A stretch of DNA of 64,000 nucleotides from Patescibacteria group bacterium. Its GTDB lineage: Bacteria; Patescibacteriota; Patescibacteriia; Patescibacteriales; WJLG01. Made by a program: the position numbers and the translations under genes. Below, piece after piece: positions 1-64,000 of this stretch; position 1 is the first letter of the stretch, and every line of letters begins with the position of its first letter. The notes below the pieces were generated by a model. The model was not told the origin of the DNA and ran no database searches. It worked only from the letters and a program-made list of their open reading frames with translations. The stretch covers positions 66,847 to 130,846 of the forward strand of contig JBAZHE010000001.1 of the NCBI GenBank assembly GCA_041652555.1, read 5' to 3'.

Positions 1-1
1 T

Positions 2-517
2 AACCCGAGTGATTTGTATAAAGTCGGTGATGAAATGAAGGCTGAGATTATTAATATTAACGGCTCCAAGATTTTCCTTTCCGCCAAAAAATTACAAGAA
101 GATCCTTGGGTGGAGGTGAGTAAGAAATATATTATCGGTCAGATTGTTAAAGGCAAGATTTTAAAAGTTAACCCGTTTGGTTTATTTGTGGAATTGGACG
201 AATTAATTCATGGCTTAGCCCACATCTCTCAACTTAATTTAGCCACTGGCGTAAAAATTGAAGACCTTTATAAACCTAACACCGAAATGGATTTTGAAAT
301 TTCTTCCATTGAACCAAAAGAACATCGTCTTGGTTTAATCATCCCTGGTACTGGAAAAAATGAAGAATCCGCTGAAAAGAAAGAAGAAGTTGCTGAAAAG
401 AAATCCTCCTACGCTAAAGCTACGGAGGACAAAGAGAAGAAAGCTAAAAAAGTTAAAGAGGAAAAATCCGCCGACACTGAAGTTGCAGAGGAAAAAGAAG
501 CGGAAGTTAAAGAATAA
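2..517 (+). CDS. S1 RNA-binding domain protein, C-terminal part (5' end outside window) with K/E-rich tail
   Basis: Frame is open from base 2. Two S1-like OB repeats (GQIVKGKILKVNPFGLFVEL...GLAHISQL), then a lysine/glutamate-rich tail. Confidence 0.7.
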   Translation, partial: NPSDLYKVGDEMKAEIININGSKIFLSAKKLQEDPWVEVSKKYIIGQIVKGKILKVNPFGLFVELDELIHGLAHISQLNLATGVKIEDLYKPNTEMDFEISSIEPKEHRLGLIIPGTGKNEESAEKKEEVAEKKSSYAKATEDKEKKAKKVKEEKSADTEVAEEKEAEVKE

Positions 518-539
518 TACTTGTGATAATATAAAAAAC

Positions 540-569
540 AAGACCCGCTGTAAAGGCGGGTCTTGTTTT
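540..569 (+). terminator. Rho-independent terminator
   Basis: Stem aagacccgc / gcgggtctt, loop tgtaaag, then gtttt. Confidence 0.8.
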
Positions 570-622
570 GACAAAACCCTATATTTTGTTATAGTATTAG
601 CACATAACAATTAATCTATTTT

Positions 623-2449
623 ATGAAAAATTTAATAAAGAATTTAGTGATTTTTTTGGCTATTTTTGTGGTTTTAACAGTAATTTTTGCCGCTTTCCAG
701 TCTTTAGAAGGAAAAAACAAAGATAAGGGTATTGGTTTAGGCGATTTGGCTTGGCAAGTTAATAATAATAATACAGAATTAATTTCCGTTGAAGGTTCAA
801 AAGTTACGGTAAAGTTAAAGGGTGGCGAGGAAAAAACCGTGCTTAAAGAAGACAGTGAATCTTTAACCGAGCTGTTAAAAAATCTCGGCGTGCCAGCGGA
901 GAAAATTTCTGCGGCCAATATAAAAATTAAAGAACGTTCCGGCTCAGATTTTTTCTTAACGATAATTCTTCCAATTTTGTTGCCATTTGCACTAATTGCT
1001 CTTTTTATTTATTTTATGATGCGGTCGGTTTCCGGCGCCAACAACAAGGCGATGATGTTTGGGCAATCCGGCGCTAAGGAATTCCGCAAAGAAGGAAAAG
1101 TGAAAGTGACCTTTAATGATGTGGCCGGTTCAGAAGAGGCGAAAGAAGAATTAAAAGAGGTAGTTGATTTTTTGAAGTCTCCGAAAAAATATAGTGATAT
1201 GGGGGCGCGCATTCCGCGCGGCTTCCTTTTGTTGGGTGCGCCAGGCACGGGTAAAACTTTAATGGCTAAGGCAGTGGCTGGTGAAGCTAATGTGCCGTTT
1301 TTTCATATTTCTGGTTCGGAGTTTGTGGAAATGTTTGTCGGCGTCGGTGCTTCCCGTGTTCGCGATTTATTTGCTCGTGCCAAGAAGAGCGCTCCTTGTA
1401 TAATTTTTGTGGATGAAATTGACGCTGTCGGCCGCCGCCGCGGTGCCGGCTTGGGCGGTTCGCATGATGAGCGCGAACAGACGTTAAACCAAATTCTCGT
1501 AGAGATGGATGGCTTTGAAAGCGGTACGAATATTATTGTTATCGCCGCGACTAATCGTCCCGATGTTCTTGACCCAGCCTTGTTACGCCCTGGGCGTTTT
1601 GACCGTCAGGTGGTTTTGGAAGTGCCGGACTTGAAAGAGCGTGAAGCGATTTTAAAAGTTCATTGCGATAAAAAACCTTTGTCCGCCGAAGTTGATTTAA
1701 AAAGAGTTGCTGGGCGCACTTCCGGATTTTCCGGCGCGGAATTGTCTAATCTTCTGAACGAAGCAGCGATTGCTACAGCTAAGGCCGGTGAGAAGGAAAT
1801 AAAAATACAGACGATTTTTGATTCTATTGAAAAAGTGATGATTGGGCCAGAAAGAAAAAGCCGTGTCGTTTCTGATAAGGAGAAAAAGATTACCGCCTAT
1901 CATGAGGCCGGACATGCTGTGGTTGCGCATAATTTGAAGAATATTGATCCGGTGCAAAAAATTTCTATTATTTCTCGCGGTCGTGCCGCCGGCTATACTT
2001 TGAAAACCCCGCAAGAAGATAAGCGTCTTCATTCTAAATCTGAATTTACAGAAGAATTGGCCGTCTTAGTGGCTGGACGCTTAGCCGAGAAAATATTTTT
2101 TAACGAAATAACCACCGGCGCGTCTTCTGATTTGCGCCACGCCACAGACATTGCTCGCGCTTTAGTGACAGAATATGGAATGAGCGACAAATTACCTTTG
2201 CGTACTTATGGCAATTCTGATGAATTGGTTTTCTTGGGCCGTGAAATGCACGAGGGCCGCGATTATAGCGAACGCACCGCCGAAGCGATCGACGCCGAGG
2301 TCGGCACTTTGGTTAACGAGGCCGTAAAAATTGCCACCGAAATTATTACCACTAAAAAAGCTGACATGGAAAAAATTGTCGCCGCCTTAATGAAAAGAGA
2401 AACCATGGAAAAAGCAGAATTTGAAGAAATCCTTGGAAAGAAAGAATAA
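623..2449 (+). CDS. ftsH: ATP-dependent zinc metalloprotease FtsH
   Basis: N-terminal TM segments, Walker [12 protein letters not shown]+ core, zinc motif HEAGHA. Confidence 0.95.
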
Positions 2450-2450
2450 A

Positions 2451-3110
2451 ATGAAATTTGATGTTATTACAATTTTTCCGGAGATTTTGGACTCTTATTT
2501 TAGTGAGGGGATAGTTGGGCGTGCTTTGAAGAACAAAAAAATTAAGATTAAGGTGCATAATTTGCGAGATTGGACTACTGACAATCACAAGACAGTTGAT
2601 GATTCTCCTTATGGTGGCGGTGCGGGGATGGTTATGAAGGTTGAGCCTATTTATAAAGCTTTGAAACAGGTGGCAAAAAAGAAAAATAAAAAGCAAAAAG
2701 TTGTTTTGCTTTCCGCTAAAGGTAAGACTTGGAATCAGAAAAAGGCTAGAGAATATTCTAAATTAGATAGTATAATTTTTGTTTGCGGACGTTATGAAGG
2801 TGTTGATGAGAGAATTTTGAATTTTATTGACGAAGAGGTTTCCATTGGTGATTATGTTTTAACTGGCGGAGAATTGGGTGTAGCTGTGATGATTGATTCT
2901 ATAACTCGTTTATTACCTGGAGTATTAGGAAACGAAGAAAGCGCTATAGCCGAATCGCATTCCGAAGAAGGAGTCTTGGAATATCCACAATATACGCGAC
3001 CAGAAATTTTAAAAATTGGTGCAAAAAAATATAAAGTACCAGAAGTTCTTTTAAAAGGAAATCATAAAGAAATCAATAAATGGCGAGAAGAAAACAAGAA
3101 GAGTAGATAG
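2451..3110 (+). CDS. trmD: tRNA (guanine37-N1)-methyltransferase TrmD
   Basis: MKFDVITIFPE...DDSPYGGGAGMVM is typical of TrmD. ATG at 2451 directly follows the ftsH stop; the ORF-track start at 2421 overlaps ftsH. Confidence 0.92.
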   Translation: MKFDVITIFPEILDSYFSEGIVGRALKNKKIKIKVHNLRDWTTDNHKTVDDSPYGGGAGMVMKVEPIYKALKQVAKKKNKKQKVVLLSAKGKTWNQKKAREYSKLDSIIFVCGRYEGVDERILNFIDEEVSIGDYVLTGGELGVAVMIDSITRLLPGVLGNEESAIAESHSEEGVLEYPQYTRPEILKIGAKKYKVPEVLLKGNHKEINKWREENKKSR

Positions 3111-3123
3111 AAAGGCGGTTGTA

Positions 3124-3372
3124 ATGGAATTTAGATGTAGTTTAAAGGCTCTATTCAAAATGAGAAAGATTATGTCTCGGTTAACAGGGAAACCAGAAAA
3201 TGAAATCAAATTTCAAGATAGTTTGCCGAGAGGGATGATATTTTTCGAAATAATGGGAGAGCTTGAAGAATGTTTTAGTTGGAGTTTTAAGTACTCAAAA
3301 ATTCTCACAGAAAGGGTTATGACTGTTTCCAGCCTAATCCACTACTTAAATAGTGTCGGTTGCTCTTTTTGA
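3124..3372 (+). CDS. Small hypothetical protein, possibly carrier-protein-like (DSL motif)
   Basis: 82-aa ORF. FQDSLPRGMIFFEIMGELEECF faintly resembles the ACP Ser-attachment helix. Weak hairpin plus T-run downstream. Start uncertain. Confidence 0.3.
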   Translation: MEFRCSLKALFKMRKIMSRLTGKPENEIKFQDSLPRGMIFFEIMGELEECFSWSFKYSKILTERVMTVSSLIHYLNSVGCSF

Positions 3373-3504
3373 GGTTGTTATTCTGGGGCTGTGATTTTAT
3401 CCGGCCCTTTTTTTATTTTGTCAGGAAAAGTATTTTAAGTTAAAATTAAAAATAATGTAATTGCCTGCTGGATTGATGTTGCGAAAATATATTTTAACAG
3501 TAAT

Positions 3505-3534
3505 AGATTCCTTGTTTCGCTGCGGGATGACAAA
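3505..3534. repeat. Degenerate half-copy of the dRS3/NIME-like element
   Basis: agattccttgtttcgctgcgggatgacaaa resembles the right half ctggattcccgccttcgcggggatgacaaa at 57250..57279. Confidence 0.45.
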
Positions 3535-4530
3535 TTAGATTATTTCCCAGCCGGTTTCTGTTTTAATAATACTTCCGTTTAATCGGAAGGCGGCGGCTTT
3601 TTTGTGGCCGCCGCCACCTAGTTTTTCGGCTAAGAGGGCGACGTTGATTTCGGGGAGTTTTGATCTTAAGCTTCCACGAACCACTCCTTTTTCTTCCTCT
3701 CTTAAAAATAAAGAGCCTTTTATTCCGTCTAAGTTGGTTATAATATCAGAGATAGCATCAAAGGCGCTATCTTCACCAAATTCTTTCTTTAGCTCAACAA
3801 CTTCCTCGTAAGTGAAAACTGAGCAAACTAAGTCGTATTTTTCATTGATGTATAGTTTTTCTAAAGCACGACCGATTATTTTCATAGCAGCGACTGATTT
3901 GCCTTCGTTGTTGCGCTTAATAATTTTGGGCATAGCCGCGCCGCGTAATAAAAGAGCTGAGGAAATTTTTACAGTTTCTTCGTTGACTGAACTGAAAAGC
4001 AAATTGCCGGTGTCAGTCATTATTCCGGCCAAAAGGCAATTGGCAGCTTTTTGCCCGATTTGAATATTATTGACAGTGAAAAAAAGATAAATAATTTCTG
4101 CGGCCGAAGAATGTTGGGGCAGGCGGATTTCCAGGTCGGAATAATTATCGGTTGGCGGGTGATGGTCGAATTCTAAAATAGTCTGATTTGATTTTTTTTG
4201 GACGATTTCATCAGCCAAACCGGTGCGCGTCAGAGCGCTACAATCAACTATAATAATTAAGTCAAAAGAAAAAAAATTAAATTTTTTTTTAGAGGTTATT
4301 TTTTTAAAATTCGGCAGAAAAGAAAAATGTTCCGGTGCTTGGTCGGCACAGAAAAGGTGGTAATTTTTACCAAGCTTATCTAGTAAGAGTGACAGAGCGC
4401 ACATTGAAGCTAGCCCGTCGCCGTCCGGCCGGATATGGGTGGCGACTAGGATGTTTTTCGCACTGCGAATTTTTTCTAGCGCTTGTTGAAATTTTTTAGT
4501 TAGGATTTCTTCGTTCATTTTTTGTGTCAT
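3535..4530 (-). CDS. nrnA: DHH/DHHA1 phosphoesterase (NrnA-like oligoribonuclease/pAp phosphatase)
   Basis: DGDGLAS, EFDHHPP and GGGGHKKAAAF motifs. An alternative start (MNEEIL, ATG complement ending at 4518) would sit outside the repeat element. Confidence 0.8.
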   Translation of the reverse strand: MTQKMNEEILTKKFQQALEKIRSAKNILVATHIRPDGDGLASMCALSLLLDKLGKNYHLFCADQAPEHFSFLPNFKKITSKKKFNFFSFDLIIIVDCSALTRTGLADEIVQKKSNQTILEFDHHPPTDNYSDLEIRLPQHSSAAEIIYLFFTVNNIQIGQKAANCLLAGIMTDTGNLLFSSVNEETVKISSALLLRGAAMPKIIKRNNEGKSVAAMKIIGRALEKLYINEKYDLVCSVFTYEEVVELKKEFGEDSAFDAISDIITNLDGIKGSLFLREEEKGVVRGSLRSKLPEINVALLAEKLGGGGHKKAAAFRLNGSIIKTETGWEII

Positions 4531-4596
4531 GCTGGCGAAGGCTGGTATCCAGTTTTACATAAGGACTATGGATCCCGGCCTTCGCCAGGATGACAC
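4524..4596. repeat. dRS3/NIME-like palindromic element, divergent copy (a)
   Basis: gtgtcatGCTGGCgaagGCTGGTatccag - 17 nt - ggatCCCGGCcttcGCCAGGatgacac. The left and right halves are mutually complementary. Confidence 0.7.
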
Positions 4597-4647
4597 CGTA
4601 GTTATATATTAAATGAATTATAAAGCATTTTTGGAAATTTGAAACTA

Positions 4648-4679
4648 TTGACAAAAGATAATTTAATATGTATTATAAT
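4648..4679 (+). promoter_or_regulatory. Sigma70-like promoter
   Basis: TTGACA (4648..4653), 17 nt, TATTAT, with TATAAT overlapping. Lies upstream of the 4740 ORF, which has an AAGGAG SD. Confidence 0.55.
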
Positions 4680-4739
4680 TATGGTTGCCAAATGAGTGTT
4701 TGGTAATTTTTGTTCATTTAATCAACAAGGAGTGAGCAC

Positions 4740-5084
4740 ATGTCTTTTTCTGGAGCAACTATCTTAGAAGGATCAGCCAATCGTACTGTCAATTTTTTTT
4801 ATGGGATTCGCGAAGTAAGCGAGGTTGGTAATGGTTTAACGATTAATCAATTCAAGGTATTAGCAAAAAAGGTATTGCTCAGTAATCATGCGGAAATCAA
4901 CGTGTTGATTGCAAAAGCTGAAAGAATATTTCCCAAAGAAATGGCTGGTTTCGATAATCTTTTATATATTCTTCATTCAGTGAAACGCAATTCGGTTGGT
5001 CTGTCCGGTAGCGATTATGAAAGACTTTTAAATAGGTCTTTCCGAAGGGCTGGTGCCAAACCGCACTTACCATTTTACAATTAA
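4740..5084 (+). CDS. Hypothetical protein
   Basis: 114-aa ORF with AAGGAG SD, own promoter and terminator. No motif recognised. Confidence 0.6.
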   Translation: MSFSGATILEGSANRTVNFFYGIREVSEVGNGLTINQFKVLAKKVLLSNHAEINVLIAKAERIFPKEMAGFDNLLYILHSVKRNSVGLSGSDYERLLNRSFRRAGAKPHLPFYN

Positions 5085-5097
5085 TTCTGTCTTATAG

Positions 5098-5127
5098 AGG
5101 TCGTCTCTCGTGCGGCGACCTTTTTTC
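5098..5127 (+). terminator. Rho-independent terminator
   Basis: aggtcgtc ... ggcgacct followed by tttttt. Confidence 0.7.
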
Positions 5128-5134
5128 ATGTCAA

Positions 5135-5163
5135 AAAATCACCTTTTTAAAAAAGGTGATTTT
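5135..5163 (-). terminator. Hairpin terminator at the end of rbfA
   Basis: aaaatcaccttttt / aaaaaggtgatttt palindrome, with A/T runs on both sides. Confidence 0.6.
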
Positions 5164-5545
5164 ATTTGTATTCTACTTCTTCCAGTTTGTCTATTTCTTC
5201 ATCTAGCATGGTTTCTATTTTTTTCATTTCTTCAAAGGCCTTATTCATAACGTTCACCTTTTTTTCTGTAGAGTCAAAATTCCATAGGAGCTTTGGTACT
5301 TTGCGAAAACGCATACGGTTTTTTAGTAACTTGGCGATATCAATAGAAGAAGTGCGCAGTTTTTCTAAAGCCGAACCAACGATATTGTCTGGTAAAACAG
5401 AGATATAAATTTTGGCTGTGGAAAAATTTGGATCACAGTTTACACTGGAAACAGTAATTAAACCGTCATAAAAATCAACCACTTCTTCTATGGCCAGGGC
5501 GATTTCTTTTCGTAGAGTTTCATTTAGGCGATCGATGTTCGGCAT
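5162..5545 (-). CDS. rbfA: Ribosome-binding factor A
   Basis: RbfA-like sequence (LRKEIALAIEE...AKIYISV...RFRKVPKL) immediately downstream of infB. Confidence 0.9.
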   Translation of the reverse strand: MPNIDRLNETLRKEIALAIEEVVDFYDGLITVSSVNCDPNFSTAKIYISVLPDNIVGSALEKLRTSSIDIAKLLKNRMRFRKVPKLLWNFDSTEKKVNVMNKAFEEMKKIETMLDEEIDKLEEVEYK

Positions 5546-7533
5546 TATAGTTTTGTAGTAATTTCTTTTTCTTCGTAAAACTGAACGATATCACCGACTT
5601 CAATTATCGGCTTGCCTTCGTATTGAATACCACACTCCTGGTCTTGTTCAACTGTCGGCACATCCATTTTTCCGGCTTGCACTTTAGTGACACGGCCGAT
5701 AGCGACAAGATCTTTGTTGCGTAAAACTTCTACTGGACAGTCATTTTTTATTTGTCCGTCCAGAACTTTGCCACCGACCACTTGGCTTTTATTCTCCGTG
5801 CGAAAAATCGCCAAAACTTTCAAGCGTCCGAGGTTGATACGCTCCTTGTTTTGGGGCATTATTTTTTGCATTTCGTCCTTGACGTATTTGATGAGATCGT
5901 AAATAATGGTAAAAGTTTTTGCTTCAACTTTTCTTTCGCGTAACAATGTTTCTATTTGCGGTGAAAGCCTGATATTGAAGCCAATTAGTTTAGCATCCGA
6001 CCCTTCGGCGCGAGTAATGTCGCCCTCGGTGATATTTCCTAAGCCCTTGCTAACAATTTTAACCATCACTTCCTCGGTATTTAGTTTCATCAGCGATTCT
6101 TCAATGGCTTCAGCCGAACCTAAAACATCACTTTTGATTATCAAATTTAATTTTTTGGCATTGTCGTTTTCAGCCTCTTCGCGGGCGGCCGAAGCAAGGA
6201 TTGGGCGGGCGGCTAATTTTTCTAAACCGCCTTTTACTCTTTCGCCTTCGCCGACTTCCACGACATCGCCAACGGCTGGTGCTATTTTGATGCCTAAAAT
6301 TCTCACCGGAGTAGAGGGAGTAGCTTCTTTTATTTCTTCACCTTTATAATTTTTTAGCGAACGGGCTTTGCCGATTATTTTTCCTTGCAAAATTATTTGG
6401 TCGCCGACACGTAAGGTGCCGTTTTGTACTAAGAGAGTAGAAATCGGTCCGGAATTTTTATCAACGCGTGACTCAATGATTGTGCCGATGGCATCAGAGT
6501 TGGGGTTGGCTTTCATGTTTTTTGCTTCAGCATCAGCGGTTAAGAGGATTAAATCTAAAAGTTCGTCAATACCAGTTCCGTTTAAGGCGGAGATTGGTGC
6601 ACAAACAGCTTTTCCGCCCCAGTCTTCGGGGAGGATATTTAATTTGTTTACCAAATCTTGTTTGGCTTTATTTAAGTCGGCAGTGGGGCGGTCAACTTTA
6701 TTGATGGCGACGATAAATGGTAGTCCGGCGGCTTGGATTATTTTGTAGGCCTCAATTGTTTGTGGTTGGACGCCGTCATCGGCGGCTACAACCAAAATTG
6801 CCACATCGGCGATTTTGGCGCCGCGTGAGCGCATAGCAGTAAAGGCTTCGTGTCCGGGGGTGTCAACAAAAGTTATCGGGCGGTTTTTGCGTACGACCTG
6901 ATAGGCGCCGATATGTTGGGTGATGCCACCGGCTTCTCCAGCCACAACATCGGTTTTGCGGATAGCATCCAAGAGTTTGGTTTTGCCATGATCTACGTGG
7001 CCCATAACGACAATTACCGGAGGACGGATGGATAAATTGCCTTCATTCTCTTGGTTTAAATTTTCTTCAACCTTTTTGTCATTATGAGTTTCTTTTTCTT
7101 CGTCAAGATTTTGTTTTTCGTCTAGTTGGATGTCAAAATTTAAGCTGTCGCCGATAATGGCGGCGGTATCAAAATCAATCCTTTCATTGATAGAGGCAAA
7201 AACGCCATTTTTCATTAATTCGGCCAAAACTTTATTAATCGGCAAGTTGGCTAAAGTGGCAAAGTCGCGCACGGCTAAAAGAGAGGGGATTTTTATGATT
7301 TTTTTCTCTGGGACCGCATCTTCAATTGCAATAACTTTTTCTTTGTCTATATTTTGAAAATCAGCTTGTTGAAGTTTGCGCACCAAAAAAGGCCATTCGC
7401 GTAAAATTCTCTGTGCCATCACCAAATCAATTTTAATGGCTTTTTGCCCAATATCAAACCCCAGCTTCGGGAGTTTTTCCCGCAGGTCGTTTGGGGTGAT
7501 TTTTAGAATTCTAGCGAGTTCAGTTACATTCAT
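5545..7533 (-). CDS. infB: Translation initiation factor IF-2
   Basis: GTPase motifs [13 protein letters not shown] and NKVD, plus the conserved IF-2 C-terminal domains. Confidence 0.95.
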
Positions 7534-7785
7534 AGTTTTTGTATAAAATAAAAATCCCTTTTAAGAATTGTTTTAATCTTACCGCTTTTTTTTTATTAAG
7601 TCAAATAATGCTAAGGATTTCGTACACTTCTTTTTTATCCACAGTTGCGGGGAGCTTGAAAATTTATTATAATATAATTTTGAAAGTAATTTACTAATTT
7701 ATAAGTTTGGAGGTAATTATAAATTTTTATTTTTTATTTTGCGGAAATAGTAAATCGTTATTTATTTTCAAACAGTAAACAATTT

Positions 7786-9123
7786 ATGCATCAAAGGGGG
7801 AGAAAGTTAGTGCCTGGATTTTTATTTTTAGGCATTTTTTTGTTGACAAATTTATTTTACGGCGGTTTTGAAGTCAATGAGGCCAAGGCTGGTTTAGCTA
7901 ATCATGTGGTTATAAACGAGGTTAGTATTGACGGCGTGATCGGAACGGGTGGATCAGAAGACGATTGGGTGGAGTTGTATAATCCGACCGACGAGTCGGT
8001 TGATCTTAGTGGTTGGTCAATACAAAAAACCGCCGGCAGTGGTTCCTCGGCTTCTAAAGTGGCTTTAAGCGGAGTTATTCCGGCCAATAATTATTTTTTG
8101 ATTGTCCGTAATGGTGCCTCTACGGTAGCGTCTTTGCGTTCTATTGCCAATATTTTAGTAAGTAGCTCATTTTCTTTGTCAGCTGGAAATATTATTTATT
8201 TAGTGAATGATAATGAAAAAATTTCTAGCACCACCAATCCCTATCTTGATGAAAATATAGTGGATTTTGTCGGTTTCGGCGTAGCTTCTTTTTTTGAAGG
8301 AAATTTAGCCGCTCCGGCCATTCCTGAAGCTCAAAGTATAGCGAGAATTCCGGCCGGCGAGGATACGGATGAAAATTCCGTTGATTTTCAAATACAGAAC
8401 ATTCCTACGCCGACTAACTCTTCTTTAAGTAATGACAATAGTGATATCGGCGGCACAGTGCTTTTAACTGTTGCCTTAGAGTCTGACCCTGTGCGAAACA
8501 TTAGTACTGCCGGTGCGGAAATATTTTTTCAAGTAAACTCTATTGGTAATGCTTTGGTTTATTATGGGCTGGATGAATCCTATGGGAATTCTACTGGCTT
8601 GGAATTGGTTTCTGCTAATACTGTTGAAACCATTGCTATAGATGGCTTGACTTGCGACACAAGCTATTTTTATGCGGTTCGCGCAGAAAATTTAGACAGC
8701 ACTGAAAATGATCAAACTGAAAATTCTACTTTTACTACTTTGCCTTGCGGTATTGTTATTGATTCTTTAGTTATGACTAAAACTTCAGCCAAAGCAGATG
8801 ACCAGTACGGTGACGGTTGGCAATGGGAATTTAATATAACTATTTGGGATATGCTAGAAACTTCTTTGAAGATGAAATTTGATCAATGGACCGGCGCTGG
8901 GAGTTTAGCCGCTGGAAATAATATGCAATATTCGGTTGATGAAGGGGAGAACTGGGTGAGTATAGAAGATGATGGAGTTTATCCGGAGGTCGGCGCTGAT
9001 ATAGAAAATATTGATATGAGCACTACTGACGGTCGGCAAGTGAAAATTTTGGTTAGAATGAAAGTTCCCTTTGGCACTTCAGCCGGATATTATGACTCTA
9101 GTTATGGGATATTAACAGAATAG
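7786..9123 (+). CDS. Secreted lamin-tail-domain (LTD) protein
   Basis: Signal/TM segment, then VVINEVSIDG...DDWVELYNPTDESVDLSGWSI, typical of LTD. An alternative GTG start at 7810 follows a GGGGGAG SD. Confidence 0.8.
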   Translation: MHQRGRKLVPGFLFLGIFLLTNLFYGGFEVNEAKAGLANHVVINEVSIDGVIGTGGSEDDWVELYNPTDESVDLSGWSIQKTAGSGSSASKVALSGVIPANNYFLIVRNGASTVASLRSIANILVSSSFSLSAGNIIYLVNDNEKISSTTNPYLDENIVDFVGFGVASFFEGNLAAPAIPEAQSIARIPAGEDTDENSVDFQIQNIPTPTNSSLSNDNSDIGGTVLLTVALESDPVRNISTAGAEIFFQVNSIGNALVYYGLDESYGNSTGLELVSANTVETIAIDGLTCDTSYFYAVRAENLDSTENDQTENSTFTTLPCGIVIDSLVMTKTSAKADDQYGDGWQWEFNITIWDMLETSLKMKFDQWTGAGSLAAGNNMQYSVDEGENWVSIEDDGVYPEVGADIENIDMSTTDGRQVKILVRMKVPFGTSAGYYDSSYGILTE

Positions 9124-9124
9124 T

Positions 9125-9400
9125 ATGGCCAGATTTTTAATTATTTTATTTATAATATTTCTTTTTCCTGTGCAGATTCGGGCGTCAGAGATTACCGGAA
9201 GAATAAGCACAAATCCGAAAAAAAGTGATTTTGTCAGTTCCAATTTTAATAATGCTGGGAATGAGAGTGGTACAAAAGAAGTTAAGGGAATAAAAATAAC
9301 AAACGAAGCAAAAAGGAATATTTGGCAAAATATTTATTCTCTCCTTGTAAGGTTTGTGAAGTTTATTATAGGTATTGTTGCTTTGCCTTGGCGGATTTGA
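9125..9400 (+). CDS. Small secreted/membrane hypothetical protein
   Basis: 91-aa ORF with a signal-like N-terminus (LIILFIIFLFPVQIRA), tightly following the LTD gene. Confidence 0.45.
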   Translation: MARFLIILFIIFLFPVQIRASEITGRISTNPKKSDFVSSNFNNAGNESGTKEVKGIKITNEAKRNIWQNIYSLLVRFVKFIIGIVALPWRI

Positions 9401-9455
9401 TAGAAAAGAGTTTAATAAAAAAAGAGAATGGTTTAATCCGTTCTCTTTTTGTAAT

Positions 9456-10094
9456 TTAAAAATATTTTAGTAATATTGTTACTGGTTTAAAAGTCTTTCG
9501 GTGAATTTCGCAGGGGCCGAATTGTTTTAAGGCTTCCATGTGAAATTTTGTTCCATAGCCGGCGTGTTTAGCGAAACCGTATTGCGGATATTTTTTGTCG
9601 TATTCATCCATAAGGCGGTCGCGCGTTACCTTGGCAACAATAGAAGCGGCGGCAATAGAAAAAATCAGCGCGTCGCCATTAATGATCGCTTCTTGGCGTA
9701 AGCTTAAATTTGGTATAGGGAATTTTCCATCCACCAAAAGAATATCCGGTTTGGATTTTAAATTTCCCAAAGCCATTTTCATCGCCAAAAATGTCGCTTG
9801 TAAAATATTTATCCGATCAATGGTTTGATGATTAACAACGCCAACACCAATTTCAAAAAAATTTTCTTTAATAATATCAAAAAGTTCTTCGCGTTTTTTG
9901 GCGGATATTTTCTTGGAATCGTTAATACCTTTTAATTTTTCTAATTTGACAGAATCAAGAAGTATTTCCGGATTCAAAACTGCCACTGCCGCCACAACCG
10001 GCCCAGCCAAAGGTCCACGCCCAGCCTCATCTAGTCCAGCTACTAATTTAAAACCCTGCATAAAAAGTGAATTTTCTTTATTGATTTCTAGCAT
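9456..10094 (-). CDS. rnhB: Ribonuclease HII
   Basis: GLDEAGRGPLAGPVVAAA and DSKK motifs. Confidence 0.92.
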   Translation of the reverse strand: MLEINKENSLFMQGFKLVAGLDEAGRGPLAGPVVAAVAVLNPEILLDSVKLEKLKGINDSKKISAKKREELFDIIKENFFEIGVGVVNHQTIDRINILQATFLAMKMALGNLKSKPDILLVDGKFPIPNLSLRQEAIINGDALIFSIAAASIVAKVTRDRLMDEYDKKYPQYGFAKHAGYGTKFHMEALKQFGPCEIHRKTFKPVTILLKYF

Positions 10095-10103
10095 AAGCGA
10101 ATT

Positions 10104-10955
10104 TTACAATAAGTCTTTAATTTTATCAAATTGCGTGACAGCGACTTTAGTATAAATTTGGGTTGTTTCCAGGCGTTCGTGTCCGAGTAAGGATTGGATA
10201 TAGCGAATATCTAGACCACTTTCCAAGAGGTGAGTGGCGAAGCTATGTCGGAAAGAATGAGGGGAGACCGGTTTATTTAAGCCGGCTTTTTTTGTATTTT
10301 GACTGACAATCGCTTGGATTGTTCGTGTTGTTAGACTGCCTCCGCGCATTGATTCAAAAACATATTCCAGCGGTTTGAATTCAGCTAAATATTTTTCAAT
10401 ATTTCTTAAAACAACCTTAGAAATAATTGTAACTCTATCCTTGGCACCTTTTGCGCCCTTGAGGTGAATAATCTTGCGATTAAAATTGATGTCATTAATT
10501 TTCAAGGAAACAACTTCACTGACGCGCAGGCCAGAACAGTAGAGTATTTGAATGATTAGTTTGTGCTTAATATTGTTGCAGGCATTAATAATATATAAAA
10601 TTTCTTTTTTAGAAAGCACGACTGGTAGTTTTTTGTCTTTTTTGGCACGTGGGAGGTTGAAGAAAAATTTACGATAAAGGATTTTTTCAAAATAAAATTT
10701 CAAAGCACTATAAGCGGTGTTTAAGGTGGAAGAAGAAAGTCCTTTGTCGCATAAAGATTCCAAATAATTTCGAATATGCCCATTTGTGATTTCTTTGGGG
10801 TTTTTACTTGCAAAATTCAATATTTCAGTGATATAATGCAGATAGGATTTGATAGTTTTTTGGCTAAATTTACGCAACTTCATTTCTTGTTTTAGCCCAA
10901 AAATCGGATCTTTGCTTAAATATTGATAGTTTTCTTGTAAAAAGTTTCCATTCAT
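10104..10955 (-). CDS. Tyrosine site-specific recombinase (Xer-like, SAM-like N-terminal domain); candidate cassette recombinase
   Basis: Catalytic set: R in SGLRVSE, K in KGAKDR, HSFRH, LGH, Y in QIYTKV. 283 aa. About 58 residues lie between the KDR and HSFRH boxes, so there is no IntI-type insertion. Confidence 0.9.
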   Translation of the reverse strand: MNGNFLQENYQYLSKDPIFGLKQEMKLRKFSQKTIKSYLHYITEILNFASKNPKEITNGHIRNYLESLCDKGLSSSTLNTAYSALKFYFEKILYRKFFFNLPRAKKDKKLPVVLSKKEILYIINACNNIKHKLIIQILYCSGLRVSEVVSLKINDINFNRKIIHLKGAKGAKDRVTIISKVVLRNIEKYLAEFKPLEYVFESMRGGSLTTRTIQAIVSQNTKKAGLNKPVSPHSFRHSFATHLLESGLDIRYIQSLLGHERLETTQIYTKVAVTQFDKIKDLL

Positions 10956-11008
10956 ATCTTTATTATGATTAGAAAATTATATTAATATTTTAACTAATTT
11001 AAAATAAA
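10921..11008. repeat. Direct repeat copy 1 (recombinase 5' codons plus upstream region)
   Basis: tattgatagttttcttgtaaaaagtttccattcat...ttttaactaatttaaaataaa recurs at 11694..11781, roughly 80 percent identical by eye. Confidence 0.8.
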
Positions 11009-11054
11009 GCGACAATCATTTTGTATCAAGATTTGTATGGTCTCTCCGTGTCTC

Positions 11055-11086
11055 TTGACAGTAGTATCGTGATACGATATTATAAT
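11055..11086 (+). promoter_or_regulatory. Putative higBA promoter with palindromic operator
   Basis: TTGACA (11055..11060) and TATAAT (11081..11086). The spacer is long (20 nt) and contains the inverted repeat GTATC-GT-GATAC. Confidence 0.45.
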
Positions 11087-11094
11087 TGTAGGTT

Positions 11095-11376
11095 ATGATA
11101 AAAAGTTTTAAATCCAAAGAGGCGGAGAAGATTTTTAACCGAGGATATTCTTTAAAACTTCCGTCCGATATTCAAAGAACGGCCCTACGCAAATTATCAA
11201 TGATTCAAGCGGCTATCGCTATTAATGATTTACGGATACCGCCAGCTAACCATTTAGAGCTATTAAAAGGCGATAAGTGTGGTCGGTACAGCATTAGAAT
11301 TAATGATCAATGGAGAATTTGCTTTGTTTGGCAATCGGGGGATGCCTATGAAGTTGAAATAGAAGATTATCATTAA
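11095..11376 (+). CDS. higB: HigB toxin (RelE/ParE superfamily, plasmid maintenance system killer)
   Basis: 93 aa with the typical HigB pattern (FKSKEAEKIF...HLELLKGDKCGRYSIRINDQWRICF). Toxin-first order, with HigA downstream. Confidence 0.88.
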   Translation: MIKSFKSKEAEKIFNRGYSLKLPSDIQRTALRKLSMIQAAIAINDLRIPPANHLELLKGDKCGRYSIRINDQWRICFVWQSGDAYEVEIEDYH

Positions 11377-11390
11377 AAAATTACAACAAT

Positions 11391-11693
11391 ATGATAAAGA
11401 AAATACAGCCAATTCATCCAGGTGAAATTTTGCAAGAGGAGTTTTTACTACCTTTTAAGCTTAGCCAGTATCGCCTGGCTAAGGATATTGCCGTGGCTCC
11501 AATCAGAATTAGTGAAATAATCCGCGGTTCGCGTGCCATCAGTGCTGATACTGCGTTGCGTTTGGGAAAATACTTTAATGTTTCGCCGGAATTTTGGCTA
11601 AATTTGCAGTCGCACTATGAGCTAGCTGTGGAAAGTGAGGAGTTAAGTGGAGTTCTAAAAAATAAAGTTAAGGTTTTTGAATTCGCTGTTTAG
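11391..11693 (+). CDS. higA: HigA antitoxin (XRE-type HTH)
   Basis: HPGEILQEEFL...LAKDIAVAPIRISEIIRG...TALRLGKYF, a HigA-family HTH. Confidence 0.88.
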   Translation: MIKKIQPIHPGEILQEEFLLPFKLSQYRLAKDIAVAPIRISEIIRGSRAISADTALRLGKYFNVSPEFWLNLQSHYELAVESEELSGVLKNKVKVFEFAV

Positions 11694-11781
11694 TATTGAT
11701 GGTTTATTGTAAAAAAATTTCCATTCATACTCCAGTATGATTAGAAGTTTGTATAATAATTTTAACTAATTTTAAAATAAA
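11694..11781. repeat. Direct repeat copy 2, including a 12-codon remnant of the recombinase 5' end
   Basis: The minus strand reads ATGAATGGAAATTTTTTT... (MNGNFF..., stop after 12 codons). Starts right at the higA stop codon. Confidence 0.8.
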
Positions 11782-11790
11782 TAACAACAA

Positions 11791-11829
11791 CTTCGCATAT
11801 ACCTTGTTCTACGAAATAAATTTTTTATC
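11791..11829 (+). other. Array-proximal junction: solo right arm (L'-like plus GTT box plus extended arm) of an attC-like site
   Basis: cttcgcatatacctt-GTTCTACG-aaataaattttttatc. The outer 24 nt match the reverse complement of 12587..12610 at 22/24 positions. Confidence 0.65.
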
Positions 11830-11962
11830 TAGTCGGTAATTTTAAGCTTAGTGATTTGAATGGTGACAGAAATTTTAATTTTTTTTATTAATTCAATAGG
11901 GGAAATAAGGAGTTTTTTCTGCTCTCGGAAGTCGCAGAAAAAATAAGTTATCAAAATTATTT

Positions 11963-12100
11963 ATGAATAAAACGTGGCATTTAAAAAATAAAATTCCAGC
12001 CAAAGCAACATTGGAGCAACGAATAGATTGGCACAAAAATCATCAAAAGTATTGTGCGTGCCGAGAGGTGCCGAAAAGTTTATTAAAATATTTTAAATAA
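11963..12100 (+). CDS. Small Cys-containing protein (45 aa), below the ORF-track cutoff
   Basis: MNKTWHLKNKIPAKATLEQRIDWHKNHQKYCACREVPKSLLKYFK, preceded by AAGGAG plus a hairpin leader. Lies 16 nt upstream of the VOC gene. Confidence 0.5.
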   Translation: MNKTWHLKNKIPAKATLEQRIDWHKNHQKYCACREVPKSLLKYFK

Positions 12101-12116
12101 ATTAAACAACAATTTT

Positions 12117-12476
12117 ATGATTAAAGATTATGACAATTTTTTCTTGCCCGTGAATAGTCTGGATGAGGCTAAACTGTTTTACGGCCAGACACTTGGTCTT
12201 TCTGTGAAATTTGATTTTTCTGATGCGGGGATGACTGCTTTTAAAGTCGGTGACCAAGAGCCGGCAATCATCGTAAAAGATATTAAAAAATTTCCCGACG
12301 CAAAAGTAACTACATGGTTTGTGGTGGATGATGTTCTGATTGAGTACAAAAATCTTAAAGAGAAAGGAGTTTCTTTTTTATCAGAACCATTTGAAATTTA
12401 TACTGGTTTGGCTGCGGAATTTGAAGATCCATTTGGCAATAGATTGGGAATTACCGACTATTCAAAGAAAAAATAA
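12117..12476 (+). CDS. VOC/glyoxalase-bleomycin-resistance family protein
   Basis: 119 aa with the single beta-alpha-beta-beta-beta module pattern (FYGQTLGL...FEDPFGNRLGI). Confidence 0.8.
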   Translation: MIKDYDNFFLPVNSLDEAKLFYGQTLGLSVKFDFSDAGMTAFKVGDQEPAIIVKDIKKFPDAKVTTWFVVDDVLIEYKNLKEKGVSFLSEPFEIYTGLAAEFEDPFGNRLGITDYSKKK

Positions 12477-12482
12477 TAAGGA

Positions 12483-12533
12483 GTTTTGAAAAAATGGAAT
12501 TCACCCCTAACCCCTCTTCCATTTTTTTAAAAC
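12483..12533. repeat. Cassette 3' hairpin (GTTTTGA...TCAAAAC stem, conserved 17-nt loop)
   Basis: gttttgaaaaaatggaa / ttccatttttttaaaac around the loop ttcacccctaacccctc. Confidence 0.75.
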
Positions 12534-12586
12534 AAAAAATTAAATTTTCTTAGATGCAGTCTCAAATTTAGTTTAACAAAAATCGA

Positions 12587-12748
12587 GATAAAAAATTTAC
12601 ATCGTAGAACAAGGAATATCTGGTTCAATAATTTTTCAATATAGATTACAATAAGGAATAAAAAATTATTTCACCCATATTTTTGCTCCGCTAACGCTGC
12701 GCAAAAACATCAGATATTCCTAATAGTTGTCTGAAATATTTTTTTGTC
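12587..12748 (+). repeat. attC-like site J2 (162 bp)
   Basis: R''-like cgtagAAC (AAC 12608..12610), inner arm aaggaatatctg, loop of about 88 nt, cagatattcct, then GTTgtctg (GTT 12726..12728). Confidence 0.7.
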
Positions 12749-12832
12749 TTTAGCGGTAATTTAAAATTTTGGTGCATTGAACAAAGACGAAAATTTGATT
12801 TTTAATTTATTTAAAGAGGGGTAAAAAGGAAT

Positions 12833-13417
12833 ATGTTTCAATATATAGTTTTAATCGGAGCGGTCGTGCAGTTGGTTGGTGTATTTGTTTATATTCGAGC
12901 AACTGTTCGTGGCGAAACAAAACCGAATAGAGTCACTTGGTTAATGTGGTCTGTGGCGCCATTGATTGGATCTGTTGCAGCTTTTTCTGACGGCGTTCGT
13001 TGGGCGGTGCTTCCAGTTTTTATGTCTGGTTTTGCGCCACTGCTTGTTTTTATTGCTTCTTTTGTAAATCCCAAATCATATTGGAAGCTTGAAAAATTTG
13101 ATTATGTTTGTGGAGCTTTTTCAATTTTGGCATTAGTACTTTGGGGGATTACAAAAGAACCATTGATTGCGATTATTTTTTCAATCGCCAGTGATGGATT
13201 TGCGGCAGTGCCAACTATTATTAAATCTTGGAAACATCCAGATTCTGAATCCGTCGAAGCTTACACTACTGGGTTGTTCAACTCATTAACAAGCTTTTTT
13301 GCACTGAGAACATTTGGTATTTCAGAATTGGCCTTTCCAATATATTTAGTTTTGGTAAATTCGTCATTGATTGCCGCTGTTTATAAAGGGCGATTGAAAA
13401 AAATAATCGCAAAATAA
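12833..13417 (+). CDS. Multi-pass membrane protein, unknown function (cassette ORF)
   Basis: 194 aa with about 6 hydrophobic helices and an AAAGGA SD. Confidence 0.7.
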   Translation: MFQYIVLIGAVVQLVGVFVYIRATVRGETKPNRVTWLMWSVAPLIGSVAAFSDGVRWAVLPVFMSGFAPLLVFIASFVNPKSYWKLEKFDYVCGAFSILALVLWGITKEPLIAIIFSIASDGFAAVPTIIKSWKHPDSESVEAYTTGLFNSLTSFFALRTFGISELAFPIYLVLVNSSLIAAVYKGRLKKIIAK

Positions 13418-13420
13418 GGA

Positions 13421-13471
13421 GTTTTGAATTTTTGGCATTCACCCCTGACCCCTCTGCCAAAAATCCAAAAC
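13421..13471. repeat. Cassette 3' hairpin, second copy
   Basis: gttttgaatttttggca / tgccaaaaatccaaaac around the loop ttcacccctgacccctc. The stem sequence covaries relative to the other copies. Confidence 0.75.
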
Positions 13472-13523
13472 AAAAATCAAATTTTCTTTTAGAATAACCA
13501 AAGTTTGTGCCAATAAAATAGAA

Positions 13524-13743
13524 GACAAAAAAATACATCAGACAACACGGCACATGCGGTTCAGAAATTTTGCGCAATTATAATTCAAGGTATGCAAAAT
13601 TTCTTCTCCCAAATTGCGCTGACGATATGGCAAATTTGGTGATATAATCAAGTAAAGCGATAATTAACAAGTTCAATCAATAATCCACGGCGCAACTTCG
13701 CATGTGCCGAAACGTTATACGCAATTCAAAAAATATTTTTCTG
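13524..13743 (+). repeat. attC-like site J3 (220 bp)
   Basis: cagacAAC (13544..13546), inner arm cggcacatgcgg, loop of about 130 nt containing TGaTATAAT, then cgcatgtgccg and GTTatacg (13714..13716). Confidence 0.7.
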
Positions 13744-13865
13744 ATAATAAGGAGTTTTGATAGGCAAAAAATAAGAATAAATTTGTTTTTTATTTAATTT
13801 AACAGGGGAACAAGGTGTTTTCTCCGCTCCGCCACAAAAACGATTTATTAATTTACATTTGAAAT

Positions 13866-14507
13866 ATGGCGTCAGAAAATTTTGAATTGAACCAAAAACC
13901 GGAAGTAAGCATTAATTTAATAGAGAGAATCGAAAAATTAGAAAAGATTAAAACTCCAGAAGAATTATTGTCGTTCATGAAAAAGAATATAAATTATGGT
14001 TTTATTGGTAAAGACGACGATAAAGTATATTCTCCTCGGCAAGAAGGCTGGGGTGTAGGAAAACAACCGGAAGCAAGATTACAAAGTCCTGAAGAACTTC
14101 TGAAAAGTGGTTATGGGGCTTGTTGGGAACAGACGGATTTTGAAAAACAATGGTTTGCGAAAAATAATTTTGAGTTTAAAACCCTCCTTTTGATGTTTGG
14201 AAAAGATATCAGTCAAAAAAATCCAGCCCATACGTTGTTAGCATATAAAAAAGACGATAAATGGCACTGGTTTGAAAACACACTCGATAAATATAGCGGA
14301 ATTTATGAATTTGATGATTTAGAGGATTTAATTGAGTATGCCAAAACAGTACTTATAAATAATGCTTTTAATAATGGGGCTACAGAAAACGATATTAAAG
14401 AATATAAATTGTACGACTATGATATGCCAGCATATGGCTGTAGCACTGATGAATTCATTGGGAAAATAAAATTAAATTCTAGAAATCAGGAAAGAAAAGG
14501 AAAATAA
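13866..14507 (+). CDS. Hypothetical protein with a possible transglutaminase/papain-like Cys-His core
   Basis: GYGACWEQTDF ... HTLLAYKKDDKWHWFENT. The C/H/polar spacing resembles a transglutaminase-like fold, but the assignment is weak. Confidence 0.6.
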   Translation: MASENFELNQKPEVSINLIERIEKLEKIKTPEELLSFMKKNINYGFIGKDDDKVYSPRQEGWGVGKQPEARLQSPEELLKSGYGACWEQTDFEKQWFAKNNFEFKTLLLMFGKDISQKNPAHTLLAYKKDDKWHWFENTLDKYSGIYEFDDLEDLIEYAKTVLINNAFNNGATENDIKEYKLYDYDMPAYGCSTDEFIGKIKLNSRNQERKGK

Positions 14508-14600
14508 AGGAGTTTTGGAAAAAAGGAATCCGTTATTGTATTTTTCGAAAGATCGAAATCATGATAAAATATAGATAAAGTCGAACTAATCTCAATATTC

Positions 14601-15434
14601 ATGACAAAGAAACAAAAAATAAAAGTTGAAGGTATTGAAATAGTCACTTTTACCAAAGATAATAGCGATTATATTTCTTTAACCGATATTGCAAAACATA
14701 AAAATTCAGAGGCCGGCTTGGTTATTTCCCATTGGCTAAGCACTCGTTTTGCCATTGAATTCATGGGGATATGGGAAAAAATGAATAATCCCAATTTTAA
14801 AGTTACTGAATTCAGTAACTTTAAAAATCAAAGCGGCGCCAATGGTTTTGTATTGTCTGTCCAGCAATGGGTCAATAAAACTAGCGCTATTGGAATTTTT
14901 GCCACAAGAGGGCGCTATAATAGCGGTACTTTCGCTCACAAGGACATTGCCTTTGAATTTGCTTCTTGGATTTCAGCGGAATTTAAGTTTTATCTCATCA
15001 AAGAATTTCAGCGATTAAAGGAAGATGAAAATAACAGGCAAAAGTTAGAATGGAATCTCCAGCGAACACTGGCAAAAATCAACTACAAAATTCATACCGA
15101 TGCCATAAAGGAGAAATTAATCCCCCTTGAATTAACCAAGGAACAGATTAATATGGAATATGCCAGTGAAGCGGATTTGCTCAATGTTGCATTATTCGGA
15201 ATAACCGCAAAAACGTGGCGAGATCAAAATAAAGAATTAGATGGAAACATTCGAGATTATGCCTCAATTGAACAGTTAGTGGTTCTGTCTAATCTTGAAA
15301 GTATAAACGCATTGTTAATTCGCGAAGGATTTTCCACTGAAGATCGGATTCAAAAATTAAATAGCACCGCGATAATTCAGATGAAATCGCTTTTAATAAA
15401 CACTGAAATAAAAAAATTGGAATCGCCAAAATAA
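14601..15434 (+). CDS. KilA-N domain-containing protein
   Basis: The N-terminal 130 aa match the KilA-N pattern (YISLTDIAK...W...FAHKDIAFEFASWIS), followed by a coiled C-terminal half. Confidence 0.8.
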   Translation: MTKKQKIKVEGIEIVTFTKDNSDYISLTDIAKHKNSEAGLVISHWLSTRFAIEFMGIWEKMNNPNFKVTEFSNFKNQSGANGFVLSVQQWVNKTSAIGIFATRGRYNSGTFAHKDIAFEFASWISAEFKFYLIKEFQRLKEDENNRQKLEWNLQRTLAKINYKIHTDAIKEKLIPLELTKEQINMEYASEADLLNVALFGITAKTWRDQNKELDGNIRDYASIEQLVVLSNLESINALLIREGFSTEDRIQKLNSTAIIQMKSLLINTEIKKLESPK

Positions 15435-15446
15435 AAACAATAAGGA

Positions 15447-15497
15447 GTTTTGAAAAAACGTAATTCACCCCTAACCCCTCTTCCGTTTTTTCAAAAC
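15447..15497. repeat. Cassette 3' hairpin, third copy
   Basis: gttttgaaaaaacgtaa / ttccgttttttcaaaac around the loop ttcacccctaacccctc. Confidence 0.75.
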
Positions 15498-15550
15498 AAA
15501 AAAATCAAATTTTCTTATACGTAAAGCAACGCCAGCTCAATAAAAACCAA

Positions 15551-15711
15551 GATAAAAAATTTACATCGTACAACAAGGAATATCTGGTTCAATAATTTTT
15601 CAATATTATTTATAATAAGGAACAAAAAATTATTTCACCCATATTTTTGCTCCGCTATCGCTGCGCAAAAACATCAGATATTCCTGACTGTTAGGCGTAA
15701 TTTTCACTTTT
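15551..15711 (+). repeat. attC-like site J5 (161 bp) ending in the canonical core GTTAGGC
   Basis: 15551..15685 differs from 12587..12721 at about 7 of 135 positions. Identity stops just before GTTAGGC (15690..15696). Confidence 0.75.
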
Positions 15712-15736
15712 AAGAAGTCGCCTTTAATAAATACAT

Positions 15737-16405
15737 ATGATTTACTTAAAACAATTAATCATCATTATTCCCGCCTTTGCTGTTCTATTGTATCTAACAA
15801 CTGGATACAAGATACTTAGGCCATTTCGTAAAAACCAAATGAAAGAATTGGCGGAAAAGCTAAATCTTGAATTTGTTGGAAATGAAAAACGCAGTTGGAA
15901 AGAACGATTTTTTAGCTATTCTGTTAAAAAAAATATTATTCGTGGAGAATACAACAATAAAAAAATTGAAATTTTTGACTTTGATTCAATATTGAAAAAT
16001 GCTGTAAATCCGATTACCAACGCTGTAATGACCTATTATTATGGGAAAAATCCAGTCCATATCACCTATATAAATGGGAAAATATATAAAGATAAATATT
16101 TACCATACCTTAACATTAATAAAATTGAAAAATTGATAAAAGATGAAATTTCGTTAACCGAATATGATAAAATATTTTTTAACAAAGGTGTATTTCTGCT
16201 GACTTTATTAACATCACTTTGTATAACTTCAGTAATTGGATATTATTTTTATGCGTTTTATTCGGTTAGTCTAACAAAAATTTTAATTTTTTTAGTGCCA
16301 ATTAGCTTAATAGTTGCATATTTCTGCTACAGAATAGCTAAAAAATCTGGATACAAGGTTTTAATAAAAAATGATCCAAGAGAAGTGGCGACTTCTAAAA
16401 AGTGA
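15737..16405 (+). CDS. Membrane hypothetical protein (cassette ORF)
   Basis: 222 aa with an N-terminal TM and two C-terminal TM helices. No motif recognised. Confidence 0.6.
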   Translation: MIYLKQLIIIIPAFAVLLYLTTGYKILRPFRKNQMKELAEKLNLEFVGNEKRSWKERFFSYSVKKNIIRGEYNNKKIEIFDFDSILKNAVNPITNAVMTYYYGKNPVHITYINGKIYKDKYLPYLNINKIEKLIKDEISLTEYDKIFFNKGVFLLTLLTSLCITSVIGYYFYAFYSVSLTKILIFLVPISLIVAYFCYRIAKKSGYKVLIKNDPREVATSKK

Positions 16406-16492
16406 AAACTTGCTCCGCTATCGCTCCGCACCCCGCCGCGCTCTCGTTCCGCTACGCTCCACTCGGGACGCCTAACACCGAATATGAGGTTC
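16397..16492 (+). repeat. Left arm of the last attC-like site (J6), with canonical GCCTAAC and a 58-nt GC-rich insert
   Basis: aaaagtgaaaac + insert + acGCCTAAC (16470..16476) + accgaatatgaggttc. Complementary to 15690..15711. No matching right arm found downstream. Confidence 0.6.
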
Positions 16493-16646
16493 AAAAATTT
16501 GCCTTAACGAAATATAATAATGAACGCAAATTTTTTCATCCAAATCTAATTATGACGCAAAACAATGAGTTCATTCCATTCTGGAATATGCTGTCCGTGA
16601 TGATTAAGGCATTAGATTGTTTAAAAACTAAGTTAAATATACAATT

Positions 16647-16701
16647 TTGACCAAATTCCTTAATATGGTATTATGTAAATAATTAACTAAACCATATTAA
16701 G
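16647..16701 (+). promoter_or_regulatory. fic promoter (TTGACC-16-TGgTATTAT) overlapped by an 11-bp inverted repeat
   Basis: TTGACC 16647..16652, TATTAT 16669..16674. Inverted repeat cttaatatggt (16659..16669) / accatattaag (16691..16701). Confidence 0.55.
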
Positions 16702-16708
16702 CATTTTT

Positions 16709-17671
16709 ATGACTTACTTATCATTAATTGTAAAAAATCGTTTGGAAGAAAAATTGTCTAAACTTAACAAACTTCGTCCATTACCGAAATCAGCAGTGCA
16801 AAAACTTCGGGAAAAATTTCAAATTGAGATGACCTACAATTCAAACGCCATTGAAGGAAACTCTTTAACCTTAAAAGAGACCTTTTTGGTTATAAATGAG
16901 GGTATAACAGTGAAAGGAAAACCTTTAAAAGACCACTTGGAAGCAAAAGATCACCATGCCGCACTAGAATATTTATATGATTTGATAGATAACGACAAGA
17001 AGCACACCGTTTCCGAAATGCTTATTAAAAACTTACACCAAATTATTTTGCAGGAAACAGACAAGGAGTGGGCCGGCCGATATAGAAACGCCAATGTAAT
17101 TATTGGCGGCGCCGATCATACTCCACCGGATGCGTTACAGGTACCGAATAAAATGAGGGACTTAGTTGCTTGGCTAAATTCACAAAAAAGCAAGCTGAAT
17201 ATTGTTGAGCTTTCCGCCTTGTTGCATCATAAATTAGTTCACATTCATCCTTTTTTTGACGGCAATGGCAGAACAGCACGTTTGACAATGAATTTGTTTC
17301 TAATGCAAGCCGGATACCCGCTGGTGGTAATTATGAAAACCGATCGAAAAAAATATTATGATGTGCTGGATAAAGCAGATAAGGGCAAATATGAACCGCT
17401 GATAAAATTCATTGCTCAATCTGTTGAGCGTTCCTTGGACATTTATCTAAAAACATTAACGCCGGTAACACAAAAACAGGAGAAATTTTTGACGCTTGCG
17501 GAAATAGCTAAAACCACCCCTTTTTCCGCGAAATATTTAAACTTACTATCTAGACAAGGTAAATTAGAAGCATACAAAGAGGGCAGAGATTGGTTAACCT
17601 CAAAAGAGGCTATTGAAAGGTATTTGAAGAACAGAATACGGCAAAGAAAAAATAAAATCGCCAAAAAATAA
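16709..17671 (+). CDS. Fic family protein (AMPylase-type motif) with C-terminal HTH
   Basis: Fic motif HPFFDGNGRTAR. The C-terminal LTLAEIAK...YLNLLSRQGKLEAYKEGRDWLT looks like an excisionase/MerR-type HTH. Confidence 0.9.
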   Translation: MTYLSLIVKNRLEEKLSKLNKLRPLPKSAVQKLREKFQIEMTYNSNAIEGNSLTLKETFLVINEGITVKGKPLKDHLEAKDHHAALEYLYDLIDNDKKHTVSEMLIKNLHQIILQETDKEWAGRYRNANVIIGGADHTPPDALQVPNKMRDLVAWLNSQKSKLNIVELSALLHHKLVHIHPFFDGNGRTARLTMNLFLMQAGYPLVVIMKTDRKKYYDVLDKADKGKYEPLIKFIAQSVERSLDIYLKTLTPVTQKQEKFLTLAEIAKTTPFSAKYLNLLSRQGKLEAYKEGRDWLTSKEAIERYLKNRIRQRKNKIAKK

Positions 17672-17706
17672 AAAACACTAGCTCATTGGGTTGGCCGGTG
17701 TTTTTT
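17670..17706. terminator. Bidirectional terminator between fic and trxB
   Basis: aaaaaacac...ggccggtgtttttt hairpin flanked by A and T runs. Confidence 0.6.
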
Positions 17707-17715
17707 ATTAAATTT

Positions 17716-18651
17716 TTATTTTATCAGTTTTGCCAGATTGCCTTCTTTGGTTTGGATATAGCGATAAGCGCCCAGAGCGGCGACCGTGCCGGCTCCGGCC
17801 GCGACCGTGATTTGTTTGTATGGATTAGTTGTCGCGTCGCCGGCGGCGAAAAGTCCAGACATGGAAGTTTCGCCATGTTCATCTATGATTATTTCTTTGC
17901 GACCGTTTAATTTTATTAAGCCTGCAACTAAATCAGTTTTTACTTCAAAGCCGATTTCAACAAATATTCCGTTAAGATTAATTTCGGAAGATTCACTTGT
18001 CTTCTGATTTTTTATTTTTATTTTTTCTACTTTATTACTTCCTAAAATTTCTTCCACCTTGTTTTCCAAAATTATTTCAATATTTGGCGTGGCGCGAACT
18101 TTTTTTTCTAAAGCCTCAAAAGCTTGAAAGACTTCAAATTGATGAATAAGATAAACTTTGCTGGCGATTTTAGAAAGCATTTCTGCGGAATCTAGCGCGC
18201 TATTCCCGCCACCGACAACCGCGACAATTTTGTTGCGGAAAAGCGGGCCGTCGCAATTGGCGCAGTAAGCCACGCCTAAGCCGGCAAAATCATTTTCACC
18301 CGGCACGCCAAGCTTGCGTCGATCACAACCTAGGGCGGCGATGACAGTTTTAGCTTGGAAAGTTTCTTCGCCCAAGGTGATGGAAAAATTTTTATCAGCA
18401 TTTTTTTCTAATTTTTCCACTAAGCCTAGTTTTATTTCCACGCCCAAAGATTTCACCTGCTCTTCCATTTTGGCGATTAATTCTAAAGCAGTTATTTCTT
18501 TGAAGGCCGGATAATTTTCAATTGTGGAAGCCCAGATCATTTGTCCGCCAACATGACGGGTGATGAGTAAAGTTTTCATTTCGCGTCGTGCGGCATAAAT
18601 GGCTGCTGTGAGACCAGCTGGTCCGCCACCGATTATGATAGTATCGTACAT
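17716..18651 (-). CDS. trxB: Thioredoxin-disulfide reductase
   Basis: IIGGGPAGLTAA FAD motif, redox CANCDG, GGGNSA NADPH motif. Confidence 0.93.
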   Translation of the reverse strand: MYDTIIIGGGPAGLTAAIYAARREMKTLLITRHVGGQMIWASTIENYPAFKEITALELIAKMEEQVKSLGVEIKLGLVEKLEKNADKNFSITLGEETFQAKTVIAALGCDRRKLGVPGENDFAGLGVAYCANCDGPLFRNKIVAVVGGGNSALDSAEMLSKIASKVYLIHQFEVFQAFEALEKKVRATPNIEIILENKVEEILGSNKVEKIKIKNQKTSESSEINLNGIFVEIGFEVKTDLVAGLIKLNGRKEIIIDEHGETSMSGLFAAGDATTNPYKQITVAAGAGTVAALGAYRYIQTKEGNLAKLIK

Positions 18652-18656
18652 AAAAC

Positions 18657-18684
18657 AATTATAAATTATAAATTATAAGTTATA
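18657..18684. repeat. Tandem heptamer (AATTATA)x3-4, which reads (TATAATT)n in the trxB sense direction
   Basis: aattataaattataaattataagttata lies immediately upstream of the trxB start. Confidence 0.8.
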
Positions 18685-18837
18685 GATTACTCTTTTATAT
18701 TATTATACTTTATATAGGATAATCAGCAACTTGACAGTAATAGTAAAAAAAGTTTTTTTAAAAAAAGGCTTTGACTGCCTAATTATTTTTTGCTAAGATT
18801 GTATTACTTAATTATTAAAATTTAAATTTAAAAAATT

Positions 18838-19803
18838 ATGAAAAAAATGATTGTTTTGGCGCTGGCTTTGGCCTTAATCACGACCGGCTGTGCCCTAAAG
18901 ACTGACCAAGCCGGGAAAGTTAAGAATTTAACCTCAGAAGAAGTGAAAACAAAAACTTTAGAGTATATTAATACTCAACTTTTAGCCGGTTCGGAAAATA
19001 AAGCGACGATTGAAGGGGTGATTGAAGATAATGGACTTTATAAATTATCTTTAACTGTTGCCGGCAAGCAATATGATTCTTATGCTAGCAAGGATGGTAG
19101 CAAATTTTTTGTAGAAGCTATGGATATGGATGCTAAACCGGCAGTAGAAGCTGATGCGACCGCGGCAACCGTGCAGACAGTTAGCACTAAACAAGCGAAA
19201 CCAACTGTAGAAGTTTTTGTTATGAGTCATTGTCCTTATGGCACTCAAATTGAAAAGGGGATTATTCCTGTCATTAAAACTTTGGGCGATAAGGCTGATA
19301 TTAAAATTAAATTTTGCGATTACGCCATGCATGACGAGAAGGAACTAGACGAACAAATGAATCAGTACTGCATTCAGCAAGAAGATTCCGGTAAATACAT
19401 TGCTTATCTGGAATGTTTTTTAGGTGATGGTGATACGGCCACTTGTCTGAAAGAGTCTGGCGTTAATCAATCTAAGGTTAAGTCTTGCGTTACGGCTACA
19501 GAGAAAAAGTATAATATAAAGAAAGATTATGCTGATAAAACTACTTGGGTTAATGGTACCTATCCAAAATTTGTTATTTATCAGGCAGAAGTTGACAAAT
19601 ATAATGTTGGTGGCTCCCCAACATTAGTGATTAATGGTGAAACAATTAGTTCAGCACGCGACTCTGCCAGTTTATTAGCAACTATTTGCTCCGGTTTTGA
19701 AAATCAGCCGAGCGAATGTCAAAAGCAGTTATCTTCAGAATCTCCTTCTGCTGGTTTTGGTTATAATGCTAGCGGTGCAACTACTGACGCAACTTGTAAC
19801 TAG
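18838..19803 (+). CDS. Lipoprotein with thioredoxin-fold domain (DsbA-like, CPYG motif)
   Basis: Lipobox LITTGC. VFVMSHCPYGTQ has a single Cys in the place of CxxC. Several other Cys residues are present. Confidence 0.65.
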   Translation: MKKMIVLALALALITTGCALKTDQAGKVKNLTSEEVKTKTLEYINTQLLAGSENKATIEGVIEDNGLYKLSLTVAGKQYDSYASKDGSKFFVEAMDMDAKPAVEADATAATVQTVSTKQAKPTVEVFVMSHCPYGTQIEKGIIPVIKTLGDKADIKIKFCDYAMHDEKELDEQMNQYCIQQEDSGKYIAYLECFLGDGDTATCLKESGVNQSKVKSCVTATEKKYNIKKDYADKTTWVNGTYPKFVIYQAEVDKYNVGGSPTLVINGETISSARDSASLLATICSGFENQPSECQKQLSSESPSAGFGYNASGATTDATCN

Positions 19804-20019
19804 GCTTTACAAACAGAGAAAATAATGTTAAGATAATTTCAGTTATTATTTAATTTTAAAGAAATATTTTGTTTTCAGGTGTTTTTTAGCTAATTTTGGA
19901 TTAAAATGAAACTTCATATAGGTCGTAAAAAAGAATTAACTTAAGAAAACGATAATCGTCGTTCAAGTTTTTATTTAAATTTCCATCTAAAAAGACCCTG
20001 AAAGCAGAAGCGTAAATTT

Positions 20020-21543
20020 ATGCAGATTTTGTTTTATGTTGTAACTGCGCTATTGCTTATAGGGTCTTTTTGTTTGGGTTATTTGACTCGCCGTTTTAAA
20101 GCACGTCGTCAGACGGAAAAGGCTGGTGATAAAGCCGAAAAAATTCTCAATGAGGCTAAAAGTAAGGAGAAAGATATTCTTCTTAAAGCGCAAGACAAGG
20201 CTTTCAAAATGATTGAAGAGTCAAAGGAGGATGAACGAAAAAGAAGGGCGGAGTTGGCTGGTTTGCAAGATCGTCTAGAACAAAGAGAGGGGACTTTTTC
20301 AAAAAAACTTCTAGAGCTACAAGACAAGCAACAAGAACTCTATGATCGTGTTAATAAAGTAGAGGAGGCGAAAGAAAAAATTCGCCAAATCAAAGAAGAG
20401 CAATTAGAAAAATTAAAAACAATTTCCGAAATGACTCGCGACGAAGCGCGTGAAGTTTTATTTAAGAATGTGGAAATTGAAGCCAAAGATGACTTGGTTG
20501 CTAGGATGAGAAAAGCGGAATATGAAAATGATGATATCATAGAAAATAAAGCTAAAGAATTGATAGCTTCTTCTATGCAAAGAGTTGTTTCTACTTATAC
20601 GCCGGAAATTTCTACAACCAATGTTGATTTGCCGAGCGATGAAATGAAGGGTCGTGTTATTGGTCGCGAAGGACGCAATATTAAAGTTATAGAACAATTA
20701 ACCGGTGTAGAAATTATTGTTGATGATACTCCAAACACTATCACTATTTCCGCTTTTTCTCCAATTAGACGTCATATTGCTAAACGCGCCTTAGACTCTT
20801 TGATTAAAGATGGTCGTATTCATCCAACCAAGATTGAAGAGGCAATTGAAAAAGCTAAAAAAGAATTAGCTTTAGATATCAAGAAAGCTGGTGAGGAAGC
20901 GATTTATGAAGTTGGTGTAGCTGGTTTTGATCCTAAATTAGTTTCTATTTTGGGTCGTTTAAAGTACCGCACTAGTTATGGACAAAACGCTTTGCGTCAT
21001 TCTGTTGAAGTGGCAGTTTTATCTGGATTATTGGCTGAAGAACTTGGTGTTGATGCCCCATTAGCAAAGAAAGCAGGTCTTTTGCATGATATTGGTAAGG
21101 CCGTTGATCACGAAGTTCAAGGAACACATCCAGAAATAGGTCGTGACATTGCTAAGAAATTTAATATTCCTCAAGAAGTAATTGACCCGATTGAAACTCA
21201 TCATGATGATCACCCACGTGGAATTATCGCCGTGGTTGTGAAGGTGGCAGATGCTATTTCCGCTTCTCGCCCTGGTGTTCGTAGTGATACTTTTGAACGC
21301 TATATTCAGCGCTTGGAAGAATTAGAAGGTTTGGCTACTTCATTTGAAGGTGTTGAAAAAGTTTACGCTTTGCAAGCCGGTCGTGAGGTGCGCGTATTTG
21401 TAACCGCGGAAAAACTTGATGATCTGGCCAGTGCTAAATTGGCGCGCGACATCGCGAAAAAGATTGAAGAAGAATTAAAATATCCAGGAGAAATTAAAGT
21501 TAATGTGATTCGCGAAACCAGAATTATTGAATACGCTAGATAA
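20020..21543 (+). CDS. rny: Ribonuclease Y
   Basis: N-terminal TM, coiled coil, KH domain (GRVIGREGRNIK), HD domain (HSVEVA...LHDIGK). Confidence 0.95.
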   Translation: MQILFYVVTALLLIGSFCLGYLTRRFKARRQTEKAGDKAEKILNEAKSKEKDILLKAQDKAFKMIEESKEDERKRRAELAGLQDRLEQREGTFSKKLLELQDKQQELYDRVNKVEEAKEKIRQIKEEQLEKLKTISEMTRDEAREVLFKNVEIEAKDDLVARMRKAEYENDDIIENKAKELIASSMQRVVSTYTPEISTTNVDLPSDEMKGRVIGREGRNIKVIEQLTGVEIIVDDTPNTITISAFSPIRRHIAKRALDSLIKDGRIHPTKIEEAIEKAKKELALDIKKAGEEAIYEVGVAGFDPKLVSILGRLKYRTSYGQNALRHSVEVAVLSGLLAEELGVDAPLAKKAGLLHDIGKAVDHEVQGTHPEIGRDIAKKFNIPQEVIDPIETHHDDHPRGIIAVVVKVADAISASRPGVRSDTFERYIQRLEELEGLATSFEGVEKVYALQAGREVRVFVTAEKLDDLASAKLARDIAKKIEEELKYPGEIKVNVIRETRIIEYAR

Positions 21544-21558
21544 AATTTTATTATAAAC

Positions 21559-21587
21559 AAAAGACCGCTATTAAAGCGGTTTTTTTG
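21559..21587 (+). terminator. Rho-independent terminator
   Basis: accgc tattaaa gcggt followed by ttttttt. Confidence 0.75.
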
Positions 21588-21670
21588 TTTTATTTTTTAG
21601 AACTTGCCAAATTTTTTAAGTTTGTTATAATATTAGCAAATATAACTTTTAAATTTTAAAAACTAACGCT

Positions 21671-21976
21671 ATGAACAAGGCAACTTTAATAGAGCGGATC
21701 GCCGAGAAGACCGGCGCCGGCAAAAAACTAGCTGAAGCCATGTTAAATTCTTTTGTGGATGTCACTATTGAAGAATTAAAAAAAGGTGGCGATGTGAGTA
21801 TTACTGGTTTCGGAACTTTTGAAACCATGACTCGTTATTCGCGCGGTGGTGTTAATCCGCAGAAGCCTACCGAGCGTATCCAAATTCCGGCCGTGACCGT
21901 GGCGAAATTTCGCACCGGTAAGCGCCTGAAAGATTCTTTGAAAGACATTAAGAAAGAAGCCCCGCCTAAAGTTTAG
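21671..21976 (+). CDS. hup: DNA-binding protein HU
   Basis: MNKATLIERIA...GFGTFE...R.GVNPQKP, the HU/IHF signature. Confidence 0.92.
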   Translation: MNKATLIERIAEKTGAGKKLAEAMLNSFVDVTIEELKKGGDVSITGFGTFETMTRYSRGGVNPQKPTERIQIPAVTVAKFRTGKRLKDSLKDIKKEAPPKV

Positions 21977-22095
21977 ATTCATTTTTTGATTAATTGGATA
22001 GAGGGGTGGTTTTTCCGCCTCTCTTGTGTTTTTTGGTGGAGTTGATAAAAATAAGGTTTTGTGTTAAGTTTATTTTAGCTTATTTAACGTAGATT

Positions 22096-22169
22096 GCGCC
22101 CGTAGCTCAACTGGATAGAGCGTCTGGCTTCGGACCAGAAGGTTGCGGGTTCAAGTCCTGCCGAGCGCA
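22096..22169 (+). tRNA. tRNA-Arg (anticodon TCG)
   Basis: Manual cloverleaf: acceptor gcgcccg/cgagcgc, anticodon loop cttcgga, T-loop ttcaagt. Confidence 0.85.
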
Positions 22170-22179
22170 CAGTTCAGAG

Positions 22180-22255
22180 TTCGAATTTCGAAGTGCGAGT
22201 TTCGAATTAAATTTATAAATTAGATAATTCGCACTTCGCACTTCGAAATTCGAAA
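22180..22255. repeat. Long hairpin in tRNA spacer 1 (TTCGAA-rich)
   Basis: ttcgaatttcgaagtgcga...tcgcacttcgaaattcgaa, with at least 19 contiguous complementary nt. Confidence 0.75.
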
Positions 22256-22264
22256 GTTGAAAGG

Positions 22265-22338
22265 GGCTGGGTAGCTCAGCTGGTTAGAGCACGGCACTCA
22301 TAACGCCGAGGTCGAGGGTTCAAGTCCCTCCCCCGCCA
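22265..22338 (+). tRNA. tRNA-Met (anticodon CAT; elongator-like, but Ile2 cannot be excluded)
   Basis: Manual cloverleaf: anticodon loop ctcataa, T-arm gaggg ttcaagt ccctc. One acceptor-stem mismatch. Confidence 0.8.
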
Positions 22339-22347
22339 CAATGAAAA

Positions 22348-22439
22348 GTTCGAATTACGAAATGCGAAGTTCGAATTGATTTTTTAAGAAATATTTAGTA
22401 GTATTATAATTCGCACTTCGAACTTTGTAATTCGAAATT
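22348..22439. repeat. Long hairpin in tRNA spacer 2, related to spacer 1
   Basis: agttcgaattacgaaatgcgaagttcgaatt ... aattcgcacttcgaactttgtaattcgaaatt. Confidence 0.7.
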
Positions 22440-22446
22440 TTAAATG

Positions 22447-22519
22447 GCGCTCATAGCTCAGTTGGTAGAGCAACTCCCTCTTAAGGAGATGGTCGTGGGT
22501 TCAAATCCCTCTGAGCGCA
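22447..22519 (+). tRNA. tRNA-Lys (anticodon CTT)
   Basis: Manual cloverleaf: acceptor gcgctca/tgagcgc, anticodon loop ctcttaa, T-loop ttcaaat. Confidence 0.8.
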
Positions 22520-22681
22520 CACTTCGACAAATTCAGTGCAGGCAAAGATAAAAATCGTCCAGTCGGGTGATTTTTTGATTTATTATTAAGTAGAGGATAT
22601 AATAAAATAAAATTTTGGTGTTTTCATGAGCTTTAAGGGATTTCTCTCTGCGTTTCGCTTCGTTCTAAATGACGATTTTTT

Positions 22682-25147
22682 ATGGTATTTAACGAGGAAC
22701 AGCAAGAAATAATTAATAATATTTTTGGCGCTTGCCTTATTTCCGCGCCGGTCGGTACTGGCAAGACGACAATTTTGACCGAGCGGGTGGCCAAAGCAAT
22801 TGAAGTGGGTGTTAAACCGGTGGAAATTTTGTGTTTGACTTTCACCAATCGCGCCGCCGAGGAAATGTCTGCGCGCATCAAAGAGCGGATTAATAAGAAG
22901 GAAATTTATGACGAGATAACCATAAAAACTTTCCACGGCTGGTGCGCTTATTTTATTAAGAGTGAGGCCAAGCAGATTGGCTTGCCACGCGATTTTGCGA
23001 TTTTTGAAGAAGAGGAACAGCGCGAAGTGATGGAAAAAATTTTAGAAAAACATCCAGAGATAAGAATTAATCAAGAATATGCTAAGCGTGAAATTGCCGG
23101 CTTAATAGAGCGCGCTTATGACGCTCGTTTGAATAAGCTTTTACGTGAGATTGGCTGTAAGCTGGAGGAATTAAAAGACGACCCGGCGATGGAAAAAGTC
23201 GCCGAGGAATATCGCCAAGCTATGATTGACCAGAATGCTCTGGATTTTAATGAGTTGGTTCTTTTGACTTTGCGCACTCTTTTCTTGGACGAAAAAATCC
23301 GCGTTAAATGGTCAAATCAATATCACTTTATTCAACTAGACGAATTTCAAGATACGCATTTGTCGGAATATTTAGTAGTGAAAGAATTAGCCAGAGTGCA
23401 TAAAAATGTTTCTTTTATCGGTGATCTTGATCAAACAATTTATTCTTGGCGTGGCTCGCGACCTTTCTTTTTGAGAAAATTAATCAAGAATCATTTCCCG
23501 AAGGTGAAAGAATTAAGCCTCTCCACGAATTATCGTTTTAACCCAAACGTACTCGTGGCTGTGAAATCTTTTTTAAGCAGTTTTGTAAATCCGGAAACTA
23601 AGACTTTAAATACTTTAAAAATTAACAATAGTGAAGAAAAGGCGGTTAATGTTTTTGCCGGCCATAATTTTAATGAAGAGATTTCTTGGGTGATTGAAAA
23701 AATAAAAACCTTACACGATATTTCGCCTGACGATAGAATCGCCGTTATTGCTCGGACTAATAATCTAATCAGCAAGACCGCGGAGATTTTTGCCGAAAAA
23801 GGTGTAGCGCATATTACGGTTGATAAATATGAATTTTTCCGTCGCCAGGAAGTTAAGGATGTTTACGCTTATTTAAAAATAATTTTTAACCGTTTTGACC
23901 TGGAGGCCGCTTATCGCCTCGTAAAGCGTCCGCCGCGCAATATCGGACCGGCAACGATTAAAGCGATTTTGGAAGCAGGGGAAAGCGCGGGAATTAAGGT
24001 TTCCGATTTTCTTAATTTTAAAAACTATAATTACCCTGAGCCGTTTTTTGATTTATTAAAACGCCACGAGCGCGGACGTTTGGTAGTTTTAGATACGGAA
24101 ACTACCGGCACGGATGTTTTGGCTGATGATATTATTCAGATTTTTGCCATTGAAGTTGTTAATGGCCGGGTTGGGAAAGAATTCCATTGTTATGTAAAAA
24201 ATAATATTCCGGTTGGTTTTTCTGAAACAGTTCACGGCTTGTCGGACAAATTTTTAGAAGAGAATGGTGAAGATCCGAAAAAGGCGCTACAAAATTTAAA
24301 AGATTTTATCGGTTCAGATGTGTCGGTTGGGCATAATGTTAATTTTGATTTAACTATGCTTTTGGAAAATGGCAAACGTCGCGGTGTAGCCTTTGAATTT
24401 AAAGAATATTATGACACTTTGGATTTGGCTAAAAGAATGGTGGATGCGCCGAATTATCGTCTAACAACCTTGGCAGAGCTGCTCGGCTTGGCAACGGCTA
24501 CACATGATGCTCGCGATGATGTTATGGCCACGGTTGGTTTATTAGCCGTTTTAGTGGAGAAATTAAAAAAAGGCGCCGGCAAGAGAGTGGAATTGTGGCA
24601 GGAATATTCGGCTAAGTTTTTGAAAATTGCCAGTTTGATTGATTCTTGGCAAAGAATGGTTTTGGAAAATCGTCCGGCGGAAATTCTAGAAAAAGTTTGG
24701 CAAGAATCCGGTCTGGCTGAATATTATGAGAAAGATGATAATGATCAAGAACGACTAAAATCGATTCAAGAATTAAAAAATATTTTTCAAGAAAAAGATA
24801 ATCCGGACAAACGGCCGGAAGTGTCTTTGCGCGAACTGATTCATTACGCCGCGCTAGTGAAAGACATAAATTTTCTCGGCTTGGAAAAAGGCAAAGTGCC
24901 AATTGTTACCGCTCATCAAGTTAAAGGCCTGGAGTTTGATTACGTTTTTATTATTGGTCTAAATGAATATATTTTTCCTATTGCCAAATCAGATTTAGAA
25001 GAGGAAAAGCGCCTTTTTTATGTGGCGATGACACGAGCAAAAAAGAAAATCTTCCTATCGTATAGCCGTTTTCGCGATAATAATTTTCCAGCCACCAAGA
25101 GCCGCTTTGTGGACTTTATTGATGAAAAACTGGTTGATTTTGAATGA
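22682..25147 (+). CDS. UvrD/PcrA-family helicase with an embedded DnaQ-like DEDDh 3'-5' exonuclease domain
   Basis: Helicase motifs APVGTGKT, DEFQDT, GDLDQTIYSWRG, KGLEFD, YVAMTRAK. Between them lie VVLDTETTG ... GHNVNFDL ... HDARDD. Confidence 0.88.
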   Translation: MVFNEEQQEIINNIFGACLISAPVGTGKTTILTERVAKAIEVGVKPVEILCLTFTNRAAEEMSARIKERINKKEIYDEITIKTFHGWCAYFIKSEAKQIGLPRDFAIFEEEEQREVMEKILEKHPEIRINQEYAKREIAGLIERAYDARLNKLLREIGCKLEELKDDPAMEKVAEEYRQAMIDQNALDFNELVLLTLRTLFLDEKIRVKWSNQYHFIQLDEFQDTHLSEYLVVKELARVHKNVSFIGDLDQTIYSWRGSRPFFLRKLIKNHFPKVKELSLSTNYRFNPNVLVAVKSFLSSFVNPETKTLNTLKINNSEEKAVNVFAGHNFNEEISWVIEKIKTLHDISPDDRIAVIARTNNLISKTAEIFAEKGVAHITVDKYEFFRRQEVKDVYAYLKIIFNRFDLEAAYRLVKRPPRNIGPATIKAILEAGESAGIKVSDFLNFKNYNYPEPFFDLLKRHERGRLVVLDTETTGTDVLADDIIQIFAIEVVNGRVGKEFHCYVKNNIPVGFSETVHGLSDKFLEENGEDPKKALQNLKDFIGSDVSVGHNVNFDLTMLLENGKRRGVAFEFKEYYDTLDLAKRMVDAPNYRLTTLAELLGLATATHDARDDVMATVGLLAVLVEKLKKGAGKRVELWQEYSAKFLKIASLIDSWQRMVLENRPAEILEKVWQESGLAEYYEKDDNDQERLKSIQELKNIFQEKDNPDKRPEVSLRELIHYAALVKDINFLGLEKGKVPIVTAHQVKGLEFDYVFIIGLNEYIFPIAKSDLEEEKRLFYVAMTRAKKKIFLSYSRFRDNNFPATKSRFVDFIDEKLVDFE

Positions 25148-25160
25148 ATTCACCCTTCTA

Positions 25161-25189
25161 TTGACTTTTTTATAAAAGTGTGATATGGT
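25161..25189 (+). promoter_or_regulatory. Promoter TTGACT-17-TATGGT with TG extension
   Basis: ctaTTGACTttttt...gtgTGaTATGGT. Near-duplicate of the promoter at 26229. Confidence 0.55.
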
Positions 25190-25250
25190 TTACTGTTTAG
25201 AGCAGTACCTTAAAATTAGAAAATCAACAATAACAATGAGGAGTTCTCTT

Positions 25251-26174
25251 ATGAAAAAGGCCTTTGAGTTTATCTGTTTAATGGGTATTTTTATCCCATT
25301 AATTTTTCTTCTTTCCGGCTCTGAAAAGGAGAAGGAAAAGAAGCCGATGTCATCGGCTGTTGTCTCTAGAAAAGAGAAAACAGAAAAAAAACCTTCCCAC
25401 CATTTCGGGGAGGCTTACGCAGATATTCCAAAAGCCTCCCCACCACTGTTTATATCACAGCCCCCAGTAAAAATTGAATCTTCTTTAGATTCAGTTGTTC
25501 GCCTCACCCTTACTGCAAAAGCGCGAAGAAAGCCACCTATAATACCAGGGAAAGCTAAAGCTAATAAGAAGACGGCTATAAAATATAGGCTATCTTTCGG
25601 ACAGAGAAAGTTTTTATTTAGGGACGTTTTTGGTACTACTTTAGCAGAACGTTGTTTGGAAGAAGGTTTGGATACCGCAAAATATTTTAATCTTTTAGTA
25701 TCCAAATCTGTGCAGGAGTCTGGCGCAAGGCCTTATTTAAAGAACGACAGTTCTTCTGCTAGGGGTCTTTTTCAAACAATTAATGCTACAGGGATTAGCT
25801 TGTGTCGTGAGCTTGGAATAGATCCAGCGCACTATGACCCATATAACCCTTATCAGAGCATTTTTCTGGGGGTGCGGTATTTTAAAAATAATCTAAAAAT
25901 CTTTAATGGAAATTTAGATTGGGCGATTTTAGCTCACTATACCGGACCGGGAGCGGCTAGGGATACAGTTGCTATTTATGGTGGAGTAGAAAAAACTCCT
26001 TTTGTAAGGGCTGTAAGGAATATAATGAGACAGCCTTATGAGGAACCTCCGTCAGGAGCAATTAATGAATGGCGCACATACCTTGCTTATAGATGCGAGG
26101 AATGTACCAAGAAATTAGAAGCTTATAAGGCTCCTAGTGCTGACGTACCGGTAGCTATTCGTGAAACATTTTGA
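25251..26174 (+). CDS. Membrane-anchored lytic transglycosylase (SLT domain) protein
   Basis: The start was chosen after a GAGGAG SD (MKKAFEF...). SLT-like QESG...ARGLFQ...Y motif. Confidence 0.7.
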   Translation: MKKAFEFICLMGIFIPLIFLLSGSEKEKEKKPMSSAVVSRKEKTEKKPSHHFGEAYADIPKASPPLFISQPPVKIESSLDSVVRLTLTAKARRKPPIIPGKAKANKKTAIKYRLSFGQRKFLFRDVFGTTLAERCLEEGLDTAKYFNLLVSKSVQESGARPYLKNDSSSARGLFQTINATGISLCRELGIDPAHYDPYNPYQSIFLGVRYFKNNLKIFNGNLDWAILAHYTGPGAARDTVAIYGGVEKTPFVRAVRNIMRQPYEEPPSGAINEWRTYLAYRCEECTKKLEAYKAPSADVPVAIRETF

Positions 26175-26182
26175 ACATTTTC

Positions 26183-26219
26183 AGCCCTGGACTACAACGT
26201 TCAGGGCTTTATTTTTTTA
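26183..26219 (+). terminator. Rho-independent terminator
   Basis: agccctg ... cagggct followed by ttattttttt. Confidence 0.75.
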
Positions 26220-26228
26220 TCAGTGCTA

Positions 26229-26257
26229 TTGACTTTTTTGTTGAAATGTGCTATGCT
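26229..26257 (+). promoter_or_regulatory. Promoter TTGACT-17-TATGCT with TG extension
   Basis: ctaTTGACTttttt...gTGcTATGCT. Confidence 0.55.
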
Positions 26258-26325
26258 TTTATGATAGTTAAAATTAGTACATTACAATAATTTTTGGCTG
26301 AAATCAGCCTAGAAAAGAGGATATC

Positions 26326-27093
26326 ATGAAAGGTATTATTGAATTTCCATTTCGGTTTATCAGTCGTTTTTTTAGAGGCATAGGTTTAATATTTAAATCT
26401 GTATTCCAATCTATACCTCAAAATGTCTCTGGGTTTTTGGCGTTCGTCATTATCATGCTCGCAGTCCTGTGTGTGATAGTGATTACTTTGCCGGACAAAA
26501 ATCGAGTTCCCGAAGGGGAATTTGTATTGGCTAAGGACATTAATTGGGAAGTCATAAAAGACTTCCTAAAAGATGATGCCCCCGTTATCGCTACTGTTCT
26601 TGCCGAGAAAATAGGAAAAAAGGATTGGGAGGCTCACGCTAAAAAAATGGGGCTTGATAAGCTCTATTATAAAATGGATTCTTTGTATGGCGACTTCGTG
26701 CGCGAACGTTGCATTTTTCATGGTTTTGTTCCATGGCAAGAAGTGCTTTGCGTTATTTGCAAAGAGTCTTCCGGAAAGCCTAATGCTGTTTCACCAAAAG
26801 GGGCAATCGGATTGATGGGCGTAATGCCAGTTACCGGACGGGAGCATGGAATTAAAGACTCCAGTGATTTATTTCAACCATATATCAATATTGATGTTGG
26901 TATACGGGAATTGGTCAAATTGAAAAAAAATAATTTGAGCCATTCGGAAGTTTTTTTAAAGTATAATCATGGCTCGGAAGGATCTAAAAAAGTTATTGGT
27001 CAAGAAAATCGTTCTGGGTATTACAGCGGTATTCTCGGCATCCTTGCGGCCGCCAACAAGTATCAGCCAATCGAAAAAGTGGCCAAGAATTGA
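26326..27093 (+). CDS. Membrane-anchored lytic transglycosylase (SLT domain) protein
   Basis: CKESSGKPNAVSPKGAIGLMGVM matches the ES...GLMQ SLT signature. One TM segment. Confidence 0.75.
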   Translation: MKGIIEFPFRFISRFFRGIGLIFKSVFQSIPQNVSGFLAFVIIMLAVLCVIVITLPDKNRVPEGEFVLAKDINWEVIKDFLKDDAPVIATVLAEKIGKKDWEAHAKKMGLDKLYYKMDSLYGDFVRERCIFHGFVPWQEVLCVICKESSGKPNAVSPKGAIGLMGVMPVTGREHGIKDSSDLFQPYINIDVGIRELVKLKKNNLSHSEVFLKYNHGSEGSKKVIGQENRSGYYSGILGILAAANKYQPIEKVAKN

Positions 27094-27158
27094 TTCATCC
27101 CTCTGTCTGTGCATTTTGCAGGCAGGGGGATTTTTTTTATTTGCCAAAAGGCTTTTTT

Positions 27159-27190
27159 TAAGCTAGTATTTTAAGTGAAATACTAGCTTA
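27159..27190 (+). promoter_or_regulatory. Hairpin plus T-run 17 nt upstream of the alaS start (leader structure)
   Basis: taagctagtat / atactagctta followed by ttatttttttattttt. Confidence 0.4.
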
Positions 27191-27206
27191 TTATTTTTTT
27201 ATTTTT

Positions 27207-29039
27207 ATGCTTACAGCTCAAGAAATACGCGCTAAATTTTTTTCCTTTTTTCAATCTAAAGGCCATGCCTTGATGAAAAGCGCTTCTTTGATTCCGGAAA
27301 ATGATCCGACGGTTTTGTTTACCACTGCCGGCATGCATCCTTTAGTACCTTATCTGATGGGCGAAAAACATCCGGCTGGCAATCGTTTGGTTGATGTGCA
27401 GAAATGCGTTCGGACTGATGATATTGATGAAGTTGGTGATAATCGTCATTTAGTATTCTTTGAAATGCTTGGTAATTGGTCTTTGGGCGACTACTTTAAG
27501 CAAGAGGCGATTGAATGGAGTTTTGAATTTTTGACATCTAAAGAATGGCTAGGCTTGGACATTAATCGTCTGGCAGTTTCGGTTTTTGCCGGCGATGCGG
27601 ATGCGCCATTTGATGAAGAGGCTTTTAATAAGTGGAAAGAGCTCGGCATTTCAGAAGCGCGTATTGCGAAATTGCCGAAAGAGAATAATTGGTGGCCGTC
27701 TTCCGCGATGAATGGTCCATGTGGCGCTGACACCGAAATATTTTATTGGGTTGGCGATCCGGACAAAGTTCCGGAAAGTTTTAATGATGACAATGATCTT
27801 TGGGTGGAAATCTGGAATAATGTTTTTATGCAATACAATAAGAAAGCGGATGGAGCTTTTGAATTGCTAGAGAAAAAAAATGTTGATACCGGAATGGGTT
27901 TGGAAAGAATTTTAACCGCCGTGAATGGCGCCAAGACTGTTTTTGATACAGATTTATTTCAACCTTTAATTAAAAAAATAGAAGAATTATCCGGCAAAAA
28001 ATATGGCGAGAATGAAAGCGACGATAAAGCTTTTAGAGTAATCGCTGATCATCTGCGCGCCGCTACTTTTATTATCGGCGATGAACTGGGAGTACCGCCG
28101 TCTAATACCGGGGCTGGCTATATTGTTCGCCGTTTAATTCGTCGGGCTGTTATTTATGGCCGTCGTCTAAGCATTTCACAATCGCCTTGGCTACTTGATG
28201 TCGCTGTTGAAGTTATTAAAAATTATAGTGAGGCTTATCCGGAGCTTTTGGCTAATCAGGATTTTATTTTAAAAAATATTTCTGAAGAAGAATTAAAATT
28301 TGAAAAAACTTTAGAGAATGGTTTGAAAGAGTTTAGTCAGCAATGTGAGAGCTTAACTTGCAAAATGGAAGATGATGATAATATTACTATTACAATCCCC
28401 GGTGCTATAGTTTTTCAACTTTTTTCCACTTACGGCTTTCCAGTTGAATTAATTAGGGAGATTGCCAACGAGAAAAAAATGTTAGTTGACGAAGAAGGCT
28501 TTGCTGAAGAATTTAAAAAACATCAAGAATTGTCCCGTACCGCTTCGGCCGGAATGTTTAAGGGTGGTTTGGCTGATGCTGGTGAAGAAACAAAAAAATT
28601 GCATACCGCCGCGCATCTTTTGCTAGCGTCATTAAGAAAAGTTTTAGGCGATCATATTTTTCAGAAAGGCAGTAATATCACTGCCGAGCGTTTGCGTTTT
28701 GATTTTTCTCATCCGGAAAAAATGACACCGGAACAAATTGCCGAAGTGGAGAATTTGGTTAATGAAGCGATCGCCAAAAATTTTCCAATAATTTGCCAAG
28801 AAAAATCTTTAGCCGAAGCGAAAACCGAAGGCGCGATGGGTGTTTTTGAATCTAAATACGGAGAGATGGTAAAGACTTATACAATAGGAACCTCTTCGAC
28901 AAGCTCAGAGTCTCCTTTTAGTCGGGAAATTTGCGGTGGCCCGCATGCCACAACGACCGGCGAGTTGGGACATTTTAAAATAGTAAAAGAAGAGAGTTCA
29001 TCTTCCGGCGTTCGTCGTATAAAAGCAATTTTGGAATAA
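27207..29039 (+). CDS. alaS: Alanine--tRNA ligase, short form (610 aa, no C-Ala domain)
   Basis: The N-terminal FFQSKGH...FTTAGM catalytic core and the editing-domain motifs HTAAHLL and CGGPH are present. The protein ends soon after. Confidence 0.92.
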   Translation: MLTAQEIRAKFFSFFQSKGHALMKSASLIPENDPTVLFTTAGMHPLVPYLMGEKHPAGNRLVDVQKCVRTDDIDEVGDNRHLVFFEMLGNWSLGDYFKQEAIEWSFEFLTSKEWLGLDINRLAVSVFAGDADAPFDEEAFNKWKELGISEARIAKLPKENNWWPSSAMNGPCGADTEIFYWVGDPDKVPESFNDDNDLWVEIWNNVFMQYNKKADGAFELLEKKNVDTGMGLERILTAVNGAKTVFDTDLFQPLIKKIEELSGKKYGENESDDKAFRVIADHLRAATFIIGDELGVPPSNTGAGYIVRRLIRRAVIYGRRLSISQSPWLLDVAVEVIKNYSEAYPELLANQDFILKNISEEELKFEKTLENGLKEFSQQCESLTCKMEDDDNITITIPGAIVFQLFSTYGFPVELIREIANEKKMLVDEEGFAEEFKKHQELSRTASAGMFKGGLADAGEETKKLHTAAHLLLASLRKVLGDHIFQKGSNITAERLRFDFSHPEKMTPEQIAEVENLVNEAIAKNFPIICQEKSLAEAKTEGAMGVFESKYGEMVKTYTIGTSSTSSESPFSREICGGPHATTTGELGHFKIVKEESSSSGVRRIKAILE

Positions 29040-29096
29040 AAGTATAAATGGTAAAAAATATTTATTGTTATATTAATGTTTAATATTAGCAAAAAT

Positions 29097-29128
29097 AATT
29101 TATAATTTATAATTTATAATTTATAATT
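29097..29128. repeat. Tandem heptamer (AATTTAT)x4, which reads (TATAATT)n
   Basis: aatttataatttataatttataatttataatt, upstream of the infA promoter. Confidence 0.8.
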
Positions 29129-29138
29129 GAAATATCTC

Positions 29139-29167
29139 TTGACAATTTTACAGTTTGCCTATACAAT
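29139..29167 (+). promoter_or_regulatory. Promoter of the infA-rpmJ-rpsM cluster
   Basis: TTGACA, 17 nt, TACAAT. Confidence 0.6.
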
Positions 29168-29247
29168 TTGTTTATAAAACCTAAGAAATATCAATTAAGC
29201 GTAAACGTCGTTTACCAAGATATTTTGTTTGGTAATTTTTTTTGTTA

Positions 29248-29487
29248 ATGTTAAAAGAAAAAAATCAAGCTATTAACTCCAAAGATTTTATTGAGACGGA
29301 GGGGGAAGTATTAGAACTGATGCCGGCTGGAACTTTTAAGATTGTTTTGGTCAGTGAGCACGAGATTCTAGCACATCTTTCCGGTAAAATGCGGATGAAT
29401 AAAATTCGTATTTCCGTCGGTGATCGCGTTAAAGTGCAAATCAGCCCATATGATTTGACTAAGGGGCGGATCGTTTTCCGTTTATAA
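29248..29487 (+). CDS. infA: Translation initiation factor IF-1
   Basis: S1-fold IF-1 sequence (GEVLELMP...ILAHLSGKMRMNKIRISVGDRVKV..SPYDLTKGRIVFR). ATG at 29248 (the ORF-track TTG is at 29242). Confidence 0.9.
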   Translation: MLKEKNQAINSKDFIETEGEVLELMPAGTFKIVLVSEHEILAHLSGKMRMNKIRISVGDRVKVQISPYDLTKGRIVFRL

Positions 29488-29504
29488 AATATTAATTTAA
29501 TATT

Positions 29505-29618
29505 ATGAAAGTTAGAGCTAGTGTTAAGAAAATTTGCAAAGATTGTAAGGTTGTCCGACGTGAAGGTCGGGTCTGCGTTATTTGCAAAAACCCTAAGCAT
29601 AAACAAAGACAAGGTTAA
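29505..29618 (+). CDS. rpmJ: 50S ribosomal protein L36 (37 aa, below the ORF-track cutoff)
   Basis: Manual translation: [37 protein letters not shown]. Confidence 0.9.
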
Positions 29619-29684
29619 TTATTATTAGCATTTTTCGCGGTATTCGCGTAAATTCGCGGATTTGTATCATATAATCATATAATT

Positions 29685-30080
29685 ATGGCCATAGCAAGAA
29701 TAGCCGGAGTTAACATTCCGAGCGAGAAAAAAATTAAAATTTCCTTACCATATATTTACGGTGTCGGCCGTTCTAACGCTTTGGTTATATTAACTGAATC
29801 CGGCGTTGACCCGGAAAAAAGAACTAAGGATTTAACCGAAGCGGAAGTGAATAAAATTCGCGAAATTACGGAAAAAAAATATATCATAGAGGGTGATTTG
29901 CGTCGCGAGATAACTGGTAATATTAAACGTCTAAAAGAAATTGGTTGCTGGCGTGGCAATCGTCACATTAAAGGTTTGCCGACGCGCGGACAAACCACCA
30001 AGAGAAATAGTCGCACTGTTCGTGGCGGTGGTCGCAAAACCGTTGGTTCTGGACGAAAAATATCTGCACAAAAAACTTAA
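29685..30080 (+). CDS. rpsM: 30S ribosomal protein S13
   Basis: [10 protein letters not shown]...YGVG sequence is typical of S13. Confidence 0.95.
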
Positions 30081-30115
30081 TTTAGAATTTTTGAATTTAT
30101 TGGGATATAAATATT

Positions 30116-30709
30116 ATGTCTGAAGAAAAAAAAGAGCTTGATAAAAAAATAGAAACCGCTCCAGAAAAAGTAGAGCCGAAAGTTGAGGAATCAACTTCGG
30201 TTGATTTGGATAGCAATGAAGAGGAACTCAATAGTATTCTCGGCAAGGGTGATGCCAGTGAAGAACTTCCTGATGATATTAAGAAAAAACTGGAAAGTCG
30301 CAAAGAAGAAAAATCTTCCAAAAAAGTTTTTAAGAAAAAGAAAAAGCACGTTAAGGTTAAAACAGAGATTGGTAAGATTTTTATTAAAGCAACTTACAAT
30401 AATACTATCGTCACTATTACCGATTTAAATGGAAATGTTATCTCTTGGGCTTCGGCCGGAATGGCTGGCTTTAAAGGGCCGAAAAAAGCGACTTCTTATG
30501 CCGCGCAAATCATTGCCAAAATTGCCTTAATGAAAGCTAAAGAAGATTACGGCTTAAAAGAAGCTAGTGTCTATATTAATGGTGTTGGCACTGGTCGCGA
30601 ATCCGCAGTCCGCGCTATTAATGCTAACAATATAAATGTTATTGCTATTCGTGATATTACCCCAATTCCGCATAACGGCTGCCGGCCAAAAAAACCGAGA
30701 CGCGTTTAA
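30116..30709 (+). CDS. rpsK: 30S ribosomal protein S11 with an acidic/lysine-rich N-terminal extension of about 75 aa
   Basis: The S11 core starts near [18 protein letters not shown]. The preceding 75 aa are low-complexity E/K/S. Confidence 0.9.
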
Positions 30710-30776
30710 TTAATCTTATTCGTAGATTTGTCCTGAGTGCTCTCGGGATTCGCGAAATTAGTATTATAAATTATTT

Positions 30777-31409
30777 ATGAAGAATATTGATCCAAAATGT
30801 AAGCAATGTCGTCGCTTGGGCGAAAAATTAATGTTTAAAGGGGAGCGTTGTCGTTCGGCTAAATGCGCCCTTTCCCGTAGGAATTATATTCCGGGTTTCC
30901 ATGGACCAAAACAGCGCCCTAATGCTAAGAAGAGCGACTATTCTAGGCAATTGGCGGAAAAACAAAAAGCGAGAAAGCAGTATTTATTGTCTGAACGTCA
31001 ATTTAGAAATATTTTTGATGCGGCCGCCAAAAAAATTGGCAATACTGAAGAATTATTATTGAAACTTTTGGAAACTAGATTAGACAATATTGTTTATCGC
31101 TTGGGTTTTGCTTTGTCCCGTTCCGAGGCCAGACAGTTGGTTAATCATGGGCATTTTACCGTTAATAGTCATGGTGTTAATATTCCTTCTTATCGCGTAA
31201 GAGCAGGCATGGTTATCAAAATAAGAGAAGCCAGTAAGAGAAAAAAGAAGTTCGTCGGCGTGGAGGCGAGAATAAAAAATGCTGAAATTCCCTGTTGGTT
31301 GCATATGAATATGGAAGACTTAAGCGGAAAAGTTTTGCATGATCCGGCCGTTAAAGATATAAGATCTAATATTGACACTCACGTTATCGTTGAATTTTAT
31401 TCCAGATAA
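30777..31409 (+). CDS. rpsD: 30S ribosomal protein S4
   Basis: CKQCRRLGEKL zinc-ribbon-like N-terminus and an S4 domain (LDNIVYRLGFA.SR..ARQLV.HGH). Confidence 0.95.
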   Translation: MKNIDPKCKQCRRLGEKLMFKGERCRSAKCALSRRNYIPGFHGPKQRPNAKKSDYSRQLAEKQKARKQYLLSERQFRNIFDAAAKKIGNTEELLLKLLETRLDNIVYRLGFALSRSEARQLVNHGHFTVNSHGVNIPSYRVRAGMVIKIREASKRKKKFVGVEARIKNAEIPCWLHMNMEDLSGKVLHDPAVKDIRSNIDTHVIVEFYSR

Positions 31410-31454
31410 AATTAATTCCTCCAACAAGGAGGCCTAAAATAATTTTAAAATTTT

Positions 31455-32285
31455 ATGGAAACAATAGCCAAACCAAACAAAATAGAATTTTTAAAAGGCG
31501 CTTCTGCTAAAGAGGCGACTGTAGTGGTGGAGCCGTTTTATCCTGGTTATGGTATGACCGTCGGTAATTCTTTGCGTCGCGTCATGCTTTCTTCTTTGGT
31601 TGGCACAGCCGTTGTCGGAGTGAAGATTGAAGGTGTGAGTCATGAATTCAATTCTTTGTCACACGTTAAGGAAGATATTCTGGAGATTGTGATGAATATC
31701 AAAAAATTAAAAGTAAGGATTGACGGTGAAGATGAGGAAATAAAACTAGAGCTGGAAGTCCATGGCAAGAAAGAAGTGTCCGCTGCTGATATTAAAAAAG
31801 ATTCCCGCGTGGAAATTGTTAATAAGGATATGGCGATTGCCACTATCACTGATATGGCCGGATCATTAAAAATGGAAATAACTATCGGCCGTGGCCGTGG
31901 TTATCGTCCAGTGGAGGCGACCGAGAAAAAGAATAAAGAAATCGGCTATATTGAAACGGACGCAATTTTTTCTCCAGTTTTATCCGCCGGTCTAAGAGTG
32001 GAAAATGTCCGCGTTGGCAAAATGACTAATTGGGACAAATTAATGATTGATATAATTACTGATGGAACTATTACACCAGAAGAAGCTTATCGCGATTCGG
32101 TAAAAATTTTACAAGATCAGGTTGCTTCTTTGAGTGACGAAGTTGTTGTTGCGGAAGAAATTGTTTCTGAAATTGAAGAAAGGGATGCTGTGTCTGAACC
32201 TGAAGATGTTGAAGAATCCGCCTCCGCTAAAGTTGTGGAGGACAAAGGGAAAAAAATTAAGAAGGAGAAAAAACTAAATAGTTAA
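31455..32285 (+). CDS. rpoA: DNA-directed RNA polymerase alpha subunit: NTD only, with an acidic tail in place of the alpha-CTD
   Basis: The NTD motif GNSLRRVMLSS is present. The last 50 aa or so are D/E/K-rich, with no HhH alpha-CTD-like sequence. Confidence 0.88.
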   Translation: METIAKPNKIEFLKGASAKEATVVVEPFYPGYGMTVGNSLRRVMLSSLVGTAVVGVKIEGVSHEFNSLSHVKEDILEIVMNIKKLKVRIDGEDEEIKLELEVHGKKEVSAADIKKDSRVEIVNKDMAIATITDMAGSLKMEITIGRGRGYRPVEATEKKNKEIGYIETDAIFSPVLSAGLRVENVRVGKMTNWDKLMIDIITDGTITPEEAYRDSVKILQDQVASLSDEVVVAEEIVSEIEERDAVSEPEDVEESASAKVVEDKGKKIKKEKKLNS

Positions 32286-32290
32286 ATTTT

Positions 32291-32641
32291 ATGCGTCATA
32301 GAAAGAAAAAAGTAACTTTAGATAGGAAAACTGATCCGCGTGGCTTATTACTCCGCAACTTAACGGCCAGTGTTTTGATTTACGAAAAAGTGCAAACCAC
32401 CGAAGCGAAAGCTAAGGTTATCCGTAGCCGTGTAGAAAAAATGATTACTTTAGCTAAGAAAGGAGATTTATCCTCTTTGCGTGCTTTAATTGCTTACTTG
32501 CCGCAAAAAACTGCTGTTTCTAAGGCAGTTGAAGTTTTAAATAAACGCTACAAAGATCGCGTTGGCGGTTATACTAGAATTATTAAGATTGGAAATCGCC
32601 AAGGTGATGGCGCTAAAGTTTCTCAAATTGAATTAGTCTAA
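32291..32641 (+). CDS. rplQ: 50S ribosomal protein L17
   Basis: MRHRKK...LGR...HR..L.RNL is typical of L17. Confidence 0.95.
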   Translation: MRHRKKKVTLDRKTDPRGLLLRNLTASVLIYEKVQTTEAKAKVIRSRVEKMITLAKKGDLSSLRALIAYLPQKTAVSKAVEVLNKRYKDRVGGYTRIIKIGNRQGDGAKVSQIELV

Positions 32642-32652
32642 AATTATATTAT

Positions 32653-33000
32653 ATGATCAGAAAAATCCATACAATTGACGCTACAGGTCAGGCTTACGGG
32701 CGTTTAGCTTCCCGCATCGCTATTCTTTTGCGCGGAAAAAATAAAGCTACTTATACTCCACATCTTGATGAAGGTGATATTGTTCATGTTGTTAATACTG
32801 ATAAAATGACTTATACCGGCAAGAAATTAGTTCAGAAAAAATATTATCGCGTTTCTCAGTATCCGGGTGGATTAAAAACTGTTTCTTTGGGCGTGATGAA
32901 AGAAAAAGATTCAGGAGATGCTCTTACTAAGGCTGTTAAACAAATGTTGCCGGCCAATAAATTGCGCCCAGGCATGATGAAGCGCTTAATTATCAAATAA
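32653..33000 (+). CDS. rplM: 50S ribosomal protein L13 (short, 115 aa)
   Basis: GRLAS.IA..LRGK.K..YTPH.D.GD.V.V.N motif. Confidence 0.92.
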   Translation: MIRKIHTIDATGQAYGRLASRIAILLRGKNKATYTPHLDEGDIVHVVNTDKMTYTGKKLVQKKYYRVSQYPGGLKTVSLGVMKEKDSGDALTKAVKQMLPANKLRPGMMKRLIIK

Positions 33001-33002
33001 AT

Positions 33003-33494
33003 ATGGCTATTAAAGAAGAAAAAAAAGAAGTTAAACCGAAAAAAGAAGTTTCTAAAGAAGCTGTTGTTAAGAAGGAGAAAAAAGAAAAAGAAACTATTGG
33101 TTTTTCTGGAAAATATATCCAGGCTCTTGGTCGTCGCAAAACTGCGGTCGCCCAAGTTCGTTTATATGTTGAAGGCCCAGCTGTTTTCACTGCTAATGGA
33201 AAAGATTTGGAAAAATATTTCAATGAAGCAAAAGCATCAACTGCTTTGCAACCGATAAAAGCCGCTGGTTTGGAAAAGACTGCTGGTGCTTCCATTATTG
33301 TTAAGGGCGGTGGCATCAATGCCCAAGCCGAGGCGGTTCGCCACGGTTTCGCCCGCGCCTTATTATTAATGGATCCTGAATTACAAGGCGCTATGCGTGC
33401 TAAAGGTTGGCTTACTCGCGACTCTCGTAAGGTTGAAAGAAAGAAACCTGGTTTGAAAAAAGCTCGTCGCGCACCACAGTGGTCCAAACGTTAA
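33003..33494 (+). CDS. rpsI: 30S ribosomal protein S9 with a K/E-rich N-terminal extension
   Basis: The S9 core (GRRKTAVA.V.L..G...GGG...QA.A..HG.ARAL...R.VERKK.G..KARR..Q.SKR) follows about 30 low-complexity residues. Confidence 0.92.
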   Translation: MAIKEEKKEVKPKKEVSKEAVVKKEKKEKETIGFSGKYIQALGRRKTAVAQVRLYVEGPAVFTANGKDLEKYFNEAKASTALQPIKAAGLEKTAGASIIVKGGGINAQAEAVRHGFARALLLMDPELQGAMRAKGWLTRDSRKVERKKPGLKKARRAPQWSKR

Positions 33495-33500
33495 ATTTTG

Positions 33501-33529
33501 TGTCATTCCTGCGGAGGCGGGAATCCAGC
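33501..33529. repeat. Solo half of the dRS3/NIME-like element, copy (b)
   Basis: gtgtcattcctgcggaggcgggaatccag, just after the rpsI stop. Confidence 0.7.
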
Positions 33530-33564
33530 CATTATTTTTTATCGTCTATTTCGTTTATATATTC

Positions 33565-33596
33565 AAAAAACGCATTTTCTCAAGGATGCGTTTTTT
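33565..33596. terminator. Hairpin terminator
   Basis: aaaaaacgcat ... atgcgtttttt. Confidence 0.75.
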
Positions 33597-33733
33597 GGTA
33601 TTTTTTTTTTACTCCATGCTATAATTGTTATTAATGAGAATATTTAAATATAACTCTTCTAGGTCGGGCTTGTTATTTAACAAGTGAATAGGTGAAATTA
33701 AAATATTTATTCACTAATAATTAAATTTTAAGC

Positions 33734-34297
33734 ATGAAAAATATAATCACAAGAAATTTTTTCCTTTCTATTATTGCGGCAGTTTTTGTAATTGCCGCAA
33801 TAATTTCAACAACGCATAATACTCAAGCTTATTCTTATGCAGGATTTAAATGGTATAGTTATCCTGTGTCAGTAGACATGAGCGATGCTAGCTTGCCTGG
33901 CTCATGGACTACTCCAATAGCCAACGCTATGAGTGCTTGGAATGCCGCATCATCACCATTTTATTTTAACGTGGGATATTCTGGCCATTTGATAACACTA
34001 GAAAATAAAGGTGCTGGTTACGCCGCAAGATCAAGGGTTTCTGGTTCAGGTGATCAAATTACAGATATAGATTTAGTTTTTAATACATATTATTCTTGGT
34101 CAACTTCCGGTGGTGCTGGAGCATTTGATGTTCAGAATATTGCAACTCATGAGTTTGGGCATTGGTTAGCTTTAAATGATCTTAGCGGTGCTGGCAATAC
34201 TGAAAAGACTATGTATTATCAGGCGGCATATGGTGAAACTAAAAAGCGTACTTTAGAGTCGGATGATTTAAATGGCATTAATTATATTTATCCGTAA
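33734..34297 (+). CDS. Secreted matrixin-like zinc metalloprotease (M10 family)
   Basis: Signal peptide, HEFGHWLALNDL zinc motif, downstream Met-turn (KTMYY). Confidence 0.8.
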   Translation: MKNIITRNFFLSIIAAVFVIAAIISTTHNTQAYSYAGFKWYSYPVSVDMSDASLPGSWTTPIANAMSAWNAASSPFYFNVGYSGHLITLENKGAGYAARSRVSGSGDQITDIDLVFNTYYSWSTSGGAGAFDVQNIATHEFGHWLALNDLSGAGNTEKTMYYQAAYGETKKRTLESDDLNGINYIYP

Positions 34298-34323
34298 TTA
34301 CAAAAATTAATTTAACAAAAATT

Positions 34324-34926
34324 ATGAATAAAAAAATCACAACACTTATTTTAGCCCTAATAGTTATTATATCTGGGTCTGTTGTTGCGTTTAACTTTCG
34401 CCCGCATGCTGTCTCTAAAAAGATAAATACTAGAATAAGTTCAATATTGGTAAAATTATCTCCAGAAGAAATTACTAAGCAGTCGGATGTGGTAATAGTC
34501 GGAACAGTAAAAGATTTAAAGACACTCAAGACTAAATCTAATTTTTGGTCAAAAGATGATGAGGATATTGTCACCAATGCTAATGTTGAAGTGGAAAAAT
34601 ATCTTTTTAATCCGAAAAATTTATCTGGTTTGGAAATAATTGTGCAGACCATTGGTGGAACGATTGGTAATGAAACAATGTTTGCAGAAGACGAACCAAA
34701 ACTTGAAAAAGGCCAGCGTGTTATTGTCTTTTTAAGACAGGCAAAAAATGGCGCTTATATTGTTTTTGGCGGACCACAGGGTGCTTATACGATTAATGGC
34801 AATAACGTTGCTGTCGGCGAGAAAGAACAGAATGTTTTCAGTGATGTTTTTGGCAAACAAATGGCACTTGATGAACTTGAAAAACAGATTAGCACTATTG
34901 TTTCTTCTTCGGAACAGCAAAAATAA
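34324..34926 (+). CDS. Secreted/membrane-anchored hypothetical protein
   Basis: 200-aa ORF with an N-terminal hydrophobic anchor. No motif recognised. Confidence 0.6.
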   Translation: MNKKITTLILALIVIISGSVVAFNFRPHAVSKKINTRISSILVKLSPEEITKQSDVVIVGTVKDLKTLKTKSNFWSKDDEDIVTNANVEVEKYLFNPKNLSGLEIIVQTIGGTIGNETMFAEDEPKLEKGQRVIVFLRQAKNGAYIVFGGPQGAYTINGNNVAVGEKEQNVFSDVFGKQMALDELEKQISTIVSSSEQQK

Positions 34927-35033
34927 AAGTTTGGTTTTAAAACTGCCGTTTATTAATGATAAATGGCAGTTTTATTTTTTTGGAAAGGAGCCTTTTAATT
35001 TTTATAAATTTTTGCTAAGATTATCTTATATTT

Positions 35034-36122
35034 ATGGAGAATTTACTAGATAAAATTAAAGCTTTGCAAGTTCGGCTGGGTGAAATCTGGCAGGTTTTAG
35101 ATTTAGAGAAATCAAGGGCGGAATTGATTGAAAAAAGAGCCTTGATGGAGGAGGAGAATTTTTGGCAGGATCAAGAGAGCGCCGTGAAAATTAGCAAAGA
35201 AGCCGAGGATTTGGATAAAGAAATAAAAAAATGGGAAAGCGTCAAGGCGGAAATTGATGATTTTTTTGATTTGATAGGCGAGGCGATTAAAGAAAAAGAT
35301 AATACTTTAGAAAAAGAAATTATTAAAAACTTAGCTGATTTGGAAAAAAGATTTGAGGACTTGGAATTTTTTGCTTTATTCTCTGGTAAGTATGACCGCA
35401 ATAATACAATTCTTTCTATACATGCCGGTACTGGCGGTGTAGATGCGCAGGATTGGGCGGAAATGTTGGAACGGATGTATTTGCGGTTTTGCGAGAAAAA
35501 AGGTTTTAACGCTGAAATTATTGATCGTAATACTGGCAATGAAGCTGGAATAAAAAGTTCTACTATAAAAATAGACGGACTATGGGCGTTTGGAAATTTA
35601 AAATCTGAAGCCGGTGTTCATCGCCTAGTGCGCATTTCACCTTTTGATGGCGAAGCTATGCGCCAAACGTCTTTTGCTTTGGTCGATGTGGTGCCGGAAT
35701 TTAATGATGTTGATGATATTGAAATAAAAGACGCTGATATAAAATTGGAAACTTATCGTTCGTCTGGAGCTGGCGGCCAAAATGTTAATAAAGTAGAAAC
35801 AGCGGTGCGCTTAATTCATATTTCAACTGGTATAATAGTTAATTGCCAAACTCAGCGTTCTCAGTATCAAAATCGTGAACTAGCGATTAAGCTTTTAAAA
35901 TCTAAATTAAAAGAAAGACAAATTGCCGAGCAGGCAGTTGAACAAAAAGAAGCACGCGGCGAAGTTCAGCGCGCCGATTGGGGAAGGCAGATTCGTTCTT
36001 ATGTTTTGCAACCATATCAAATGATTAAGGATCATCGCACTGAAGCCGAGACTTCCGATGTTAAGCGAGTTTTGGATGGCGAGATTGATATGTTTATAGA
36101 AGCGTATTTAAAAATGAAATAA
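35034..36122 (+). CDS. prfB: Peptide chain release factor 2 (single ORF, no programmed frameshift)
   Basis: SPF tripeptide (RISPFD) and GGQ ([10 protein letters not shown]). The full N-terminus lies in the same frame. Confidence 0.93.
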
Positions 36123-36127
36123 GAAAT

Positions 36128-36228
36128 AATTTTGAATTTTCAATTTTGAAATAAATCTAAATTTTATAATTTTAAAAATTAAGAAATTAGAAAATTATTT
36201 CAAAATTGAAAATTGAAAATTCAAAATT
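36128..36228. repeat. A/T-only long inverted repeat built from TTTTGAA/TTGAAAA heptamers
   Basis: aattttgaattttcaattttgaaataa ... ttatttcaaaattgaaaattgaaaattcaaaatt. The loop carries TATAAT. Confidence 0.75.
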
Positions 36229-36229
36229 A

Positions 36230-37795
36230 ATGAAAAGGAGGTGGATAATATTTTTTTCTTGCTGGTCGTTTGCCTTGGGTATTGCTATCGCCTCATTTTT
36301 ACCGCAAAGATTTTTGCTGTTTGATATATATTTTTTTGCCATCGCTATAATTTTTGGTTTAGTCGCGTTTTTAATTCCCTCTAAAAAGAGGGGTGGCGCA
36401 GTACTCTGCGACGGGGTGTGTCGTGTTAAGAATCAAAGCAATTTCAAGCGAGTCGTTTTGTTATTGCTGGCTTTTTTGTTTTTGGGAATTTGGCGTTTAG
36501 CTATTTCTTTTCCTGATAATTCGCCAGATAAAATTTGGTATTATAACGGAGAGAATTTAGAAATTACCGGCATTGTTGCGAGTGAGCCGGTTAATAAAGA
36601 AAAAACTCAGCGTCTGGAAATAAATGTTTTAAATATTAATCCCCCTCTAGAAAGAGGGGTGCCCGTACTCGGGCGGGGTGTGTCGAGCGTTACCAACAAA
36701 GCTGTTTCAGGAAGTATTCTCGTCTCCGTGCCAATTTATCCTGAATATTTTTACAGCGATGTTATAAAATTTCAATGCGAAATAAAGTCGCCCGGCGTGA
36801 TTGAAGATTTTGATTATGGTCGTTATCTCGCAGCAAAAAATATTTACTCAGTTTGCTATAGTCCTAAATTAATTTTATCTTATAAAGAAGGGGTGGAAAA
36901 AGGCGTGGGGCTAAACATAAAAAAATCTTTACCTTTGGAGTTTATTTGGCGTCCGATATTTTCTTTGCGCAAATTTTTTCGTTCCACTATTGAATTGGGT
37001 TTAAAAGAACCCGAGGCCGGATTAGTAAAAGCTTTTATTTTAGGCGACTCCACTGCCATTCCGGACGAGCTTAATAATTCTTTCCGTCAAAGCGGTCTTT
37101 CGCATATTGTGGCGATTTCCGGAACGCATATCACTCTAATGGTTGGAATGTTTTTCTTTTTATTGTTGGGAATAAATTTAAAACGACGCCAAGCTTTTTA
37201 TTTATCAATTCCCTTAATAATTTTTTATATCACCCTGGCTGGTTCGCCAGCTTCGGCAGTGCGTTCGGGGGTGATGGGATTTTTGGTTCTTTTGGCTTTG
37301 CATGTTGGACGCCTGAATCGTTTAGATTATTCTCTAGTTTTGTCTGGCGCAGTTATGCTTTTGGTTAATCCGAAATATTTAATTGCTGATGCCGGATTCC
37401 AGCTATCATTTTTGGCAGTTTTGAGCATGGCTTATTTGTACCCATTTTTTGATAATCGTCTTAAACCTTTTTATGAAAAAGCCCCTAAGAAAATTAGGGG
37501 AGTGGTAAAAGTTATTTGTCAAGCCTTTGCCTTAACAATCGCCGCGCAAATATTTACTTTGCCGATTTTAATTTTTAGTTTTCGCCAAATTTCTTTTATC
37601 GCACCATTTTCAAATATTTTAGTTCTTTGGATTTCTCCATTTTTAATGGGTGGAGCGTTTATCGGCATCGGTTTGTCTTTACTAATTCCTGTCGTCGCTC
37701 CATTTTTCTTTCTACCGACCGGACTAGTGGCTAAATATTTAATAGCTGTAGCCGAAATTTGTGCCACACTACCTTTCGCGTATTGGAAGTTTTAG
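36230..37795 (+). CDS. comEC: ComEC/Rec2-family competence membrane protein
   Basis: Multi-TM protein with the motif QSGLSHIVAISGTHITLM. ATG at 36230 (the ORF-track TTG is at 36206). Carries two in-frame REP-like inserts. Confidence 0.85.
   Translation: MKRRWIIFFSCWSFALGIAIASFLPQRFLLFDIYFFAIAIIFGLVAFLIPSKKRGGAVLCDGVCRVKNQSNFKRVVLLLLAFLFLGIWRLAISFPDNSPDKIWYYNGENLEITGIVASEPVNKEKTQRLEINVLNINPPLERGVPVLGRGVSSVTNKAVSGSILVSVPIYPEYFYSDVIKFQCEIKSPGVIEDFDYGRYLAAKNIYSVCYSPKLILSYKEGVEKGVGLNIKKSLPLEFIWRPIFSLRKFFRSTIELGLKEPEAGLVKAFILGDSTAIPDELNNSFRQSGLSHIVAISGTHITLMVGMFFFLLLGINLKRRQAFYLSIPLIIFYITLAGSPASAVRSGVMGFLVLLALHVGRLNRLDYSLVLSGAVMLLVNPKYLIADAGFQLSFLAVLSMAYLYPFFDNRLKPFYEKAPKKIRGVVKVICQAFALTIAAQIFTLPILIFSFRQISFIAPFSNILVLWISPFLMGGAFIGIGLSLLIPVVAPFFFLPTGLVAKYLIAVAEICATLPFAYWKF
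36373..36423 (+). repeat. REP-like element R1, in-frame inside comEC
   Basis: ccctct-aaaa-agaggg, then cgcag-tact-ctgcg, then acggggtgtgtcg. Translated as PSKKRGGAVLCDGVCR. Confidence 0.75.
36638..36685 (+). repeat. REP-like element R2, in-frame inside comEC
   Basis: cccctct-agaa-agagggg, then gcccg-tact-cgggc, then ggggtgtgtcg. Translated as PPLERGVPVLGRGVS. Confidence 0.8.
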
Positions 37796-37844
37796 TAAGT
37801 TTTGTCAAATAGGCAAAAAGACATAGAAAAGGTATAATTTATAT

Positions 37845-39335
37845 ATGATTTATGTTAATAAATTTAGAATAATTTGGATAATTGCTTTAACAGCCATGGT
37901 TTTTGTTTTGGCCTGGTTAAAAATCGTTCCGACCGGTAAAATTACCTATTTTAATAATAGCGACTTTATTAGTAATTTAACGCCAGTTGAGAGAATGAAT
38001 GTTGATAAAATTATTGGTGACCCTGTTTATTTTACTTTGCGTGTGCCTCGTCGTTTTGAGAGCGCTAAGTTGACTATAAAATTTAAAAATGAAAGTGCTT
38101 TGCCAATTATAGAAGCTGGGGTTTTGATTGATAAAAAAGTTTGGAACTATGATTTAAAGCCTTTGGACAATTCTATTTTGGATAATTTGATAGGTAAATG
38201 GAATTCTGTTCGCTCTGGAGATTTGCTTTTATTGCAGAGAGAGAAAAAGTTTAAAAGTGTAGAAGAATTTTTGAAAAATCCGCCAGTGAGTGATAAAATC
38301 GCTGCTTATAATTATTCTCTAGAACAAAATTTTTTATTACCAGATTATAAAACTTCAAAAGAAGAAATGACTTTGTGTCGTCCGCTTCAGGGTGCTTATC
38401 AATTTTATACATATATTAAGGATGAAGATTTGTCGTTTGATTTTGCTTTACAGGATTTGAATAAAAATGATGACGAAGATATAGTTGACGCTTTGGTTTA
38501 TTATAAGGATCAAGAAATATACAAAGAAACCTTACCAGATAATAATAGTAATAGTAGAAATTTAAAATTATTTTTAACCAATTTGCCAGAGGGAGTTTAT
38601 AAAATAAGTTTGCGCGCCAATAATGATATTGTGACGCGCACAATAACTACGTCACAATCAAAAATTACTTTTATAAATAAAGTCGCCTTGGCTGATACGC
38701 CCGAAGTTTCGTGCGGTCGAAATTTGTTTACCAATAGCCGAGTGGCGCAATTTCAAACAATTTTATCCAATAAGCTCGGACAAATTAAAATTACCCAGGC
38801 AATTAAATCCCCTCTAGAAAGAGGGGTGCATCAGTACTCTGAGGCGGGGTGTGTCGGCGTCTGCACACAGCAAGAAGTTAATTTGAACGAAACCTATAAA
38901 CTTTTTTCTACTGGATGCCAGAACAGGGCAGTGCCCTGTTCCTACGAGACCTTACCGTCATTTTCTGAAATTATTATGCCATCTGACGGGATAACTGTAA
39001 CTGGCGACGGTTTATTTTCTTTTTCCCTTGAACAATTTTTTAATCCGGAAATAAAAAAAGTTGACGAGAATTTTGATCCTGACCGAGAAGATGTAGATTT
39101 TATTATTGCTAAATATACACCACCAACACTCGATGGTGAATGGAAGATTGCCACCGCTGATTTTGATTTAACAAACGCTTATAAAGAATTTAATAAACAT
39201 AGTTTTTTGATTTCTATTCCAGGACTCCGCGCTGAAGATGGAACTTTGGATGGAGTAGAAGTTGGAGAGGTTAAAATTGAGCTATCTGGAGTAAGTTTGT
39301 TTGATAAAATATTTAAAATGATAAATGATAAATGA
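37845..39335 (+). CDS. Membrane-anchored hypothetical protein (496 aa)
   Basis: N-terminal TM segment and a long extracytoplasmic region. Carries the in-frame REP-like insert R3. Confidence 0.65.
   Translation: MIYVNKFRIIWIIALTAMVFVLAWLKIVPTGKITYFNNSDFISNLTPVERMNVDKIIGDPVYFTLRVPRRFESAKLTIKFKNESALPIIEAGVLIDKKVWNYDLKPLDNSILDNLIGKWNSVRSGDLLLLQREKKFKSVEEFLKNPPVSDKIAAYNYSLEQNFLLPDYKTSKEEMTLCRPLQGAYQFYTYIKDEDLSFDFALQDLNKNDDEDIVDALVYYKDQEIYKETLPDNNSNSRNLKLFLTNLPEGVYKISLRANNDIVTRTITTSQSKITFINKVALADTPEVSCGRNLFTNSRVAQFQTILSNKLGQIKITQAIKSPLERGVHQYSEAGCVGVCTQQEVNLNETYKLFSTGCQNRAVPCSYETLPSFSEIIMPSDGITVTGDGLFSFSLEQFFNPEIKKVDENFDPDREDVDFIIAKYTPPTLDGEWKIATADFDLTNAYKEFNKHSFLISIPGLRAEDGTLDGVEVGEVKIELSGVSLFDKIFKMINDK
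38806..38856 (+). repeat. REP-like element R3, in-frame inside the 37845 gene
   Basis: aatcccctctagaaagaggggtgcatcagtactctgaggcggggtgtgtcg. Translated as SPLERGVHQYSEAGCV. Confidence 0.8.
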
Positions 39336-39340
39336 TAAAT
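39316..39340. repeat. Tandem heptamer (AAATGAT)x3
   Basis: aaatgataaatgataaatgataaat. Spans the stop of the 37845 gene and the ATG of the 39325 ORF. Confidence 0.8.
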
Positions 39341-39525
39341 TAGGGAGTATATTTAAAGAATTATTTTATGCTTTAACTGTTTTCTTGGTGGTTTTAGCGG
39401 TTTTAGAGTTGCTTTTTTCTCGGATGGTGTTGGCTTATATTAATTTAAGCTATTTGTTGCTCGTCTGGCTGATAATTGGTATAATTTTATTAGTAATATC
39501 AAAGAAAAAGTTGTCATCCCCGTGA
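39325..39525 (+). CDS. Small two-TM membrane protein (hypothetical)
   Basis: 66-aa ORF with two hydrophobic helices. Its last codons run into repeat element (c). Confidence 0.4.
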   Translation: MINDKLGSIFKELFYALTVFLVVLAVLELLFSRMVLAYINLSYLLLVWLIIGIILLVISKKKLSSP

Positions 39526-39594
39526 AAACGGGGATCCAGAATTTTTTACAGCAACGCTCGAACACTGGATTCCCGCCTACGCGGGAATGACACA
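39512..39594. repeat. dRS3/NIME-like element, copy (c)
   Basis: tgtcatCCCCGtgaaaaCGGGGatccag - 27 nt - ctggatTCCCGCctacGCGGGAatgaca. Confidence 0.85.
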
Positions 39595-39671
39595 AGAGAG
39601 AAAAGAAAAAATAAAAAAGCGCTGAAAACTCGGGGAGAGTTCAGCGCTAAGGGAAACTTTGAGGAGTGCCG

Positions 39672-40124
39672 TTATTTTTTATCCAATTGTCTATTGGTGT
39701 TTAAAAATTTGTATTTAATTTTTTTTCCAAGATAAACGGAAAAAAATAAGACGCAAATTAAGATTGTTAAAAAAATGCCCATTTTAATTTTTGTAGCAAA
39801 ATTATAGCATTTTTCTACAAGTAGAAAAATCGTTAAAAATGCAGCAGTATTTAAAAAAATACCTTCATTTAAAGATGGCAAGGCTTGTTCTGGAGGTTCT
39901 TTTTTTGAGCCGAAACCTAAACCACTGAGGAATAAAATAAATGCACTCCCTATTAATATAAGCATTAAAACAATAGCCTTATATTGAAGGTTGGAATGCA
40001 GAAAGTTCGTGATTTCTGGTTGAGATAGACGGACGATTGCGGAAAGAAGTAATCCTAAAATTGCACCAAACATAATCGACGCAAAGAAGTCTGCTAGATC
40101 AAATGATTTTTTTGAACTTTTCAT
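39672..40124 (-). CDS. Membrane hypothetical protein
   Basis: 150-aa ORF with 4 hydrophobic helices. Confidence 0.6.
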   Translation of the reverse strand: MKSSKKSFDLADFFASIMFGAILGLLLSAIVRLSQPEITNFLHSNLQYKAIVLMLILIGSAFILFLSGLGFGSKKEPPEQALPSLNEGIFLNTAAFLTIFLLVEKCYNFATKIKMGIFLTILICVLFFSVYLGKKIKYKFLNTNRQLDKK

Positions 40125-40203
40125 TTTTTACCTCCCTTATTTGATTGTTAAAGACCGTAAAGATACTATATTTATACCGTATTTTATTAACTTTGTCAAT
40201 ATT

Positions 40204-42171
40204 ATGTCAAAAAAAACGCTAAAAATACCCACTTTCGCTAAAGCTATGGCGGGCAAGACTAAAAAGAAGAGTGTTAATCAGGAGTTAACTGATGTTTTGT
40301 TAGCTTCTAAGAAGGTTTATAAGCCGTCTAAGAAGGTTGTGGCGGAGGCGGCGGTTAAAGACTGGGAAAAGGCTAGACGTGAGGCTGATAAAGATCCTTT
40401 GAAATATTGGGAAGAGGCAGCTCGCGATTTAGTTTGGTTTAAGCCATGGACTCAGGTTTTAGATAAATCACAAAAGCCGTTTTATAAATGGTTTATTGGT
40501 GGCAAAACAAATCTCGCCTATAATGCTGTTGACCGCTGGCTTAATACGCCGAAAGAAAATCAAGTAGCGATTATGTCTGAGGATGAAACCGGTCGCGCTC
40601 GTAAATTTACTTACAAAGAAATTTCTCGTGAAATTAATAAAACCGTTAATGCTTTAAAAAATATTGGTGTGAAAAAGGGCGACAGAGTGGCAATTTATAT
40701 GCCAAACATTCCAGAAATTGCTTTTGCGATGTTGGCTTGCGCAAAAATTGGTGCGATGCATTCTGTGGTTTATGCCGGTTATAGCGCCACCGCTTTAAAA
40801 GATAGAATTCAAGATGCTAGCGCTAAAGTTGTTTTTACTGCTGATGGTTCTTTGCGTCGCGGTAAGGTTATTAATTTGAAATCAGTTGTAGACGAAGCAG
40901 TTAAAGATTGTTCATCCGTAGAAAAAATAATTGTTGTTAAGAATAATAATCAAGAAGTAGCTTTTAATAGTAAAAAAGATATCTGGTATCACGATTTTAT
41001 CAAGGATCAATCAGATGAGGCTGTCTGCGAGGCGATGGATAGTGAGGATCCGGCTTTTGTTCTCTATACTTCTGGTACAACTTCTAAGCCAAAAGGCGTA
41101 GTGCACGTTCACGGTGGTTATCCAGTTGGAGTTTTGCGCACAATGAAATGGGTTTGGGACGTGAAAGAGACTGATATTTTTTGGTGTACGGCTGACCCTG
41201 GTTGGATTACCGGACATTCATATATTATATACGGACCATTGCTTGCTGGCGTAACTACTCTGATGTATGAAGGCACGCCGGATTTTCCAGAACAAGATCA
41301 TATTTGGAAATTAGTTGAAAAATATAAAATTACTATTCTTTATACCGCACCGACCTTGATTCGTGCGATGATGAGCATGGGCGACGAATTACCTGACAAA
41401 CATCTAATGGAAAGTTTGCGTCTTTTGGGCTCGGTTGGTGAGCCAATAAATCCTGAAGCTTGGCGCTGGTATTTTAAGCATATCGGCAAAGGACAGTGCC
41501 CAATTATGGATACTTGGTGGCAAACAGAAACAGGTTGCAATATGTTAACTCCTTTACCAAGCGCACCTTTAAAAGCTGGTTCAGCTACAAAACCATTCCC
41601 AGGAATTGAAGCCGATATCTACGGTATGAATGGCAAAAAAGTTCCTGTTGGCAAAGGCGGTTATTTAGTTATTAAAAATCCTTGGCCATCAATGATTCGC
41701 ACAGTTTTTAATGCCCCGGAAAGATATTTAAAAACTTACTGGAAACAAATTAAAGGAGTTTATTTCACCGGTGATATTGGTTTTAAGGATAAAGATGGTT
41801 ATTTCTTTATTCAAGGTCGTACTGATGATATGTTAAAAATTGCCGGACATAGAATTGGTACTGCCGAAGTTGAGTCAGCCTTCGTGGCCCATCCTTCAGT
41901 GGCTGAATGTGGTGTTATCGGCGTGCCTGATGCTATCAAAGGCGAAACCATTAAAGCTTTTTGTATTTTGAAAAAGGGGATTATCGGCAGTGATGAATTA
42001 AAAGCTGAATTAAAAATGCACGTCCGCAAAACTATCGGGCCGGTTGCAGTTATGAGCGGAATAGAATTTGTAGAAACCCTACCAAAAACCCGTTCCGGAA
42101 AAATAATGCGTCGCGTCTTAAAAGCTAAAGAATTGGGCTTGCCATTAGGAGATACCTCAGCCCTGATTTAA
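40204..42171 (+). CDS. acs: Acetyl-CoA synthetase (AMP-forming)
   Basis: YTSGTTSKPKG AMP-binding motif, WWQTETG, and C-terminal PKTRSGKIMRR with the regulatory Lys. ATG at 40204. Confidence 0.93.
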   Translation: MSKKTLKIPTFAKAMAGKTKKKSVNQELTDVLLASKKVYKPSKKVVAEAAVKDWEKARREADKDPLKYWEEAARDLVWFKPWTQVLDKSQKPFYKWFIGGKTNLAYNAVDRWLNTPKENQVAIMSEDETGRARKFTYKEISREINKTVNALKNIGVKKGDRVAIYMPNIPEIAFAMLACAKIGAMHSVVYAGYSATALKDRIQDASAKVVFTADGSLRRGKVINLKSVVDEAVKDCSSVEKIIVVKNNNQEVAFNSKKDIWYHDFIKDQSDEAVCEAMDSEDPAFVLYTSGTTSKPKGVVHVHGGYPVGVLRTMKWVWDVKETDIFWCTADPGWITGHSYIIYGPLLAGVTTLMYEGTPDFPEQDHIWKLVEKYKITILYTAPTLIRAMMSMGDELPDKHLMESLRLLGSVGEPINPEAWRWYFKHIGKGQCPIMDTWWQTETGCNMLTPLPSAPLKAGSATKPFPGIEADIYGMNGKKVPVGKGGYLVIKNPWPSMIRTVFNAPERYLKTYWKQIKGVYFTGDIGFKDKDGYFFIQGRTDDMLKIAGHRIGTAEVESAFVAHPSVAECGVIGVPDAIKGETIKAFCILKKGIIGSDELKAELKMHVRKTIGPVAVMSGIEFVETLPKTRSGKIMRRVLKAKELGLPLGDTSALI

Positions 42172-42180
42172 TAATGTATT

Positions 42181-42244
42181 AATCCCCTCTATGTGGGGGT
42201 GCCATAGTCCCTGTACTCAGGGCTGTGGCACCCAGGTGCAAGTG
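42181..42244 (+). repeat. REP-like hairpin R4, left flank of the RAYT pseudogene
   Basis: aatcccctctatgtgggggtgccatagtccctgtactcagggctgtggcaccc... Confidence 0.8.
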
Positions 42245-42258
42245 TTTAAAAAAAAGTT

Positions 42259-42804
42259 ATGCCACCACTAAGGATAAATATTGAAAACGAGAATTCTTTG
42301 CATTTTTTGACGCTGACTATTATTGAGTGGATAGATATTTTTACTAAGCCACAATATTTTGATATTATTATTGACAGTTTGAAATATTGTCGAGAAAATA
42401 AAGGCTTAAAATTATTTGAATTCGTTATTCTAGCTAATCATTTGCATTTAATTGTTAAAGCTAAAGAGGGCTATAAATTATCGCAAATAGTTAGCGATTT
42501 TAAAAAATACACTACGAGAGAAATTCTGAAAGCTTTGCAGGTGGACAATAGGAGATATATTTTAAATTTAATTAAAAATAGTTTTTCCAGAAAAAAAGAT
42601 TACGAAAATCAAATTTAGCAAAGAGAAAATTATCCAGAAATGATTAGTTCGGAAAAATTTTTGCAAGAAAAGATAAAATATATTCATAATAATCCAGTAA
42701 AGAAAAATTATGTTTGCTTGCCGGAGTATTGGTATTATTCTTCGGCTAGAAATGATATATTAAACGATAATAGTTTAATTGAGCTTGATAATCTTTGGGC
42801 GTAG
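42259..42804 (+). pseudogene. REP-associated tyrosine transposase (RAYT / IS200-like Y1 HUH transposase) with an in-frame TAG
   Basis: HUH motif NHLHLIV, FKKYTTREI, YIHNNPVKK...YWYYSSA. TAG at 42616..42618 sits where homologs have the W of xWQR. Confidence 0.8.
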
Positions 42805-42815
42805 TACTGAGATTT

Positions 42816-42866
42816 GCAAATAGGGTGCCACAGCCTTGAGTACCGGGACTATGGCACCCCCAAGTA
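42816..42866 (-). repeat. REP-like hairpin R5, right flank of the RAYT pseudogene, inverted relative to R4
   Basis: The reverse complement reads tgggggtgccatagtcccggtactcaaggctgtggcaccc. Confidence 0.8.
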
Positions 42867-42920
42867 AAGATAATTTTAATATTAGCGTTACGAATTATGC
42901 GTTGCGCGTTATAAGAATAT

Positions 42921-45614
42921 ATGGAAATGTCACATCATTTAAGCGAAAAAAGGTTGGATAAGATTTTTAATCCGCAGACTATTGCGGTTATTGGTGCTTC
43001 TGATAAACAGGGCGGAGTTGGCAATGCTTTGATGAAAAATTTGATTGGTAATAATTATCAAGGGATTGTTTATCCGGTTAATCCTAATCGTGAAAGCGTG
43101 CAGGGGATTAAAGCTTATGTGAAGGTTTCGGATATTCCGGACAAGATTGATTTGGCAATTATTTGTACTCCGGCGGTGACTGTGCCGGCGATTGTTGAGG
43201 AGTGTGGTCAGGCTGGGGTTTCCGGTTTGGTTATTATTTCTTCTGGTTTTGATGAAATTGGCGAGAAGGGCAAAAAAATGAGTGAAGAAATTTTGTCTAT
43301 CGCTAACACTTATAATATGCGCGTAGTTGGGCCGAATTGCCTTGGCTTTATTCGTCCGTCAATCAATCTTAATGCTAGCTTTGCCAACAAAATGGCTTTG
43401 CCCGGGCATATTGCTTTTATTTCTCAATCAGGGGCGCTTTGTACTTCTATTCTTGACTGGTCAGTAAAAAATAATGTTGGTTTTTCTCATTTTGTTTCAA
43501 TTGGTTCTAATATTGATATTTCTTTTCATGATTTGATTGATTATTTCGGTGATGATCCAGAGACTGATAGTATTTTGATTTATATGGAGTCTTTGAAAGA
43601 GGCGCGAAAGTTTATGAGTGCGGCGCGGGCGTTTTCTCGTAAAAAACCAATTGTAGTTTTGAAAGTTGGACGCACTGAGGCTGGTTCTCGTGCAGCTAAG
43701 TCGCATACTGGAGCGATTACTGGTAATGATTCGGTTTATGATGCGGCCTTTGAACGTGCTGGCATTATTCGTGTTGATGGTGCTTTGGAACTTTTTCATG
43801 TAGCAAAAAGTTTGGCTATGCAAAAACGCCCACTTGATAATCGTGTGGCGGTAATTACTAATGCTGGTGGTCCTGGTGTTATTGCGGCTGATCGTTTGGC
43901 CTTAAAAGGTGGGCGTTTAGCAGAGCTGTCACATAAGACAGTTGAAGCTTTAAAAAATATTTTGCCGGCATCCGCTTCCACTGTTAATCCAGTTGATATT
44001 TTGGGTGATGCTGATTCTTTGCGTTATCGTCAGGCCGTGGAATTATGCTTAGAAGACTCTGGAGTTGATGCAGCTTTGATAATTTTGACACCGCAAGAAA
44101 TGACTAGCCCGACTGATGTAGCGCGGCAAATTGTTTCGGTCCAAAACAAAAAAGGTAAAATGATTTTTGCTTCTTGGATGGGTGGCGACGATGTAGCTGA
44201 AGGGCGGGTGATTTTGGAGCAAGGAAATATTCCAATATATAGAACGCCAGAAGAGGCGGTTGATATTTTTATGTATGTTGATAGTTACCGCAAACGTTTG
44301 GAATTTTTGAAAGAAACTCCAGGGTCTATTCCACATGCTTTTAAACCAAAAACTGAGGCAAATAAAAAATTAATTGAAAAAGTTGTTGCTTCTGGGCGAA
44401 CGGTTTTGACTGAAATTGAAGCTAAAGAAATGATTGCTAATTACGGAATTCCAGTAGCAAAAAATGGTGTCGCCAATTCGGCTACCGAGGCTGGAGAGAT
44501 TGCTGAAAAAACAGGCTTCCCAGTAGTGATGAAAATTCTTTCGCCTGATATTTTACACAAGACTGACATTGGCGGTGTAAAATTAAATATTAATTCTAAA
44601 GCCGAAGCAGAAAAGGCTTACAAAGAAATAATAGCGGGCGCGAAAAAGGGCGCACCTAAGGCAAAAATCGATGGCGTATTTATTGAGGTAATGACCAAGA
44701 AGCGCTACGAGCTTTTGATTGGTTGTAAGAAGGATGAGGTTTTTGGCCCGGCGATTGTTTTTGGTATGGGTGGTGTGGCCGTGGAAGTTTTTCGTGATAC
44801 AGCGGTTGGTTTGCCACCGTTGAATATGTCTCTGGCTTTAAAAATGATTCAAGAAACAAAAATTTATAAATTATTAAAAGGTTATCGCGGAATGCCTGGA
44901 GTTGATATTCCCGCAATTCAATTTTTGCTTTATAAATTTGCTTATTTGGTAAGTGATTTTCCGGAGATAAAAGAATTAGATATTAATCCTTTTGCGGTTG
45001 ATGAAAAGGGTGGTGTGGTTTTGGATGCTAAAGTTATTTTGGATGAAAAAGTTTTAGGCGTAAAACATAAACCTTATTCACATCTGGTAATTTCTCCTTA
45101 TCCTCGCGAGTATGAGAAGAAGATTGTTCTAGAAAATAAGAAAAATATTTTAATTCGTCCGATTCGTCCAGAAGATGAAGATTTAGAAATGGAGATGATA
45201 AATAATTTTTCTGCTACCACGATGCGTGATAGGTTTTTAGGTAAAGTTAAAAAAGTTAATTTGGAAATGTTGCGTGGTTTTACGCAAATAGATTATGATC
45301 GTGAAATTGCTTTGGTTGCAGAAACAGAGGAACGCAAAAAGAAAAAATTTGTTGGTGTTGTGCGTTTGGCTATTGACCCATACAATGAATCCGCCCTGTT
45401 AACAATCGCTCTAGTTGACTCCTGGCAAGAAATGACTTTAGGCAGTGAAATGATTGATTATATGTTAGACATTGCCCGCGCTCGAGGCGTGAAAAAAGTT
45501 TGGATGGAATTTTTTCCAACTAATAAAAGAATCATAAAAATCCTAACCAAACGCAATTTTACAATGAAAGAAAAGGGGAGTATTATGGTTGGAGAGTTGG
45601 AATTAGAAGACTAA
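42921..45614 (+). CDS. Pat-type protein lysine acetyltransferase (ADP-forming acyl-CoA synthetase-like domains fused to C-terminal GNAT)
   Basis: 897 aa: CoA-binding N-terminus (IAVIGASDK), ATP-grasp middle, GNAT-like C-terminus (IRPIRPEDE...VGVVRL...). Confidence 0.85.
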   Translation: MEMSHHLSEKRLDKIFNPQTIAVIGASDKQGGVGNALMKNLIGNNYQGIVYPVNPNRESVQGIKAYVKVSDIPDKIDLAIICTPAVTVPAIVEECGQAGVSGLVIISSGFDEIGEKGKKMSEEILSIANTYNMRVVGPNCLGFIRPSINLNASFANKMALPGHIAFISQSGALCTSILDWSVKNNVGFSHFVSIGSNIDISFHDLIDYFGDDPETDSILIYMESLKEARKFMSAARAFSRKKPIVVLKVGRTEAGSRAAKSHTGAITGNDSVYDAAFERAGIIRVDGALELFHVAKSLAMQKRPLDNRVAVITNAGGPGVIAADRLALKGGRLAELSHKTVEALKNILPASASTVNPVDILGDADSLRYRQAVELCLEDSGVDAALIILTPQEMTSPTDVARQIVSVQNKKGKMIFASWMGGDDVAEGRVILEQGNIPIYRTPEEAVDIFMYVDSYRKRLEFLKETPGSIPHAFKPKTEANKKLIEKVVASGRTVLTEIEAKEMIANYGIPVAKNGVANSATEAGEIAEKTGFPVVMKILSPDILHKTDIGGVKLNINSKAEAEKAYKEIIAGAKKGAPKAKIDGVFIEVMTKKRYELLIGCKKDEVFGPAIVFGMGGVAVEVFRDTAVGLPPLNMSLALKMIQETKIYKLLKGYRGMPGVDIPAIQFLLYKFAYLVSDFPEIKELDINPFAVDEKGGVVLDAKVILDEKVLGVKHKPYSHLVISPYPREYEKKIVLENKKNILIRPIRPEDEDLEMEMINNFSATTMRDRFLGKVKKVNLEMLRGFTQIDYDREIALVAETEERKKKKFVGVVRLAIDPYNESALLTIALVDSWQEMTLGSEMIDYMLDIARARGVKKVWMEFFPTNKRIIKILTKRNFTMKEKGSIMVGELELED

Positions 45615-45616
45615 TT

Positions 45617-45691
45617 TGTCATTCCCGTAAAAACGGGAATCTAGGATTCTGCGTGATAAAGCTGGATTCCCGCCTTCGTGGGAATGACACA
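45617..45691. repeat. dRS3/NIME-like element, copy (d)
   Basis: tgtcatTCCCGtaaaaaCGGGAatctag - 19 nt - ctggatTCCCGCcttcGTGGGAatgaca. Ends 6 nt before the murJ ATG. Confidence 0.85.
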
Positions 45692-45697
45692 CTTTAA

Positions 45698-47293
45698 ATG
45701 ATTAAAAAGTTTTTTAATAAGGAAATAAATAGTATTACGATCGCGGCGGTGATAATCGCTGGGTCGTCTTTGGTTAGTCGTTTGCTTGGGGTTTTGCGCG
45801 ACCGTATTTTGGCGGGTCAATTTGGTGCCGGGCAGACTCTTGATGTTTATTATGCGGCTTTTCGTGTGCCGGATTTTATTTTTAATATTGTGGTAATGGG
45901 CGCGATTACAGCTGGGTTGGTGCCGGTTTTTACCGGTTTAATTAACGACCGTAAAGATGGCAAACAGACGCTTTTTAGTAATGACAATAAAGAGGCTTGG
46001 GCGCTTATAAACAATCTTTTAAACCTTTTGCTTTTGGCTTTGGCGGTTTTGTCAGTACTTGGGTTTATTTTTGCCGCGCCTTTGATGAAGATTTTGGCGC
46101 CAGGGTTTTCTGATGAGGCGATGAGACAGGCAACCGGATTAACTAGGATTATGTTTTTGTCGCCGATATTTTTGGGAATTTCTAGTATTTTTGGTGGTGT
46201 TTTGCAGTCGTTTAAAAGATTTTTTGCTTATTCATTTGCCCCGATACTTTATAACCTTGGTATAATTATGGGCGCTTTATTTTTTGTGCCGGTTTTGGGT
46301 ATTTATGGATTGGCCTGGGGTGTGGTTTTTGGCGCTGCTTTGCATATGGTAATTCAGATGTCTGGTGTTTTTTCTTTAAATTATAAATATAAAATATTTT
46401 TGAATTTAACCAGCAAGAATTTGCGAAAAATTCTTTCTATGATGGTGCCACGCACCTTAACCTTAGCCTCTTCGCAAATTAATTTAATGGCTATTACAGC
46501 CATTGCTTCAACTTTGGTTACTGGTTCGGTAACTATTTTTAATCTGGCTAATAATTTGCAATATTTTCCTGTTGGTATTTTTGGAATATCTTTTGCGGTG
46601 GCAGCCTTTCCGACCTTAGCTGCAGTTGCTTGGAGTAAAGATAAAACTATTAATAGTTTTTCTGGCACTTTTCGCCAAATACTTTTTTTTATAGTTCCAT
46701 CTACGGTTTTGTTTTTGACTTTGCGCGCTCAATTAACACGTTTGGTTTTGGGTTCTGGTCTTTTTGATTGGAATGCTACGGTGTTGACGATGAATGCTTT
46801 AGGGTATTTTGCTTTGAGCTTTTTTGCGCAAGCGACAATTCCATTATTAATTAGAGTTTTTTATGCGCGTCAAGATTCACGTACTCCGTTTTTGATTAGT
46901 TTAGTTTCAGTTGGCGCTAATATAGTATTATCTATAGTTTTGGGTGGACGTATGGGCGTAGTTGGTTTGGCCTTGGCTTTTTCAATTTCTAGTATTTTAA
47001 ATTTTATTTTGCTTTGGATATTTTTGCGTCATTATCTTGGCACTTTGGACGAGAGAAGAGTTATTGTGTCAGCAGCCAAATTTTCTCTCGCTTCTCTAGC
47101 GGCTGGCTTTGCTCTGCAAGCCGTTAAAGAGTTTTTGGGTGGCAAAGTTAATATGGACAAAGTCTGGGGACTTTTGGTCCAAGGCGGAACAGCAACCTTA
47201 GTTGGCATTGGCGTATATTTGTTAATTTGCTATCTTTTACGCAGCGAAGAAATGGACAGCTTCTGGCAGTCTTTTAAGTGCCGTTTTTTATAA
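45698..47293 (+). CDS. murJ: Lipid II flippase MurJ
   Basis: 14-TM MOP-family protein with N-terminal SRLLGVLRDRILAGQFGAG..LDVYYAAFRVPD. Confidence 0.92.
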   Translation: MIKKFFNKEINSITIAAVIIAGSSLVSRLLGVLRDRILAGQFGAGQTLDVYYAAFRVPDFIFNIVVMGAITAGLVPVFTGLINDRKDGKQTLFSNDNKEAWALINNLLNLLLLALAVLSVLGFIFAAPLMKILAPGFSDEAMRQATGLTRIMFLSPIFLGISSIFGGVLQSFKRFFAYSFAPILYNLGIIMGALFFVPVLGIYGLAWGVVFGAALHMVIQMSGVFSLNYKYKIFLNLTSKNLRKILSMMVPRTLTLASSQINLMAITAIASTLVTGSVTIFNLANNLQYFPVGIFGISFAVAAFPTLAAVAWSKDKTINSFSGTFRQILFFIVPSTVLFLTLRAQLTRLVLGSGLFDWNATVLTMNALGYFALSFFAQATIPLLIRVFYARQDSRTPFLISLVSVGANIVLSIVLGGRMGVVGLALAFSISSILNFILLWIFLRHYLGTLDERRVIVSAAKFSLASLAAGFALQAVKEFLGGKVNMDKVWGLLVQGGTATLVGIGVYLLICYLLRSEEMDSFWQSFKCRFL

Positions 47294-47477
47294 AATCTAG
47301 TCTGGGAAATTGATATAGTTTTACAGAGTTTATATAATTATATTGTTGTTTGTTCATTTCTAAAGAAAGGAGATTATTGGTTTTATATGAACAAACGTAT
47401 TGTTCTTTTTTTGTTTCCCTGTATTTTAAAACAGGTAAAAATTTGTTCTTTCAATCATTCTTAATAGGAGGAAAATT

Positions 47478-48122
47478 TTGAAGAATCTTGTATTAGTATG
47501 CCTCATTGTAATCACCGCCATTTATTTTAGCAGTTGTAATCGTTCCGACATTTCACCTGTAAGCACTTCAACAATTGAACCCAGCACAACCGCCGGTATA
47601 GGGGATTATAATTCTTGTCCATGGAATTGGAACATGCCTTTCATCGGAAGTGCTTATGTTACCTGCGGCTATGGTTGTGGTTATCATACAGGCAACATAT
47701 ACTATTCCATCGATCTTTCAGGTGGAGGAGCGGCAAGCGGTGAACCTGTTAAAGCGTCTGCTTCCGGATATGTGCAATATGCAGATTGGGATCCTAATGG
47801 TAATTGGGGGTATGGAAATCAGGTAATAGTGGAAGCTGGCCCAACTGGACAACCAAATGGGAACCGATATCTTTACAGAGTTGCTCATTTAAGCAGTATT
47901 TCAGTGCAAGCTGGATGGTGGGTTGAAAAAGGAACAGTGTTGGGTTATGTAGGCTCTACTGGAAATTCCACCGGTGCTCATATTCATTTTGAAATAAGAA
48001 GAGGTAGCTATGCCGGTTATGGTGGCATATATGGAGATAGCTTTCCTCCTGATTATGATACGGGTATAGATGGATATGACGGTTGCGACGATTATTGTCA
48101 GATATCTTCGGAATTTCAATGA
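47478..48122 (+). CDS. M23 family metallopeptidase lipoprotein
   Basis: TTG start after an AGGAGG SD, lipobox-like FSSC. HTGNIYYSID and GNSTGAHIHFE match the M23 HxxxD/HxH motifs. Confidence 0.85.
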   Translation: MKNLVLVCLIVITAIYFSSCNRSDISPVSTSTIEPSTTAGIGDYNSCPWNWNMPFIGSAYVTCGYGCGYHTGNIYYSIDLSGGGAASGEPVKASASGYVQYADWDPNGNWGYGNQVIVEAGPTGQPNGNRYLYRVAHLSSISVQAGWWVEKGTVLGYVGSTGNSTGAHIHFEIRRGSYAGYGGIYGDSFPPDYDTGIDGYDGCDDYCQISSEFQ

Positions 48123-48212
48123 TTTTTCGGGAGGAGAAATTTATATTCTCCTCCCAAATTTATCAATTAAGTAATTAATATATTTACGTTAGATAATTAA
48201 ATTAAAAATTAT

Positions 48213-48833
48213 ATGACAACAAACAAAAAATTTTCTAATGGCTTATTTTTCTTTTTAGCTCTTTTAACGCTAATTTCTTGCAGTTTATTAAATAGCGAAA
48301 AAACACAAAAAATGGAAAATAATTCGGAATTATCTGAAAATAATGGCAATAATTTACTTGATTATAAAAACGCAGAATATGATTTTTCTTTTAAATATCC
48401 GAAAAATTTACAAATAAAACTTGATAAAGATAACGTAGATGAATTTAGCCCTGACGAATATTGGAGAACAACTTTCGAATCTAACAATTTAAAAACAGAT
48501 AAAAGCAAAGAAGCTTTTGAAAATGTAATCTCTGGTTATAGAGCAAGCATAGACATTGATCCGAAAACAAAAATTAAAGATTTTGAAGAATTAAAAATGT
48601 TGAGCAAATTAGGATCAGGAGGAACGCCAGTTGAAAGAGAAGAATATATTAGTAAAAATGGAGTAGATTTTATAATCCAGTATCATCAAAACGATAAAAA
48701 CAAAAATGTAAGCAGAACCGTTTTTGCCTTGTTTAATGGTTTATTTTTTAGAATGAATGTTTATGGTGAATACTCAGAAAAAGACAATGTTGATAATTTT
48801 ATTAGTGATATGATAAGTAGTTTTTCTGTTTAA
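48213..48833 (+). CDS. Lipoprotein, unknown function (paralog 1)
   Basis: Lipobox LISCS. 206 aa, collinear with the next gene. Confidence 0.65.
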   Translation: MTTNKKFSNGLFFFLALLTLISCSLLNSEKTQKMENNSELSENNGNNLLDYKNAEYDFSFKYPKNLQIKLDKDNVDEFSPDEYWRTTFESNNLKTDKSKEAFENVISGYRASIDIDPKTKIKDFEELKMLSKLGSGGTPVEREEYISKNGVDFIIQYHQNDKNKNVSRTVFALFNGLFFRMNVYGEYSEKDNVDNFISDMISSFSV

Positions 48834-48859
48834 GATTGATAAGTTTAGTGTAAAATTTT

Positions 48860-49480
48860 ATGAAAAAAATTAAAAAGTTTTTTCCAGGTTTGTTATTTTT
48901 GCTATTTTTATTATCCGCTTGCAGTAATAATTCAGTTAAAAAAAATCTCAAGAAAGAATTAAACGATAAACAAGAACCGCAAGAAATAGCCTCTTCGTCA
49001 GAAAATTATTCAAAAGAGAATGATTACGAAATTTATAAAAACGAGAAATACGGCTTGAGTTTTTTCTATCCAAATTATTTGGAAATTATTTTAGACGAGG
49101 AAGAGAATGTTCCAACTAATCATCTTTGGCGTTTGATGGTGAATAGTATTTCAAACAAGGCAAGTAGTAGTAACGTTGGTTTAATTTCTAATTTTTCAAT
49201 GGATATAAACTATCCGGCCACTGCAAAAAATTTTGAAGAATTAAAATACCTAGATAGTTTGGGTTGCGGTTCTGATGCCGTTAAAGAAGGCGAAGAAGAT
49301 AAAATTTTACCCGATCAAGAATTTTTTACTCAGATTTTTAAAAAGCCTGGAGATAAAGTTTTTATAAGAGTATCAGCTTTATATGAAGGCGCTTTTGTTT
49401 TCTTTAATTTCTATGGGTCTTATTCTGAAAAAGAAAAAGTCAAAGAAGAAGCTTATAAAATAATAGAAAGTTTTAAATAA
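48860..49480 (+). CDS. Lipoprotein, unknown function (paralog 2)
   Basis: Lipobox LSACS. 206 aa. Shares the Y.N..Y.(F/L)SF.YP, F(E/D)ELK and Y(G)(E/S)YSEK(D/E) blocks with 48213. Confidence 0.65.
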   Translation: MKKIKKFFPGLLFLLFLLSACSNNSVKKNLKKELNDKQEPQEIASSSENYSKENDYEIYKNEKYGLSFFYPNYLEIILDEEENVPTNHLWRLMVNSISNKASSSNVGLISNFSMDINYPATAKNFEELKYLDSLGCGSDAVKEGEEDKILPDQEFFTQIFKKPGDKVFIRVSALYEGAFVFFNFYGSYSEKEKVKEEAYKIIESFK

Positions 49481-49591
49481 AAGTATCAAAATGAAATTTA
49501 AAGACAAACTGCTAGTGTCATAATAGGCGGTTTTTTTTGTCGGTTGACCTTTGTGAAAAAAGGCCGTAATATGTAGATATAGTGCTAATAT

Positions 49592-49667
49592 AACACACCC
49601 TGGCCTAAGTACAGGCCACCCCCGAGATTTCGGGGTTCAGAAACCCTCTTTTTAGAGGGGAGTTAAT
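49592..49667 (-). repeat. REP-like element R6 (long variant with an extra hairpin), intergenic
   Basis: The reverse complement reads attaactcccctctaaaaagagggtttctgaaccccgaaatctcgggggtggcctgtacttaggccagggtgtgt. Confidence 0.75.
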
Positions 49668-49674
49668 ATTTTGT

Positions 49675-51459
49675 ATGAAAAATATTCGCAATTTTTGTAT
49701 TATCGCTCATATTGACCATGGGAAGTCCACTCTTTCTGACCGAATGCTAGAGATTACTGGCACTATTGATAAACGCAAGATGAAAGAGCAGTTTTTGGAT
49801 AGTATGGAGCTAGAGCGAGAAAGAGGTATTACTATTAAATTAAAGCCCGTTACCATGCACTGGAAGGGGTGTATTTTGAATTTGATTGATACTCCTGGGC
49901 ATGTGGATTTTTCTTATGAGGTTTCTCGTTCTTTGGCGGCTGTAGAGGGTGCGATTCTTTTGATAGATTCTACGCAAGGAATTCAAGCGCAGACTTTGGC
50001 AAATTTATATTTAGCTTTAAAAGAAGATTTAACTATTATTCCGGTTATTAATAAAATTGATTTGCCAGCAGCTGATGTTCCTGGTACTAAAGCAGAAATT
50101 ATTAATTTGATTGGTTGCGCCGAGGAAGATATTCTCCAGGCTTCTGGAAAAACTGGCGAGGGCGTGGAAAAGATTTTAGATGAAGCTGTAAAAAGAATTC
50201 CACCGCCAGAGCCTAACGAAGGAAAACCGGCGCGTGCTTTGATTTTTGATTCTAGCTACGACGAGTATAAAGGCGTCGTGGCGCATATTCGGGTTATGGA
50301 TGGCGCTTTTAAGAAAGGTGAAAAGATAAAATTATTCGCTTCTAAAACTCAGAGTGAGGTTTTGGATATTGGAATTTTTAATCCTGGTTATCAGCCAACT
50401 GGAAATTTAGAAGCCGGGGAAGTTGGTTATATTGTTACTAATTTTAAAACTGTAGCTGAATGTGGTGTTGGTGATACGATTACGACTTTGGCTGATTATG
50501 ATAAAATTGAGCCGTTAAAAGGTTATGAGCAGGCTAAGCCGATGGTTTTTGCCGGTGTTTTCCCGCGCGAAGGTAGCGATTTTAAAGATTTGCGCGATGC
50601 AATGGATCGTTTAAAATTAAATGATTCATCTTTGATTTATGAGCCAGAGCATTCCGAGGCTTTGGGCTTTGGTTATCGTTGTGGTTTTTTAGGACTTTTG
50701 CATTTAGAAATTTTTCAAGAACGTTTGCGTCGAGAATTTAATCTGGATTTGATTGTTACTGTTCCTAGCGTGGCGTATAAAGTTTTTTCTAGAGGAGGCC
50801 AGAAAGAAGAAATTATTCGCACTCCACAAAAATTACCATCCTTGGGTGAGGTAGATAAAATTGAAGAGCCTTGGGTGACTATGGATATTGTTTTACCAAA
50901 AGAATATTTAGGCAAAGCCATGGAATTGGCCCAGGAAAAAAGAGGAATTTATAAAAATCTTGAATATTTAGACGAAAAAAGAGCGATTGTGCATTACCAG
51001 ATGCCAATGGCTTCTATCTTGACCGATTTTTATGATAAGATTAAGAGTGTCAGTTCTGGTTATGCTTCTATAAATTATGAATATTTAGATTATCGTCCGG
51101 CTAAGGTTGTGCGTTTGGATATTTTGGTGGCCGAAGAAATGGTAGAGGCTTTATCAACTATTACTTATGAAGACGATACAACTCGTCGGGGCCGTGAAAT
51201 AGTTGAGACTTTAAAAGATTCTTTGCCCCAACAAATGTTTGTGGTTAAACTTCAGGCAGCGGTTGGTGGTAAAGTTATTGCCTCAGAAAGAATAGCGGCC
51301 TTACGCAAAGATGTTACCGCTAAGCTCTATGGTGGCGACGTAACCCGTAAGCGTAAACTCTTAGACAAACAAAAAGAAGGCAAGAAAAAAATGATGAAAT
51401 CTGGAAAAGGCTCAGTAGAAATTCCACCAGAGACGTTTGTGAAAATACTTAAAAAATAA
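49675..51459 (+). CDS. lepA: Elongation factor 4 (LepA)
   Basis: IRNFCIIAHIDHGKST, DTPGH, NKID, and the conserved LepA C-terminal domain. Confidence 0.96.
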   Translation: MKNIRNFCIIAHIDHGKSTLSDRMLEITGTIDKRKMKEQFLDSMELERERGITIKLKPVTMHWKGCILNLIDTPGHVDFSYEVSRSLAAVEGAILLIDSTQGIQAQTLANLYLALKEDLTIIPVINKIDLPAADVPGTKAEIINLIGCAEEDILQASGKTGEGVEKILDEAVKRIPPPEPNEGKPARALIFDSSYDEYKGVVAHIRVMDGAFKKGEKIKLFASKTQSEVLDIGIFNPGYQPTGNLEAGEVGYIVTNFKTVAECGVGDTITTLADYDKIEPLKGYEQAKPMVFAGVFPREGSDFKDLRDAMDRLKLNDSSLIYEPEHSEALGFGYRCGFLGLLHLEIFQERLRREFNLDLIVTVPSVAYKVFSRGGQKEEIIRTPQKLPSLGEVDKIEEPWVTMDIVLPKEYLGKAMELAQEKRGIYKNLEYLDEKRAIVHYQMPMASILTDFYDKIKSVSSGYASINYEYLDYRPAKVVRLDILVAEEMVEALSTITYEDDTTRRGREIVETLKDSLPQQMFVVKLQAAVGGKVIASERIAALRKDVTAKLYGGDVTRKRKLLDKQKEGKKKMMKSGKGSVEIPPETFVKILKK

Positions 51460-51480
51460 TTTAATTTAATCATTTATTAT

Positions 51481-51579
51481 ATGAAAAGAAAAGTGATTGT
51501 AAAAATAATGTGGATATTAATTTCCGCCATAGTTATTTTCTCCATGGTAATCTGGACTTTTGGCGCATCTTTCTTTTAA
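51481..51579 (+). CDS. Possible 32-aa single-TM peptide
   Basis: Manual translation: MKRKVIVKIMWILISAIVIFSMVIWTFGASFF. The stop lies 1 nt before the recJ ATG. No further support. Confidence 0.3.
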   Translation: MKRKVIVKIMWILISAIVIFSMVIWTFGASFF

Positions 51580-51580
51580 T

Positions 51581-53308
51581 ATGAATAAGATTTGGCATAT
51601 TAAACCGAAAGCTCGTGAAGAATTTTTTGAAAAATTTCCGGAGTACGGCCGGATTTTTTCGCAACTTTTATATAATCGCGACTTAAAAGAAAAAGAAGAA
51701 GTTGAATATTTTTTGCATGCCAAGTATGAAGATAATTTTGATCCGTTCATTTTTCGTGATATGGAGGCGGCCGTTGCTTTGGCTATCAAGAAGATAAAAG
51801 AGCGTAAGAAAATTTGTATTTATGGCGACTATGATGCCGACGGGGTGACTGCGTCGGTTTTGTTGTCTGAAATTTTGACAACTATAAAAGCGGATTGTTT
51901 TGTGTATATTCCGGAGCGGGCCGGCGAAGGTTATGGCGTGAATCAAGAAGCGATAGATAAAATTTTAAATAAAGGGGCGAATTTAATGATTACGGTAGAC
52001 GGTGGAATTAGAAATAAAAAAGAAATTGAATATGCCAAAAGTAAAGGGTTAGAAATTATAATTACCGATCATCATGAGCCGCCGGATGATGAAAAAGATT
52101 TACCGCCTTGCCTTATTATTAATCCGCATAATCACGGTGAAAAATATCCTTTTAAATTTTTATCCGGGGTGTCGGTGGCGTTTAAATTCGCTCGGGCGCT
52201 CTTGGAAAGATCAACTTTAACCGCCGAGCAGAAAAAAAAGATTTTAGAAAAGGTGATGGACTTGGTGGCGATCGGCACAGTGGCGGATTGTGTTTGTTTA
52301 ACCGGAGAAAATCGTTTGTTTTTGAAAAAAGGTTTGGAGGTTTTGAATGCCGGAAAAAGAATCGGCTTAAAAGAATTAGTAAAAAAAGCCAAACTTGATG
52401 GAAAGAATTTAGAAGCTTGGAATATTGGTTTTCAAATTGCTCCTCGTTTAAATGCTTCTAGTCGTATGGGGTCAGCTAATAATGCCTTCAATCTTTTGTC
52501 CACCAAGGAAAAGGATGTAGCCGAGAAAGAGGCGGAATTTCTGGATGAACGCAATCAGAAACGACAAAAAGAAACCGAATTGATGGTTGCCGAGGTGGAG
52601 GAGCAACTAAAAAAACAATTAGCAGAAAAAATAATTATTGGCGTCTGCCCAAAAGAAAGCAAAAATTGGAATGAAGGCGTTGTTGGCTTAGTAGCCGGTA
52701 GATTGACGGAAAAATATCATAAACCTACGTTGGTTTTAACAAGAAATGAAAATGATTATAAAGGTTCCGGCCGATCAATTGACGAATTTAATTTATTTAA
52801 TGCGGTTGAAGAATGTTCTGATTTACTTTTGAAGCACGGCGGACACAAAATGGCCTGCGGGTTTTCTTTAGCAACTTCGCGCCTCGAAGAATTTTCCAAT
52901 AAGATGCGTAAAATCGCCCGCCGTGAATTAGAGAAAGCCAGCATGGAAGCAAAGATTGAGATTGATATGGAGATAAATTTGGCCGAGGCGACTCGTCTTT
53001 TGGCGCGCGAAGTTCTTGGGCTGGCGCCGTTTGGTTATTACAATTCTCAGCCGAAATTTTTGAGCCGTAATGTTTTAATCAAAGATATTATTTTTATGGG
53101 TGCGGAAAGTCAACATTTGAAATTTCGCCTTGGTTCGGCCGACAATATTGGTGCTGGAGATTTTTGGGGCTTGAGTTTTAATCGCGCAACTGAATGGGCA
53201 GATCTAAAAATCGGCGACATTGTGGATATTGTTTATCAACTGGAAGAAAATGAATTCAATGGAAAAATAAATTTACAATTAAAAATTCAAGATATTAAAT
53301 TAAGTTGA
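51581..53308 (+). CDS. recJ: Single-stranded-DNA-specific exonuclease RecJ
   Basis: DHH motifs (GDYDADGV, DHH), DHHA1 (GGH..A.G). ATG at 51581 (the ORF-track TTG is at 51560). Confidence 0.92.
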   Translation: MNKIWHIKPKAREEFFEKFPEYGRIFSQLLYNRDLKEKEEVEYFLHAKYEDNFDPFIFRDMEAAVALAIKKIKERKKICIYGDYDADGVTASVLLSEILTTIKADCFVYIPERAGEGYGVNQEAIDKILNKGANLMITVDGGIRNKKEIEYAKSKGLEIIITDHHEPPDDEKDLPPCLIINPHNHGEKYPFKFLSGVSVAFKFARALLERSTLTAEQKKKILEKVMDLVAIGTVADCVCLTGENRLFLKKGLEVLNAGKRIGLKELVKKAKLDGKNLEAWNIGFQIAPRLNASSRMGSANNAFNLLSTKEKDVAEKEAEFLDERNQKRQKETELMVAEVEEQLKKQLAEKIIIGVCPKESKNWNEGVVGLVAGRLTEKYHKPTLVLTRNENDYKGSGRSIDEFNLFNAVEECSDLLLKHGGHKMACGFSLATSRLEEFSNKMRKIARRELEKASMEAKIEIDMEINLAEATRLLAREVLGLAPFGYYNSQPKFLSRNVLIKDIIFMGAESQHLKFRLGSADNIGAGDFWGLSFNRATEWADLKIGDIVDIVYQLEENEFNGKINLQLKIQDIKLS

Positions 53309-53389
53309 TGTCATCCCCGCGAAGGCGGGAATCTAGTAAGTTTACAAAGTGCTCGCACTCTGGATTCCCGCTTTCGCGGGAATGACACA
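53309..53389. repeat. dRS3/NIME-like element, copy (e)
   Basis: tgtcatCCCCGCgaagGCGGGAatctag - 27 nt - ctggatTCCCGCtttcGCGGGAatgaca. Ends 8 nt before the rnhA ATG. Confidence 0.85.
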
Positions 53390-53397
53390 CGTGAGTT

Positions 53398-53823
53398 ATG
53401 TCAGACAAAAAATTTTTAACTATTTTTACCGACGGCGGGGCGCGGGGGAATCCAGGGCCGGCTGGAATTGGGGCGGTTTTGAAAAATGAGAAAGGGGAGA
53501 CGGTGGCTGAGGTTTCGGAATATATTGGTAAGGCAACTAATAATCAAGCCGAATACAAGGCGGTAATTGCGGCCTTGGAAAAAGCTAAGAATCTTGGGGC
53601 CGAAGACTTGGATTTTGTTTTGGATAGTGAATTAGTAGTCAAGCAAATGAAACGCGAGTATAAAGTAAAAGACAAAGATTTAGCCGTGTTGTTTATGAAA
53701 GTTTATAATGCTTGCCAAGGATTTGAAAAAGTATCTTTTCGCCATGTGCGTCGCGAATTAAACAAAGAAGCTGATGCTTTAGTTAATAAAGCAATTGATG
53801 AAGTTTTAAAAAATAAGAAGTAG
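53398..53823 (+). CDS. rnhA: Ribonuclease HI
   Basis: TDGGARGNPGPAG, NNQAEY and D..V motifs of type 1 RNase H. Confidence 0.9.
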   Translation: MSDKKFLTIFTDGGARGNPGPAGIGAVLKNEKGETVAEVSEYIGKATNNQAEYKAVIAALEKAKNLGAEDLDFVLDSELVVKQMKREYKVKDKDLAVLFMKVYNACQGFEKVSFRHVRRELNKEADALVNKAIDEVLKNKK

Positions 53824-53850
53824 AAAATCATCTCCTGAGGAGGGTATTTA

Positions 53851-53880
53851 AAAACAACGACTTTTAGGTCGTTGTTTTTT
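53851..53880. terminator. Bidirectional hairpin terminator
   Basis: aaaacaacgac ttttag gtcgttgtttttt. Confidence 0.8.
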
Positions 53881-53887
53881 CGTTTTT

Positions 53888-54838
53888 TTATTCAGCGTTT
53901 AATTTATATTTTTCAATATTCCCATCCGCTATTTTTTGTAATAATCTTATTTCTTCTTTGCCGGCTTCGCTTTTAAATAGATGTTTGAAGCGGGCTTGGG
54001 GTTTTAGGTATTCTTCTACGCTGATTTTTTCTTTTATTTTTGAAGCCTTAATAAGTTGGCCGTTTTCAAATTCTAAAAGGGGATAGAGTCCTGTTTGTGC
54101 GGCTAATTTACCAAGGCTCATTGCTGAATCAGTGGCAATGCCCCAGCCGGGAACGCAAGGTGCCATAATTTGGATATATGACGGTCCGCCTAGTTCTAGA
54201 GCGCGTTTTACTTTACGCGTAATATCTTCCGGATAGCCGGCGGTTGATTGAGCGATATATTTTAAGCCATGTGCTTGCGCGATAGCAATCATATCTTTTT
54301 TTCTTTGGGCTGAACCGATTGATTCGGCTCCGGCTGGTGTGGTAGCGGTTGAAGCACCTGGTTGAGTGGCACCTGAGGCTTGATAGCCGGTGTTGGAATA
54401 AATTTCTGTGTCATAGCAGATATAAAGAAAGTCATCACCGCGTTCCCAGGCGCCGGAAATGAGTCCAATCCCGATATCGAAAGTCGCGCCATCACCACCT
54501 TGGGCTATAACATTTATTTTTTCGGGAATTTGGCAAGTGCCGGATTTTTTATTACCAGAACATTTCTTTTTGTAATCAAGAGCCGCTCTAATACCCGAAG
54601 CCAATGATGAGGAATTTTCAAAAATGGAATGGATCCAAGGAATTTTCCAAGCTGATTCCGGATAAGGCGTAGTCGTCACTTCTAAACAGCCGGTGGCATT
54701 AGTAATAATAGTGTTTGGCCCAAAGCCACGCGAAGCGGACATAGCAGCAATCATCTGTCCACAGCCAGCGCAAGCTCTGTGTCCGGGAGCGATTAAAACA
54801 TCGCCGAGTTTTGGTTTTATAAGATTATCTGTTTTCAT
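53888..54838 (-). CDS. porB: 2-oxoacid (pyruvate):ferredoxin oxidoreductase, beta subunit (TPP-binding)
   Basis: GHRACAGCG and GDGATFDIG motifs. Confidence 0.9.
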   Translation of the reverse strand: MKTDNLIKPKLGDVLIAPGHRACAGCGQMIAAMSASRGFGPNTIITNATGCLEVTTTPYPESAWKIPWIHSIFENSSSLASGIRAALDYKKKCSGNKKSGTCQIPEKINVIAQGGDGATFDIGIGLISGAWERGDDFLYICYDTEIYSNTGYQASGATQPGASTATTPAGAESIGSAQRKKDMIAIAQAHGLKYIAQSTAGYPEDITRKVKRALELGGPSYIQIMAPCVPGWGIATDSAMSLGKLAAQTGLYPLLEFENGQLIKASKIKEKISVEEYLKPQARFKHLFKSEAGKEEIRLLQKIADGNIEKYKLNAE

Positions 54839-54846
54839 AAATTTTA

Positions 54847-56034
54847 TTAATTACAAACGTGGAAATGATTTTTTCCACCAGCATCTTCACCGGTTTCGGT
54901 TTGGTCGCATTTTATATTTTTATTATAAGTATTACAATTGCATTTATCTCCAGGATAACATTCATATAAAATATTTAGATTAGCATCTTTAAAAGTCGTA
55001 TATATTTTTTCTATAGTTTCTATATCTTCTTCTTTTTTGGAAGACATAATACCTCTTATTGGTGTAACCATATCAATGCAAGTTCCGTTTTTATGCCCTA
55101 AAGAGGAATGGTTGACTGTTGGTGGCCAAGCTTCTGTTATTTCTAATTTTATATCACCAATGTTATTATGAGCTTCTAATAATTTTTGATAAAAAGAATT
55201 TGCAACTTGGCAACTTTTTTGCGGGTATTTACAGGAGAAATTAGAAAGTAATCCAGTTATAGTTGTTGGTTCTTCACAGGCCATACAGCTTATTAAGTAA
55301 TCCGTGCAACCAGCTGGTAGTGGCGCGCAACAGCAGATAGCATCATCTTTTTTACCATCTTCAGAACATACGTCATTAATATTTTTCCATCCATCGCCGG
55401 CAGTAGCGCAAGTCTTGTCGAAGTTAGAGGATTTTGTTGTTGTTTTGGCTATATAGTCACTGTCTGTTAATGTTGTCCATTTACAAAGATGATTACTAGC
55501 ATTTTTCGCTGTTTTAACATTTGGTTTTTGAATTTTTGTTACGTTTAATTCTGTTAGTGCCGGGTTTATTTGTTGCAAGATCAGCCAGGAGGCCATTACT
55601 AAGACCAACCCTGAAAGAGAGGCGAAAATTATTTCTTTGGCTTCACCGATGGATGAGGCGTTACCGCCGGCTAAAATCCAGCGGAAGCCACCGACCATCA
55701 ACATTATGGCCGCCAATATTCCGACAATGCCAACCGCGTAATTGTAAATAGCTTTAACATAATCGGCGATTGGTTTGGTGTCGCCGGTATTAAAAGTTAC
55801 CACGCCCTCTTTTCCAAGGCCTGGAATCGGCACTTGCATTGTATAAGTAATCGGTTCGTTTTTAGCCGCATAAGCCATTTCCGGTGCACTCAAAGAAAGT
55901 CCCAGACTGAAAGCCTGCACCATCGCGATAACCGCGAAAGAGTAAGCAAAGAAGCGAGGGAAAGAAAAAAACTTTTTGTGCTTTTTTTTCTTTTTTAGAA
56001 AAGGAAAGATTTTTTTAAGTTTAAATTTTAACAT
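54847..56034 (-). CDS. Fusion protein: TrbC/VirB2-like pilin-type N-terminal domain, Cys-rich linker, and a LAS-type (M15-like) zinc peptidase motif set
   Basis: Two TM helices flank GGNASSIGEAK...QINPAL (pilin-like). The C-terminus has HKNGTCID (Hx6D) and HFH (HxH). Confidence 0.65.
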   Translation of the reverse strand: MLKFKLKKIFPFLKKKKKHKKFFSFPRFFAYSFAVIAMVQAFSLGLSLSAPEMAYAAKNEPITYTMQVPIPGLGKEGVVTFNTGDTKPIADYVKAIYNYAVGIVGILAAIMLMVGGFRWILAGGNASSIGEAKEIIFASLSGLVLVMASWLILQQINPALTELNVTKIQKPNVKTAKNASNHLCKWTTLTDSDYIAKTTTKSSNFDKTCATAGDGWKNINDVCSEDGKKDDAICCCAPLPAGCTDYLISCMACEEPTTITGLLSNFSCKYPQKSCQVANSFYQKLLEAHNNIGDIKLEITEAWPPTVNHSSLGHKNGTCIDMVTPIRGIMSSKKEEDIETIEKIYTTFKDANLNILYECYPGDKCNCNTYNKNIKCDQTETGEDAGGKNHFHVCN

Positions 56035-56038
56035 AAAC

Positions 56039-57187
56039 CTATTTTATTATTTTTCTTAAATTTTCTTTAGTAATATCTTTTCCTCCTAAACCGACAACTA
56101 CGCCGTTAATGATTGCGGTAGTTTTTCCATAAAGAGCGGATTTTACTTCAGTCTCTAATATTCCGCCAAGACCCAGGGAAATAGATTTTTCTAAAACAAT
56201 TATTTTTTTGGCATTAGTTTTTTTGATAACAGCCAAAATTTCTTCGGCCGGAAATGGTCTAAATGTTCTTAATTTTAAAACTCCTGTTTTATTTTTGAAA
56301 ACGCCGGATTTTTTATTTTCTTCATCAATAGTTTCTTTTATAGTTCCAATTACCGAGCCTAAAGAAATAACAACAGTCTTTGCTTTAGTTGGGCCGTAAT
56401 ATTCGACTAGGCCATTATCATAACTTGAAATATTTTTTTCTTGCGGATTAAATATTTTTTGTAATTTTATCCATTCTGATTTTATTAATTCTTTAGAATC
56501 TAGAATTTTTTGATTAAGCTCTAGGCGCATTTCTTGATAGTGAGTAGGTGTGACAAGTGTGCCGAGCGAGCGCGGGTTAGCCGGATCAAGATAAGTTCCG
56601 TTCTTTGGCTTATAGTCAGGCAAGAATTTTTTAATATTTTTTTCTTCAGGAATAGAAACTTCTTCGTAGGAATGTGTTAAAACAAAACCATCAACATTTA
56701 CAAAAGCCGGAACGGAAATTTTTTCGGCGATTTTGTAAGCTAGTAAGTGTTGAAAAACCGCTTCTTGATGATTCTCGGCAAAAAAAGACAACCAGCCGGC
56801 ATCGCGAACAGACATAATGTCTTGCTGGTCATTCCAAATATTTATCGGCGCGCCAATCGCGCGGTTAGCACAAGTGATAACAATCGGCAATTGCATTCCA
56901 GCGATATTATAGATAACCTCGGTCATTAATAATAATCCTTGAGAGCTAGTAGAAGTGTAGGTGCGGACGCCAGAAGCGGAAGCACCCAAAACAATAGAGG
57001 CGGCGGCAAATTCGCTTTCAGCGCGTAATAATTCATAATCAGCAATTCCTTCAGCTTTGAAACGCGCCAAATCTTCCACAATATGAGTTTGTGGCGTAAT
57101 CGGATAAGCGGAAATAACAGCCGGGCGGATATTTTTTATAGTTAAGGCAATAGCACGACTGCCTTCTAATATTTGAGGTTTAGACAT
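56039..57187 (-). CDS. porA: 2-oxoacid (pyruvate):ferredoxin oxidoreductase, alpha subunit
   Basis: MSKPQILEGSRAIA...YPITPQT. The start is set at 57187 because the 30-codon ORF-track extension is a read-through of repeat (f). Confidence 0.9.
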   Translation of the reverse strand: MSKPQILEGSRAIALTIKNIRPAVISAYPITPQTHIVEDLARFKAEGIADYELLRAESEFAAASIVLGASASGVRTYTSTSSQGLLLMTEVIYNIAGMQLPIVITCANRAIGAPINIWNDQQDIMSVRDAGWLSFFAENHQEAVFQHLLAYKIAEKISVPAFVNVDGFVLTHSYEEVSIPEEKNIKKFLPDYKPKNGTYLDPANPRSLGTLVTPTHYQEMRLELNQKILDSKELIKSEWIKLQKIFNPQEKNISSYDNGLVEYYGPTKAKTVVISLGSVIGTIKETIDEENKKSGVFKNKTGVLKLRTFRPFPAEEILAVIKKTNAKKIIVLEKSISLGLGGILETEVKSALYGKTTAIINGVVVGLGGKDITKENLRKIIK

Positions 57188-57198
57188 ATAAGAATAGG

Positions 57199-57277
57199 TG
57201 TCATCCCCGCGAAGGCAGGGATCCAGAAATTTGTTTAGTACTTGCACTCTGGATTCCCGCCTTCGCGGGGATGACAA
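57199..57277. repeat. dRS3/NIME-like element, copy (f), inside the por operon
   Basis: tgtcatCCCCGCgaagGCAGGGatccag - 24 nt - ctggatTCCCGCcttcGCGGGGatgaca. Confidence 0.85.
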
Positions 57278-57288
57278 AAATGTTTTTT

Positions 57289-57555
57289 TTATTTTTTTTC
57301 TATTTCCATTTTAATGCATTTCACTGGGCACTCGGCGGCGCAAAGTCCGCAGCCTTTGCAGAAATCGTAATCGGTTTGCGGCTTATTTTTACCCTCGGCG
57401 TTAGCTTTCATTTTTACGCAATTTTCCGGACAAACCAAAGCACAACGACTACAGCCAATGCAAACGTCTAAATCAGTTTTTGGTATATAAGTTCTCCAAT
57501 CGCCAGTTTTATTTATAATAGTAGAGCCTGGAGCAATAGTTAAGTCTAGTGTCAT
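57289..57555 (-). CDS. porD: 2-oxoacid:ferredoxin oxidoreductase, delta subunit (2x[4Fe-4S] ferredoxin)
   Basis: CIGCSRCALVCP and CKGCGLCAAECP cluster motifs. Confidence 0.9.
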   Translation of the reverse strand: MTLDLTIAPGSTIINKTGDWRTYIPKTDLDVCIGCSRCALVCPENCVKMKANAEGKNKPQTDYDFCKGCGLCAAECPVKCIKMEIEKK

Positions 57556-57582
57556 ATTTAAGTTTTCTAAATTAATTAGCTA

Positions 57583-57603
57583 AAATGATAAATGATAAAT
57601 GAT
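57583..57603. repeat. Tandem heptamer (AAATGAT)x3, same unit as at 39316
   Basis: aaatgataaatgataaatgat, between porG and porD. Confidence 0.8.
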
Positions 57604-57634
57604 GGATAAAAAAATAAATAAAATTTATCATTAA

Positions 57635-58195
57635 TCATTGTTTATAGATTTTTTCTATAGCTTGAATATTTTTATTAACTATCTCTTTACCTTTTTCTTC
57701 AAATTTTGTTTTGATGGCTTTTTTTAGGCCGTCAATGCTTATCGTGTTTCCTGTTTTAGCTAAAAGTCCCAGGATTGTGGTGTTAGCCAGATTGCGACCA
57801 AGAATTTCTATAGCGATTTTTGAAGCATCAGCGGCAAAAATATTTTTTTCCGGTATAGGCTTTTTTTCTTTTCCAAAAGTCATCTTTAAATCTTTAATTG
57901 GCTGGGAAGTGTTGACGATTACCATAATATTTTTTTCGCAATCAGCCGCTAAATTCATACCTAATAAAGTTGAGTCAAGGATTATCAAAATATCCGGACG
58001 ATAAACTTGTTCGCGGGTGCGGATTGGCTTATCGTCAATCCTCGCAAAAGCTTGAATCGGCGCGCCGGTTCTTTCCACGCCAAAAGACGGAAAAGCCTGG
58101 GCTTGTTTGCCGTCTTCATAGGCGGCGATGGCAATTAATTCGGCGGCCGTCACCACTCCTTGTCCGCCACGGCCGTGCAGTCTAATTTGTATCAT
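57635..58195 (-). CDS. porG: 2-oxoacid:ferredoxin oxidoreductase, gamma subunit
   Basis: IRLHGRGGQGVVTAA is typical of the gamma subunit. Confidence 0.9.
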   Translation of the reverse strand: MIQIRLHGRGGQGVVTAAELIAIAAYEDGKQAQAFPSFGVERTGAPIQAFARIDDKPIRTREQVYRPDILIILDSTLLGMNLAADCEKNIMVIVNTSQPIKDLKMTFGKEKKPIPEKNIFAADASKIAIEILGRNLANTTILGLLAKTGNTISIDGLKKAIKTKFEEKGKEIVNKNIQAIEKIYKQ

Positions 58196-58835
58196 ATGTT
58201 TCTAATAATTTATCAACTATTAATTTCCAATTTTCTAAAGAAATATCGCCTTTTACTATATAACTATTAACGAAAGATGTTGGCGTTCCGGAAACTTCAA
58301 GAGCAATAGCTTCATCATCATCTTTTTTGATTTGTTCTTTATAATATTCTCCTTTATAACATCGATCAAAACGCGCTTGGTCGGCGCCAATAGCGGAAAG
58401 TTGGGCGGAAAAATTAGCTACATTCACATTTTCTTGATTAAAAAATAGCTCATCATGTATTGGCCAAAATAATCCTTGTTCTCCAGCACAGCGGGCGGCT
58501 AGCGCTAAGGCATAGGAATTGTTGTGTCCAATATAATCCTTGTAAACTATTTTTAATTTTCCTGGATATAAAGCGCGCAAAGTTTCTAAAGTGGTGGCGG
58601 AATTTTTGCAATATGGACATTCAAAGTCGGAAAATTCTATAATCGTTATAGCTGGCTTGGCTGAACCGATCCAAAAATTTCCTTCAATGGAAACATCGTA
58701 TTTTCTAGCTTCTTGATTTTCGGAAATAGGAATTTTTATGAATCGTGCGACCAGGGCGCTTAGCAAAAGAACGGCGAAAAATATTATAATCACCAGTTTC
58801 TTGTGGTTGTGTTTTTCCATTGTTTCTTCGGCCAT
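58182..58835 (-). CDS. DsbA-like thiol:disulfide oxidoreductase, membrane-anchored
   Basis: TM anchor and FSDFECPYCKN CxxC motif. Confidence 0.85.
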   Translation of the reverse strand: MAEETMEKHNHKKLVIIIFFAVLLLSALVARFIKIPISENQEARKYDVSIEGNFWIGSAKPAITIIEFSDFECPYCKNSATTLETLRALYPGKLKIVYKDYIGHNNSYALALAARCAGEQGLFWPIHDELFFNQENVNVANFSAQLSAIGADQARFDRCYKGEYYKEQIKKDDDEAIALEVSGTPTSFVNSYIVKGDISLENWKLIVDKLLETYDTN

Positions 58836-58891
58836 AAAAAGATATAATAAAGATAGTTAAATTATATCATCATTAGCTAAGTTCTCCAAAT

Positions 58892-59029
58892 ATGAAAAAT
58901 AATTTAAGCGAGTGGGAAAAAAAGCTGGAAAAAAAGATGGTAGCCAGAGCCAAAAAAGGAAAACCTAAGATGAGGGTGTCAGGGGCTAGTGTTAAGGCTT
59001 TGGAAAAAATTATAAGAGGTAAGGTATAA
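58892..59029 (+). CDS. Possible 45-aa basic protein
   Basis: Manual translation: MKNNLSEWEKKLEKKMVARAKKGKPKMRVSGASVKALEKIIRGKV. Ends 3 nt before xth. Competes with a minus-strand shadow ORF. Confidence 0.35.
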   Translation: MKNNLSEWEKKLEKKMVARAKKGKPKMRVSGASVKALEKIIRGKV

Positions 59030-59032
59030 TTT

Positions 59033-59788
59033 ATGAAAATAATCTCTTGGAATGTTAATGGGATAAGGGCAGTAATCAAAAAGGGTTTTGTGAAATTTTT
59101 ACAAACAGAAAAACCTGATGTTTTGTGTTTGCAGGAAATTAAAATTTCTGACAGCGCTCGCAATCAGGAAGTTTTTGACTTTTCTGGTTACCAAGAATTT
59201 TGGCATTCCGCTGAGCGACCTGGATATAGTGGTACGATGATGTTAGTTAAGGATGGTGTAAAAGTTTTTGGAGAAGAAAAATTTCCTGATGATTCCGAGG
59301 GGCGAGTGCAGGTTTTAGAATTTTCTAAATTTTATTTGGTGAATGTTTATTTCCCTAATTCTAATCATGAATTATTACGTTTGGATTTTAAATTAAAATT
59401 TAATAATCGTTTGCAGAAATTTTTGAAAAAATTAGAAGAGGTTAAGCCAATTATAATTTGTGGAGATTTCAATGTGGCGCATGAGCCAATAGATCTTTTT
59501 CATCCAAAAGAAAATGAAGGTAGCGCTGGGTATACTCTAGAAGAGCGCACCTGGATGACAAAATTTTTAAAAGCTGGGTTTGTGGATACTTTTCGTGAAA
59601 TGTATCCGAAAAAGGTTCAATATTCTTGGTGGTCATATCGGATGGGCGCTCGTCAAAGAAATATCGGCTGGCGGATTGACTATTTCTGTGTTTCTGCTAA
59701 GATTGTTACTAATATTAGTCGTTCTTTTATAATGAATCAAATTTTCGGCTCGGATCATTGTCCAGTCGGAATAGAATTAAAAAAATAG
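59033..59788 (+). CDS. xth: Exodeoxyribonuclease III
   Basis: SWNVNG, LQE, GDFN and SDHCP motifs of the EEP AP-endonucleases. Confidence 0.93.
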   Translation: MKIISWNVNGIRAVIKKGFVKFLQTEKPDVLCLQEIKISDSARNQEVFDFSGYQEFWHSAERPGYSGTMMLVKDGVKVFGEEKFPDDSEGRVQVLEFSKFYLVNVYFPNSNHELLRLDFKLKFNNRLQKFLKKLEEVKPIIICGDFNVAHEPIDLFHPKENEGSAGYTLEERTWMTKFLKAGFVDTFREMYPKKVQYSWWSYRMGARQRNIGWRIDYFCVSAKIVTNISRSFIMNQIFGSDHCPVGIELKK

Positions 59789-59798
59789 GAGGTAGCGA

Positions 59799-59924
59799 GT
59801 GTTTGATGATTTGAGCTTCGCGGGTTTTATTATTTTTGCGGGAGTAGTAATAACAGTGGTTCCTGTTGCTATTATTCTTGTTGCTGCACCTTTTTATTCT
59901 AAAAAAAATACTGAAAAAGTGTGA
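59799..59924 (+). CDS. Possible 41-aa single-TM peptide
   Basis: GTG lies 6 nt after AGGAGG. Translation VFDDLSFAGFIIFAGVVITVVPVAIILVAAPFYSKKNTEKV. Terminator downstream. Confidence 0.4.
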   Translation: MFDDLSFAGFIIFAGVVITVVPVAIILVAAPFYSKKNTEKV

Positions 59925-59958
59925 TTTTTATTAAAAATTGATTACGGTGAACAGTTTA

Positions 59959-59987
59959 GCGGAGTGTTTTTACCCTCCGTTTTTTTA
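59959..59987 (+). terminator. Rho-independent terminator
   Basis: gcggag ... ctccg followed by tttttttt. Confidence 0.65.
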
Positions 59988-59988
59988 T

Positions 59989-60017
59989 TTGCTTTTTTGT
60001 TATTTTTGGGATAGAAT
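59989..60017 (+). promoter_or_regulatory. Putative leuS promoter
   Basis: TTGCTT, 17 nt, TAGAAT. Confidence 0.45.
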
Positions 60018-60054
60018 ATTTCTATCAACACGCTTTAATATTAGTCATAATTAT

Positions 60055-63030
60055 ATGGAAAAATATAATCACTTAGAAATAGATAAAAAATGGCAAAAGG
60101 CTTGGGAGGAAGAAGGGGTTAATAAAACCGGAGAAGATCAAGCTAAGCCAAAATATTATGTTTTAGATATGTTTCCTTATCCGTCAGGAGCTGGTTTGCA
60201 CGTTGGTCATCCTAAAGGGTATATTGCGACTGATATTTTGGCACGCTATAAAATGATGAATGGTTTTAATGTGTTGCATCCTATGGGTTGGGATGCTTTT
60301 GGTTTGCCAGCAGAAAATTATGCTTTAAAAAATAAAGTTCATCCAAAAGTTCAGACAGAAGAGAATATCGCCACTTATAAGAAGCAATTGGAAAAAATTG
60401 GTATGTCTTATGACTGGAGTAGAGAAATTAATACAACTGACCCAGAATATTATAAATGGACACAATGGACTTTTATTAAAATGTGGGAAAAAGGTCTGGC
60501 TTTTGAATCATTTGAGCCAATTATTTGGTGTCCAAAATGTCAGACTGGTTTGGCTATGGAGGACTTGGAAGATGGTAAATGTGAACGTTGTGAATCAGAA
60601 ATAGAACGCAAGCCAATGCGTCAGTGGGTAATAAAGATAACCGATTACGCTGATAGACTTTTAGCTGATTTGGATAAATTGCCGGGCTGGGAAGATTCTA
60701 TTAAAGAAATGCAACGCAATTGGATTGGAAGATCAGAAGGCGCAGAAATTAACTTTGTCATTGCGAGCGAAGCGAAGCAATCCCGAGGCGAGAGCAACGA
60801 CATTAAGGTTTTCACCACTCGTCCTGATACGCTATTCGGCTGCACCTATGTCGTTATTGCTCCCGAGAAGCTAGTAGATTTAAAATTAGAAATTAAAAAT
60901 AAAGCTGAGGTTGATGAATATATTAAAAAAACTAAGGCTAAATCTGATTTGGAGCGGACTGATTTGAATAAAGATAAAACTGGTGTGAAATTAGAAGGTG
61001 TAATGGCGATTAATCCAGCTAATGGTGAAGAAGTCCCAGTGTTTATTGCTGATTATGTTTTGGCTGGTTATGGCACCGGCGCCGTAATGGCAGTACCAGC
61101 TCATGATGAGCGCGATTTTGAATTTGCCAAAAAATATGATTTGCCAATTAAAAATGTTATTGAGCCGGAATTTGGTGAAAAAAGAGAGAATGAAGAGTTT
61201 AGGAATAGGATTGTTGCCGTGGTGTATAATCCTAAAAATAATAAAGTTTTAACTTTAAATTGGGGAGATAAGTTTGGTGGCTATTTAAATGTTGGAGGAG
61301 GAATAGAAGAAGGGGAAAGTCCTGAACAGGCGGCACGTCGAGAAATTTTAGAAGAGACAGGTTATAAAAATCTTAAATTAGTTAATCAATCAGAAAAAGT
61401 TCGTCATCATTTTATCGCTTATAATAAAGGCGTGAATCGGGGTACGGAAATTATTGGTTTATTTTTTGAATTAATTGATGAATTGGCTGACGCACAAAGT
61501 CTATCTCCTGAAGAGGAAGGAAAATTTGAGTTGGAATGGTTATTGGCTTCTGAAGTTAAAAATAAAATTATAGACCCTTGTCATAATTATTTAGTGGATA
61601 AGTTTATTAATGATGTTGCTTTTACTGGAAATGGTTTTAATGTTAATTCTGATTTTTTGAATGGTTTGTCGACTGCTGAAGCGAAGGTGAAAATAGTTGA
61701 GTGGCTAGAAAAAGAAGGTAAGGGGAAGAAAAAGGTTAATTATAAATTGAATGATTGGGTTTTTTCTCGTCAGCGTTATTGGGGTGAGCCGATTCCTTTT
61801 GTGCATTGTGAAAAATGTGGCGTTGTGCCAGTGGCGGAAAAGGATTTGCCAGTGCGTTTGCCGGATGTTGAACATTACGAGCCGTCTGGAACAGGGGAAT
61901 CACCTTTGGCAAATATTACTGATTGGGTAAATACTACTTGCCCAAAATGTGGTGGGAAGGCTAAACGCGAAACTAATACTATGCCACAATGGGCTGGTTC
62001 GTCTTGGTATTATTTGCGCTACATTGATTCAAAAAATTCTGAAAGCTTAGTTGATAAAGAAAAAGAAAAATATTGGTCGCCAGTTGATTTTTATGTTGGT
62101 GGTGCTGAGCATGCCACACGTCATTTAATTTACGCCCGTTTTTGGCATAAATTTTTATTTGATATTGGTGTAGTAAATTATGAAGAACCGTTTACTAAAT
62201 TGCAACACGTCGGTTTAATAATGGCTGAAGACGGTAGAAAAATGTCTAAACGCTGGGGTAATGTCATTAATCCTGATGACATTATCGCACAATACGGTGC
62301 CGATGCGATGCGTGTTTACGAAATGTTTATGGGCCCATTCGGTCAGTCTTGTGCTTGGAATACTAACGGTTTAGTCGGAGCACGAAAATTTTTGGATAAA
62401 ATAAATGATTATGTTGATAGTTGGAAAGTTGAATATAAAGAAGGAGAAGTTCATGAAAGCAAGGACACAGTTATTGATAAAAAAAATAGTTTAATAGAAA
62501 AAACTATAAAAAAAGTAGGCGAGGATATTGTTGAATTTAAATTTAATACCGCTATTAGTCAAATGATGATTTGTTGGAATTATATTCGTGCGGAAGAAAA
62601 GAAGAACTTGCCGAATGGAGCTGAATATTCCGAAACTTTAGAACGTATTATTACTAAAAAGCAGTTAGGAAAACTTATTCAAATTCTTGCGCCTTTTGCT
62701 CCGCATTTAGCTGAAGAAATTTGGCGTAATAAATTGGGCAACAAGCAAAGTATTTTTGTGTCAGAGTCCCCTTCGGGAGACCATAATAAGACGGTGATGT
62801 CTGTTTGGCCTGAATATGACCCAGAATTAATAAAAGATGATATAGTTAATTTGGTTGTGCAGATCAATGGTAAGCTTCGTGCTACTATTGAAGTGGCAGC
62901 AGATATTTCTGAAGAAGATGCAAAAAAATTAGCTCAAGAAAATGATAACATTAAAAAATGGTTAGAAGGAAAAGAAATTATAAAAATAATTTTCATTCCA
63001 GGCAAGCTTCTTAATATTGTAGTGAAATAA
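60055..63030 (+). CDS. leuS: Leucine--tRNA ligase with an inserted Nudix hydrolase domain
   Basis: HVGHPKGY (HIGH), KMSKR (KMSKS), CP1 editing TTRPDT...AVPAHDERDFEFA, then the Nudix box GGIEEGESPEQAARREILEETGY. ATG at 60055. Confidence 0.95.
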   Translation: MEKYNHLEIDKKWQKAWEEEGVNKTGEDQAKPKYYVLDMFPYPSGAGLHVGHPKGYIATDILARYKMMNGFNVLHPMGWDAFGLPAENYALKNKVHPKVQTEENIATYKKQLEKIGMSYDWSREINTTDPEYYKWTQWTFIKMWEKGLAFESFEPIIWCPKCQTGLAMEDLEDGKCERCESEIERKPMRQWVIKITDYADRLLADLDKLPGWEDSIKEMQRNWIGRSEGAEINFVIASEAKQSRGESNDIKVFTTRPDTLFGCTYVVIAPEKLVDLKLEIKNKAEVDEYIKKTKAKSDLERTDLNKDKTGVKLEGVMAINPANGEEVPVFIADYVLAGYGTGAVMAVPAHDERDFEFAKKYDLPIKNVIEPEFGEKRENEEFRNRIVAVVYNPKNNKVLTLNWGDKFGGYLNVGGGIEEGESPEQAARREILEETGYKNLKLVNQSEKVRHHFIAYNKGVNRGTEIIGLFFELIDELADAQSLSPEEEGKFELEWLLASEVKNKIIDPCHNYLVDKFINDVAFTGNGFNVNSDFLNGLSTAEAKVKIVEWLEKEGKGKKKVNYKLNDWVFSRQRYWGEPIPFVHCEKCGVVPVAEKDLPVRLPDVEHYEPSGTGESPLANITDWVNTTCPKCGGKAKRETNTMPQWAGSSWYYLRYIDSKNSESLVDKEKEKYWSPVDFYVGGAEHATRHLIYARFWHKFLFDIGVVNYEEPFTKLQHVGLIMAEDGRKMSKRWGNVINPDDIIAQYGADAMRVYEMFMGPFGQSCAWNTNGLVGARKFLDKINDYVDSWKVEYKEGEVHESKDTVIDKKNSLIEKTIKKVGEDIVEFKFNTAISQMMICWNYIRAEEKKNLPNGAEYSETLERIITKKQLGKLIQILAPFAPHLAEEIWRNKLGNKQSIFVSESPSGDHNKTVMSVWPEYDPELIKDDIVNLVVQINGKLRATIEVAADISEEDAKKLAQENDNIKKWLEGKEIIKIIFIPGKLLNIVVK
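60756..60801. repeat. 46-bp palindromic element in-frame within leuS
   Basis: tgtcattgcgagcgaagcgaagcaatcccgaggcgagagcaacgaca. The ends tgtcattgc/gcaacgaca are inverted. Translated as VIASEAKQSRGESND. Confidence 0.6.
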
Positions 63031-63859
63031 TGGATCTCTTAGAAAAAACTAAACAACTTTGCGCAGAAAATAATATTCGCCCGGCGCGCTCCAAAGGGCA
63101 AAATTTTTTAATTGATGAAAATATTTACGATAAAATTATTGAGGCGGCAGATTTAAAAAATACTGACACTGTTTTAGAAGTCGGTCCGGGTTTGGGATTT
63201 TTAACTGCTAAATTATCAGAGAAAGCTGGCTATGTTATCGCCGTGGAATTAGATGACAAATTAGCCGCGTATTTAAAAGAAAACTTAAAAAAAGAAAATG
63301 TTGAAATAATAAATGAAAATATTTTGGATATTATAAATTCTAAATCTCAGATCCTAAATTCTAAATATAAAGTTGTTGCTAATTTGCCATATAATATAAC
63401 CTCGGTTTTTATCCGCAAAATGTTGACTTCTGAAAATAAGCCGACGGAAATGATTTTGATGCTGCAAAAAGAAGTGGCCGAGCGCATCTGCGCCAAACCG
63501 GGAGATATGTCGCTGCTTGCTTTGTCGGTGCAATTCTTTAGTGAACCAAAATACTTTTCCAAGTTCCACGCACAGCTTTTTATCCCGCGCCGGAAGTAGA
63601 CAGTGCAGTTGTTAAATTATCAATTATCAATTATCAATTATCAATCAAAGAAAAAGAGTTTTTTCGTTTGGTCAAAATCGGCTTTTCCGCTAAGCGCAAG
63701 ATGCTTAAAAATAATTTGGCTAATGGTTTGCATATTTCTAATCAGGAGGCAGAGAAAATGCTTATTAGCACTGGGTTAGACTTAAAAATTAGAGCTGAAG
63801 ATTTAGCAATAAACGATTGGATAAAGTTGTTATCAATTTTTTCTGCAAATCAGAATTAA
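63030..63859 (+). pseudogene. rsmA: 16S rRNA (adenine1518/1519-N6)-dimethyltransferase RsmA/KsgA, reading frame broken by an apparent 1-nt loss in an A-run (or a sequencing error)
   Basis: Frame 0 gives GQNFL...VGPGLG...NLPYNI. After aaaa at 63548..63551, conserved VPRTAFYPAPEVDSAVV...FSAKRKML continues in the frame of ORF 63668. Confidence 0.8.
63615..63642. repeat. Tandem heptamer (AATTATC)x4 inside the rsmA coding sequence
   Basis: aattatcaattatcaattatcaattatc, translated as LSIINYQLSI. Confidence 0.8.
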
Positions 63860-63887
63860 AAAATTAATAGTTTTTTATATAGTTTTT

Positions 63888-63915
63888 AATCGCCTTTTGA
63901 GGCGATTTTTTTTCC
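63888..63915 (+). terminator. Rho-independent terminator
   Basis: aatcgcc ttttga ggcgatt followed by tttttttt. Confidence 0.8.
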
Positions 63916-63957
63916 TTGTTTCGTTTTGTGATTTTGTGGTATAATAAACTTGTGAAA

Positions 63958-64000
63958 ATGGAGCAGAAAATTTTTAAAAAAAACCGCCCGGAAGAAAATG
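63958..64000 (+). CDS. Start of an unidentified gene (3' end outside window)
   Basis: ATG follows a TGgTATAAT extended -10 (63937..63945). Only 14 codons are visible (MEQKIFKKNRPEEN). Confidence 0.25.
   Translation, partial: MEQKIFKKNRPEEN

Follow-up and report, generated by a model that had tools for sequence, protein, structure and literature searches.

How did a higBA toxin-antitoxin pair come to lie between a recombinase gene and the recombination site at the base of a cassette-like gene array, and why is it bracketed by two imperfect copies of the recombinase start and its upstream region? The locus is part of a 64-kb stretch of DNA from an uncultured member of the Patescibacteria (CPR), referred to here as the window, and an account of it has to say both which arrangement preceded the present one and how the duplication arose.

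Results

The features needed for the argument are listed below in order of position.

10104 to 10955, minus strand: tyrosine recombinase, 283 aa, XerA-type, without the IntI-specific domain
10921 to 11008, no strand: copy 1, with the live recombinase start (codons 1-12) and 53 bp of upstream region
10976 to 11003, minus strand: predicted promoter-like site of the recombinase, TTTAAA-16-TATAAT, within copy 1 (10/12 in a consensus scan)
11009 to 11023: diverged continuation of copy 1, GCGACAATCATTTTG, the counterpart of TAACAACAACTTCGC in the left flank of the site
11055 to 11083, plus strand: predicted higBA promoter, TTGACA-17-TATTAT, 11/12 consensus matches
11095 to 11376, plus strand: higB toxin, 93 aa (PF05015, E = 7.9e-21, full length)
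11391 to 11693, plus strand: higA antitoxin, 100 aa, HTH (TIGR02607, 102.5 bits, cutoff 47.7)
11690 to 11728, minus strand: dead recombinase-start remnant, 12 codons (MNGNFFTINHQY) and a stop overlapping the higA stop
11694 to 11781, no strand: copy 2, the displaced recombinase start and upstream region
11782 to 11817, plus strand: conserved recombination site (attI-like or dif-like), ...AACAACAACTTCGCATATACCTTG|TTCTACGAAAT
11807 to 12727, plus strand: first cassette-like unit, a 45-aa ORF and a glyoxalase-fold ORF (Pfam Glyoxalase)

Local alignment gives the exact span of the direct repeat as 10921-11008 and 11694-11781, with a period of 773 bp and an identity of 77-80% depending on the treatment of gaps, in agreement with the first-pass annotation, which had placed an 88-bp segment at the same coordinates with roughly 80% identity. 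The alignment score of 95 compares with a mean of 23.3 (sd 3.9, maximum 39) in 1000 Markov shuffles, and no other alignment within the 64-kb window exceeds 39. The recombinase ATG lies within copy 1 at 10955-10953 on the minus strand. Copy 2 begins at the base directly after the higA stop codon (TAG, 11691-11693), and its minus strand reads ATG AAT GGA AAT TTT TTT ACA ATA AAC CAT CAA TAC TAA, a start that terminates after 12 codons as that annotation had also reported. At the related locus L129, the remnant in the copy 2 position has been trimmed to about 11 nt of coding sequence.

Beyond the ends of the repeat, weak homology between the copies continues to about 11023 and 11797, and past 11009-11023 the remainder of the site is missing from the copy 1 side. 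The distal 15 nt of copy 1 have six or seven differences from the site, yet they are conserved across three lineages; the GCGACAATCATTTTG-type variant is also present in L128 and L129, and copy 1 of L120 retains AACAACAACTTCGC. In L120 the repeat is 104 bp long with copies 89% identical, and it ends at CTTCGC. The repeat originally extended at least to this ...CTTCGC, for a length of about 104 bp. That copy 1 once reached the G|TT crossover is not supported, as the 12-15 nt past CTTCGC match the site at chance level, and neither end of the repeat coincides with G|TT. The copy 1 equivalent of the 27-nt site has 48% identity to that of the relative L002, compared with 100% for copy 2.

The segment between the copies contains higB and higA only, with the toxin gene first and a gap of 14 nt between the two, and there is no integrase inside the repeat-bounded segment. 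The first-pass annotation was correct in describing higBA, with a promoter of its own, as inserted between the two copies, the promoter being the strong one predicted at 11055-11083. A palindrome, ATCGTGATACGAT (ATCGT-GAT-ACGAT), lies between the promoter hexamers, is conserved in L120, L121, and L039, and is likely to be the HigA operator, judging from its position and conservation. With this gene order, a RelE-fold toxin and an HTH antitoxin, the predicted promoter, and the palindrome, higBA is by its sequence features a type II toxin-antitoxin system of the HigBA kind. In three different contexts the unit has the same limits: it starts about 15 nt before the -35 box and finishes with the higA stop. 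No attC-like inverted repeat was found in 11009-11693 or at its borders, and without such a site higBA does not qualify as a cassette. Its insertion at the site as a regular cassette is likewise rejected, the DNA to the left of G11806 being the conserved platform arm, with no attC end.

The first GTT has its G at 11806, as previously noted, with 24 nt separating the end of copy 2 from this G, and these 24 nt are the conserved site. The core of the site, AACAACAACTTCGCATATAmCTTG|TT, is conserved across all relatives; the site agrees with that of L002 at 27 of 27 positions and with those of L003 and L004 at 25-26 of 27. One possible reading of it is an imperfect 11-6-11 dyad (ACTTCGCATAT/AmCTTG/TTAGGCGAAAT) whose arms match at 7-8 of 11 positions. 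Gene content is variable to the right of G11806: L126 and L127, which have identical recombinase proteins, part directly after CTTGTTA, and many contigs terminate at the site, about 105 bp upstream of the recombinase gene. The primary insertion site thus adjoins the recombinase gene, and content varies directly after G|TT, as in an integron.

The first cassette-like unit terminates in an attC-like imperfect palindrome (12586-12735), and the 5' end of that site can pair with the first 25-34 nt of the unit (I1, 91% complementarity). The single-strand fold of this site has z = -3.4 to -4.4, and the attC-like folds in the array, which are branched, have z = -2.8 to -4.5. The inverted half-sites of the array, each ending in GTT, are at 12604-12622/12708-12733, 13538-13558/13703-13722, and 15568-15586/15672-15696. 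GTTAGGC fits the R' consensus RYYYAAC/GTTRRRY, and GTTGTCT and GTTATAC do not. The conserved motifs of the array match no Rfam family, there is no GC skew switch within the 64-kb window, and integron-like arrays are not described from Patescibacteria/CPR in the literature that we searched.

The recombinase has the Pfam domains Phage_integrase and SAM-like, is collinear with P. abyssi XerA (4a8e), and scores 249 bits with the XerA-type model NF040815 (cutoff 220). The IntI model TIGR02249 gives 205 bits in a match broken into two pieces (cutoff 265), and PRK15417 gives 133 bits (cutoff 435). In the alignment to VchIntIA (2a3v), query residues 18-191 correspond to chain residues 7-183 and query residues 201-270 to chain residues 236-305; chain residues 184-235 have no counterpart, and the recombinase lacks some 43 residues of the IntI-specific domain. 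An IntI-specific additional domain around patch III is a hallmark of integron integrases (Messier & Roy 2001, cited in PMC9668308). The IntI-model scores and the absence of this domain rule out a canonical integron integrase, and together with the XerA-type score they show that the platform is not a canonical integron. Scanning viral contigs with the recombinase yielded no relevant match.

The two copies are also found together, at 99.8-100% identity, on each of four further contigs that differ in sample and assembler (JGI 3300014204, JGI 3300035208, ENA ERZ27247350, and Logan SRR18595299). A fifth contig, ERZ27247358, agrees with the two-copy layout.

Close informative loci were recovered through exact-protein look-ups. 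A single copy is present in L002, L003, L004, L005, L006, L008, L012, L017, and L123-L127, in the order recombinase start, upstream region of about 55 bp, conserved core, and GTT, and none of these relatives has higBA within 6 kb. A single ancestral copy beside the junction had been proposed from the window's sequence, and it is borne out by these closest relatives without higBA; the predicted counterpart, a higBA-less locus with a single copy and then GTT, does exist in related genomes. Copy 1 is 84% identical to the single copy of L002 over 88 bp, and copy 2 is 75% identical to it. Identity to relatives is a poor guide to which copy is the resident one, since selection acts on copy 1 and not on copy 2, and copies of 104 bp are too short for that choice or for ordering the events by phylogeny.

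At least three other lineages share the layout of recombinase, copy 1, higBA, copy 2, and site, with a nucleotide identity of 80-84%, and the insertion is therefore old and common to several lineages. L120 has the complete order through to GTT (83.6% nucleotide identity over 1028 bp), as does L129; L128 contains the left side of the layout, and in two further contigs (JGI 3300075153) the recombinase-higBA order is seen from gene order alone. The identity of the two copies within L120 (89%) is greater than that between genomes (81-84%), which implies that gene conversion or noise is involved. On the left, rnhB lies beside the recombinase as it does in the single-copy relatives L003 and L123-L126. 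Recombinase identity fails to separate loci with and without higBA, a pattern that fits repeated gain or loss of higBA via the repeats.

At two loci, L121 and L122, a close relative of higBA (86% in HigB) lies beside the recombinase gene, at the 3' end of the latter. A Bro-N-like gene, and not copy 1, precedes this higBA, and its higA stop is 1 nt from the stop of the full-length, convergent recombinase gene. No flanking repeat was detected around higBA at either locus. The first-pass annotation had held that higBA at a homologous locus without any duplication would count against its proposal; L121 and L122 fit that description in part, although we read them as insertions at a different position. 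In a metagenome scan with HigB, the matches listed have at most 77% identity, and none among them lies beside such a recombinase.

The bracketing is not peculiar to this platform: many unrelated loci with the same family of higBA are also flanked by long local repeats. Imperfect direct repeats of 46-146 bp flank higBA at 11 of 65 loci of the family, compared with 5 of 441 control pairs (Fisher p = 1.8e-7), and they are made of local DNA, namely the ends of local genes. At L116 it consists of the last 46 nt, at the 3' end, of a tRNA-Thr that is itself intact, and at L039 of the start of a small ORF.

Discussion

We have described a recombination platform in which the two copies of the recombinase start are probably the flanking repeats left by insertion of higBA into an ancestor with a single copy, followed by a division of function between them. 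Before the insertion, the order was recombinase start, about 55 bp containing the promoter, the site with its conserved core, and the exchangeable cassette-like genes. In the present arrangement, copy 1 is joined to the body of the recombinase and supplies its first 12 codons and the predicted promoter but has no usable site, whereas copy 2 is joined to the site and the gene array, with its recombinase fragment decaying. The event itself would have been the insertion of a self-contained higBA module of about 0.65 kb, from promoter to stop codon, between the recombinase start and the site.

The flanking repeats across the higBA family point to att-type or Campbell-type insertion, and we tentatively propose that the incoming DNA brought its own copy of the target segment and recombined within the homology, either in an att-type event or, as a small circle, by Campbell-type integration. 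Integration would then have resembled that of integrative islands at gene ends, and the intact recombinase gene would have been rebuilt from the incoming copy (copy 1) with displacement of the resident start (copy 2). The repeats at 11 of the 65 family loci and the tRNA-Thr case, a classic signature of islands, favor this proposal, as do the conserved but diverged distal 15 nt of copy 1 in three lineages. There is no integrase inside the segment, and an att-type event therefore requires an enzyme that acted in trans or has been lost. It counts against an incoming copy 1, unless copy 2 decayed faster, that copy 1 is closer to the relatives than copy 2 is; the same module is found at the other end of the recombinase in L121/L122 with no repeat, and duplication in place followed by divergence fits the same data.

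Such a duplication in situ, at the time of insertion, seems to us a rather unlikely origin, although it accounts for a good deal. Staggered breaks about 100 bp apart, or template switching at a replication fork, would allow foreign higBA to be joined by microhomology with fill-in duplicating the target, and the copies would then diverge to 78-89%; no homologous segment is imported. The repeat is always local target DNA and is variable in length (46-146 bp), a pattern that staggered or illegitimate joins would produce and a fixed att site would not, and there is a short similarity at the left junction (GGATC..TT.A.TATTGAT and GAATT..TT.A.TATTGAT). The two copies have diverged by 11-22%, comparable to the 16-19% that separates lineages sharing the insertion, and the closer similarity of copy 1 to relatives is expected if the copies began identical and selection acted on copy 1 only. 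However, we know of no bacterial mechanism that routinely makes target duplications of 50-150 bp, the repeat at the tRNA-Thr 3' end is a textbook product of integrase-type integration, and the conservation of the distal 15 nt of copy 1 in three lineages is unlike free decay.

Two further models fare worse. In the first, which we regard as very improbable, two platforms were fused: copy 2, the site, and the array derive from a second platform whose recombinase was deleted to 12 codons, copy 1 is part of the recombinase that survived, and higBA originally separated the platforms. In L121/L122 a full-length convergent recombinase gene comes directly after higBA, as one would expect of a junction that has yet to undergo such a deletion, and the intact site is absent from copy 1 and perfect in copy 2. 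At least two extra deletions with exact ends are needed, however, and no relative has two full recombinase genes; moreover, the left flank of rnhB and recombinase matches that of single-copy L003 and L123-L126, and higBA in L121/L122 is preceded by the Bro-N-like gene instead of copy 1.

The second, which we consider more doubtful still, has the platform recombinase itself make the duplication, by recombining the site with a look-alike inside codons 8-13 of its gene, in an exchange that involved sister chromosomes or a higBA circle. Both ends of the repeat are situated just 5' of an ATAT-N5-GTT motif (the left end TTGG^ATATTGATAGTT in the gene and the right end CTTCGC^ATATAACTTGTT in the site), and the look-alike is conserved in the close clade of L120, L123, L126, L128, and L129. 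The motif was nonetheless recognized post hoc, and it is short and AT-rich in a genome of 34% GC; the repeat ends are about 9-10 nt away from the G|TT position at which content changes, no hybrid site is seen at the junctions, and the model gives no account of the 15 nt that separate copy 1 from the higBA unit. An assembly artefact, in the form of a collapsed or chimeric join at the short repeat, is rejected and has next to no chance of being correct, for although the window comes from metagenome data, and short-read graphs can be mis-joined at repeats of about 90 bp, the independent contigs cross both copies, the diverged lineages L120 and L129 have the same layout, each with its own sequence differences, and copies that differ at about 20% of positions could not be collapsed into one another.

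Returning to insertion of higBA into a single-copy platform, HigB and HigA would constitute an addiction module at the base of the array, such that loss of the region would kill the cell. RecA-mediated deletion between the copies would release a 773-bp circle and would also be lethal. Since loss of the region would be lethal, the module may stabilize the platform formed by recombinase and site. A broader and decidedly speculative idea, which we think improbable, is that this higBA family is a small mobile unit that inserts at gene ends without a recombinase of its own. It would rebuild the gene that it interrupts and leave an imperfect duplication of 50-150 bp, being mobilized in trans or moving in and out as a small circle via the flanking repeats. 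In this CPR clade, the unit would have come to rest between the XerA-type recombinase and the site, perhaps with the help of that enzyme, given the site-like ATAT-N5-GTT motifs next to both repeat ends, and would have locked the platform in place.

Integrative islands and prophages enter gene ends and bring a replacement copy of the segment, as at tRNA 3' ends and for phage 21 in icd. The locus has the same imperfect direct repeats, one completing the target gene and the other a displaced fragment: the recombinase ORF is made whole by copy 1, and copy 2 retains a piece of 12 codons, and the tRNA-Thr of L116 is similarly configured. Unlike integrative islands, the 773-bp unit contains no integrase but the toxin-antitoxin pair alone, and it may be either a decayed island or a mini-element mobilized in trans; the recombinase lies outside the repeats and is also present in relatives without higBA. 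Taken as a single locus, this is an insertion footprint of a familiar kind, and neither new machinery nor a new mechanism.

There are also similarities to Xer systems: to single-recombinase systems in which the dif site is situated beside the gene (XerS/difSL and XerH/difH), to archaeal XerA/dif, and to Xer-dependent module arrays such as the pdif modules of Acinetobacter, which often include toxin-antitoxin pairs. Here too the protein is XerA-like, the conserved site is immediately upstream of its gene, and modules including a toxin-antitoxin pair accumulate there; unlike dif systems, the array repeats are widely spaced inverted hairpin half-sites and not 28-bp duplex copies of dif. An integron platform is resembled in the divergent recombinase beside a conserved site, in the change of content exactly after G|TT, and in cassette-like units that end in imperfect palindromes whose 5' ends are complementary to the start of the unit. 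It differs from integrons in that the palindromes are branched and about 115-200 nt long, the R boxes fit RYYYAAC/GTTRRRY loosely, and the enzyme scores as XerA.

A parallel had been drawn with the toxin-antitoxin cassettes of large chromosomal integrons, and it survives as a functional one only. As in sedentary chromosomal integrons, a promoter-bearing type II pair (higBA types being among those found there) lies within an exchangeable array driven by a recombinase, and loss of the region is expected to be penalized. However, the cassettes of the Vibrio superintegron have their own attC, are scattered through the array, and can be moved by IntI (Richard et al. 2024, PMC13108822), whereas higBA here has no attC-like site, is on the recombinase side of the site, and has a duplication of the platform around it, and the enzyme is not IntI. 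Lima-Mendez et al. (2020, PMC7157771) describe toxin-antitoxin pairs embedded in Tn3-family transposons beside res and the gene for the resolvase, which is similar in that the pair has a fixed position in the recombination module, not among the passengers, with stable establishment of the element as its proposed role. The enzymes described there are Tn3 resolvases and the setting a transposon, whereas here it is a chromosomal array, and no duplicated recombinase start around the pair is known from that account.

The locus offers a dated comparative case of an addiction module fixed inside a recombination platform. Because the recombinase start and promoter are in one copy and the site is in the other, the functions of a control region of about 100 bp become separable for study. 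The likely working site of a cassette-array system of Patescibacteria is pinned down, with a XerA-type enzyme running the array and not an integron integrase. A testable generalization is that higBA modules in this family frequently have long repeats of the local gene end on either side, a pattern with implications for the long-standing problem of the mobility of chromosomal toxin-antitoxin pairs.

The higBA module lies between two copies of the recombinase start

The window is AT-rich (33–41% GC throughout), and proteins identical to those it encodes are labelled by NCBI as coming from a Patescibacteria-group MAG. The features relevant here are as follows.

Features of the higBA locus and of the cassette-like array
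9456-10094, RNase HII gene, downstream of the recombinase 3' end
10104-10955, minus strand, tyrosine recombinase, 283 aa
10921-11008, copy 1 of the repeat
11055-11083, predicted near-consensus higBA promoter with a palindrome between the hexamers
11095-11376, plus strand, higB, divergent from the recombinase gene (PF05015, E = 7.9e-21)
11391-11693, plus strand, higA, divergent from the recombinase gene (TIGR02607, 102.5 bits against a cutoff of 47.7)
11694-11781, copy 2 of the repeat
11807-12727, 12728-13715, 13716-15690 and 15691-~16700, array units, each closing with an imperfect palindrome
22096-22519, plus strand, three-tRNA cluster, the sole Rfam matches in the window above the gathering threshold

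The first-pass annotation had described higBA as bracketed by a duplicated recombinase start, and local alignment returns the same coordinates and confirms the description in every detail. The two copies align with a score of 95, where shuffled sequences score 23.3 on average (sd 3.9, maximum 39), and no second repeat in the window exceeds 39 by local alignment. The copies are 77–80% identical, the first base of copy 2 directly follows the higA stop, and on the minus strand copy 2 retains ATGAATGGAAAT... for 12 codons before a stop that overlaps that of higA. An assembly artefact is very unlikely: five contigs that differ in sample and pipeline (JGI 3300014204, JGI 3300035208, ENA ERZ27247350, ENA ERZ27247358, and Logan SRR18595299) carry the exact HigB protein, four of them independently span both copies at 99.8–100% identity to the window, and the divergence of roughly 20% between the copies means that they cannot collapse into one another. 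The JGI 3300014204 contig, elsewhere 99.8% identical, fails to align to window positions 9275-9564 over its first 290 nt (L034:1-290), so that the match ends within the 3' portion of the RNase HII gene; strains may thus vary on this flank as well.

Relatives without higBA retain a single copy

A scan of a genome collection for the recombinase yielded 32 loci, none of which has higBA within 6 kb of the recombinase gene. In the closest relatives by recombinase protein identity (L002, 89%; L003, 82%; L004, 75%), as well as in distant CPR relatives (55–59%), the recombinase start is followed by a single conserved upstream region of ~55 bp, then by a strongly conserved core, AACAACAACTTCGCATATA(A/C)CTTGTT, and then by unrelated sequence; five loci reached via recombinase homologues (L123-L127) have the same single copy, core, and unrelated sequence. 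Relatives in which one copy leads directly into the conserved core and GTT therefore do exist, and they bear out the earlier proposal that the ancestral junction was adjacent to the recombinase. Two of these loci encode an identical recombinase protein, and their sequences (L126:1-105 and L127:1-108) part immediately after CTTGTTA, while the contigs of many relatives (including L004, L007, L010, L011, and L125) stop ~105 bp (about 70–140 bp) upstream of the recombinase start, which is at the G|TT junction. Together these observations argue that G|TT really is a point of gene-content exchange in natural populations, and indicate population-level variation of the first cassette at this junction.

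Age of the insertion and fate of the copies

Close HigB relatives (85–92% identity) were traced to their contigs. L120 (HigB 87%) is 83.6% identical to the window in nucleotide sequence over 1028 bp and is arranged like the window (recombinase start, copy 1, higBA, copy 2, core, GTT) but with a different first cassette; L129 (HigB 87%) is also of the window type and L128 (HigB 89%) contains the left half of it. Two JGI 3300075153 contigs (HigB 92% and 86%), known from gene order, have recombinase (minus), higB (plus), and higA (plus) at the same spacing, with different left neighbours (type II secretion genes in one, RNase HII and a Bro-N gene in the other). The L120 copies are 89% identical over 104 bp, with copy 1 continuing to ...AAATAACAACAACTTCGC and breaking off there; the corresponding 15 nt of copy 1 form a common diverged variant, GCGACAA(T/C)C(G/A)TTTT(G/A), in L128, L129, and the window. 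Just ~11 nt of coding sequence are left in copy 2 of L129. The extent in L120, the shared variant, and the recurrence of the layout in diverged lineages indicate that the original repeat was ~104 bp long, running from about codon 12 to CTTCGC within the left flank of the site, and that it arose once, before these lineages diverged by 16–20%. Recombinase identity does not sort higBA-bearing from higBA-less genomes, since the window protein is 89% identical to that of L002, which lacks higBA, and 85% to that of L128, which carries it, and L128 is in turn 89% identical to the higBA-less L126. Gain or loss of higBA thus appears to have happened more than once, for which the obvious routes would be deletion between the copies, or homologous recombination that transfers the block as a whole.

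The 27 nt beyond the 88-bp repeat at copy 2 match L002, L003, and L004 at 27, 26, and 25 positions respectively, whereas the corresponding 27 nt beyond copy 1 match each at 13. The 88 bp themselves show the reverse pattern, with copy 1 84% and copy 2 75% identical to L002. Copy 1 has a live start codon and a promoter-like TTTAAA-16-TATAAT, and the counterpart of the -10 box in copy 2 is TATACA. We read here a division of labour after duplication, in which copy 1 would be retained for the recombinase N-terminus and promoter, and copy 2 solely for the site, its coding remnant probably decaying.

Flanking repeats recur across the higBA family

Among 65 loci with enough flanking sequence to compare 350 nt upstream of higB with 350 nt downstream of higA, 11 have highly significant direct repeats (46–146 bp, 79–98% identity, z > 15), compared with five of 441 equally spaced control pairs reaching the same score (Fisher's p = 1.8e-7). 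The repeated sequence is local DNA that differs between loci, the genomes are unrelated, and the period is 650–1080 bp (repeat-flanked loci by handle: L039, L050, L057, L058, L066, L093, L097, L116, L119, and L120). At L039 (HigB 83%) higBA lies between two copies, 70 bp and 90% identical, of the start of a ~40-aa ORF, and at L116 an intact tRNA-Thr contributes its 3' 46 nt as the repeat, with the displaced copy on the far side of higBA. Integrative islands classically leave such a repeated tRNA 3' end. The excess over controls and the tRNA case both argue that the window bracket is one case of a recurrent pattern, in which a module occupies the end of a gene that has been restored, with a displaced piece of it remaining.

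A second arrangement is seen in L121 and L122 (HigB 86%), where the higBA unit adjoins the 3' rather than the 5' end of the recombinase gene. The genes (L121:146-1516; L122:441-1205) are, in order, a Bro-N-like gene, higB, higA, and a full-length convergent recombinase, with 1 nt between the higA and recombinase stops, and the contigs terminate within the recombinase gene; a flanking repeat was looked for in both loci and none was detectable. The unit has the same limits in these loci, in the window type, and in L039: it begins ~15 nt before the -35 box (TATTAACGC-TTGACA) and finishes with the higA stop. Given constant limits in three contexts, higBA behaves as a discrete unit, apparently set beside the recombinase in two different ways.

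Origin of the duplication

The comparisons show an insertion between the recombinase start and the site, with a ~104-bp flanking duplication and later divergence with division of function. We tentatively favor a mechanism in which incoming DNA would bring its own copy of the target and so make the duplication, either by att-type integration or by Campbell-type integration of a small circle containing higBA and a homologous segment, because of the tRNA case, the constant unit limits, the patchy distribution, and an end of copy 1 that is diverged yet conserved. Duplication in situ through staggered or illegitimate joining is the strongest competing account; it would fit the variable repeat lengths and the closer resemblance of copy 1 than copy 2 to the relatives, and we consider it somewhat less likely than an incoming copy. 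Two lesser alternatives are that two platforms fused, and that the platform's recombinase acted on its site together with a similar sequence in codons 8–13 of its own gene. The plus strand at 10916-10934, within these codons, reads TTGGATATTGATAGTT (TTAAATATTGATAGTT in the window), is found at the same position in L120, L123, L126, L128, and L129, and resembles the left arm of the platform site plus GTT (e.g. TTCGGATATAAGGAGTT in L012, another compared locus); the left end of the repeat falls within it. Both repeat ends are just 5' of ATAT-N5-GTT (TTGG^ATATTGATAGTT; CTTCGC^ATATAACTTGTT), as action of the enzyme would have it, although this motif was spotted post hoc and is short and AT-rich. 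A simple site-by-site insertion is not supported, as neither end of the repeat coincides with the G|TT crossover.

The platform and its array

With 249 bits, the recombinase exceeds the cutoff of 220 for the XerA model NF040815; it falls below the cutoffs of the integron-integrase models, and has archaeal XerA proteins as its best solved relatives. Relative to VchIntIA it is missing ~43 residues where the IntI-specific domain sits, a domain that PMC9668308, citing Messier & Roy 2001, presents as the defining feature of integron integrases. Membership of the platform among integrons is therefore not sustained, and we do not file the system as an integron, although it appears integron-like in operation. 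Each of the four array units closes with an imperfect palindrome that terminates in GTT and whose 5' end can pair with the first 9–34 nt of its own unit; the palindromes are long and branched, and their folds are more stable than those of shuffled sequences (z = -2.8 to -4.5). In the second palindrome the right half (CAACTTCGCATGTGCC...GTT) is closely similar to the platform site, for which a reading as a dif-like 11-6-11 dyad is also available. We found no description of arrays of this integron-like kind in Patescibacteria in the literature searched.

Several other elements were noted in and near the array. The attC-like sites at 12570-12728 and 15534-15692 are 91% identical over 159 nt, and unit 13716-15690 contains an ORF of 213 aa and one for a 277-aa KilA-N protein, which no recognisable site separates. 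Right after cassette ORF stops there is a conserved element (12478-12548, 13416-13486, and 15442-15512, with a partial copy at 14507-14529), in which AAGGAGTTTTG precedes a hairpin; the loop of the hairpin, TTCACCCCTRACCCCTCT, is invariant, and its stem has compensatory changes between copies (GAAAAAATGGAA/TTCCATTTTTT, TTTTTGGCA/TGCCAAAAA, and AAAAAACG/CGTTTTTT); all three copies are in the array, with 0.01 expected by chance, and the element has no Rfam match. A motif of AGGGGnAAnAAGGnGTTTT, a short GC-containing hairpin, and AAAACGATTTATT (11881-11924 and 13786-13829, with a weaker copy at 12800-12843) is ~40–60 nt upstream of cassette ORFs in several genomes, including the first-cassette ORFs of L002, L009, and L120; it has no Rfam match and may represent a promoter element or else an RNA, either leader or regulatory. 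Within the recombinase coding region, a promoter-like TTGCAA-18-TATAAT with an upstream TG (10808-10837, plus strand; a consensus match only) is directed at the array, as is Pc within intI1, and transcripts from this predicted site would cross copy 1, higBA, and copy 2.

Proposed role of higBA

From its sequence, higBA appears to be an intact, self-promoted addiction module fixed between recombinase and site, and it should penalise any deletion of the platform, also one that runs from one copy to the other. In chromosomal integrons, TA cassettes kill cells upon excessive excision (PMC13108822), and Tn3-family transposons have TA pairs next to their res site and resolvase (PMC7157771). The latter are a parallel in placement by a recombination module, although higBA here is not in a transposon. 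The parallel with stabilising integron cassettes, drawn in the first-pass annotation, stands in role, through the predicted penalty on loss, but higBA is not itself a cassette. The history proposed there was largely right, whereas the family was not, the platform being no canonical integron. Of these results, the family-wide pattern of flanking repeats most deserves to be followed up.

Follow-up and report, generated by a model that had tools for sequence, protein, structure and literature searches.

The window (the whole stretch of patescibacterial DNA analysed, 64 kb long) contains a tyrosine recombinase gene and, facing it, a dif-like attI followed by four co-oriented cassettes with attC-like sites between them (Table 1). 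Transcription of the recombinase gene heads away from the cassettes, and a HigB/HigA pair lies between this gene and attI. Neither a second attI-like site nor another tyrosine recombinase is found in the 64-kb window.

Table 1. Features of the recombinase–cassette locus, in window coordinates.
Feature	Position	Strand	Details and basis
Tyrosine recombinase, XerA-like	10104..10955	−	283 aa; Pfam, NCBIfam
HigB/HigA ORFs	11095..11376, 11391..11693	+	Region 10916..11775; Pfam; own promoter
attI-like site	11790..11817	+	ACTTCGCATAT / ACCTTG / TTCTACGAAAT; 11-6-11 dif-like layout
Cassette 1	11807..12726	+	Repeat search, ORFs, Pfam; inner site up to G12726
Cassette 1 arms	left 11807..11830, right 12587..12610	+	Inverted repeat I1
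Cassette 1 small ORF	near 11963..12101	+	
Cassette 1 glyoxalase-family ORF	12117..12476	+	
Cassette 1 trailer hairpin	12484..12534	+	
Site J2	12587..12728	+	R'' arm GATAAAAAATTTACATCGTAGAAC, A, L'' AGGAATATCTG, loop, L' CAGATATTCCT, spacer AATA, GTT
Cassette 2	12727..13714	+	Inner site up to G13714
Cassette 2 arms	left 12727..12750, right 13522..13546	+	
Cassette 2 ORF	12833..13417	+	194 aa, no Pfam match
Cassette 2 trailer hairpin	about 13422..13472	+	
Site J3	13522..13716	+	R'' ...ACATCAGACAAC, A, L'' CGGCACATGCG, loop, L' CGCATGTGCCG, spacer AAAC, GTT
Cassette 3	13715..15690	+	Repeat families D1, D2, D4
Cassette 3 ORF	13866..14507	+	
Cassette 3 KilA-N ORF	14601..15434	+	Pfam
Site J5	15551..15692	+	95%-identical copy of J2, spacer GACT (D1)
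Cassette 4	15691..16545	+	Left arm 15691..15722
Cassette 4 ORF	15737..16405	+	
Cassette 4 right arm	outer 16387..16409, core 16468..16476	+	G+C-rich insert 16410..16467 (58 nt)
Site J6, incomplete	ends at about 16545	+	A, L'' CCGAATATGAG, hairpin 1

The recombinase matches the Pfam families Phage_integrase (1.3e-42) and Phage_int_SAM_4. Its score against the NCBIfam model NF040815 (recomb_XerA_Arch) is 249 bits, above the cutoff of 220; against the integron integrase model TIGR02249 it is 205, below the cutoff of 265, and the match is split into two pieces. The alignment with XerA (4a8e) is contiguous. In the alignment with VchIntIA (2a3v), the recombinase has 10 residues (192–202) where IntI has 53 (183–236); IntI carries a defining insertion (I2), and the recombinase lacks this IntI-specific element.

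The HigBA pair has a TTGACA-17-TATTAT promoter at 11055..11083. An imperfect duplication of 88 nt (10916..11003 and 11689..11775) flanks the pair on both sides and takes in the recombinase gene's first 12 codons. The attI-proximal copy shows 88% identity to the related locus L006, versus 78–81% to the other copy. In relatives, attI directly adjoins the recombinase gene and HigBA is missing. In 17 Patescibacteria loci, this site has the form (A or G)TTCGCATAT-A.CTTG/TT-NNNN-GAAAT and precedes the start of the recombinase gene by 70–95 nt; in the window, the junction of attI with cassette 1 falls between G11806 and T11807. Here and below, a slash within a motif marks a junction or cleavage position.

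The attC-like sites share a layout comprising an R'' arm ending in ACATC-NNNN-AAC, an A, an 11-nt L'' box, a structured loop, L', a 4-nt spacer and G/TT-NNNN-GAAAT. The loop of J2 is 88 nt long and contains two hairpins. The core AAC-A-N11-GGTTCA occurs four times in 64 kb (0.14 expected), always between 12.6 and 16.5 kb; within the window, such cores are confined to the array, with none elsewhere, so the arms are not dispersed over the window. R'' has the form ACATC in 12 of 19 sites, and GAAAT or AAAAT stands at R' in 15 of 19, including loci that were not selected for the motif.

According to the original prediction, the two ends of each cassette are complementary. This was reproduced for cassette 1 (11806..11829 and the reverse complement of 12587..12610 agree at 22/24 positions, the two mismatches being an adjacent AA facing CA), for cassette 2 (12726..12748 against that of 13524..13546, 21/23, with the same mismatch) and for cassette 4 (15690..15698/16468..16476, 9/9, and 15700..15711/16398..16409, 11/12). 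An independent repeat search returned the same arms at greater length: I1 (cassette 1), 34 nt, 91%; I6 (cassette 2), 25 nt, 92%; I13 (cassette 4), 22 nt, 95% (15701–15722/16387–16408). The complementarity exceeds chance: for each right end, the best complementary GTT-started upstream 22-mer among ~170 candidates pairs at 19–20 of 22 positions, and the runner-up at 13–17. The prediction fails for cassette 3, the right end of which pairs with the left end of cassette 1 (19/22) and not with its own. Cassette 3 is apparently a fusion of two cassettes. Its first trailer is broken off at about 14529, its 3' end (15427..15685) is a copy of the cassette 1 3' end (D1, D2) and its left end, GTTATACGCAATTCAAAAAATATTTTTC, is found again before other genes in L001 and L020. 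In cassette 4, the G+C-rich insert splits the right arm exactly at the CA/AA mismatch position of cassettes 1 and 2; inserts of the same kind occur at this position in L001, L006, L007, L009 and L016. J6 is 89% identical to the first 72 nt of a complete L007 site and then diverges, and no L' partner follows its hairpin 1. Cassette 3 and site J6 are degenerate elements of the window array.

Across loci, cassettes behave as discrete units, the left end TT-NNNN-GAAAT pairing with the right end of the same cassette. Self-complementary ends (at least 18 of 24 positions) were found in 58 of 88 cassettes, the boundaries of which had been set without the use of complementarity, against about 1.5 after permutation. 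The CA/AA mismatch, which had been proposed to be a conserved internal loop, is present family-wide (55 of these 58 cassettes); positions 10–11 of the cassette ends are paired in only 2%. In the predicted circular form of a cassette, the first 22–33 nt pair with the arm preceding AAC, giving a long R stem interrupted by the conserved C.A/A.A mismatch and followed by an asymmetric 1-nt/4-nt internal loop and an 11-bp L stem. The stems, whose arms have the consensus A-Y-W-T-C-NNNN-A-W, resemble the pair of arms that make up an Xer core site; the R' arm TT-NNNN-GAAAT is similar to the E. coli dif XerD arm, TTATGTTAAAT.

In a boundary-blind test, L'' and L' match with at most one mismatch in 52 of 78 sites, compared with 3.9 after permutation; of the sites chosen solely by their 5' half, about a third show an L' partner that is imperfect. 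In alignment A1, 96% of cells are paired versus 66% after shuffling, with compensatory changes in 25 of 33 pairs, but its partners were picked by complementarity and this covariation is partly circular; the L-box and cassette-end tests, both boundary-blind, are the unbiased versions. RNAalifold applied to 15 related sites supports the L stem and hairpin 1 by compensatory changes. The R'' arm and the inner portion of the site occur in reassorted combinations. The bottom strand is more stable than the top in all 14 reconstructed sites, by a mean of 5.4 kcal/mol; the reconstructed circular junction of cassette 1 folds at −33.5 kcal/mol (top) and −38.3 kcal/mol (bottom). The site between cassettes 1 and 2, as placed in the array, folds at −18.5 and −22.8 kcal/mol, respectively. 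The R stem of a site within the array is a weak hybrid, so a different geometry may be required for excision.

The position of the junction can be read from a gene-less cassette, which has R'' ...TAAT with A/TT in L001 and R'' ...TAAC with G/TT in L006, each form standing before several different cassettes. This covariation, AAT with A/TT versus AAC with G/TT, places the crossover after the first base of GTT, in agreement with the original prediction. J2 (12587..12721) and J5 (15551..15685) differ, as noted earlier, at 7 of 135 nt, and their homology ends right after CAGATATTCCT. The view that a break 4 nt before GTT is what G/TT recombination should leave was, however, contradicted: the spacer normally travels with the upstream site. 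Among 50 site pairs with a common inner 3' half, spacer identity is 0.84/0.78 against a background of 0.51/0.42, which is reached only after GTT. The J2/J5 break is atypical, and the most likely source of the spacer difference is divergence at positions that are not paired; loops are also where the remaining differences between J2 and J5 concentrate. The four bases that follow GTT mismatch the cassette's own right end in about 17% of cassettes, and they differ in three of three pairs in which one cassette stands in two contexts. A single exchange at AA/C does not predict such mismatches.

Orthologous loci (recombinase 45–89% identical) keep the recombinase–rnhB–infB flank, the same attI and the same site geometry, and the array is always upstream of, and divergent from, the recombinase. 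The cassette content is hypervariable; no cassette proteins are shared among the orthologous loci compared. A metagenome scan with the 5' half-site alone gave at least 120 loci; among the matches listed, 16 of the 18 loci holding a recombinase homologue have it upstream on the opposite strand. Identical or near-identical cassettes stand behind different upstream sites, and in L133 one cassette lies directly at attI and has a 100%-identical second copy at the next position of the array. Cassettes have a median length of about 700 nt, and in 56 of 58 the longest ORF runs in the same direction as the site. Encoded functions are miscellaneous (methyltransferases, HD, LysE, HIT, GrpB, 2'-5' RNA ligase, membrane proteins and proteins with no Pfam match). 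Many MAG contigs break off at attI or no more than 150 nt past it, which would be expected of a region variable within populations.

The locus is thus probably a chromosomal integron-like gene-cassette platform of Patescibacteria (CPR), run by the adjacent XerA-type recombinase and not by a canonical integron integrase. Such a platform would comprise the recombinase gene, a dif-like attI about 80 nt upstream and a one-directional array, with each cassette extending from TT-NNNN-GAAAT... to ...ACATC-NNNN-AAC, A, L'', structured loop, L', 4-nt spacer and G. Adjacency suggests that the recombinase works on these sites. It would cleave the bottom strand at AA/C (G/TT on the top strand), both in attI and in the folded site; a single-strand exchange would follow, and replication would complete the insertion. 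One-strand exchange completed by replication is the route of integrons and of the CTX phage with XerCD, and the mechanism proposed here would be alike. The enzyme probably acts on the bottom strand in folded, single-stranded form, and the CA/AA mismatch and the 1/4 loop may contribute to the choice of strand. The reading is weakened by the absence of I2, which IntI requires for recombining folded attC sites, according to MacDonald 2006 as cited in PMC8138268. Also counting against it are the degenerate cassette 3 and J6, the sites with an imperfect L' partner, the mismatched bases after GTT, the reassorting inner portion of the sites and the weak in-array R stem.

A further point against it is that the recombinase, which scores above the cutoff of the XerA model, lies in conserved housekeeping synteny. 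Dimer resolution could be the normal cellular task of this enzyme and the array a by-product. Elements that exploit Xer (IMEX) are known, among them CTX, TLC and the gonococcal island; attI would then be the chromosomal dif and the cassettes IMEX piled up there, parasitising dimer resolution. This reading, which differs from the platform in purpose more than in chemistry, is unlikely. The 11-6-11 layout of attI suits it, as do the attI arms, which resemble those of E. coli dif, the single tyrosine recombinase of the window and two phage- or plasmid-like IMG/VR contigs, each with a single compact site of this kind (one, L039, has genes for a methyltransferase, a primase and a replication initiator). 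However, the site is not at a skew switch, since the GC skew keeps its sign across the locus (all thirteen 5-kb window bins are positive), as it does in L001, L006, L009, L013, L016 and L021. Furthermore, the cassettes are single genes without replication or transfer functions, set in a common leader/trailer framework, and site and gene are co-inherited across phyla at the fixed 70–95 nt spacing.

More improbable still is an array built from double-stranded Xer sites in alternating, inverted order, comparable to pdif modules on Acinetobacter plasmids, with modules moved by normal duplex recombination through cointegrate formation and resolution and without a folded single strand; the complementarity would merely reflect inverted copies of binding arms. 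Inverted R-type arms do bracket each cassette and inverted L-type arms each inner loop, the inner module reassorts against cassette bodies, and the 5' half of every site (ACATC-NNNN-AA/CANNNN/RTATNNGGTTC) is spaced 11-6-11 as in attI. But binding arms need not co-vary base by base, as the L boxes do with their own partners, and the cassette arms match far past an 11-nt arm. The 3' half has a spacing of 9 nt, which is not a normal overlap length, and folding consistently favours the bottom strand. Strict polarity, with GAAAT always left, ACATC always right and genes co-oriented, argues against recombination between inverted halves. An RNA-level role, with palindromes as terminators or processing sites and cassette ends pairing the 5' and 3' parts of an mRNA, is very unlikely as a full account, although RNA roles may coexist with recombination. 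All elements are intergenic and on the coding strand, AAGGAG and C-rich loops are found in conserved hairpins of the leader and trailer, and hairpin 1 holds possible promoters; yet the terminator scan is at background (3 versus 4.2 expected), an Rfam search gave no matches, and attI beside the recombinase, hypervariable content beside syntenic flanks, the junction covariation and the same cassette behind different sites are left unexplained. Least probable of all is that the cassettes are transposable elements with terminal inverted repeats, or MITE-like ones, which a transposase from another place in the genome has inserted side by side, the recombinase being incidental. The long terminal inverted repeats and the gene-less unit of roughly 200 nt, multiplied within arrays, would fit, but no array shows a transposase or target-site duplications, every junction is the same N/TT beside an Xer-like arm, the sites, all in one orientation, are restricted to the region upstream of the recombinase gene, and attI keeps its conserved distance from the gene.

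No published description of such a platform was found in the literature. If the platform reading is true, Patescibacteria would carry out integron-like gene capture with a recombinase that lacks the insertion defining integron integrases.

The recombinase gene is accompanied by an array of four cassettes that follow a dif-like attI site and all read away from the recombinase, in a window with a G+C content of 37%. The features are listed in the table, where L numbers denote loci of other genomes or metagenomes and J numbers the junction sites of the array. Sites J2, J3 and J5 are complete. J6, starting at 16468, consists of a 5′ half only; its similarity to a complete site in L007 covers the first 72 nt of that site and is lost at about 16545, so that the array ends in a truncated site. 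Cassette 3 is composite: its first gene has a trailer cut off at about 14529, and its 3′ end (15427..15685) copies the 3′ end of cassette 1, which is why its right arm pairs with the left end of cassette 1 and not with its own.

Coordinates and annotation of the recombinase, attI, the cassette array and accompanying features
Feature	Position	Strand	Description
Tyrosine recombinase, 283 aa	10104..10955	-	Phage_integrase and Phage_int_SAM_4 domains
HigB/HigA toxin–antitoxin pair	10916..11775		Between recombinase and attI; own promoter and palindromic operator
attI	11790..11817		dif-like 11-6-11, ACTTCGCATAT-ACCTTG-TTCTACGAAAT; beyond the HigBA insertion
Cassette 1			Gene of the glyoxalase family
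Cassette 2			Gene product of 194 aa, no Pfam match
Cassette 3			Fused unit: 213-aa ORF and KilA-N gene
Cassette 4			Gene product of 222 aa
Conserved leader	11895..11950, 13800..13852		Also in L001, L006, L013, L020
Trailer hairpin	12477..12535, 13415..13475, 15441..15500		Also at 13748 and 14506; L001 ~8530..8610
Second, inner inverted-repeat pair	11868-11891/12527-12550; 12789-12808/13467-13486		Cassette 1; cassette 2
Hairpin 1 of J2, J5, J6	12625..12653, 15589..15617, 16490..16518		Sigma-70-like pair
Promoter-like pair of J3	13619..13648		CTGACG-18-TATAAT
Right arms with G+C-rich insert	16410..16467 (window)		L001 ~191; L006 ~5790; L007 ~4679; L009 ~9498; L016 ~9182
Fic/DOC-domain protein	16709..17671		C-terminal HTH; directly past the truncated array end
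Gene-less cassette	L001 9923..9690, 8390..8170	-	Also L006, L007, L016
Inverted-repeat cluster	22184..22430		TCGAAGTGCGA / TCGCACTTCGA; intergenic, upstream of an 821-aa ORF
Tandem 7-nt repeats	36118..36226		TTGAAAA-like; between two large ORFs
Tandem 7-nt repeats	29098..29126		ATTTATA-like

The original prediction held that the ends of each cassette are complementary to one another, and computed alignments reproduce this to the base for cassette 1, whose left end (11806..11829) matches the reverse complement of 12587..12610 at 22 of 24 positions. The same is seen for cassette 2 (12726..12748 against the reverse complement of 13524..13546, 21 of 23) and for cassette 4, where 15690..15698 pairs with 16468..16476 at 9 of 9 positions and 15700..15711 with 16398..16409 at 11 of 12. 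An unsupervised repeat search recovers the same arms in longer form (34 nt at 91%, 25 nt at 92% and, in cassette 4, 22 nt at 95%). The sole mismatches in cassettes 1 and 2 are AA at the left end opposite CA at the right end, 9 nt from GTT; cassette 4 carries a 58-nt G+C-rich insert exactly at this position. The best complementary 22-mer starting with GTT upstream of each right end pairs at 19–20 of 22 positions, the second best among about 170 candidates at 13–17. The core AAC-A-N11-GGTTCA occurs four times in the 64-kb window against 0.14 expected; all four lie at 12.6–16.5 kb, so that within the window the arms are confined to the array, and the scattering named in the original prediction as evidence against it is not seen.

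Two side features of the ends deserve mention. A second, inner inverted-repeat pair is present in cassettes 1 and 2, so that the palindrome made by the cassette ends is interrupted and spans about 110 nt. Another type of right arm, found in the window and in five other loci, has an insert of about 60 nt, rich in G+C and with CTCCGCTNCGCT-like repeats, exactly at the CA/AA position; its motif CCGCTNNCGCT recurs in hairpin 2 of the sites and in the window is restricted to the array (three hits).

The complementarity of the ends recurs across the family. Cassettes were taken to run from a 3′ half-site to the 5′ half-site that follows, complementarity not being used, and 58 of 88 had ends complementary at 18 or more of 24 positions, compared with about 1.5 after permutation. 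Within those 58, positions 1–9 and 12–24 are paired in 79–100% and positions 10–11 in 2%. The internal loop, AA opposite CA, is present in 55 of the 58; the conserved loop suggested originally for cassettes 1 and 2 is thus a family-wide asymmetric feature, and no fully paired alternative was found at this position, even with a motif filter that allowed it. Loci anchored on the recombinase were chosen without regard to ACATC; there, ACATC is the right-arm sequence at 12 of the 19 sites and ATTTC at none, and the left arm is GAAAT or AAAAT at 15 of the 19.

The complete sites J2, J3 and J5 share one architecture: an outer arm ending in ACATC-NNNN-AAC, a single A, an 11-nt L″ box, a loop, the exact complement L′, a 4-nt spacer and GTT-NNNN-GAAAT. 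The loop contains, in this order, GGTTC, hairpin 1 (with a co-varying stem of about 10 bp), TCACCCAAATT, hairpin 2 and AAAC(A/T)T; across the sites of the family, the distance from AAC to GTT is 63–228 nt. The four bases after GTT (the quartet) read AGGC, ATGT, ATCG, ATAT and others, and only the AAC/GTT triplets match the R boxes of integrons. Pairing of the outer arms extends 22–33 nt past the triplet. The L stem is perfect and free of bulges; asymmetry is contributed by a 1-nt/4-nt internal loop and by the conserved C.A/A.A mismatch in the outer R stem.

Folding of the junction made by joining the ends of cassette 1 gives a long interrupted hairpin, at −33.5 kcal/mol for the top strand and −38.3 kcal/mol for the bottom strand. 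As placed in the array, the same site has a hybrid outer stem and folds at −18.5 (top) and −22.8 (bottom) kcal/mol. The bottom strand is the more stable in 14 of 14 reconstructed sites, by a mean of 5.4 kcal/mol, partly because C.A/A.A of the top strand becomes T.G/T.T on the bottom. The pairing of the L boxes was assessed with 5′ and 3′ half-sites defined by flanking motifs only: L″ and L′ are perfectly complementary in 38 of 78 non-redundant sites and have one mismatch in 14, where 1.9 and 2.0 are expected after permuting partners. A palindrome of the attC kind, with at most one L-box mismatch, is thus present in 52 of 78 sites against 3.9 expected; about one third of the sites picked by their 5′ half alone have an imperfect L′ partner. 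An alignment of 14 reconstructed junctions has 96% of cells paired, compared with 66% when shuffled, and compensatory changes in 25 of 33 pairs; its partners were picked by complementarity, and the L-box and cassette-end tests based on half-sites are the fair versions of this comparison.

Several further elements accompany the sites. Hairpin 1 of J2, J5 and J6 contains a sigma-70-like pair directed into the next cassette (TTCAAT or TTCAAA, 17 nt, TACAAT or TATAAT), and J3 has a promoter-like pair of its own; a sigma-70 promoter scan is at background in this A+T-rich DNA (31 found, 26 expected), and the site promoters are only a lead. A terminator scan is likewise at background (3 found, 4.2 expected), and an Rfam search of the arrays of the window and L001 returned nothing meaningful. 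A conserved cassette leader, made up of AGGGGAA..AAGG(A/T)GTTTT, a hairpin and AAAAC-GATTTATT, is common to several genomes and stands ahead of unrelated genes. Behind each cassette gene lie TAAGGAGTTTTG and a 17-bp hairpin, whose stem co-varies and whose loop, TTCACCCCTRACCCCTCT, is conserved (three copies in the window, 0.02 expected); this C-rich loop is complementary to a G-rich box in the leaders.

Relatives with a recombinase 75–89% identical to that of the window retain the flank recombinase–rnhB–(445-aa gene)–infB at 60–80% protein identity. No homologue of the window cassette proteins or of HigBA was found in these relatives, and DNA similarity between arrays is restricted to leaders, trailers and sites. 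In L001, read on the array strand, attI lies directly beside the recombinase; next come a unit of about 200 nt that has no gene, a cassette for a Na/Ca exchanger and more cassettes, all with self-complementary ends and the AA/CA mismatch. An exact 20-mer containing GGTTCA had no match in the first five loci, owing to variation of related sites in this stretch; sites were found by a structure scan for the order AAC, N, 11-nt box, loop, box complement, 3–5 nt, GTT. An earlier scanner tolerant of AAT/ATT gave many false hits in low-complexity DNA, and the scan was restricted to AAC/GTT. It is positive in L001, L002, L006, L007, L009, L012, L016, L017, L020 and L023, at recombinase identities down to 45%, and these loci include Moranbacteria, Falkowbacteria, Magasanikbacteria and Komeilibacteria. 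All scanned sites lie upstream of the recombinase on the opposite strand. Among recombinase homologues from Bacteroidota and Bacilli (L025–L037), the structure scan found no convincing sites.

Metagenome contigs scanned with the 5′ half-site alone yielded at least 120 loci; among the matches listed, 16 of the 18 loci with a recombinase homologue have it upstream and on the opposite strand. Cassettes have a median length near 700 nt, and in 56 of 58 the longest ORF has the same orientation as the site. Sampled products include methyltransferases, HD, LysE, HIT and GrpB proteins, 2′-5′ RNA ligase, an SDH-type protease, and others that match no Pfam family. One gene-less, G+C-rich cassette measures about 200 nt, has a continuous hairpin site lacking the 1/4 loop and gives no Rfam match; L001 has three copies of it and L006 at least four, often behind every gene cassette. 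It could represent a selfish mini-cassette or a module for regulation. Two IMG/VR contigs classed as viral, L039 (site at ~2075..2102) and L040, have one compact site each. L039 carries genes for a DNA methyltransferase, a primase and a replication initiator, and its triplet is TTT in place of GTT; such single sites on contigs of phage or plasmid type suggest that larger mobile elements may use the same platform. Hits on viral contigs L038 and L041 and on metagenome contig L064 were discarded as chance matches inside coding sequence.

Three lines of sequence evidence agree in placing the putative exchange after the first base of GTT. The gene-less cassette, which stands ahead of several different cassettes in both L001 and L006, has a right arm ...GCGTAAT and an end ...CCAC-A|TT in L001, and ...GCGTAAC with ...CCAC-G|TT in L006; this covariation indicates that the first triplet base is part of the upstream unit and pairs with the final base of the right arm. 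In 50 pairs of sites with a common inner 3′ half, identity at spacer positions 1 and 2 is 0.84 and 0.78, compared with a background of 0.51 and 0.42, and after GTT it is no higher than background at positions +5 to +7 and past +13. The same cassette was found in different contexts in four cases (88–100% identity), and the right-hand homology of repeated cassettes extends through the site in full and on across the spacer and GTT, where it ends. In L133, two copies of one cassette, 100% identical, stand in tandem (minus-strand orientation, 8144 and 9107), and the first adjoins attI directly, a pattern that would be expected from recombination between attI and a cassette site. The crossover has the integron form, G|TT with TT... 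in the next cassette, with the caveat that about 17% of quartets are swapped.

One argument for this crossover did not hold. J2 (12587..12721) and J5 (15551..15685) do differ at 7 of 135 positions and diverge directly after CAGATATTCCT, 4 nt before GTT, but this break, which had been taken as a signature of exchange at G|TT, is not one: the spacer is normally linked to the upstream site, and J2 and J5 are an exception. Six of their seven differences are in loops or at unpaired positions, and the spacer difference is thus probably also drift at unpaired positions. Other exceptions concern the quartet: of 108 cassettes whose outer arms match well, 18 have a quartet that departs from their own right arm at two or more positions, and AGGC accounts for half of these. 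Where one cassette is found in two contexts, the quartets differ in all three pairs (L052/L068, L133/L145, L158/L055). Replacement of the quartet through pairing with the R″ arm of the upstream site was considered and rejected (0 of 6 match). Reassortment relative to the right arm is also seen for the inner part of the site. Swapped quartets, this reassortment and imperfect L′ boxes are not predicted by a single AA|C exchange; a second exchange point, heteroduplex repair and short-homology deletions between GAAAT boxes are possible causes.

The attI consensus, (A/G)TTCGCATAT-A.CTTG|TT-NNNN-GAAAT, was obtained from 17 loci, 70–95 nt upstream of the recombinase start codon, and has the dimensions of a Xer core site (28–30 bp, two 11-bp arms and a central region of 6–8 bp). 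The XerD arm of E. coli dif is TTATGTTAAAT, and the left-end arm TT-NNNN-GAAAT resembles it. In position, attI corresponds to that of integrons, adjoining the gene, with the recombinase divergent from the array; in the window itself, HigBA intervenes. An imperfect 88-nt duplication flanks the HigBA pair on both sides and takes in the first 12 recombinase codons; the attI-side copy is 88% identical to L006 and 78–81% to its twin in the window. The likeness of this copy to L006 suggests import of attI, together with the array, from a relative. Many MAG contigs end at attI or within 150 nt past it, which is assembler behaviour expected for a region variable within populations.

The recombinase is identical to a Patescibacteria MAG protein. 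It belongs to the Xer family, scoring 249 bits with the XerA model NF040815 (recomb_XerA_Arch; cutoff 220), and falls short of the integron-integrase model TIGR02249 (205 bits, cutoff 265), with a match split in two pieces, and of PRK15417 (133, cutoff 435). Its closest solved relatives are archaeal XerA structures 4a8e (1e-46) and 5hxy (2e-40), followed by VchIntIA 2a3v (5e-39). In the alignment to VchIntIA, ten query residues (192–202) stand in place of IntI 183–236, so that the IntI-specific insertion (the I2 α-helix) is absent; the alignment to XerA is contiguous and the catalytic motifs are present. The sequence comparisons with 2a3v and 4a8e are enough to decide whether the insertion is present. 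No second tyrosine recombinase was found in the 64-kb window. Xer-like recombinases of the candidate phyla have been placed in a ‘Cand’ subgroup and presumed to be housekeeping enzymes (PMC8138268).

Among known systems, this one is close to the single-recombinase XerS/difSL of streptococci and archaeal XerA/dif, with which it shares one recombinase, an 11-6-11 site and, in XerA, the closest protein relatives; in XerS systems, too, the site adjoins the gene. Those systems, however, have single sites in the terminus region for dimer resolution and no cassette arrays. The enzyme is a Xer protein by sequence, and the locus departs from dif in position and in the number of sites: all thirteen 5-kb bins of the window have a positive GC skew, with no sign change at the locus, and several related sites stand in tandem. 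The sign is also constant across the locus in L001, L006, L009, L013, L016 and L021, all partial contigs. The lack of a skew switch argues against a classical dif position, and no second dif-like site was found in the 64-kb window. The recombinase may also serve dimer resolution elsewhere, the contigs being partial; the orientation of the arrays relative to replication is inconsistent between loci. With CTXφ and IMEX elements integrated at dif, the array shares an unmodified Xer-type enzyme, a proposed ssDNA-hairpin substrate and tandem accumulation at a chromosomal site, and single sites occur here on phage- or plasmid-like contigs as well. It differs in that its units are promoter-poor single genes and not phages or islands, that the chromosomal site lies beside the recombinase gene and away from a GC-skew switch, that one recombinase replaces XerC plus XerD, and that the cassette framework is conserved across whole phyla. 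The layout recalls the pdif modules of Acinetobacter, where gene modules lie between inverted Xer-type arms in alternating orientation and are reassorted between replicons. These modules are defined by inverted duplex XerC/XerD sites with 6-nt centres and by two recombinases; the window here has one recombinase, the arms of the present sites covary as paired strands do, at the level of single bases and over as much as 33 nt, the half spacings are 6 and 9 nt, polarity is strict and the chromosomal array is anchored to the recombinase gene.

Integrons, especially the sedentary chromosomal ones such as the Vibrio array, have much in common with the system: a recombinase divergent from a one-directional array of mostly single-gene cassettes; an imperfect palindrome at the cassette ends with R″/R′ and L″/L′, AAC...GTT and an unpaired asymmetric spacer; a junction after the G of GTT; a better-folding bottom strand; and miscellaneous genes and ORF-less cassettes, with a content that varies between close relatives. 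The system is integron-like in its working; it lacks the IntI insertion and the R-box consensus of integrons. The insertion missing here is about 40 residues long, and the protein scores as XerA. The R stem measures 22–33 nt here and 7 in integrons, whose sites are about 57–141 nt long with 7-bp R boxes; the R boxes read ACATC-NNNN-AAC and GTT-NNNN-GAAAT, in contrast to RYYYAAC and GTTRRRY. The unpaired bases are a C.A/A.A mismatch outside the crossover, whereas those of integrons are extrahelical L-box bases, and the spacer is 1 nt versus 4 nt, compared with about 5 versus 5–6. The dif-like 11-6-11 attI and the conserved leaders and trailers of about 100 nt are also unlike integrons.

The arms follow a common pattern, A-Y-W-T-C-NNNN-A-W: the right arm reads ACATC-NNNN-AA on the top strand, the left arm ATTTC-NNNN-AA on the bottom strand, and the L′ side AC(A/T)TC-NNNN-AT. 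The 11-6-11 spacing of attI recurs in the 5′ half of every site. Together, pattern and spacing allow the folded cassette site to be read as a mimic of a Xer core, in which the outer stem would stand for one Xer arm, the L stem for the other, and the 1-nt/4-nt loop with a G:C pair for the central region. A Xer-type recombinase would act on this single-stranded hairpin in place of a duplex core, cleaving the bottom strand at AA|C; one strand would be exchanged and replication would complete the reaction. Covariation and the strand bias of the folding energy lend only indirect support to such recombination of folded ssDNA with duplex attI, resolved by replication. The closest mechanistic precedents are integron attC × attI recombination and the XerCD integration of single-stranded CTX phage DNA, for which no special protein domain is needed. 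We consider it an evenly balanced proposition that Patescibacteria as a group have an integron of their own, in which a Xer-type recombinase without I2 would act at AA|C on folded dif-like hairpins, the strand being set by C.A/A.A and the 1/4 loop; it would be either ancestral to IntI or an independent invention.

A full-text literature search returned no description of this system, absence there being no proof of novelty. Integrons are held to rest on one innovation, the I2 helix that enables IntI to recombine folded single-stranded attC. The combination of integron logic, a Xer-type enzyme without I2, a dif-like attI and core-mimicking sites makes an origin of integrons from Xer/dif directly testable. 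The site rule ACATC-N4-AAC-A-L″...L′-N4-G|TT-N4-GAAAT is simple enough for cassette searches in metagenomes and for the design of assay substrates, and the system could explain the frequent assembly breaks just upstream of the recombinase gene. The finding bears on the emergence of integrons from Xer/dif and on gene flux in CPR bacteria; it would give these genome-reduced, host-dependent organisms a previously unrecognised route for the gain and shuffling of accessory genes.

Follow-up and report, generated by a model that had tools for sequence, protein, structure and literature searches.

A stop-proximal hairpin with an almost invariant loop is the distal stem-loop of a long-form attC scaffold in integron-like cassette arrays

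The hairpin described here is the distal, stop-proximal stem-loop of a "long-form" attC scaffold that is found in a subset of integron-like gene cassettes. It is a real and widespread element and apparently not described before, since its loop sequence was not found in any paper in the literature, nor was a description found of such integron-like arrays in bacteria of the candidate phyla radiation (CPR). Rfam 15 gave no family match to the hairpin and returned only three tRNAs in the whole window, that is, the 64-kb stretch of DNA analysed here. In E-value mode, positions 11650-15750 gave chance-level matches only, and 145 kb of related arrays gave no match. The structure, its position and its companion sequences are observed directly, and the function that we infer for it is discussed below in conditional terms.

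Three complete copies of the hairpin lie in the window (positions are those of the window, and features are on the + strand unless stated otherwise). Hairpin 1 occupies 12483-12533 (arms 12483-12499 and 12517-12533, loop 12500-12516; 85.4 bits to the covariance model), hairpin 2 occupies 13421-13471 (arms 13421-13437 and 13455-13471, loop 13438-13454; 90.7 bits) and hairpin 3 occupies 15447-15497 (arms 15447-15463 and 15481-15497, loop 15464-15480; 84.9 bits). Each spans 51 bases, with 17-nt arms that contain one mismatch (G.T, A.C or T.C) and a 17-nt loop, TTCACCCCTRACCCCTC. The loop pattern, TTCACCCCT(A/G)ACCCCTC, has three occurrences in the 64 kb versus 0.10 expected when up to three mismatches on both strands are allowed. 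The predicted folds reach -15 to -16.4 kcal/mol, with z-scores of -2.4 to -4.1 relative to shuffled sequences. All three hairpins follow a TAA stop codon (12474-12476, 13415-13417 and 15432-15434), with gaps of 3, 0 and 9 nt to the GGAG and stem. The prefix of hairpin 1, TAATAAGGA at 12474-12482, begins with the stop of a glyoxalase-family ORF (12117-12476), the stop of the ORF at 12833-13417 is the TAA belonging to the motif of hairpin 2, and hairpin 3 is located 3' of a KilA-N ORF (14601-15434). A truncated copy at 14505-14529 (14.4 bits) consists of the stop TAA (14505-14507), AGGA, the 5' arm (14512-14528) and one loop base, followed by unrelated sequence, and fold prediction gives no fold for it. 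A deletion has removed its loop, 3' arm, trailer and attC, and two former cassettes, with ORFs at 13866-14507 and 14601-15434, are thereby fused. An earlier, sequence-only reading of this DNA had placed the three hairpins after stop codons at exactly these coordinates, and the truncated version that it saw after the 14507 stop is present as the 5' arm only.

Covariation of the stems is strongly supported. In 104 distinct copies from other contigs compensatory changes occur in 16 of the 17 stem pairs and pairing holds in 94.6% of cells, whereas none of 500 shuffles reached the observed covariation values and slid controls were at most 65% paired. This sustains the earlier claim that the covarying stem and constrained loop are a selected structure. 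The covariance model proposed at that time was built, and the search with it retrieved 113 copies in 85 sources, mainly contigs labelled CPR/Patescibacteria. The prefix AATAAGGA is at least 90% conserved at several positions (83 copies). The loop flanks TTCACCCC and CCCCTC are almost invariant across 69 unique hairpins, the exceptions being TTCACTCC in two and a shortened CCCTC in three. The loop centre varies in sequence and length, giving loops of 15, 16, 17 and 21 nt, and both CCCC tracts persist across linkers of 1 to 7 nt. Retention of loop and stem pairing in hairpins whose stems and arms have diverged widely argues for purifying selection and not drift.

A same-strand ORF ends within 150 nt upstream of the hairpin in 101 of 108 copies, mostly with the hairpin 0-15 nt 3' of the stop codon, and in about half of the cases the element itself provides this codon. 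Within one locus every copy is on a single strand. In the 64-kb window the motif is confined to the cassette array, and the restriction to such arrays, raised in the sequence-only reading as a point to be checked, holds wherever the context is checkable. Some copies are accompanied in tandem by a second, related hairpin. Near-identical trailers are found on unrelated ORFs of many contigs.

The hairpin was also considered as the attC itself, but its GTT...AAC order is opposite to that of attC, and the boundary signature puts the real sites about 74 nt downstream. The window array has three attC-type sites and no further ones. The first, at 12603-12733 (R'' CGTAGAAC, L'' AGGAATATCTG, L' CAGATATTCCT, R' GTTGTCTG), has 1 unpaired nt between the boxes on its 5' side and 4 nt on its 3' side; the second is at 13539-13721 (R'' CAGACAAC, L'' CGGCACATGCG, L' CGCATGTGCCG, R' GTTATACG); and the third, at 15567-15697 (R'' CGTACAAC, R' GTTAGGCG), is the final attC in the array and 91% identical to the first. 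All three have the arrangement R''(..AAC)-L''...L'-R'(GTT..) with unpaired spacer bases, perfect 10-11-nt L boxes, AAC/GTT cores and the 1-nt versus 4-nt spacer asymmetry. Measured across copies, the distance from the hairpin down to the AAC of R'' is 67-85 nt (mode 73) or 115-140 nt, and a strict attC finder was positive in 49 of 84 cases, compared with 6% of 520-nt windows drawn at random from these loci.

The cassette boundaries are those expected of recombination at these sites, since crossover at GTT would leave each R'' matching the 5' box of its own cassette. The left boundary of cassette 2, the attI-side crossover box GTTCTACG at 11806-11813, is the exact reverse complement of R'' CGTAGAAC. 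R'' is the reverse complement of the upstream GTT box of its own cassette at 8/8, 8/8 and 7/8 bases in the window (CGTAGAAC/GTTCTACG, CAGACAAC/GTTGTCTG and, for the last value, CGTACAAC/GTTATACG), and the same GTT boundary was found in 19 cassettes of other loci (8/8 R-box matches).

Long-form cassettes continue this complementarity towards the ORF. Their trailer comprises the stop codon, the hairpin, a 70-130-nt arm and R'', their leader comprises R', an arm and a G-rich box, and leader and trailer are mutual inverted repeats. The trailer arm of cassette 2 (12534-12602, from hairpin 1 to R'') complements its own leader arm at 11814-11897 with a score of 77 versus 36 +/- 5 for shuffles, and that of cassette 3 (13472-13538) complements 12734-12815 with a score of 84 versus 29 +/- 5. 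The match is weak for the trailer arm of the fused cassette 4 (15498-15566; 40 versus 28 +/- 5). Among the 19 cassettes validated by 8/8 R-box matches, the trailer matched its own leader better than that of the neighbour in 16. The complementarity extends about 50 to 190 nt beyond the R boxes on each side, and in the predicted fold the hairpin is retained and the trailer is zipped to the leader. Because leader and trailer of one cassette mirror each other in this way, the attC palindrome reaches the stop codon, and in single-stranded cassette DNA the R-box helix would run on for about 100-150 nt to the ORF. In one reversed-ORF cassette, a single example, the orientation of the scaffold still follows the attC and not the ORF. 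Short-form and medium-form cassettes of the same arrays are without the hairpin. The absence of the long-form features from short-form cassettes makes the hairpin an accessory, and any contribution to recombination is therefore non-essential.

The window cassettes are co-oriented and adjoin the gene of a XerA-like tyrosine recombinase of 283 aa (10104-10955, - strand), which is divergent from the array and presumably acts as the cassette recombinase. Among NCBIfam models it matches XerA_Arch best (249 bits, cutoff 220). The score to the integron integrase model TIGR02249 is 205, below the cutoff of 265 and split into two stretches, and residues 184-235 of VchIntIA (2a3v) are without counterpart, so that the additional domain of the IntI clade, with its I2 helix near patch III, is not present. 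The same profile and insert outcome was obtained for all seven array-linked homologues, and array-linked recombinases are only 36-58% identical. A homologue is divergent from the array in 9/9 arrays having one (the window, seven genome loci and L121). A clear attI-like sequence, TTCGCATATAAMCGA followed directly by GTT, is common to six arrays (L102, L086, L077, L084, L121 and the window), with weaker counterparts in L094 and L011 and with L108 left out of the comparison. It is found 75-120 nt upstream of the recombinase start in the first five of these and was placed beyond an inserted HigBA pair in the window; the attI-like TTCGCATATAcc-GTT is conserved at other loci. In these arrays the recombinase gene has an attI-like site as its neighbour, and the co-oriented cassettes adjoin this site. 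The possibility that the hairpin is tied to every XerA-like recombinase was rejected: of 80 metagenome loci that encode homologues, a single one contains the hairpin, which therefore marks a sub-group.

The leaders of hairpin cassettes carry a G-rich box with the consensus GAGGGG-N-AAGGWG, which is complementary to the C-rich loop. In the leader unit of cassette 2 (11898-11943) the box AGGGGAAATAAGGAG (11898-11912) is followed by a hairpin, TTTTTTCTGC/GCAGAAAAAA (11913-11943; 18.5 bits to the hairpin model), and in that of cassette 4 (13804-13841) the box AGGGGAACAAGGTG (13804-13817) is followed by the hairpin GTTTTC-TCCGCTCCGCCAC-AAAAAC (13817-13841; 12.4 bits). Leader hairpins with an AAGGAG-type box, as noted earlier, are therefore present. 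The box of cassette 3, GAGGGGTAAAAAGGAA (12816-12831), abuts the ATG at 12833 and has a predicted duplex energy of -16 kcal/mol with the loop. AAGGAGTTTTGA at 13749 was considered as a hairpin remnant and rejected; it belongs to the conserved leader arm. By regular expression the box was found in 4 of 8 hairpin cassettes versus none of 17 hairpin-less cassettes, and GAGGGG variants were recognised by eye in three further hairpin cassettes. On the hairpin strand, 28 boxes were counted in 579 kb versus 3 in 957 kb of control loci. Predicted loop/box duplexes of -11 to -21 kcal/mol beat the mean of shuffled boxes, some of which attain similar energies, and the centres of loop and box are not complementary. 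Only 6 of about 43 downstream neighbours had the box at the expected 258-320 nt. "Empty" scaffolds, with the box directly before the hairpin, were looked for and none was found. No covariation between loop and box was seen, both being invariant, so that the evidence for their pairing consists of complementarity, mirrored position and co-occurrence.

The reading that we tentatively prefer, at somewhat less than even confidence, is that the hairpin acts at the DNA level as a distal "clasp" by which the folded long attC is stabilised. The hairpin would form a side branch at the end of the long leader/trailer stem, where its top-strand loop CACCCC-N-CCCCTC would pair with the leader box GAGGGG-N-AAGGWG and close the base of the folded site. 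Since loop and box are universal and the arms are cassette-specific, the partner could be the leader of the same cassette in an excised circle or that of the next long-form cassette in the array. Such a clasp would stabilise the folded, recombination-competent long attC, most likely its bottom strand as in classical integrons, and would promote recombination as an enhancer or accessory without being a requirement. The accessory role in the recombination module that had been suggested earlier comes close to this reading.

Placing the clasp in DNA and not in RNA is suggested by the mismatches. Those of the stems (18 G.T and 26 A.C) show no RNA-type G·U excess, and in the arms A.C outnumbers G.T on the top strand by 68 to 35 where composition predicts 1.13:1, a skew that is drawn from noisy, non-independent alignments. 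An excess of A.C over G.T on the top strand means that wobble pairs accumulate on the bottom strand, and the arm mismatches thus suggest bottom-strand folding. Together with the boundary signature, the bottom-strand G.T excess is an indirect hint that the recombinase may join attI to attC, and attC to attC, on folded bottom strands. An action in RNA, for example as an RNA stability element, had been offered in the sequence-only reading and finds no support in the wobble statistics of stems or arms. The SD-like box and the tight fit to stop codons would also be expected of an mRNA-level element, and the invariance of the loop could instead reflect a protein partner.

The main rival of the clasp is an anti-Shine-Dalgarno element in mRNA, which we regard as unlikely. 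The loop, situated in the 3' UTR, would pair with the SD-like box in the leader of its own cassette or of the one that follows, block ribosome binding and silence the cassette genes, and the hairpin by the stop would shield the 3' end. Precedents are the UCCCC motif of the icaR 3' UTR and the C-rich loops of staphylococcal sRNAs. The loop does resemble a tandem anti-SD (UCACCCCU, ACCCCUCU), the box contains SD-like GAGG and AAGGAG, and its duplex with the loop compares with about 0 to -7.5 kcal/mol for ordinary host leaders. Loop and box also bracket the same ORF in long-form cassettes, mostly with the hairpin close behind the stop as described, and the box of cassette 3 is immediately 5' of the ATG. 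However, the box is 40-70 nt upstream of the start codon in many leaders and host genes are mostly without SD sequences. The lack of a G.U excess in the stems and the opposite skew of the arms also count against it, as do a spacing that is fixed to the attC and not to the ORF and the reversed-ORF cassette that retains its attC-oriented scaffold.

A protein-binding site displayed on the hairpin, the loop being read by the recombinase, a single-strand-binding factor or a KH-type C-rich binder, appears rather improbable. Invariant loop flanks on freely covarying stems are the classic appearance of a displayed single-stranded site, to which the preservation of both CCCC tracts across linkers of different length would conform, and the recombinase is the only protein common to cassettes carrying the module. 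This enzyme is, however, a minimal Xer-type protein with no extra DNA-binding domain, and the loop is almost invariant although array-linked recombinases have diverged to the extent given above. No candidate protein was identified, and the complementary G-box of the same cassettes is left unexplained.

Of similarly low probability is a more far-reaching reading, in which the arrays would be a distinct Xer-type "proto-integron" with a XerA-like recombinase that is without the IntI insert and an attC palindrome that runs from start to stop codon. The scaffold would capture ORFs, and the hairpin with its element-supplied stop would be a fossil of cassette making. The G-box leader and the C-loop hairpin trailer, each starting with AATAAGGAGTTTT and abutting the ORF, would make the long-form scaffold a ready-made vector for ORF capture.

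We consider it very improbable that the hairpin is a transcription terminator or a REP-like 3'-end stabiliser of cassette mRNAs, although its stem is stable, it is directly past stop codons and it is sometimes in tandem. An intrinsic terminator has a G+C-rich stem, a 3-8-nt loop and a U tract. The hairpin has an AU-rich 17-bp stem and a loop of 17 nt (17-21 nt among the copies), A-rich sequence follows it (AAAACAAAAAA) and not a U tract, and it was not picked up by a terminator scan, so that the termination element proposed earlier is not upheld. Neither function needs a conserved loop, and a G.U excess is lacking. A functionless relic, in which an old MITE- or REP-like palindrome spread with the cassettes, its two halves being trailer and leader, and the hairpin is kept by descent or gene conversion, has only a slight chance of being correct: leader and trailer do resemble diverged mirror copies and near-identical trailers occur on unrelated ORFs, but pairing was kept in widely diverged stems and arms around an almost unchanged loop, and the leader mirror copy lost its hairpin while it retained the box.

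Further candidates were rejected. A small ORF across the hairpin would have ATG, TTG and ACG at one position in the three copies and an in-frame TAA in one frame, and the loop lengths, which do not keep to multiples of three, argue against coding. A phage element is contradicted by a single match in 2.9 million viral contigs, itself a cassette with attC. FtsK KOPS (GGGNAGGG) or a two-tract G-quadruplex or i-motif in the loop, considered from the letters only, leave the stem and the conserved flanks TTCA and TC unexplained.

These observations bear on integron biology in several ways. Integron attC sites are thought to be recognised through structure alone and end at the R boxes, the additional domain of IntI is regarded as essential for attC recombination, and the origin of cassettes from genes is a long-standing open question. 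Here, a large cassette family has a much longer palindrome, which encloses the ORF from leader to stop codon and whose outer end is marked by the invariant loop and box. The neighbouring recombinase is without the domain that is regarded as essential. If the clasp model is true, a new accessory layer of attC folding is added; if the RNA model is true, the cassette genes carry a built-in silencer. Under both models the motif offers an inexpensive, specific means of finding such arrays in the many, mostly CPR-labelled genome bins that contain it, and recombination by a Xer-type integrase without the insert can be tested concretely in these arrays.

Several known systems resemble parts of the module. 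HUH Rep origins and plasmid ssoA also have a covarying stem and an invariant loop that work in single-stranded DNA, but the present arrays have no Rep/HUH gene, the hairpin resembles neither the nonanucleotide nor CS-6, and there is no sign of nicking or priming. REP/BIME elements and intrinsic terminators are stable hairpins within about 15 nt of stops and sometimes in tandem, whereas the present hairpin has neither a GTAG head nor a U tract, has a long conserved loop, and is attC-linked and confined to cassette arrays; the species-wide dispersal of REP was not seen, the motif being array-only in the window. The icaR 3' UTR and the loops of RsaE and RNAIII share an unpaired C-rich motif complementary to a G-rich, SD-like 5' leader. 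Those act in RNA with RNA-type pairing, whereas wobble statistics, attC register and reversed-ORF orientation here point to DNA; the complementarity is present, but the box is often far from the start, host SD sequences are rare and there is no G.U signature.

Elements that exploit Xer, such as CTX-phi with its attP(+) hairpin and IMEX arrays at dif, integrate as folded single strands. The likeness is in a Xer-family recombinase acting on a long folded single-strand palindrome and in tandem accumulation by a recombination site. These are, however, phage or island genomes that rely on the XerCD and dif of their host. They are not single-gene cassette arrays with AAC/GTT boxes, and they have no equivalent of the invariant-loop hairpin. 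Integrons share much with these arrays. Their attC sites (e.g. Vibrio VCRs) are imperfectly palindromic, with the box order R''-L''...L'-R' and AAC/GTT as cores, R'' agrees with the box at the 5' boundary of its own cassette, and co-oriented accessory ORFs, mostly promoterless, stand beside an attI-like site and a tyrosine recombinase gene that is divergent from them. Folding of the bottom strand may be a further likeness, to judge by the mismatch skew seen here. A classical attC starts at or just past the stop codon and ends at R', and to our knowledge no conserved sequence is known outside its R boxes. In contrast, the arrays described here have a recombinase without the IntI-specific domain, continue the complementarity outward on both sides of the site, and in their long form also carry the 51-nt hairpin, with its invariant loop, and the leader box complementary to that loop.

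The three hairpins of the window, on the + strand at 12483-12533, 13421-13471 and 15447-15497, lie exactly where the sequence-only reading had placed them, and each consists of two 17-nt arms with a single mismatch around a 17-nt loop, TTCACCCCT(A/G)ACCCCTC. The upstream ORFs stop with TAA at 12474-12476, 13415-13417 and 15432-15434, and a TAAGGA(G) prefix precedes each stem; in the second copy the TAA of the prefix is itself the stop codon. The copies are predicted to fold as drawn (−15 to −16.4 kcal/mol, z −2.4 to −4.1). With up to 3 mismatches allowed on either strand, the 64-kb window contains the loop pattern at these three places and no others, versus 0.10 occurrences expected by chance. 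The truncated version noted after the stop at 14505-14507 retains the 5′ arm alone (14512-14528, +), for which no fold is predicted. It lies between the two ORFs (13866-14507 and 14601-15434) of the cassette at 13714-15697, in which a deletion extending out of the hairpin loop and into the following cassette seems to have joined two cassettes.

When one genome was searched per species, GTTTTG-N9-13-TCACCCCTNACCCCT matched at least 119 contigs. Among the matches listed, about 85 are true copies with TAAGGA before and a complementary arm after, mostly in MAGs labelled CPR/Patescibacteria; the remaining listed matches were rejected as CCTCACCCCT-type simple repeats. Some bins with copies are labelled as other bacteria or DPANN archaea, which may reflect either transfer or mis-binning; all related sequences are from MAGs and metagenome contigs. 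A covariance model from 24 distinct 17-bp copies gave high scores in the window for the three copies only (85-91 bits), the next best being the reverse strand of one of them (24 bits). At E ≤ 1e-4 it recovered 113 copies from 85 sources, counted, like the pairs below, irrespective of shared ancestry, and copies within one locus are all on the same strand with cassette-like spacing. Pairing holds in 94.6% of cells across the 104 distinct sequences, and both sides have changed in 16 of 17 pairs; no shuffle attains these values, and pairing falls to 37-65% when the partner is slid by one to three columns. The covariation first suspected from the sequence is thereby borne out, and copies were not found to be abundant outside cassette contexts; viral contigs nearly lack the motif, their one match being itself a cassette. 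The conserved loop holds as well in its flanks, TTCACCCC and CCCCTC, which are kept in almost all of 69 unique hairpins (2 have TTCACTCC and 3 a shortened CCCTC); its centre varies in sequence and length (TAA, TGA, TTA, TG, G, CAG, TTTAATT and others). Neither the window nor 145 kb of related arrays matched any Rfam family.

Each window hairpin is followed, about 74 nt downstream, by a larger imperfect palindrome of attC type (12603-12733, 13539-13721 and 15567-15697), with AAC/GTT cores and perfect 10-11-nt inner boxes. At all three sites the reverse complement of its first 8-nt box matches the GTT box with which that cassette starts upstream (CGTAGAAC/GTTCTACG and CAGACAAC/GTTGTCTG; CGTACAAC/GTTATACG with one mismatch), as is characteristic of integron cassettes that recombine at G|TT. 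Since this boundary signature belongs to the downstream palindrome, the hairpin was rejected as the attC itself; its place is between stop codon and attC. Of 108 copies, 101 have a same-strand ORF of 70 aa or more that ends within 150 nt upstream. Among 78 long ORFs, 36 use the TAA of the motif itself as their stop codon, and nearly all terminate within 15 nt of it. Downstream, the distance to the attC-type AAC is 67-85 nt (mode 73) or 115-140 nt. A strict attC finder was positive in 49 of 84 cases versus 6% of random 520-nt windows of the same loci, a background that marks it as crude, and several of its misses visibly have an attC-type site with more mismatches.

The 5′ leader of a long-form cassette, the sequence after R′, is an inverted repeat of the trailer of the same cassette (scores of 77 and 84 in the window versus about 30 ± 5 for shuffles). 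The match is cassette-specific: AGATAAAAAATTTACATCGTAGAAC pairs with GTTCTACGAAATAAATTTTTTATCT in cassette 2 of the window array and AAGACAAAAAAATACATCAGACAAC with GTTGTCTGAAATATTTTTTTGTCTT in cassette 3, and in other loci the trailer fits its own leader better than the neighbour's in 16 of 19 cassettes validated by an 8/8 R-box match. In the predicted fold of the cassette 3 circular junction the hairpin is kept and trailer and leader are zipped to its base. The leader-side end of the inverted repeat is a G-rich box (GAGGGG, 4-6 nt, AAGG(T/A)G), located at 11898-11912, 12816-12831 and 13804-13817 in cassettes 2, 3 and 4. The related leader hairpins proposed before the ORFs at 11963 and 13866 are present (+), as the second half of this G-box unit. 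On the hairpin strand, enrichment of the G-box relative to control loci is about 15-fold, and among 25 validated cassettes a regular expression found it in 4 of 8 with a hairpin versus 0 of 17 without; GAGGGG variants were seen by eye in three further hairpin cassettes. The structure and anatomy of the scaffold are thus shown, and the hairpin module is optional. It is carried by 6 of 22 validated cassettes, a fraction from loci selected for at least one hairpin and not a population estimate. Short forms with just 10-40 nt from stop codon to ACATC-R′′ are common in the same arrays, other cassettes have intermediate arms of about 50 nt likewise complementary to their own leader, and in every form the ORF extends to the outer edge of the arm.

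Our preferred reading, put forward tentatively, is that the folded recombination site, in its long form, has the hairpin as its distal stem-loop, and that the hairpin's loop pairs with the leader box and closes the base of the long stem. The ends of the G-box complement the conserved loop ends (CACC/GGTG, CCCCTC/GAGGGG), with duplex energies of −11 to −21 kcal/mol. In an excised circle the partner would be the cassette's own leader, and in an array that of any long-form neighbour. Invariance of loop and box while arms and stems covary per cassette would follow because the two pair universally. We infer that this pairing would take place in DNA and affect recombination.

The alternative that the elements act in mRNA as an anti-Shine-Dalgarno (anti-SD) silencer is possible, if rather unlikely: the leader box does look SD-like and the loop anti-SD-like, but the stem mismatches comprise 18 G.T and 26 A.C, whereas an RNA helix under selection normally has a clear G.U excess. 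The leader and trailer arms are skewed to A.C on the top strand (68 versus 35 G.T, against 1.13:1 predicted by composition; both counts ignore phylogeny), which places the wobble pairs on the bottom strand, the one recombined in classical integrons. Furthermore, one long-form cassette of another locus (L030, −, 754-1489) has a 244-aa ORF on the strand opposite its leader, hairpin and attC, and leader and trailer are still oriented as the attC is. The host's ordinary genes mostly lack SD sequences. Mismatch skew, reversed ORF and SD scarcity appear to lean modestly against a coding-strand RNA structure. Display of the loop as a protein-binding site is improbable, and a terminator or stabiliser more doubtful still; the termination element initially suggested was rejected on its AU-rich stem, 17-nt loop and A-rich tail, with no match from a terminator scan. 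A neutral relic is the least credible of these explanations.

Several further repeats were observed in these arrays. A TCCGCTCCGCTAC-like motif is conserved in the loop of a small leader hairpin (GTTTTC...GAAAAC; window 13823-13835, many loci) and also in a TTTTTGC...GCAAAAA hairpin in the central part of attC sites (window 12680-12707, many loci). Nine loci (L033, L039, L045, L056, L067, L073, L084, L117, L118) have a second, degenerate tandem hairpin about 65 nt upstream of the main one, GGGGCAA-TTCACCCCTTTAATTCCCCTC-TTGCCCC with a related 21-nt loop, which begins directly after the stop codon. Eight others (L009, L038, L051, L071, L074, L085, L088, L107) have a different tandem hairpin upstream of the main one, in which the stems covary (AAATAAAAGGCAAAAA or AAACAAACAGTCAAAAA) and a separate C-rich loop, TTCCCTCCCCTTAAACCCCTTCC, is conserved. 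Immediately after an attC R′ box, L030 (−, about 300-560) and L113 (−, after 5292) share a conserved element, roughly 250 nt long and without an Rfam match; it starts with the palindrome GTTATCTAAAACCTCGCGAGCTCGGTTTTAGATAA and contains GGCTCGCGTGCGGTGGCTTTCCGCCC. An unrelated paired-hairpin family, TGTCATCCCCGCGAAGGCGGGAATCCAG ... CTGGATTCCCGCCTTCGCGGGAATGACA, is dispersed over the window (4525-4595, 33501-33534, 39512-39592, 45617-45689, 53309-53387, 57199-57276), and in another repeat (36369-36423, 36635-36662, 38802-38856) GTG..CAGTACTCTG.G.CGGGGTGTGTCG comes after a CCCCTCTAGAAAGAGGGG hairpin. Three tRNA genes at 22096-22519 are separated by spacers that are also repeated, in TTCGAA-rich units of 74-79 nt.

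Beside the array lies a tyrosine recombinase ORF (10104-10955, −) with RNase HII behind it. To its right, on the + strand, follow HigB/HigA, a glyoxalase-family ORF, a membrane protein, an unknown ORF, a KilA-N protein, more unknown ORFs and a Fic/DOC protein, and then trxB on the opposite strand. Because the first 13 codons of the recombinase gene and upstream bases (10916-10956) are repeated after HigA (11689-11729, 78% identity), the HigB/HigA pair (11095-11693) appears to be an insertion, accompanied by a duplication, that separates the recombinase gene from its attI. In the central region of the attC at 13539-13721, a good match to a sigma-70-like promoter (CTGACG, 18 nt, TG-TATAAT; 13619-13648) is directed into the next cassette. 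Most long ORFs in the window have AT-rich upstream sequence (e.g. AAAATTTTATG) without a Shine-Dalgarno sequence, and AAGGAG and GAGGGG boxes of SD-like appearance occur essentially in the cassette scaffolds alone.

The window recombinase (283 aa) best matches archaeal-type XerA and falls below the integron-integrase cutoff. No counterpart of VchIntIA residues 184-235 was found in it, and all seven array-linked homologues behave likewise (7/7); the IntI additional domain is treated as necessary (PMC9668308). Despite its absence, an attI-like region at 11780-11813 adjoins the divergent recombinase and attC-type cassettes, and this geometry recurs with homologues (36-58% identical) in 8 other loci, several with TTCGCATATAAMCGA|GTT upstream. 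Metagenome contigs L139 (4050-8150), L142 (5514-6307) and L153 (12280-19672) encode homologues about 40% identical, with no large insertion in the alignment. There, some finder matches are classical-looking short attC sites directly after stop codons, without the hairpin, in arrays downstream of and co-directional with the recombinase gene; others resemble chance matches inside coding sequence. A literature search found no paper with the loop sequence or on such integron-like arrays in CPR. The system resembles integrons in its arrays with attC architecture, boundary signature, co-oriented cassettes and divergent recombinase, and, in several loci, in a conserved attI-like TTCGCATATAAMCGA|GTT that lies upstream of the recombinase gene at a distance of 75-120 nt. 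It differs in that the recombinase fails the defining IntI test, and on this ground we describe the system as integron-like rather than as an integron.
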